Assembly: GCF_006345805.1 (NCBI RefSeq) | Contig: NW_021836442.1 | Location: forward strand, 1 to 24,219 | Source of the DNA: Octopus sinensis | Lineage: Eukaryota | Direction of reading: 5' to 3' | Length of the DNA stretch: 24,219 bases | Shown: positions 1 to 24,219 of the stretch, one piece after another | Layout: each line of letters starts with the position of its first letter | Numbering within the stretch: the stretch's first letter is position 1 | Notes under the pieces: model-generated | Databases searched by the model: none | What the model saw: the letters and a program-made list of their open reading frames with translations, nothing else | What the model was told of the DNA's origin: nothing | Position numbers and translations under genes: made by a program

Positions 1-30
1 TCATCATCATCATCATCATCATCATCGTTA

Positions 31-70
<40 letters not shown>
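1..70. repeat. (TCA)n/(TTA)n microsatellite
   Basis: Direct inspection. Confidence 0.95.
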
Positions 71-72
71 GA

Positions 73-223
73 AAGGCGGTGAGCTGGCAGAATTGTTAGC
101 ACGTCGGGGAAAAAATGCATAGCGGCATTTCGTCTATCGCAACGTTCTGAGTTCAAATTCCGCCGAGGTCGACTTTGCCTTTCATGCTTTCGGGGTCGAT
201 AAATGAAGTACCAGTGAAACACT
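73..223 (+). mobile_element. tRNA-derived SINE, family M, 3'-truncated
   Basis: Head aaggcggtgagctggcagaa, B box gagttcaaattcc, central domain gtcgactttgcctttcat..ggggtcgataaa..aagtaccag shared with many copies in the window. The domain resembles my recollection of the Meta-SINE domain (unverified). Confidence 0.85.
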
Positions 224-304
224 TGCGCCTATAATAAAAATGATTATTATCATTAATATTGTTGCTGTTGTTGTTTTTGTTGTTGATGTTGTTTTGTTGT
301 TGTT

Positions 305-530
305 GTCGTTGTTACTGCTCCTGTTGTTGTTGTTGTCATCGTTGTTACTGCCACTGTTGTTGTTGTTGTCATCGTTGTTACTGCTCCTGTTGTTGTTCTT
401 GTTATCGTTGTTACTGCTCCTGTTGTTGTTGTTGTCATCGTTGTTACTGCTCCTGTTGTTGTTGTTGTTGTCATCGTTGTTACTGCTCCTGTTGTTGTTC
501 TTGTTGTCGTTGTTACTGCTCCTATTGTCG
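305..530. repeat. 33-bp minisatellite, 7 copies, within a (GTT)n tract
   Basis: Anchor ttactgc at 312, 345, 378, 411, 444, 480, 513 (periods 33,33,33,33,36,33). Confidence 0.9.
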
Positions 531-653
531 TTGTTGTTGTTGTTGTTATTCTCGTTACTGGTTGTGTTATTGTTGATGTTACCGTTTTCGTTGTTGTTGT
601 TGTTGTTGTTGTTGTTCACGTATTGATTCTCGTCTGTCGCTCTGTCAACATAC

Positions 654-770
654 CAGCTGAAACCGCGAGACATTCCTTATCGTCATCAGCTGCAGCCGAC
701 AGGAGGCCATTATGACTCCGGCATCTTGCCGACGCCTTCCGATCCGACAGGCATATTGCTCTCTCCCCAG
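654..770 (-). CDS. Candidate 117-bp exon of an unknown gene (strand uncertain)
   Basis: Minus-strand acceptor ttttgtcacag| and donor ctg|gtatgt; length 39x3; open phase-1 frame GERAICLSDRKASARCRSHNGLLSAAADDDKECLAVSA. A plus-strand parse is also open. No homology recognised. Confidence 0.25.
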
Positions 771-1093
771 CTGTGACAAAACAGCATGGAGCTGCTCGGG
801 AATGTCCGGAGAATCATAAAACATGAGGAAATATGAAGGAACGTACACAGAATTAATGGAAATAATTAACAAAGCTGGGGAAACAAAAATAAAAACAGTT
901 GAAATAAATATATTGCCTTCCACCGCTTGCTTGTAAAAATCAATTGTATTTCATTATATACACAGTACTAACGCTTCAAATCCTTCCTATAACGTGAACG
1001 TCCATATATGCGTATGTGTGTGTGATACATACATGCATACACACACACAGACGCACGTATGTATGTGCGTATGTATATATATATATATATAGA

Positions 1094-1325
1094 AAGGCGG
1101 CGAGCTGGCAGAAACGTTAGCACGCGGGGCGAAATGCGTAGCCGTATTTCTTCTGCCGCTACGTTCTGAGTTCAAATTCCGCCGATGTCGACTTTGCCTT
1201 TCATCCTTTCGGGGTCGATAAATTAAGTACCAGTTACGCACTGGGATCGATGTAATCGACTTAATCCGTTTGTCTGTCCTTGTTTGTCCCCTCTGTGTTT
1301 AGCCCCTGTGGGTAATAAAGAAATA
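1094..1325 (+). mobile_element. SINE family M, full monomer
   Basis: Head, B box, central domain and tail tttgtctgtccttgtttgtcc..gtgggtaataaagaaata. Confidence 0.92.
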
Positions 1326-1463
1326 TATATATATATGTATATTCAAATATATGTACATATGTACGTATGTATATGCACGCATGTATGTATATGTATTTAT
1401 ACATACACATATATAAGTGTGCGTTTAAGTTAACAGTTAATGGCTCAATAATGCTTTAAAATT

Positions 1464-1684
1464 AAAGGCGGCGAGCTGGTAGAAACGTTAGCACGCGTTG
1501 CGGTATTTCGTCTGTCTTTGCGTTCTGAGTTCAAATTCCGCCGAGGTCGACTTTGCCTTTCATCCTTTCGGGGTCGATTAAATAAGTACCAGTTACGCAC
1601 TGGCGTCGATGTAATCGACTTAATACCTATGTCTGTCCTTGTTTGCCCCCTCTATGTTTAGCCCCCTGTGGGCAATAAAAAAAA
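1464..1684 (+). mobile_element. SINE family M, full monomer with TSD
   Basis: Full structure with A-rich end; perfect 14-bp TSD aataatgctttaaa at 1447-1460 and 1685-1698. Confidence 0.93.
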
Positions 1685-1772
1685 AATAATGCTTTAAATT
1701 CTCACTCACATGGCGAAACGCCTATGATAGTTTAAATGCTTTTCTTTATGTGTATATGGATGCACGTACGTA

Positions 1773-1925
1773 GCACCCACCAAAGTAGAGACCATTGTCG
1801 CACGAAGTTCATTGTGCACAATACTCTCAACTCTCTCACGTGATATGCTAACAGCATTGGCTATTTGATTTACATTCAATCGCCTGTCGCCCATTACCAT
1901 GTGGTGAACACGATCCATGTCGAAG
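1773..1925 (-). pseudogene. Decayed mariner transposase fragment (second HTH to WVPR-like linker)
   Basis: DRVHHMVMGDRRLNVNQIANAVSISRERVESIVHNEL matches the mariner pattern V..DRR.T..EIA..VGIS..SV..ILH..L; frameshifted where KVSARWVP is expected. Confidence 0.8.
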
Positions 1926-1994
1926 CGACAGCTGCAGGATGTCCAACACAGACCACACAAACACACACACATACATATATATAAATACATATAT

Positions 1995-2142
1995 ACGACG
2001 GGCTTCTTTCAGTTTCGTCTACCAAATACTCACAAGGCATTGTCGGCCTGGGGCTTAAAAGACACTTGCCCAAGATGCCACGCAGTTGAACCCGGAATCA
2101 TGTGGTTAGCAAGTACTTATCACACAAGCCACTCCTGCCTAT
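1995..2142 (-). mobile_element. SINE family C (tRNA head + CORE-like), 5' half only
   Basis: Reverse complement matches the 5' half of the copies at 5591 and 13860 (tgcgtggcatcttgggcaagtgtc). Confidence 0.88.
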
Positions 2143-2447
2143 TGTTTATGAAGCTTGAGTATCATCCCATGATGTAGCAAGCATGTTAGCAGGAACATCT
2201 TTAGGGGCTAAACCCTTTTTACTGTGGGTACTTGATAGTACCACGATGCCAAAATTTGTTGATTTTCAAGAGAAGTTCTTGCTAGATAATTTTTAAGTCT
2301 TCATTGAATAGTCAGATGTCAGTTTAATCTAGAAAGATCTCACAGCTCTAGCATCACTCCTTCATAGATTGCCAATCAGCCCAAACTCGAAAACATGAAT
2401 TTATATATGTGCGCGCGCGTGTGTGTGAGTGTGTGTGTGTGTGTGTG

Positions 2448-2488
<41 letters not shown>

Positions 2489-2504
2489 TGTGTGTGTGTG
2501 TGTA

Positions 2505-2903
2505 TTTACTCTTACTCTTTTACTCTTTTACTTGTTTCAGTCATTTGACTGCGGCCATGCTGGAGCGCCGCCTTTAGTCGAGCGATTCGACCCCGGGACT
2601 TATTCTTTGTAAGCCCAGTACTTATTCTATCGGTCTCTTTTGCCGAACCGCTAAGTAACGGGGACATAAACACACCAGCATCGGTTGTCAAACAATATTG
2701 AGGGGACAAACACAGACACACAAACGCATATATATATATATACATATATACGACGGGCTTCTTTCAGTTTCCGTCTCCCAAATCCACTCACAAGGCTTTG
2801 GTCGGCCCGAGGCTATAGTAGAAGACACTTGCCCAAGGTGCCACGTAGTGGGACTGAACCCGGAACCATGTGGTTGGTAAGCAAGCTACTTACCACACAG
2901 CCA
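2505..2903 (-). mobile_element. Composite SINE family C (head + CORE-like + internal microsatellite + M-like domain + (GTAAAAGA)n tail)
   Basis: Colinear with 5591-6122 and 13860-14308. Confidence 0.9.
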
Positions 2904-2943
2904 GTGCAATTTTTTTCCCAAATGAATTGAACTTCATGTTTAA

Positions 2944-3029
2944 GGCTCCGATGAAGCTGTAAGGTGTTATTTAGGCACTCAACTATGAGTCCGCCACGTT
3001 GTATTGTAGAAACAGCTATCTGTTGAGTC
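2944..3029 (+). ncRNA. Degenerate hammerhead-like motif
   Basis: ggct-CCGATGA-A ... A-GAAAC-AGCT-ATC, same scaffold as 8306 and 18809, but stems II and III pair poorly. Confidence 0.3.
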
Positions 3030-3486
3030 AACTGTGAAGATCGTTCTGCCGCCCTCCTTTGGCTAGGAAGGACAGGCAGCGTTTATCTGTCTGGTGGGCA
3101 TAACAAAAGTGGCAGCGTGGTGGACGCGATTGAAACGGCGGAAAACTGACATTTTCCTCTTTGACCACACCCTCATCAACTCTTTTCGAATTTCACTTGA
3201 AAAGAAAACTGAAGGCGAAGAGGGAAGTATTGCCTTTCAGCAATAATAATGAAAAACAGATGACAGTGGTGAGTATGGTCCACATGTATGGGCCTGCTCA
3301 GAGCAAGCGCTTTTAGACTAGAGGAAAATCAGAAAGCGCTTGCGGAGTTTACACAGATAGATCACGGATGATCGCGCGTTTTCGCGGGGTTTCAATGGCT
3401 AGTTCACGGATGTCTTTTCTACTGTAGGGGAACAGTTTATTGTTGGGGAATTCGCTTGAAAAGAAAACTGTAAATGAAGAGAGAGT

Positions 3487-3808
3487 GGAGGAGCAATGGC
3501 CCAGCGGTTAGGGCAGCGGACTCGCGATCGGAGGATCGCGGTTTCGATTCCCGGACTGAGCGTTGTGTGTGTTTATTGAGCGAAAACACCTAAAGCTCCA
3601 CGAGGCTCCGGCAGGGGGTGGGGGTGGCGACCCCTGTTGTACTGTTTCACCCCCAACTTTCTCGCACTCTCTCTTCCTGTTTCTTGAGTAACGTTGCGAT
3701 GGACTGGCGTCCCGTCCAGCTTGGGTGGGGGACACATACGCCACAGAAACCTGGAAACCGGGCCCATGAGCCTGGCTAGGCTTGAAAAGGGCGCAAAAGA
3801 AGGAAAGA
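3487..3808 (+). mobile_element. tRNA-derived SINE family A with TSD
   Basis: A box tggcccagcggtta, B box ggtttcgattcc; colinear with 12993-13283; TSD aaatgaagagaga at 3472-3484 and 3809-3821. Confidence 0.9.
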
Positions 3809-3824
3809 AAATGAAGAGAGAAGT

Positions 3825-4160
3825 GGGAATCGAAACTGCGATCCTCCGATCTATTTCTTTACTACCCACAAGGGGCCAAACACAGAGGGGACAAACAAGG
3901 ACAGACAAAGAGATTAAGTCGATTACATCGACCCCAGTGCGTAACTGGTACTTAATTTATCGACCTCGAAAGGATGAAAGGCAAAGTCGACCTCGGCGGA
4001 ATTTGAACTCAGAACGTAACGGCAGACGAAATACGGCTACGCATTTCGCCCGGCGTGCTAACGTTTCAGCCAGCTCGCCGCCTGCGATCCTCCGATCGCG
4101 AGCCCGCTGCCCTAACCACTCGGCCATTGCTCCTCCGCTCTCTCTTTCATTTACAGTTTC
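3825..4160 (-). repeat. Inverted duplicate of the family A SINE head plus its 5' flank, interrupted by a family M SINE
   Basis: 3825-3851 plus 4098-4160 is the reverse complement of about 3463-3552 with a few substitutions. Confidence 0.88.
3852..4082 (-). mobile_element. SINE family M, full monomer nested with 16-bp TSD
   Basis: TSD ctgcgatcctccgatc at 3836-3851 and 4082-4097. Confidence 0.95.
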
Positions 4161-4644
4161 ATCAAATTTTATAGCAGTTGGATTGCAGTGGTAAGCACGG
4201 TCCGCGTGGATGGGCCCGCATTGAGCAAGCGCCTTGAGATTACGCGGGGTTTCAATGGCTAGTTCACGGATGTTCTTTTCCACTGATGGGGAACATTTTA
4301 TAGTCGAAATTTCTTGGTTATTTCATTGTTTTATTTGCGAATCTGTGTAGACTGAGTGTTCGTACATCTGTGTTTACTTGGATACCGCGCGGCGGTAATA
4401 CGATCTCATCCACAGGATCAACAGTTATCAGTGTGTGCGATACGTGCAGTGTGTGTGATGTATGCTGGGCAGGCAGCTGGTAAATTGGGGGGGGGGTGCT
4501 GGAGGAGGAGGAGGTGTTGGTGTTTGTGGTGGTGGTGGAGTGGTGGGATGGGTGGTTTTGGTGGAGGTGCTTGTGGTGGTGATGCGTACGGTAGCATGAT
4601 GGTGGCAGTGGCTTATATGATATATAAGATATATAAGATGTGTA

Positions 4645-5230
<586 letters not shown>

Positions 5231-5590
5231 TGTGTTATCTCGTTAAGAAATCTTAACAGCAGAGAGCAAAGAAAATTAATCGCTCTTTTGACTCCTGGCT
5301 TATAATTCCCTAAATGTGCTTATGTATGTATGTATGTATGTATGTGTGAGTGTATGTGTGTGTTTATTTTGCTGGGTAGTAAACAGATCATAATTCCTAT
5401 CAAATTCAGTTTTCACTCCTTTATTTCCAGCGCTTGTATTGCAAACGCTTTCTAAAAAAAAAAAAAACCCTTATGACAACCAGTTATGTATCACAGCTGT
5501 CCTAGAGCCCGCCTTTTTTCCCACCACGGACGGGGTTCATGAACGATAATTCTTCCATGGTCCGGAGTAGCACGTGCGTAGTAAAATGCA

Positions 5591-5830
5591 ATAGGCGCAG
5601 GAGTGGCTGTGTGGTAATTAGCTTGCTAACCACCACATGGTTCCGGGTTCAGTCCCACTGCGTGGCATCTTGGGCTAGTGTCTTTTGCTATAGCTCCGGG
5701 CCGACCAATGCCTTGTGAGTGGATTTGGTAGACGGAAACTGAAAGAAGCCTGTTGTGAAGCCAGGTGGTGCTATTAAGTTAGACATGGCCTGGGCCAATA
5801 ATGGCCGAAACCTATCAAAGTATCAAAGTA

Positions 5831-5889
<59 letters not shown>

Positions 5890-6122
5890 GTGTGTTTGTG
5901 TGTCAGTGTTTGTCCCCCTAGCGTTGCTTGACAACCGATGCTGGTGTGTTTACGTCCCCGTCACATAGCGGTTCGGCAAAAGAGACCGATAGAATAAGTA
6001 CTGGGCTTACAAAGAATAAGTCCCGGGGTCGATTTGCTCGACTAAAGGCGGTGCTCCAGCATGGCCACAATCAAATGACTGAAACAAGTAAAAGAGTAAA
6101 GAGTAAAGAGTAAAGAGTAAAG
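5591..6122 (+). mobile_element. Composite SINE family C, full length, with 73-bp insertion at 5756-5828
   Basis: Head ataggcgcaggagtggctgtgtggtaa, B box gggttcagtccc, CORE-like segment, (TA)n(TG)n spacer, 3' domain, (GTAAAGA)n tail; possible TSD gtaaaatgca/gtaaagtgca. Confidence 0.92.
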
Positions 6123-6128
6123 TGCACT

Positions 6129-6266
6129 ATACATACATACATACATACATACATACATACATACATACATACATACATACATGCATACATACACGCATAC
6201 ATACATACATACATACATACATACATACATACATACATACATACATACATGCCATACATACATACA

Positions 6267-6298
<32 letters not shown>

Positions 6299-6581
6299 CA
6301 TACACGCATACATACATACATACATACATACTACATACATACATACATACATACATACTTACATACATACATACATGCATACATACATACATACATACAT
6401 GCATACATACATACATACATACATACATACATAATACATACATACATACATACATACATACATACATACATACATGCATACATACATACATACATACATA
6501 CATACATACATACATACATACATACATACATGCATACATACATACATACATGCATACTACATACATACATACATACATACA

Positions 6582-6610
<29 letters not shown>
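6129..6610. repeat. Long interrupted (TACA)n microsatellite
   Basis: Direct inspection; source of the HTYI/MYVC ORFs. Confidence 0.97.
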
Positions 6611-6612
<2 letters not shown>

Positions 6613-6898
6613 TTTAGTTCTTGTGTTTTCATTTTCCGTGTTTTACATTCTACGTTTTCTATATGCTGTCTTCCCAAGTATTTTTTGGCGTTTCTTTTTT
6701 TTTTTATTCAATTTTATTTTTAGTTCGTTATGGTATGTGGTTTTGAGCCTGACGAATATGCTTCAGATATTTCTCAACATATATGAAGCTATTAGTAGCA
6801 CTTAAAGACATGTATTGTGTCCTTCAAATATATATATTTATCTCTCACCAGATGGAATACATTTTTTGAATGAATCTTTTAGCACGGAACAGAACATA

Positions 6899-6934
<36 letters not shown>

Positions 6935-7021
6935 TGTATGTATGCTTGTATGTGTATGTATATATATATATATATATATATGAATAATAATATTAAGGAG
7001 TAAATCCAAATTTACAGGGAA

Positions 7022-7098
7022 AAATTAGATTTAGGATTAAATCTAATTTCACAGTATAAATATAAATTAAATTAGTGGTTTTATCACTAATTTAATTT
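7022..7098. other. Two adjacent perfect AT-rich hairpins
   Basis: aaattagattta-ggat-taaatctaattt (7022-7049) and aaattaaattagtg-gttttat-cactaatttaattt (7064-7098). Confidence 0.8.
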
Positions 7099-7099
7099 A

Positions 7100-7183
<84 letters not shown>

Positions 7184-7324
7184 GTGTGTGTGTGTGTGGT
7201 GTGTGTGTGCATGTGTGTGTTTGTGTGTGTATGTATGTATGTATGTATGTATATCTGTTATATAAAACCTGTTCTGTCTGTCTGTCTGATCGTCTTCTAG
7301 GATCTCGGGTATCCTCCAGTACCC

Positions 7325-7432
7325 CAGCACTTAACTTTTTTCTTTTGCTAAGCCTGGTACTTATTCTGTGGGGTCTCTTTTGCCGAATCTCTAGTTTACA
7401 GGGACGTAAACACACCGACACCGGTTGCCAAG
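7325..7432 (-). mobile_element. Fragment of the family C 3' domain (variant)
   Basis: ggtacttattctgtgggtctcttttgccgaa..gacgtaaacacacc matches the family C 3' domain. Confidence 0.75.
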
Positions 7433-7748
7433 AGATTATATCTTCGGGATGTGTTTACAAACGCTCTTCGATCTCATGACAGTACGTTGAAGAAAATGGT
7501 TTAACGAGGCCATTGAGATTGCCGATTGCTTCCACGAAAAATACGCCCTCCGAAATTGTCCTCCGAGAACGGAACACTTTTCTCGTCCTCTTCTACCAAC
7601 GTGATACGGTGAATGAACTCCCATGGCCAGTGAAGTCGCTAACAGTGTTAGTCTCATATCTTCAACCGCTTTAAAGATATGGTGTGAATGATAGCTGCGG
7701 TAGTTTGCTACCTCCGCTTGCACATATATACCCCTACACACATAAATA

Positions 7749-7986
7749 TTGGGTTGGTGCATAATTATTGCGGCTTTTTTTTTTTTCCAACAAATTTTAT
7801 TCAACAAAAACAGTAACAACATGTAACAAAAACATCTTTAAAGGATTATTCCGGAGCATATTCATCCTCTACTTCAATTACTGCTCCTTTTGCTGCTAGC
7901 ACATTTGCAGACTGTCAGCTTCGGCCATTTTGCTTTTGTTAATATTGTTATTGTTTTTGTTGAATAAGATTTTTTTTGAGAAAAAA
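7749..7986. mobile_element. Mariner-type non-autonomous element (MITE-like), one outer TIR lost
   Basis: TA followed by ttgggttggtgcataattattgcggc resembles the Hsmar1/MADE1-type TIR; internal arms at about 7797-7833 and 7933-7967 are inverted copies. Confidence 0.7.
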
Positions 7987-8029
7987 TATTCGAATCAATA
8001 AATTTTGTTTGTTGACATAATCATCATAC

Positions 8030-8255
8030 ATTACATACATACTACATTACGTTCAGGGTAGTATCGAGGCCATTGCACTAAGACTTAACTGTTTACTGGT
8101 GCTGTGATCGAATGTGATTTTTAGCCCAGCTAAGATCTACAATGTCTTGTACAAAATTGGCAACTAAAACCTTTACTGGTAATAGCCGGCTGTAGTTGGA
8201 ACTGGGCTTCATGTATCTTTGCATGTCGTTTAAGTCCTCCTGCCAAATTACACTC
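8030..8255 (-). pseudogene. Decayed tandem C2H2 zinc-finger coding fragment, probably a LINE (RTE-like) 3' end
   Basis: ECNLAGGLKRHAKIHEAQFQLQPAITSKGFSCQFCTRHCRS, then a frameshift to KNHIRSQH; followed by a short UTR and microsatellite-like tail. A ZNF pseudogene is not excluded. Confidence 0.55.
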
Positions 8256-8305
8256 TCATACATACATACATACATACATACATACATACATACATACATA
8301 CAGAA

Positions 8306-8433
8306 ATGGCTCTGATAAAAGTAGCATTATTTTTCGTAGTTCGTCCAATTTTCCTTAATTAACAAATAGACCAGTTGAGTAAACCTAACAGTAATGTACC
8401 TACAACGACTACTGGAAACAGCTGTAAAGCCAT
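8306..8433 (+). ncRNA. Type I hammerhead-like motif with expanded stem II and G8A core variant
   Basis: Stem I atggct/agccat with one bulged A; core CTGATAA; stem II agtag/ctact; GAAAC-AGCT-GTA. Confidence 0.6.
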
Positions 8434-8717
8434 ATTTGCTCTAATGAAGGAATTACATGTAATGGTCGTTATTTTAAACTTGTTTCTTATATATCACTCT
8501 GTGTAAAAACCAGTTTATATGGAAGCCCATCCAGGGATTTATAATATAGAATTGTGATGAGCCGAAAACTTGGGGCCCTACCAAAAGATTACTTGGAGTT
8601 CTTCTCCAATCTAAATAACATTGTTAATCAGGTGTGCCAACAGGGAGCTTATGAAGTATTTTGACCGGATTGATAACCCCTATTTGTACACCTCCCACAC
8701 ACACATATATATATATG

Positions 8718-8749
<32 letters not shown>

Positions 8750-8864
8750 TGTATGTATGTATGTATGTATGTATGTATATATGTATGTATGTATGTATGT
8801 ACGTATGCATGTGTGTAAGTATATATATATATATGTACATACATACATAATATATATATATAAA

Positions 8865-9100
8865 GTTAATCCAAACAAGAAAACACAGAAAAAAAAGAGA
8901 GGAAAAAAAGAGGAAAAAACACAGCAACGCAGGACGTGGAACAATTAAAGTATTATTGACGCTCAGGAAAGAAGGGAAGGAGGGTTTAACGTTTCGAGCG
9001 GAGCTCTTCGTCGGAAACAAGGAGAAGGAAAGATCCCAAGGAGGGAAGACAGAGGAGAAAATATTTGGGCTGGTGGTGCTTAAGAGATCACATGTTGAAA
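8865..9100 (-). mobile_element. Probable Penelope-like pseudo-LTR fragment carrying a minimal hammerhead
   Basis: Non-microsatellite island around the hammerhead at 8984-9018; minimal hammerheads are established hallmarks of Penelope pLTRs. Boundaries approximate. Confidence 0.5.
8984..9018 (-). ncRNA. Minimal type I hammerhead motif (35 nt)
   Basis: gttt-CCGACGA-a-gagc(tcc)gctc-GAAAC-GTT-aaac: stems I and II pair perfectly; stem III has no loop but contains the palindrome AACGTT. Confidence 0.7.
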
Positions 9101-9101
9101 G

Positions 9102-9147
<46 letters not shown>

Positions 9148-9330
9148 TGTGTGTGTGTGTGTGTGTGTGTGAATACGTACAGATGCACATACGTTTATAT
9201 ACACACGGCTACGCACGCACTCGTGTGCACATACACATATATGAATGAACTCATACGTACCCATACGTATATTCCATAAGCATATGCAAAAATACATATA
9301 CACAAATGCTCACACACACACACACACACA

Positions 9331-9411
<81 letters not shown>

Positions 9412-9463
9412 CTTTTTCTCTATATATATGCGTGTATGTGTATGTCTATATATACATAAATAA

Positions 9464-9565
9464 AAGTACCAGTTTCGCACTGGGGTCGATGTAATCGACT
9501 TAATCCCTTTGTCTGTCCTTGTTTGTCCTCTCTATGTTTAGCCCCTTGGGGGCAATAAAGAAATA
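9464..9565 (+). mobile_element. SINE family M, 5'-truncated
   Basis: Starts at aagtaccag and runs to the tail gcaataaagaaata. Confidence 0.9.
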
Positions 9566-9841
9566 TATATATACATACTTACACACACATAAATGAACGT
9601 GCATATATCTATGCGTGTTACGTCCGTATATATACTCACATATATAGACACACCCGTGTATAGACAGGTGCACGAACACGTGTGTACACATACATACATT
9701 TCTAAATATACATGTATATATACATACACGCATATATATATGTATATATATATATATCTGTATGTATATATACACACATATATATATATATATGTATGTG
9801 TGTATATATACATACATATATATATATGTATGTGTGTATAT

Positions 9842-9881
<40 letters not shown>

Positions 9882-9896
9882 GCATACATGCATACA

Positions 9897-9931
<35 letters not shown>

Positions 9932-9947
9932 GTTGAATACTGCTTAC

Positions 9948-10118
9948 GTGTTCGCTTCCGTTTCCTCTATCTCCGCCATATTTATGTTAGCAAGAAGCCC
10001 TAGATCCAGAGATAACACAGACCAACCTTGTTCCTGAGATGGCACTTCACACGACATTATTATTGTTGTTGTTGCTGCTGCTGCTGTGGTTGATTATGTG
10101 GTTGTCGTTGTTTTTCCT
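9948..10118. CDS. Candidate exon with valid parses on both strands
   Basis: Plus: 9991-10118 ttag|..cct|gtaagt, [42 protein letters not shown]. Minus: 10116-9948 acag|..ac|gtaagc, [36 protein letters not shown]. Confidence 0.3.
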
Positions 10119-10449
10119 GTAAGTGTCGTCGTTTCATAATAAAAGTTATCTTATACAAACTCAGTTATTTATCATTATCATAATTATTATTATTATTATT
10201 ATTATTTTTACGTCACATCTCCCTCATCATGTTTCCTTCTTTTGTGACGATCAGGAAATCGGACTCTTTTGAATCAGCCGATCCTTTCCCCCTTTCTCCC
10301 TCCCCCTCTCTCTCTCTCTCTCTCATACTCTATCCTTTCTTTGTGTATATCTCTGCTAAGTCGTGATGGTTGCTTGAATGGATACAATGATAAATGGATG
10401 AATTGATGAGTGGATAGATTGAATGATTGCCATATGTGTGTATAAGGGT

Positions 10450-10450
10450 G

Positions 10451-10534
<84 letters not shown>

Positions 10535-10630
10535 CCTACCTACCTACCTACCTACCTACCTACCTACCTACCTATCTATTTATCATCTATCTATCTATCT
10601 ATCTACCTACCTACCTACCTACCTACCTAC

Positions 10631-10673
<43 letters not shown>

Positions 10674-10676
10674 CTG

Positions 10677-10707
<31 letters not shown>

Positions 10708-10708
10708 G

Positions 10709-10753
<45 letters not shown>

Positions 10754-10754
10754 T

Positions 10755-10812
<58 letters not shown>

Positions 10813-11070
10813 CTACCTACCTACCTACATACCCCTACCTACCTATCTATCTATCTATCTATCTATCTACCTACCTACCTACCTACCTACCTACCTACCT
10901 ACCTATCTATCTATCTATCTATCTATCTATATATCTACCTACCTACCTACTACCTATCTATATATCTATCTATTCTATCTATCTATCTATCTATCTATTA
11001 TCTATCTATCTATATCTATATATATATATATATCTATATATATATATTATATATATATATATATAATATA
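10450..11070. repeat. About 620-bp compound (CTAT)n/(CTAC)n/(TA)n microsatellite
   Basis: Direct inspection. Confidence 0.97.
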
Positions 11071-11520
11071 TACCAGAGTAAGCATATAAATGTGAAACAC
11101 GGTGAAAAAAATAGTACTCGAATACCGGGCTGTTGTATGTGTGTGGGAGTATTTAAGTGTCGTTTAAGAGTATTTGTGTGTGCGTGTATGTGTGTGTGTA
11201 AAAGTATATCTGTACGTGTGTATGAAAGAGTGTCTAGGAGTGTGTGGTGAATAGGGGTCTTTGTGTGTGTGTTGGTATGTGTATACGTATTTACGAGTGT
11301 GTGTATGTGTATGTCTGTGTTTTAATATATGCTATTGATAGAGGGAGATTGCATGTGGTAGTAGGGTAGGATTCAGGGTATGTGTGTGTTAGTTTCATAG
11401 AATATATGAGATAACTCACAGATATACAGCCGACGATACACACACGCGCGCGCGCGTGCACACACACATATTCCGTTACAGCTGTTTCGATTTTGGAAAC
11501 ATAACATTAATGACCTTTTC

Positions 11521-11607
11521 TACTCCTCTGATGAGATTTCGCCCAATAGAATGATTTAATTCCTGGAATTTACTCCTTGGGCAGAATCGAAAAAGGTGTA
11601 ACAGAAT
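11521..11607 (+). ncRNA. Type I hammerhead-like motif with intact core and decayed stem III
   Basis: CTGATGA at 11528-11534; stem II gatttcgccc/gggcagaatc (9 of 10 pairs) with a 34-nt loop; GAAA-A-AGGT-GTA instead of GAAA-C-AGCT-GTA. Confidence 0.6.
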
Positions 11608-11807
11608 ATGTTGAATTTTTGCAATTAATAAATTAAATTAAAGCTACATCTTCATTTTCTGAATTTTAATTTGAACATATACATATGTATGTGTGTTAGT
11701 TTGTATGTATGTATGTATGTATGTATGTATGTATGTATGTATGTATGTATGTATGTATGGATGGATGGATGGATGGATGGATGTATATATATATATTTAT
11801 ACATATG

Positions 11808-12128
11808 AAGGCGTATGGCTCAATGGTTAGAGCGTCGAGCTTACGATCGTGAGGTTGTGAGCTAAAACTCTGGTCCGGGCTGCGTGTTGTGTTCTTGAGC
11901 AAGACACTTTATTTCACGTTGCTCCAGTTCACTCAGCTGTAGAAATGAGGTGCGACGTCACAGGTGCCTTTGCCTTTCCCTCATATAACATCGGTGGCGT
12001 GGAGAGGGGAGACCGGTATGCATGGGCGACTGCTGGTCTTCCATAAACTACCTTGCCCGGACTTGTGCCTGGGAGAGTAACTTTCTAGGTGCAATCTTAT
12101 GGTCTGTGTCGTGACCGAAGGGGGTCTC
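11808..12128 (+). mobile_element. tRNA-derived CORE-type SINE (family O)
   Basis: A box tggctcaatggttag; CORE-like tgttcttgagcaagacactttatttcacgttgctccagttcactcagctgtagaaatgag. Confidence 0.8.
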
Positions 12129-12334
12129 AGATATCAGTGGCGACGCTACTCGGGCTCATCATAGATTTCGCATAAGACACATGCTTGCTCGAAGAATTTC
12201 ACATTTCCCTGTAATATTTCTAGCCCCAAATGGCTTTTTTATGTCTATCACTATGTCTTTATCTATTTCTAAGTTACGGGTAAAAATAAAGCAACCCTAC
12301 AAAACACAACTGATCTCTACACACAGACGCACTG

Positions 12335-12568
12335 AATACCTATTTCTTTATTGCCCACAAGGGGCTAAACACAGAGGGGACAAACAAGGACAGACATAGG
12401 TATTAAGTCGATTACATTGACCCCAGTACGTGACTGGTACTTAATTTATCGACCCCGAAAGGATGAAAGGCAAAGTCGACCTCGGCGGAATTTGAACTCA
12501 GAATGTAACGGCAGACAAAATACCGCTAAGCATTTCGCCCGGCGTGCTAACGTGTCTGCCAGCTCACC
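12335..12568 (-). mobile_element. SINE family M, full monomer
   Basis: Complete head to tail; 3' end reads gaaataggtatt. Confidence 0.93.
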
Positions 12569-12664
12569 AGCAATCAAATAACAACAGCGGAGTGCACAAC
12601 AAACATCACCGATCTGACTGTCTCCTGTACTCTTGACAAGAGATACCTGTTAGTCTTTTACACC

Positions 12665-13440
12665 TACCAGGCTCATTCGTATTAGCCCGAGTTGCTGGAT
12701 AATTTTTCGTTCCTTTAAGAATATTGTAGAACGGAAACTTTTCATAGATTGGAATTTAAATCCTAATCTCTATCGAAATTTATTGTTTCAAGAAATCATT
12801 GAATTTGAATTACTTTTAATTTTTTACGATTATAGATAACAACTTGGGCTGTAACTTTTGAGCCTGAGTCAGCCGCGTGTGAAAGATGTCGAGAGAACGT
12901 CTGTTACGAATATTTTTTGACCCAGGGCACTTCAAAGACGACCACCATATGCTGAACGAAAATAAATAAAGTGCGACCAGGCGCAATAAAGTGGAGGCGC
13001 AATGGCCCAGTGGTTAGGGCAGCGGACTCGCCGTCGGAGGATCGCGGTTTCGATTCGCAGACCGGGCGTTGTATGTGTTTATTGAGCGAAAACACCTAAA
13101 GCTCCACGACGCTCCAGTAGGGGGTGGTGGCGACCCCTGTTGTACTCTTTCGCCCCAACTTTCTCTCACTCTCTCTTCCTGTTTCTGGACTGGCGTCCAG
13201 CTGGGGGTGGGGGGACACATACGCCACAGAAACAGGGAAACCAGGCCTATGAGCCTGGCTAGGCTTGAAAAGGGCGCATAAATAAAAAGGTGCAATAAAA
13301 GGAACCGAAGTTATGGGCTGAAATTTCTTACCTGAAGTCAGTGTTATCAGAAAGTAAATCAACTTTCAAATACACGTTCACCTTATTAAATTTATACTCG
13401 GGCTAAGCCGGAACAGCCCGAGTGCCGGAGTCGCTACTGG
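12665..13440. mobile_element. Putative non-autonomous DNA or rolling-circle element with inverted hairpin ends
   Basis: ttagcccgagt (12682-12692) is inverted to actcgggctaa (13396-13406); hairpin actcgggct/agcccgagt (13396-13423); ends ctgg before a TA tract. Confidence 0.3.
12993..13283 (+). mobile_element. SINE family A with TSD
   Basis: Colinear with 3487-3808; TSD aggcgcaataaa (12979-12990) / aggtgcaataaa (13288-13299). Confidence 0.92.
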
Positions 13441-13859
13441 TATATATATGTGTGTGTGTGTGCATATATGTATGTATATGCGTGTATGTATTTTGAACTT
13501 GTGTATACAGTCATAGGCTTATATATGTGTATGAATATGTGTATGTACAATAAACAAGTTATTGAACTTTTCAACCTTGGAACTTCTTTAATCCATGTTT
13601 TTTTTTCTAATTTATAAAAACAAACTTACGCCTCTATCAATTATTAATTATTAATTATTAATTAATCTCCTTTGTATATGCATTATTCCCTTCTTCACTC
13701 AAGGTTTTTTTCCTTATTATGTAATATAATATATCTATATTTTACTGTTTTATTTATACACCCCCCAACCTGCCGAACCGTTAGCGAAAACACCACTGTT
13801 TTATAATTTGAAAGTAGGTTACCTTATCAAATTCAAACATTTATTCGTCAAATTGAATC

Positions 13860-14027
13860 ATAGGCGCAGGAGTGGCTGTGTGGTAAGTAGCTTGCTAACC
13901 AACAACATGGTTTTGGGTTCAGTCCCACTGCGTGGCATCTTGGGCAAGTGTCTTCTGCTATAGCCCCGGGCCGACCGAAGCCTTGTGAGTGGATTTGGTA
14001 GACGGAAACTGAAAGAAGCCTGTCGTA

Positions 14028-14096
<69 letters not shown>

Positions 14097-14308
14097 TGTG
14101 TGTCTGTGTTGTCCCCCTAGCATTGCTTGAAACCGATGCTGGTGTGTTTACGTCCCCGTCACTTAGCGGTTCGGCAAAAGAGACCGATAGAATAAGTACT
14201 GGGGTACAAAAAGAATATGTCCCGGGGTCGAGTTGCTCGACTAAAAAAAAGGCGGTGCTCCAGCATGGCCGCAGTCAAATGACTGAAACAAGTAAAAGAG
14301 TAAAGAGA
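13860..14308 (+). mobile_element. Composite SINE family C, full length
   Basis: Same modules as 5591-6122 without the insertion. Confidence 0.93.
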
Positions 14309-14443
14309 GTATATCAAATCATATACACAATAGTCAAAATACCTCGTTGTTTATGCAAGTACGTATGTACATAATTTTCTTTGGGTTTAATCTAAGTTCT
14401 TCTCGAGAGAGAGTTGAAGTCGGTACCCAACAAAGCGATACGT

Positions 14444-14752
14444 GGAGGCACATGGCCTAGCGGTAGTAAGAGCAGCGGACTCGCGGTCGAGGGATCGCGG
14501 GTTCGAATCTCAGACCGGGCGATGTGTGTGTGTTTATGAGCAAAAACACCTAAGCTTCACGCGGCTCCGGCAGACCGTAATGGCGAACTTCTGCTGACTC
14601 TTTCGCCACAACTTTCTCTCACTCTTTCCTCCTGCATCTTGCAGCTCACTCACCTGCGACGGACCGGCGTCCCGTCCAGGCGGGGAACCTATACGCCAAG
14701 GAAACCGGGAAACCGGCCCTTATGAGCCAGGCATGGCTTGAGAATGAACAAA
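14444..14752 (+). mobile_element. SINE family A, diverged subfamily
   Basis: B box gggttcgaatc; shared motifs gagcaaaaacacctaagc and ggcgtcccgtccagg; TSD-like caacaaagcga/caacaaagtga. Confidence 0.88.
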
Positions 14753-15851
14753 CAACAAAGTGACAAGACATATTTTTCAGTTAAGAGACTTAACGGCATT
14801 TGTATATATATATATATATATATTTAAGTAGGTGAATGAATTATCCTAGTATGGATAATTCGGTTAATCGATACCCGGGTAGCAAATTCACGTCAGAAAA
14901 CACGGTTGAAGTTACATGCTTGTTCTCGTGTGGAAATTTGTGTGTTTTTTTTAACTATAAGTAAATGAAAGAATGGAGTCGAACGACGATTTTAACAAAA
15001 TTCCTTTACTCTCGACATATGTTTCGAAGACTGCATATTCTTAATTCCGAAGGTTGAGTCGCATACATCAAAGTGTGTGCATCTATTCACACAAAAATCT
15101 CAGATGAAGAATATTTAGAATGCTTTACAGATAGCCAGCCGATCGCGGGGTTCTTTCCTAGCCTTTCTGTCGAACTGCTGTACATCCCGGTTCGGCTCAA
15201 ACGTCCGCTGGATTTTTTTCTCTCCACAGTTTCCGCGCGCTTGTGTGTGTGTGAGTGCGTGTAGAGATAAGCGTTTGTACATACACTTGTTCGTGAATAA
15301 CCATTGTTTTGGCTTTGTTGTGGCAATGAAGAGAAAGCGTAAATTACGCTGTATGTGTCTAAACGTTACAAGTAGATCATTATTTGTTCATAAATATGTG
15401 TCAAGGGCAGCGGTTACGTAGATTTCCTCTACAATTTATACTCAATTACTATTTTGTATAATAATACTTCATAATTTATTTCTGGTTCTCCCCTCTCTTT
15501 CAACTTTCTCTTTCTCTTACTCCCTCTCACTCTCTTTCTTTCTCTCTTTCTCTTTCTCACTCTCTCTTCATTGTCTTTCGCTCTCCGTTGCTCTCTATCT
15601 GGTTATCTATCGCTATCTCTCTCACTCGCGTCCGTCCCTGCTCATCCTCTCAACCATTATCTTCCTGTCAAAACCGTTACTGTGAGGTTTTGAAAATTTT
15701 CTTAACCCATCCTTGCAAGCACACACACACACACACAGACACACACACACACACACACACACAACACACACACACACATACACACACACTCTCTCTCTCT
15801 CTCCCACACACACAATACAAAGACACGTATCACACACAAGCATATATTTAT

Positions 15852-15898
<47 letters not shown>

Positions 15899-15949
15899 CA
15901 GTCACTCATACACATTCGCAAACACCCCCCACACCCATATATATATACA

Positions 15950-16056
15950 ATATGAATATATATATATATATATATATTATATATAATATATATATTACAT
16001 ATATACTATATGAATATATATACATATATACAGTATGTATATATATATATTATATA

Positions 16057-16101
<45 letters not shown>

Positions 16102-16103
16102 TA

Positions 16104-16144
<41 letters not shown>

Positions 16145-16159
16145 TATATATACCATATA

Positions 16160-16206
<47 letters not shown>

Positions 16207-16250
16207 CATACATACATACATACATACACATATATATATATATGCATACA
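15950..16250. repeat. (TA)n-rich microsatellite
   Basis: Direct inspection. Confidence 0.95.
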
Positions 16251-16489
16251 AGCATACAGGAATAAATGCTTACATACAAATGCGCACGCGCAGTAAGATT
16301 AACACACCTCCACACATCTACTTAATAGCTCAAAAACCGGATGTACTCACTAATCCTGCGAAACGTCAAGATCAAAGAAAGTAAACATAGACACACAGAG
16401 TATACTTACACACATTAATACATGTGTACGTATGTATGTATGTATGTATGTATGTATGTATGTATGTATGTATGTATGTATGTATATAT

Positions 16490-17790
16490 GTCATTTTTCA
16501 GTTTTATTTCAAGATTTCTTGCCAATAAAGGTGGCGAGTAGCACGCCGGGCGAAATGCGTAGCCGTATTTCGTTTGCCGTTACGTTCTGAGTTCAAATTC
16601 CACCGAGGTCGACTTTGCCTTTCATCCTTTCGGGGTCGATAAATTAAGTACCAGTTACGCACTGGGGTTGATATAATCGACTTAATCCGTTTGTCTGTCC
16701 TTGTTTGTCCTCTCTGTGTTTAGCCCCTTGTGGGTAGTAAATAAATAGGTATTTCGTCTGCCGTTACGTTCTGAATTCAAATTCCGCCGAGGTCGACTTT
16801 GCCTTTCATCCTTTCGGGGTCGATAAATTAAGTACCAGTTACGCACTGGGATCGATATAATCGACTTACTCCCTTTGTCTGTCCATGTTTGTCCCCTCTA
16901 TGTTCAGCCCCTTGTGGGCAATAAAGAAATAAGAAGCGTTAGCACGCCGAGCGAAATGCTTAGCGGTATTTCGTCTGTCTTTAGGCTCTAAGTTCAAATT
17001 CTACCGAGGTCGACTTTGTCTTTCATCCTTTCTGGGTCGATAAATTAAGTACCAGTTGCGTACTGGGGTCGATCTAATTGACTGGCCTCCTCCCCCAAAA
17101 TTTCGGTCCTTGTGCCTAGAGTAGAAAAGATTTCTTACCAATAGAGAAAAAGTCGGTTTGTAACCTAGATTCACAGCTTCTTCATTGGAATTCCAACCTC
17201 AACAACAGGGAATTTTCCTTGGTCTGTGGCCGAGGACTGTGAGGTCTGAGGTGGTGTGGTCGTTCAAGCGAAAATGACGGACAACATGGGTGTTCTTACG
17301 TAGATGAATGTCTGGTATTTGTTCGGTGAACCGGTCGGTTAGCCGGCGACCCGTCTGACTAACGTAAAGTTTATTGCAAAGATTGCACCTGATGCAGTAA
17401 ATGAGGCTTGAAGAAGTGCAGGAAGAGTTGCTAATGTAGAAGGTGTGCTGGTTGGATCTAGTGAGAGAGGTCTTGTGGGTGAAGAAGGGACAGGTATGCA
17501 GCAAAGGAAGGATCTGGGTCGGTTTGGAATGGGGAGAAAGCCCTGGAATAGTAGATCATATAGGTTACGGGCATGTTTGAAGGAGGGCAAGGGTGGGTTC
17601 AGGAAGGTAGGGAGGGTGGTGGGATCTAGCTGGAGGCGATGGAAGGCCCGCAGGAGGGAAAAGACGGTGTGGTTGGAGGATCGGTGTGGGGAAGAATAAG
17701 AAGGGCGGTAGTGCGATCGATTTGACGAGTGCTATTTGGGGAAGGGTGGATGGGAATCTGCGGCGCATGAACAAGATGGCCAGGTATTGG
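16490..17790 (-). mobile_element. 5'-truncated Penelope-like element: RT thumb, Cys linker and GIY-YIG endonuclease, decayed and interrupted by the SINE trimer
   Basis: Frameshifted pieces LFMRRRFP, RAFHRLQLDPTTLPTFLNPPLPSFKHARNLYDLL and SCTSSSLIYCIRCNLCNKLYVSQTGRRLTDRF..VVRHFRLNDH match the PLE GIY-YIG pattern IYxIxCxxCxxxYIGxTxRxLxxR..HF. Coding part about 17230-17790. Confidence 0.88.
16528..17126 (+). mobile_element. Trimeric family M SINE inserted as one unit
   Basis: Three central domains in tandem; 17-bp TSD aagatttcttgccaata (16511-16527) / aagatttcttaccaata (17127-17143). Confidence 0.9.
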
Positions 17791-18142
17791 AAAAACTTTT
17801 CAAAAAATTCTGGAAATCTTTTGAAAGAAATTTTGAAAAACATTTTGAAAGAAACTTTGAAAAACTTTTGAAAAATTTTTCACAAAATATTTTAAATGAA
17901 ATTTTGAAAAAAAAAATTAACGAAAGTTTGAAAGCTTTTTAAAAACTTTTGAAAAACTTTTGAAAGAAATTTTGAAGAACTTTTGAAACAATTTTTCAAA
18001 AAATATTTTGAAAGAAATTTCGAAAAATTTTTAAAGAAATTTTAAAAACCTTTTGAAAAACTTTAAAAAAGAAATTTTGAACAGCAAAATATCTTGAAAA
18101 ATCTTTAAAAAAATTTGAAAAAAATTTTGAAGAACTTTTTTC
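17790..18142. repeat. AT-rich minisatellite with 11-13-bp units (TTTTGAAAAAC / TTTTGAAAGAAA)
   Basis: Direct inspection; about 28 degenerate units. Confidence 0.85.
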
Positions 18143-18808
18143 ATGACTTCTCTTACTGCTACGAATAGCTTCTATCCCTCCGTTATACACCAATATCTCC
18201 TACCTACCTACCTACCTACCTACCTACATACATACATACATACATACATACATACATACATACATACATACATACATACATACATACATACGTACGTACA
18301 TACGTACATACGTACATACATACATATACATGCTTATATATGCTTGTATAAGCGAGCCCGGACTATTTATTCTTTGGTGACTTACTGACCAAATGACCGT
18401 AGGGGATTCTGCTTGCCTCCCAGAGGTGAAGAGTTACATTTGTCTTCGGCTTTAGAGTCTGACTATTCGTCCACTGGGCTAATTCCTTTGTGTATACAAA
18501 ACCGCTGGTCACTCTATGGCCGGACATAGACTTAACTACTTATATATATATGTGTGTATCTATATATGCATTATGTATGTATGTATGTATGTATGTATGT
18601 ATGTATGTATGTATGTATGTATGTAGTGTGTATGTATGTATGCATGTATGTATGTATGTATGTATGTATGAATGTATGTATGTATGTATGTATGTATGTA
18701 TGCATGTATGTATGTATGTATTATGTATGTATGTATATAAGAATTTTTTGCGTAATAAGATAAAAAAAACCAAGGCTGTGTAGATATTAGAACATTTATA
18801 GGTAGAAG

Positions 18809-18861
18809 GTCTTAACAGCTGTTTCTAGGATATTTATTAATTATATCCCTTCATCGGAGAC
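18809..18861 (-). ncRNA. Minimal type I hammerhead motif
   Basis: gtct-CCGATGA-a-gggatat(aattaataa)atatcct-a-GAAAC-AGCT-GTT-a-agac. Confidence 0.7.
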
Positions 18862-18959
18862 GGTGTCAGAGGATAGTTAAGTCATGTATATATGTATATA
18901 CATGTATGTGCATATATTTGTGTGATGTATTTATGAATGTTGAATGTATACACACATAC

Positions 18960-18997
<38 letters not shown>

Positions 18998-19384
18998 GCT
19001 CGTGATAATTAAAAGTTCGGCTGTATATAAACATACATGTCATCTACAATGCACATGCAGTACAGAATGGACATACGTGCAGACGCAAATGCATAGGACA
19101 ACGACTCAAGCAAGCAGGTATGCGACGGTGGTGCAGGCGAGCGACATGATGCGACATGGCAAAAACCAAAGAGAGAGGGGGAGAGGGGAGTGAAAGAGAC
19201 AAGGACTAAGAGAAAGAGAGAGGGGAAGGGAGAGAGAGATAGAGAGAGACAGACAGAGAGATAGAGAGAGAGACAGAGAGAGCGTCAGAGACTGAGAGAG
19301 GGGAAGATGTGTGGTTTATTGGGATAAGGAAGGTGGGTGGTTCTGGAAGGGTTGAGTAAGTCGAGCCTCAAGGAAGACGTCTGG

Positions 19385-19418
<34 letters not shown>

Positions 19419-19890
19419 CTATGTGATTGTATGTACGTGTTCCTGTATATGTGTGTGTGCGCGTCTGTGTGGTGCGCGCGTGTGCGTGAGTGCGTGTGTG
19501 TGTGTGCGCGCGTGTATGTGCATGTGTGCGCGCGTGTGTGAGCGTGTGTGCGTGTGCGTGTACGTGTTTGAGAGTGTGTGCGTGTACGTGTGTGGTGTGT
19601 GTGTGCGTATGTGTGTGTGCGTGAGTGTCCGTATGTGTGTGTGTGTACGTGCGTGTGCATGTACGTGAGTGCGTGTGTACGTAAGTGTGTATGTGTGTGT
19701 GCGTGTGTGTACGTGCACGTAAGTGCGTGTGTGTACGTGTGTGTGCATGTGTTCGCGTGCACGTGAAAGTGTGTGTGTGTGTGTATATGGGTATGTGCGT
19801 GTGTGCACGCGTGTGAGTATGTGTGCGTGCACATGTGTATGCGCGCGCGCGCGCGTGTGTGTGCGTGAGTGTGCGTCCGTGCGTGCGTGT
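19385..19890. repeat. About 500-bp alternating purine-pyrimidine (GT/GC)n tract
   Basis: Direct inspection; includes a (GC)7 run near 19840. Confidence 0.93.
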
Positions 19891-19909
19891 GCGTCTTCCA
19901 GTTAAGTGT

Positions 19910-19949
19910 CGTAGAAGGACATTGACACCAACATCAGTAACAGATTGAA

Positions 19950-20013
<64 letters not shown>

Positions 20014-20161
20014 AGCAGCAGCAAATACGACAAGAGAAACAACAGCGTCAACAATGCTTGTGATGACGATGACATCGAAAGAAACTGAGAAACCGGAAAC
20101 ACTAACAATGCTGGTGGCGGCGGCGGCGGCGGAGGTTTTTGTGGCGGTGGTGGTGATGGCG

Positions 20162-20201
<40 letters not shown>

Positions 20202-20289
20202 ATGTTGTTGTTGCTGTTGTAGGTAGTAGTAGTAGTAGTAGTAGTAGTAGAAGTAGTAGTAGTTGTTGTTGTAGGTAGTAGTAGTAGTA

Positions 20290-20335
<46 letters not shown>

Positions 20336-20380
20336 GATGGTGGTGATGGTGGTGCTGCTGATGATGAGGAGGAGGAAGAG
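19910..20380. repeat. Trinucleotide low-complexity block (CAG, GGC, GTA, GGT), possibly coding
   Basis: Repeats seen directly; the plus frame KDIDTNISNRLNNSSS..KYDKRNNSVNNACDDDDIERN* is protein-like but has no other support. Confidence 0.7.
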
Positions 20381-20429
20381 GGGTAGGATGAGGTGAAGGA
20401 GGGTTGATTTAATCCCAATGCCAACAACT

Positions 20430-20580
20430 TGGAGGCAAAAGGGATCAGTTGATACCGTTGCCCCCCCCCCAGTTCTTCACTGGTATTCGAGTTTATCGAC
20501 CACGAAAAGGATGAAAAGGATAAAAGGTAAAGTTGTCGCCGGCGCAATTCGATCTCATAACATAAAAACGCAGAATAAGT
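20430..20580 (-). mobile_element. Old degenerate family M SINE
   Basis: ctggtattcgagtttatcgaccacgaaaaggatgaa..aggtaaagttgtcgccggcgcaattcgatctc resembles the family M core. Confidence 0.7.
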
Positions 20581-20715
20581 ACTATAATACAACTGCTATA
20601 CAAAGGGAACGGCACACAGACAATTCTGTAGAGATATTAACAAATTGCCTCTGAGGATAGCCATGCGAACGTTCAAAAATATCGCCATACTGAGATCTGT
20701 AAATATTGATGATTT

Positions 20716-20925
20716 CAAATTTTGGTGCAAGACCAGCAGTTTGGGGGCAGGGTCTAAGTCAACTGCACTGACCCCGGTATTCAACTGGTACTTATCTTAT
20801 CGACCCCGGTGGAATTTGAACTCAGAATATATATAGACACAAAAACCAAATTTGATCTTAGAATGTAAGGACGGACGAAATACCGCTATGCATTTTGTCC
20901 GGCATGCTAACGATTCTGCATTTTG
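20716..20925 (-). mobile_element. Family M SINE with the alternative tail and a 27-bp internal deletion
   Basis: Tail resembles unit 3 of the trimer (ccc..ccccaaa..ggtcttgcacc); deletion at about 20808. Confidence 0.8.
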
Positions 20926-21078
20926 GACGGAATGGGCTGCGTGACTTGAAGAAATTTTTAACTGGGTCCCTCCTGGGCTCCATGCGCTGTTTCTCTTGAT
21001 ATAAGGTCACCATGTTTCGCAAATACGTTTCTGATGTATAAGTACGCTTATCAGACGATCAATCATTATGGATCTTCC

Positions 21079-22153
21079 AGGACAGACAAAGGGATTAAGT
21101 CGATTACATCGACCCCAGTGCGTAACTGGTATTTAATTTATCGACCCCGGCGGAATTTGAACTCGGAACGTAGCGGCGGACGAAATACGTATTTCTTTAC
21201 TACCCACAAGGGGCTAAACACAGAGAGGACAAACAGGGACAGACAAACGGATTAAGTCGATTGTATCGACCCCAGTGCGTAACTGGTACTTAATTTATCG
21301 ACCCCGAAAGGATGAAAGGCAAAGTCGACCTCGGCGGAACTTGAACTCAGAACGTACCGGCAGACGAAATACCTATTTCTTTATTACCCACAAGGGGCTA
21401 AACATAGAGGGGACAAACAAGGACAGACATAGGTATTAAGTCGATTACATCGACCCCAGTGCGGAACTGGTACTTAATTTGTCGACCCCGAAAGGATGAA
21501 AGGCAAAGTCAAGCTCGGCGGAAATTAAACTCACAACGTAACGACAGGCGAAATACCTATTTCTTTACTACCCACAAGAGGTTAAACACAGAGAGGACAA
21601 ACAAGGACAGACAAACAGATTAAGCTGATTATATCGACCCCAGTGTGTAACTGGTACTTAATTTATCGACCCCGAAAGGATGAAAGGTAAAGTCGACCTC
21701 GGCAGAATTTAAACTCACAACGTAACGGCAGACGAAATACCTATTTCTTTATTACCCACAAGGGGCTAAACATAGAGGAGACAAACAAGGACAGACATAG
21801 GTATTAAGTCGATTACTTCGACCCCAGTGCGTAACTGGTGCTTATTTAATCGACCCCGAGAGGATGAAAGGCAAAGTCGACCTATGCGGAATTTGAACTC
21901 GGAACGTAACGACAGACGAAATACCTATTTCTTTCCTACCCACAAGGGGCTAAACACAGAGAAGACAAACAAGGACAGACAAACGGATTAAGCCGATTAT
22001 ATCAACCCCAGTGCGTAACTGATACTTAATTTCTCGACCCCGAAAGGATGAAAGGCAAAGTGGACCTCGGCGGAATTTGAACTCAAAACGTAGCGGCAGA
22101 CGAAATACGGCTACGCATTTCGCCCGGTGTGCTAACGTTTCTGCCAGCTCACC
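21079..22153 (-). repeat. Head-to-tail array of six family M SINE units, 184-bp period
   Basis: gaaatac anchors at 21182, 21366, 21550, 21734, 21918, 22102; only the unit at 22153 has the A-box head. Confidence 0.96.
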
Positions 22154-22199
22154 TGAAGGAATAACAATAATCTTTACTGACAGCTTGATTAGCTTTCTA

Positions 22200-22318
22200 A
22201 TTTAAATAACAATGGTGGTGCTCATGAAAGCGGGGACGGAGGACGATGGTGGTGGTGGTGATAGAGGTGAAGGTGGTGATAATGATGGTAGCTGTGCCGA
22301 AACTCTAGTAGTAGTAGC

Positions 22319-22353
<35 letters not shown>

Positions 22354-22460
22354 AGGCGCCCGTGGCGGAGGTGGTTGCGGCGGCAGCGGCGACCGGGTTG
22401 GGATTTCTTCGTCGCTTGCGGTGATGACATCTTCCGTCTCGTATTTCAACCCCGATTCAT
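22200..22460 (-). other. Low-complexity Ala/Thr/Pro/Ser-rich segment, possible exon
   Basis: Frame RKRRRNPNPVAAAAATTSATGASTTT..RVSAQLPSLSPPSPLSPPPPSSSVPAFMS shows synonymous third-position variation (gcc gct gcc gcc gca; cca cct); no clear acceptor. Confidence 0.25.
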
Positions 22461-22509
22461 CTGCCTCTGCCCCGGATTCATAATTTCACTGTCTGTCCGT
22501 CCGTCCGTC

Positions 22510-22617
22510 CGGCTGTCTCTCTCTCCCTTTCTCCTTCTCTCTTCCTCTCTCTCTTTCTCTTTCTCTCTTTCTCCCTCTCTTCCTCTTCCTCACTCTCTTT
22601 AGCTCTTTACCTCTCTT

Positions 22618-22648
<31 letters not shown>

Positions 22649-22845
22649 CTCTTTTTCTCCTCCCTCTCTTTCTCCCTCTCTTTCTCTCGCTTTCTCTCTC
22701 TCCCTTTCTCCTTCTCTTTCTTTCTTTCTTTCTTTCTCACTCTCTCTCTTTCTCTCCCTCTTTTTCTCTCTCTCTTTCTCTCCCTATTTTCTCTCTCTCT
22801 TTCTTCCTCTCCCTCTTTTTCTCTCTTCCCTTCTCTCTCTCTCTC
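22510..22845. repeat. Polypyrimidine (CT-rich) tract
   Basis: Direct inspection. Confidence 0.93.
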
Positions 22846-22999
22846 TGTATAAATATGTGCGTGTGTGTATGAGTGAGTGCGTGAGTGTATGTCTGTAAGT
22901 ATGTGTGTGCGTGAGTGAGAGTAAGAGGGGAGTGTATGTGTGTCTGTGAGTGAGTTTGTGTCTTACTGTCTTTCCCCCCCTCGCGATTCTCTATCTTCC

Positions 23000-23001
23000 A
23001 T

Positions 23002-23040
<39 letters not shown>

Positions 23041-23380
23041 CCCGATTGCTACCAACTCTCACTTTCAGCTCTCCTCCCACTTGCCCTCATTCACTCCAAC
23101 CTCAACACCATCACCATCACCAGCACAACCCACATCAGCATCAACGACAACAACTACAACAACGACATTACCGCCAGGGCTTCTACATCAAACCACCACC
23201 ACCACCACCACCACAATCACCACCACCACCACCACCACCACCACCACCGCCGCCGCCGCCAACGGCGCCACCGTCGATGCCACCACCGCCACCACCACCA
23301 CCATCACCACAACCACCGCCACCACCACCACCACCACCACCACCGCTGCCACCACCACCACCACTTATTAACACCACCCG
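23000..23380. repeat. (AAC)n/(CAC)n low-complexity block, possibly coding
   Basis: Repeats seen directly; acceptor-like ctctcactttcag precedes a Thr/Pro/Ser-rich open frame. Confidence 0.7.
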
Positions 23381-23489
23381 CCCCCTGGCTCTCCACTTCA
23401 CTTCCGTTCTAACGATTGTTATTGTTGCTGTTGTTGGAATAATTGTTTCATTGAAATCTCTTGGAAGTTTCTTCGTTTTACTTTCCAGT

Positions 23490-23544
23490 TCCCCCCCCCC
23501 CCCCCCAAACACACACAACACACACACACAACACAAACACACAC

Positions 23545-23590
<46 letters not shown>

Positions 23591-23625
23591 ACCACACCCA
23601 CACACACAACAAAACACACACACAA

Positions 23626-23664
<39 letters not shown>

Positions 23665-23878
23665 AACACACACACACACACACACACTTACCCCACACTG
23701 ACACGCACACACACACACCTATACATGCATACACATGCACATTCGCACACACATATATGGAATACATACCGAATGCACACACATACACAGACATACATAC
23801 ACACACTTCCACACACACACAAGCTTACACACACTTCCACACATACAAACCCGCACACACACACATTCACATGTCACC

Positions 23879-23912
<34 letters not shown>

Positions 23913-24070
23913 ATACATGCACTTATTGACAGGCACTCATGCAAACGTACACACACATGCACACGCACATACACACACATGTAGTACAAACCTTCATAAG
24001 CACTCATATACACACACAAACACACACGTACTTGCGTACATATACATACACATAAAACACATTCGCAAAC
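23490..24070. repeat. (CA)n-rich compound microsatellite
   Basis: Direct inspection. Confidence 0.93.
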
Positions 24071-24219
24071 GCCCACACACTCATACTTTTGTTTCAAATG
24101 CGAAGAGAATGAAGTAGAAACGGTAAAACATGCATTCATACGACGTTCCTTCGTTTTGACTCGACAAAACTCAAAACGAAACCTCGGTTGTTTCCGTGGC
24201 AACTCGACAATTCACTTGG

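What the first reader, a model, noticed from the sequence alone, without database searches (positions are those of the whole stretch)
16511..17143. SINE multimer moved as one unit, with the same fixed junction as the 6-mer array
Seen: three family M units sit between a single 17-bp TSD. Unit 2 starts 184 bp after unit 1 at the junction aaataggtatttcgtc, the same quasi-palindromic gaaata-gg-tatttc junction used throughout 21079-22153. Internal units keep the B box but lack the A box, and there is no TTTT on the transcribed strand, so one Pol III start could read through all units. Inference: a SINE with a variable number of self-derived internal units, copied from multimeric transcripts. Possible routes are a multimeric master, fixed-site template jumping by the RT, or rolling-circle reverse transcription of a circularised 184-nt RNA.
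Basis: partly seen in the sequence, partly recalled or inferred. Interest (0 to 1): 0.72.

Follow-up and report, generated by a model that had tools for sequence, protein, structure and literature searches.

The report
SINE multimer inserted as one piece
A short retrotransposon (SINE) of an invertebrate genome occurs here as head-to-tail multimers joined at one fixed internal point, and one such composite carries a single target-site duplication, so it was probably pasted in as one piece; this adds a case to the known link between SINEs and small tandem arrays and is not a new kind of element.

Summary
A 599-bp block (16528-17126) lies between two abutting 17-bp direct repeats that match at 16 of 17 positions. 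Dispersed monomers of the same SINE have TSDs of the same length class (15-16 bp).

The exact SINE 3' end (AAAGAAATA) is fused to GGTATTTCG, giving a period of 184 bp. The same join occurs at all five junctions of the 6-unit array at 21079-22153.

Unit 3 differs. It belongs to another subfamily, has its own nearly complete head and a different tail, and is joined at another point.

The repeat unit starts at the first base of the 3' arm of a 13-bp hairpin in the head. Adjacent array units belong to two subfamilies that also exist as monomers, in the order a-b-a-b-a. This argues against decay of one duplicated monomer and against rolling-circle copying of a single 184-nt circle.

Best reading: the junctions were made at the RNA or reverse-transcriptase level, the composite integrated in one event, and the longer array grew in dimer phase. 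Nothing from the same genome outside this window could be retrieved, so no census was possible. SINE-derived tandem arrays and SINE multimers are already described, so I file this as a new member of a known kind.

The parts
16511..16527 (+). 5' copy of the target-site duplication (AAGATTTCTTGCCAATA)
   Evidence: Matches 17127-17143 at 16/17 and abuts the element.
16528..16747 (+). Unit 1: full-length a-type SINE. Its head (16528-16564) has a 13-nt internal deletion. A-box-like motif at 16539-16549; head hairpin at 16547-16576; B box at 16589-16601. It ends AAATAAATA.
   Evidence: Sequence reading; alignment with monomers and array units; hairpin fold.
16748..16931 (+). Unit 2: a 184-bp head-less unit that starts at GGTATTTCG (first base of the 3' arm of the head hairpin) and ends AAAGAAATA. 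It has a B box but no A box.
   Evidence: TRF period 184; junction listing; alignment.
16932..17126 (+). Unit 3: SINE of another subfamily (tail B), 5'-truncated by about 13 nt. It has its own A-box-like motif, hairpin and B box, and a different 3' tail.
   Evidence: 75-80% identity to the full-length units. Its tail resembles the copy at 20713-20917.
17127..17143 (+). 3' copy of the target-site duplication (AAGATTTCTTACCAATA)
21079..22153 (-). Six-unit array of the same SINE. The first unit has a head. Five junctions lie at the same point. Subfamily order is a-b-a-b-a plus an a-like last unit that has a 27-bp internal deletion and a truncated 3' end. No TSD found.
3852..4081 (-). Reference monomer (a-type) with a perfect 16-bp TSD (4082-4097 and 3836-3851). 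It defines the 5' and 3' ends of the family.
1464..1685 (+). Reference monomer (b-type), with a TSD ATAATGCTTTAAA(A)T(T) that matches at 14/15. Coordinates are approximate to within 2 nt.
9451..9565 (+). 5'-truncated monomer that starts in the core and keeps an intact tail, lying in AT-rich simple sequence.
12341..12565 (-). Reference monomer (b-type head GCTTAGCGGTATTT). No clear TSD.
20713..20917 (-). Old, diverged SINE of the tail-B type, about 160 bp downstream of the 6-unit array and in the same orientation.

Best explanation
This is a tRNA-like, Pol III-type SINE of an invertebrate genome. It exists both as about 230-bp monomers and as short head-to-tail arrays.

Structure of the arrays: every unit after the first lacks the first 52 nt. 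The join always fuses the exact 3' end of one SINE RNA (…AAAGAAATA) to the first base of the 3' arm of the strong hairpin in the head of the next (GGTATTTCG…).

Proposed origin of the joins (inferred): they were made during reverse transcription. The reverse transcriptase ran off the 5' end of a shortened SINE RNA, either cut or stalled at the hairpin loop, and continued on the 3' end of another SINE RNA. This is end-to-end template jumping. The short complementarity GAAAUA/UAUUUC may have held the two ends together.

Proposed history of the locus at 16511-17143 (inferred from the single TSD): one integration event brought in an a-type unit, a head-less unit and a nearly full-length SINE of a second subfamily. 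The last join (tail to position ~14 of the other SINE) is a second join of the same kind.

Proposed history of the 6-unit array: it shares the junction, was built from two monomer subfamilies, and then grew in 368-bp (dimer) phase by unequal exchange.

The element has no evident host function. It is an early stage of a SINE turning into a small tandem repeat.
For: Shown directly:
- One 16/17 TSD abuts the 599-bp composite. Monomers have TSDs of 14/15 and 16/16, so the same integration machinery is implied. No 15-17-bp repeat flanks any sub-element.
- The junction coincides with the 3' end that TSD-flanked monomers define. A DNA-level duplication has no reason to end there.
- The same junction occurs at two loci whose flanks are unrelated.
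- The head forms a 13-bp hairpin with a UAGC tetraloop (-20.7 kcal/mol; 0 of 200 shuffles fold as well). The repeat unit starts at the first base of its 3' arm, and that base is G, as in b-type heads.
- A 5'-truncated copy with an intact tail exists at 9451-9565.
- Adjacent units of the long array differ at 3-4 of 5 monomer-subfamily sites (p 0.001-0.013), while units 1, 3 and 5 differ at 0 of 5.
- There is no T4 terminator on the sense strand of the composite.

From the literature:
- SINE-derived tandem arrays with a longer terminal unit and alternating unit types are described in squamates (PMC10702118).
- SINE multimers of unresolved origin are described in rodents and bats (PMC8466645).
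Against: - Only one TSD-flanked multimer is available. The 6-unit array has no TSD and a truncated 3' end.
- A single TSD would also survive an internal duplication after insertion. The two TSD copies differ by 1 in 17 and units 1 and 2 by 15 in 184, so on divergence alone the two units could have been identical at insertion. At the five monomer-defined sites units 1 and 2 differ at two, which is not significant (p 0.054).
- Two multimer loci lie within 4 kb of each other in opposite orientation. This could reflect a local DNA-level event.
- Internal a-type units 3 and 5 begin with the b-type base G, and only unit 6 begins with the a-type base C. The units are therefore mosaics, and exchange within the array has blurred their history.
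- No RNA data exist. The partner LINE and the genome of origin are unknown.
Confidence: 0.5

Rival explanations
1. Multimeric master. A single ancestral dimer or oligomer (head-a-unit-unit…) became a source gene. Its Pol III transcript reads through all units because they lack T4. Copies with different unit numbers are retrotransposed from it. The junction is inherited and not re-made.
For: - The junction is identical at both loci.
- There is no T4 in the composite.
- Both arrays start with an a-type unit that carries the head.
- The state 'GATATAATC' is seen in 5 of 8 array units from both loci and in 0 of 5 monomers (Fisher p about 0.04, my count).
- Unit 1 of each array alone shares GGGTTGATATAATC.
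Against: - The second units are not of the same type at the two loci: x-like at 16748 and b-type in the long array.
- The last junction of the long array has the a-type base C, which hints at a separate join.
- Unit 3 of the composite is a different subfamily, so the source would need to be a different, chimeric locus, or an extra jump would be required.
- Only two loci were seen.
Confidence: 0.25
2. DNA-level origin. Ordinary monomer insertions were followed by head-to-tail insertion of further SINEs into the A-rich tail, and by unequal crossing-over or replication slippage in place. The single TSD belongs to the first insertion.
For: - The long array shows dimer-phase structure, and adjacent units 3 and 4 share a patch (GTTGTGAGTTTAA). 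Both are signs of exchange in place.
- Tail-directed tandem insertion is one accepted source of SINE dimers (PMC8466645).
- Unequal recombination is the origin proposed for the squamate arrays (PMC10702118).
- Divergence between units 1 and 2 is compatible with the TSD divergence.
Against: - The junction has no microhomology that could drive slippage. GAAAT in the tail and in the head would give a different join that retains GCGTAGCC (sequence reading).
- The duplicated segment ends exactly at the retrotransposition-defined 3' end.
- No TSD of the usual 15-17 bp flanks unit 2 or unit 3.
- The same breakpoints occur at two loci with unrelated flanks.
Confidence: 0.15
3. A circular 184-nt RNA, formed by joining the 3' end to position 53, is copied by rolling-circle reverse transcription, followed by a final jump to a full-length RNA.
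For: - The junction is exactly 3' end to position 53.
- GAAAUA/UAUUUC complementarity would bring the two ends of a 184-nt fragment together. The junction hairpin folds at -8.9 kcal/mol, and 5 of 200 shuffles fold as well.
Against: - Adjacent units are different subfamilies in the order a-b-a-b-a, which one circle cannot give.
- No self-cleaving ribozyme or other known RNA family was found in the unit.
- The first unit has a full head in both arrays.
Confidence: 0.07

Closest known systems
SINE-derived satellites (sSat) of squamate reptiles (Vassetzky et al. 2023, PMC10702118)
   Same: - The tandem units are a portion of a SINE.
- One terminal unit is longer and reaches the SINE terminus.
- Several loci share one unit phase.
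- Alternating (dimeric) unit patterns occur.
- Arrays of only a few units exist.
   Different: - Here the unit is 78% of the SINE and includes its exact 3' end.
- One array is flanked by a TSD. TSDs were not examined in that paper.
- The host is an invertebrate.
- The arrays seen have only 2 and 6 units, and their chromosomal position is unknown.
PcH-sat, a 179-bp satellite of the limpet Patella derived from a Nin-SINE (PMC11121367)
   Same: A mollusc tandem repeat of about 180 bp derived from the 3' part of a tRNA-type SINE.
   Different: - PcH-sat lacks both Pol III boxes, forms large pericentromeric arrays (up to 10% of the genome), and has no SINE head.
- The units here keep the B box and sit behind a complete head.
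Tandem SINE multimers of rodents and bats: B2-B2, B1-B2, and Dip multimers of up to eight units (PMC8466645)
   Same: Head-to-tail SINE units. Their origin, by insertion into a tail or from multimeric templates, is explicitly unresolved.
   Different: Those multimers consist of full-length units. Here all units after the first are cut at one fixed internal point.
Chimeric retrocopies made by LINE reverse-transcriptase template switching (L1 U6-type chimeras; end-to-end jumping of R2 reverse transcriptase). From my own knowledge, not checked in the library.
   Same: Two RNA-derived modules lie in the same orientation inside one TSD. The upstream module ends at its exact 3' terminus, and the downstream module is 5'-truncated.
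   Different: The partner LINE is unknown. The repeated use of one donor position (53) is not a feature of the known chimeras.
Ribozyme-bearing tandem Pol III repeats and retrozymes (Schistosoma Sm-alpha, newt satellite 2, animal retrozymes). From my own knowledge.
   Same: SINE-like units occur in tandem. Multimeric transcripts and circular RNAs have been proposed or shown for these elements.
   Different: No hammerhead or other self-cleaving ribozyme was detected in the unit.

Membership tests
tRNA-type SINE (Pol III, LINE-dependent retroposon) | Internal Pol III promoter (A and B boxes) in a 5' head | tested here: met
   B box GAGTTCAAATTCC fits GTTCRANNNCC. The A-box-like TAGCACGCCGG fits TRGCNNAGTGG at 8 of 11 positions and lies about 50 bp upstream (sequence reading).
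tRNA-type SINE (Pol III, LINE-dependent retroposon) | Head recognisably derived from a tRNA | tested here: inconclusive
   ARAGORN and Rfam find no tRNA, even at E<=10. The head has a long hairpin where an anticodon arm would lie.
tRNA-type SINE (Pol III, LINE-dependent retroposon) | Dispersed copies with TSDs of variable sequence, and 5'-truncated copies | tested here: met
   Nine loci in 24 kb. TSDs of 16/16, 14/15 and 16/17. Truncated copy at 9451-9565.
tRNA-type SINE (Pol III, LINE-dependent retroposon) | 3' tail shared with a partner LINE | not testable with these tools
   No LINE with this tail is in the window, and the source genome could not be reached.
SINE superfamily with a conserved central domain (Nin-DC or Meta type) | Central 40-150-bp domain shared with SINEs of distant taxa | tested here: inconclusive
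   A 40-45-bp core (GTCGACTTTGCCTTTCATCCTTTCGGGGTCGATAAATTAAGTACC) recurs in at least 120 JGI metagenome contigs that share nothing else with this SINE. No reference sequence was available, so I could not say which named domain it is.
SINE-derived satellite (sSat) | Head-to-tail repeats whose unit is part of a SINE, with a longer terminal unit reaching the SINE terminus | tested here: met
   Both arrays have this structure.
SINE-derived satellite (sSat) | Many loci or long homogenised arrays, with a preferred chromosomal location | not testable with these tools
   Only two short arrays in one window, and no genome access.
Complex SINE amplifying from a multimeric master (Alu-like) | Many copies of the same multi-unit architecture, each with its own TSD | tested here: inconclusive
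   One TSD-flanked multimer and one array without a TSD. Unit types agree only in part between them.
Retrozyme / ribozyme-bearing tandem repeat | Self-cleaving ribozyme in each unit | tested here: not met
   No Rfam family at gathering score in the window, and none at E<=10 in 16480-17180.
Chimeric retrocopy by template switching | Two modules in one TSD, with the upstream module ending at its exact 3' end and the downstream module 5'-truncated | tested here: met
   True of both joins in 16528-17126. That a jump produced them is inferred, not shown.

The most novel reading that the evidence does not exclude
SINE RNAs of this family are cut, or the reverse transcriptase stops, at the loop of the head hairpin. 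The resulting 184-nt 3' fragments are then concatenated again and again at the same point by end-to-end template jumping. The pairing of the tail GAAAUA with the freed arm UAUUUC assists this, and circularisation may occur in some cases. Retrotransposition itself would then create ready-made tandem arrays, which would be a direct RNA-level route from an interspersed repeat to a satellite seed.
Probability: 0.2. Interest if true: 0.7.

Novelty: new member of a known kind. Interest (0 to 1): 0.4.

Why it matters
How interspersed repeats seed tandem repeats is still open. The papers that describe SINE-derived satellites and SINE multimers leave the first step unresolved: unequal recombination, insertion into a tail, or multimeric templates.

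This locus has three features that together favour a reverse-transcription-level first step:
- a multi-unit block sits inside one TSD;
- the join uses the exact RNA 3' end;
- the join uses a fixed structural landmark, the hairpin loop.

It also gives a precise prediction, an excess of 5' ends at position 53, that a census of the source genome and RNA data could test. On the evidence of one window it remains a well-described example and not a demonstrated mechanism.

Tried and rejected
1. Census through predicted proteins.
- A 54-aa antisense ORF that spans the junction found nothing.
- The neighbouring Penelope-like ORF found nothing.
- Ten window ORFs are not in the protein collection.

2. 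Collection scans.
- The core 20-mer hit at least 120 metagenome contigs, but they share only the 40-45-bp core and show no tandem arrangement.
- The viral collection gave nothing.
- The prokaryotic genome collection gave one 22-nt match in Natrialba with no tRNA there, which I take as chance.

3. Known RNA families. There was no tRNA and no ribozyme. The only hit, a Pseudomonas sRNA model at E = 8.5, merely reflects the hairpin.

4. A possible stub of a second unit after the monomer at 12341-12565 (…AAAGAAATAGGTATT). The alignment to the unit start is no better than 46% of shuffles, so I rejected it.

5. Segmental duplication of the two arrays, or an empty-site paralogue in the window. The flanks of 16511-17143 match nothing else in the window.

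6. A TSD for the 6-unit array. None of at least 7 exact or at least 10 with one mismatch was found.

7. Microhomology-driven slippage between GAAAT in the tail and GAAAT in the head. This would leave GCGTAGCC in the junction, which is not seen.

8. Searching paper texts for stretches of the SINE sequence found no relevant paper.

Full report
**What the window is.** The 24-kb window is eukaryotic, non-coding and very rich in microsatellites (154 TRF rows). It carries fragments of mobile elements and no detectable tRNA or other Rfam RNA. A blastn of the finding against the window shows nine loci of one SINE family:
- monomers at about 1095-1335, 1464-1685, 3852-4081 (-) and 12341-12565 (-);
- a 5'-truncated copy at 9451-9565;
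- a short-tailed relative at about 72-240;
- a diverged relative at 20713-20917 (-);
- the block under study at 16528-17126;
- a six-unit array at 21079-22153 (-).

**The family.**
- The monomer is about 230 bp.
- Its head carries an A-box-like TAGCACGCCGG and a good B box, GAGTTCAAATTCC.
- Between the two boxes lies a 13-bp hairpin with a UAGC tetraloop. It folds at -20.7 kcal/mol, and none of 200 shuffles folds as well.
- ARAGORN and Rfam do not call the head a tRNA.
- The copy at 3852-4081 has a perfect 16-bp TSD and the copy at 1464-1685 a 14/15 TSD. These define the element's 5' end ((AAA)GGCGGCGAGCTGG) and its 3' end (…GTGGGTAGTAAAGAAATA).
- The copy at 9451-9565 is 5'-truncated with an intact tail.
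- All this fits a SINE moved by target-primed reverse transcription. The partner LINE is not in the window.
- A 40-45-bp stretch of the body recurs in at least 120 JGI metagenome contigs that share nothing else with it. It is therefore one of the highly conserved SINE central domains known from molluscs, annelids and other phyla (PMC5804259, PMC4758252). I could not establish which named domain it is.

**Check of the observation.**
- The 17-bp repeats at 16511-17527 and 17127-17143 match at 16 of 17 positions and abut the element on both sides. (The 5' copy is 16511-16527.)
- TRF reports a 184-bp period at 16565-16931 and at 21141-22108.
- The unit 1/unit 2 join is AAATAAATA|GGTATTTCG. In the long array four joins are AAAGAAATA|GGTATTTCG and one is AAAGAAATA|CGTATTTCG.
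- Units after the first begin downstream of the A-box-like motif and keep the B box.
- The sense strand of 16528-17126 has no run of four T. The first is at 17213.
- The third 'unit' (16932-17126) is a different thing. It starts with its own head (AGAAGCGTTAGCACG…, lacking about 13 nt). It is 75-80% identical to the full-length units, which are 85-95% identical to each other. It ends in a different tail, like the old copy at 20713-20917.
- The block is therefore [head + a-type unit][head-less unit][nearly complete SINE of another subfamily].

**Where the junction lies.**
- On the upstream side it is the exact 3' end that the TSD-flanked monomers define.
- On the downstream side it is the first base of the 3' arm of the head hairpin, directly after the tetraloop.
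- That base is G in b-type heads (GCTTAGC|GGTATTT) and C in a-type heads (GCGTAGC|CGTATTT).
- The junctions carry G, except the last one of the long array. That one carries C and precedes an a-like unit.
- A DNA-level tandem duplication has no reason to end at the RNA-defined 3' terminus.
- The only shared motif, GAAAT in the tail and in the head, would give a different join that keeps GCGTAGCC.
- I therefore infer that the join was made on RNA templates. The reverse transcriptase reached a 5' end at the hairpin loop, through cleavage or a stall, and continued on the 3' end of another SINE RNA.
- The second join in the block (…AAAGAAATA|AGAAGCG…) has the same form: an exact 3' end followed by a 5'-truncated SINE.
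As RNA it forms a weak hairpin (-8.9 kcal/mol; 5 of 200 shuffles fold as well). It could hold the acceptor 3' end next to the donor 5' end. This is a hypothesis.

**One insertion or several?**
- Neither unit 2 nor unit 3 is flanked by a repeat of the family's usual 15-17 bp. Only the whole block is. That favours a single integration event.
- A single TSD would also survive a later internal duplication. On divergence alone (TSD 1/17, units 15/184) units 1 and 2 could have been identical at insertion.
- At the five monomer-defined subfamily sites, units 1 and 2 differ at two (p 0.054), which does not settle the matter.
- The argument for movement as a multimer therefore rests mainly on two facts. 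The same junction occurs at a second locus with unrelated flanks, and the junction has an RNA-level character.

**What the long array adds.**
- Using only the five dispersed monomers to define subfamily-diagnostic sites, adjacent array units differ at 3-4 of 5 such sites (p 0.001-0.013). Units 1, 3 and 5 differ at none.
- The array is therefore a-b-a-b-a, made of two subfamilies that also exist as monomers, followed by an a-like unit.
- This excludes random decay of one duplicated monomer. It also disfavours rolling-circle copying of a single 184-nt circle.
- It fits growth in 368-bp phase, as noted for some squamate SINE-derived satellites (PMC10702118).
- Units 3 and 4 share a patch (GTTGTGAGTTTAA), which indicates exchange within the array.
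- The array has a full head, one TTTT (22088), a truncated 3' end and no TSD. It is old and has been modified in place.
- Weak signs of common descent of the two arrays are the state GATATAATC (5 of 8 array units, 0 of 5 monomers) and GGGTTGATATAATC, which only the two first units share.

**Limits.**
- I could not reach any other part of this genome. Protein-based routes and collection scans failed or returned other species.
- Inherited junction (multimeric master) and repeated fixed-site jumping cannot be separated.
- No RNA evidence exists.

**Comparison with what is known.** All of the following are already described:
- SINE-derived tandem arrays with a longer terminal unit and alternating units (PMC10702118);
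- a roughly 180-bp mollusc satellite derived from a SINE (PMC11121367);
- SINE multimers of unresolved origin (PMC8466645);
- chimeric retrocopies made by template switching (my own knowledge).

The unit contains no ribozyme, so it is not a retrozyme-type element. The specific points here are the TSD around a multi-unit block, the use of the exact 3' end, and the fixed landmark at the hairpin loop.

**Verdict.**
- I file it as a new member of a known kind.
- Interest is moderate, because the locus gives a concrete, testable handle on how a SINE starts to become a tandem repeat.

Noticed in passing
window 17199-17504 (-): A 101-aa ORF (…LIYCIRCNLCNKLYVSQTGRRLTDRFTEQ…) that looks to me like the C-terminal GIY-YIG nuclease of a Penelope-like element. 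It lies directly downstream of the composite, on the opposite strand. Pfam and the protein database gave no hit, so the assignment rests on my reading of the motif.
   Followed up: partly
window 3400-4400; also 12990-13282 and 14442-14741: The monomer at 3852-4081 is inserted into another repeat family, which has further copies at 12990-13282 (85% identity) and 14442-14741 (77%). Next to the insertion that family has a tRNA-like stretch (GCAATGGCCGAGTGGTTAGG…TTCGATTCCCAC) and internal inverted repeats.
   Followed up: partly
window 1706-1990 (-): The ORF containing RRLNVNQIANAVSISRERVESIVHNEL resembles the N-terminal helix-turn-helix of a mariner-type transposase. This is my reading and was not tested.
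   Followed up: no
L001-L120 (JGI metagenome contigs): At least 120 contigs from host-associated metagenomes carry a repeat that shares only the 40-45-bp core GCCTTTCATCCTTTCGGGGTCGATAAAT with this SINE. It is a deeply conserved SINE central domain in another animal's DNA. None is in tandem.
   Followed up: partly
window 21130-21190 (-) and 20800-20830 (-): The last unit of the long array lacks 27 bp (CGAGGTCGACTTTGCCTTTCATCCTTT), which lies between the direct repeats GAGGTCGA and GGGGTCGA. The old tail-B copy at 20713-20917 lacks the same segment. This is either recurrent slippage or an old subfamily difference.
   Followed up: no
window 72-240 (+): A third relative has the same head and core but a short, different tail (…GTACCAGTGAAACACTTGCGCCTATAATAAAAATG). 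The head and core are thus combined with at least three tails in this genome.
   Followed up: no
window 21079-20918 and 16932: In both multimer loci a tail-B-type SINE lies downstream in the same orientation. It is directly fused at 16932 and about 160 bp away at 20917. This may be coincidence. The two tail-B copies are only about 68% alike.
   Followed up: no
whole window: Microsatellite density is very high. Examples are (ATAC)n at 6129-6611, (TCTA)n at 10451-11045, (TG)n at 19386-19805 and (AC)n at 23509-23910.
   Followed up: no
L121 3318-3339 (Natrialba taiwanensis contig): An exact 22-nt match to TTCAAATTCCGCCGAGGTCGAC in an archaeal genome, with no tRNA gene there. About 0.07 such matches are expected by chance in that collection, so I treat it as chance.
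   Followed up: yes
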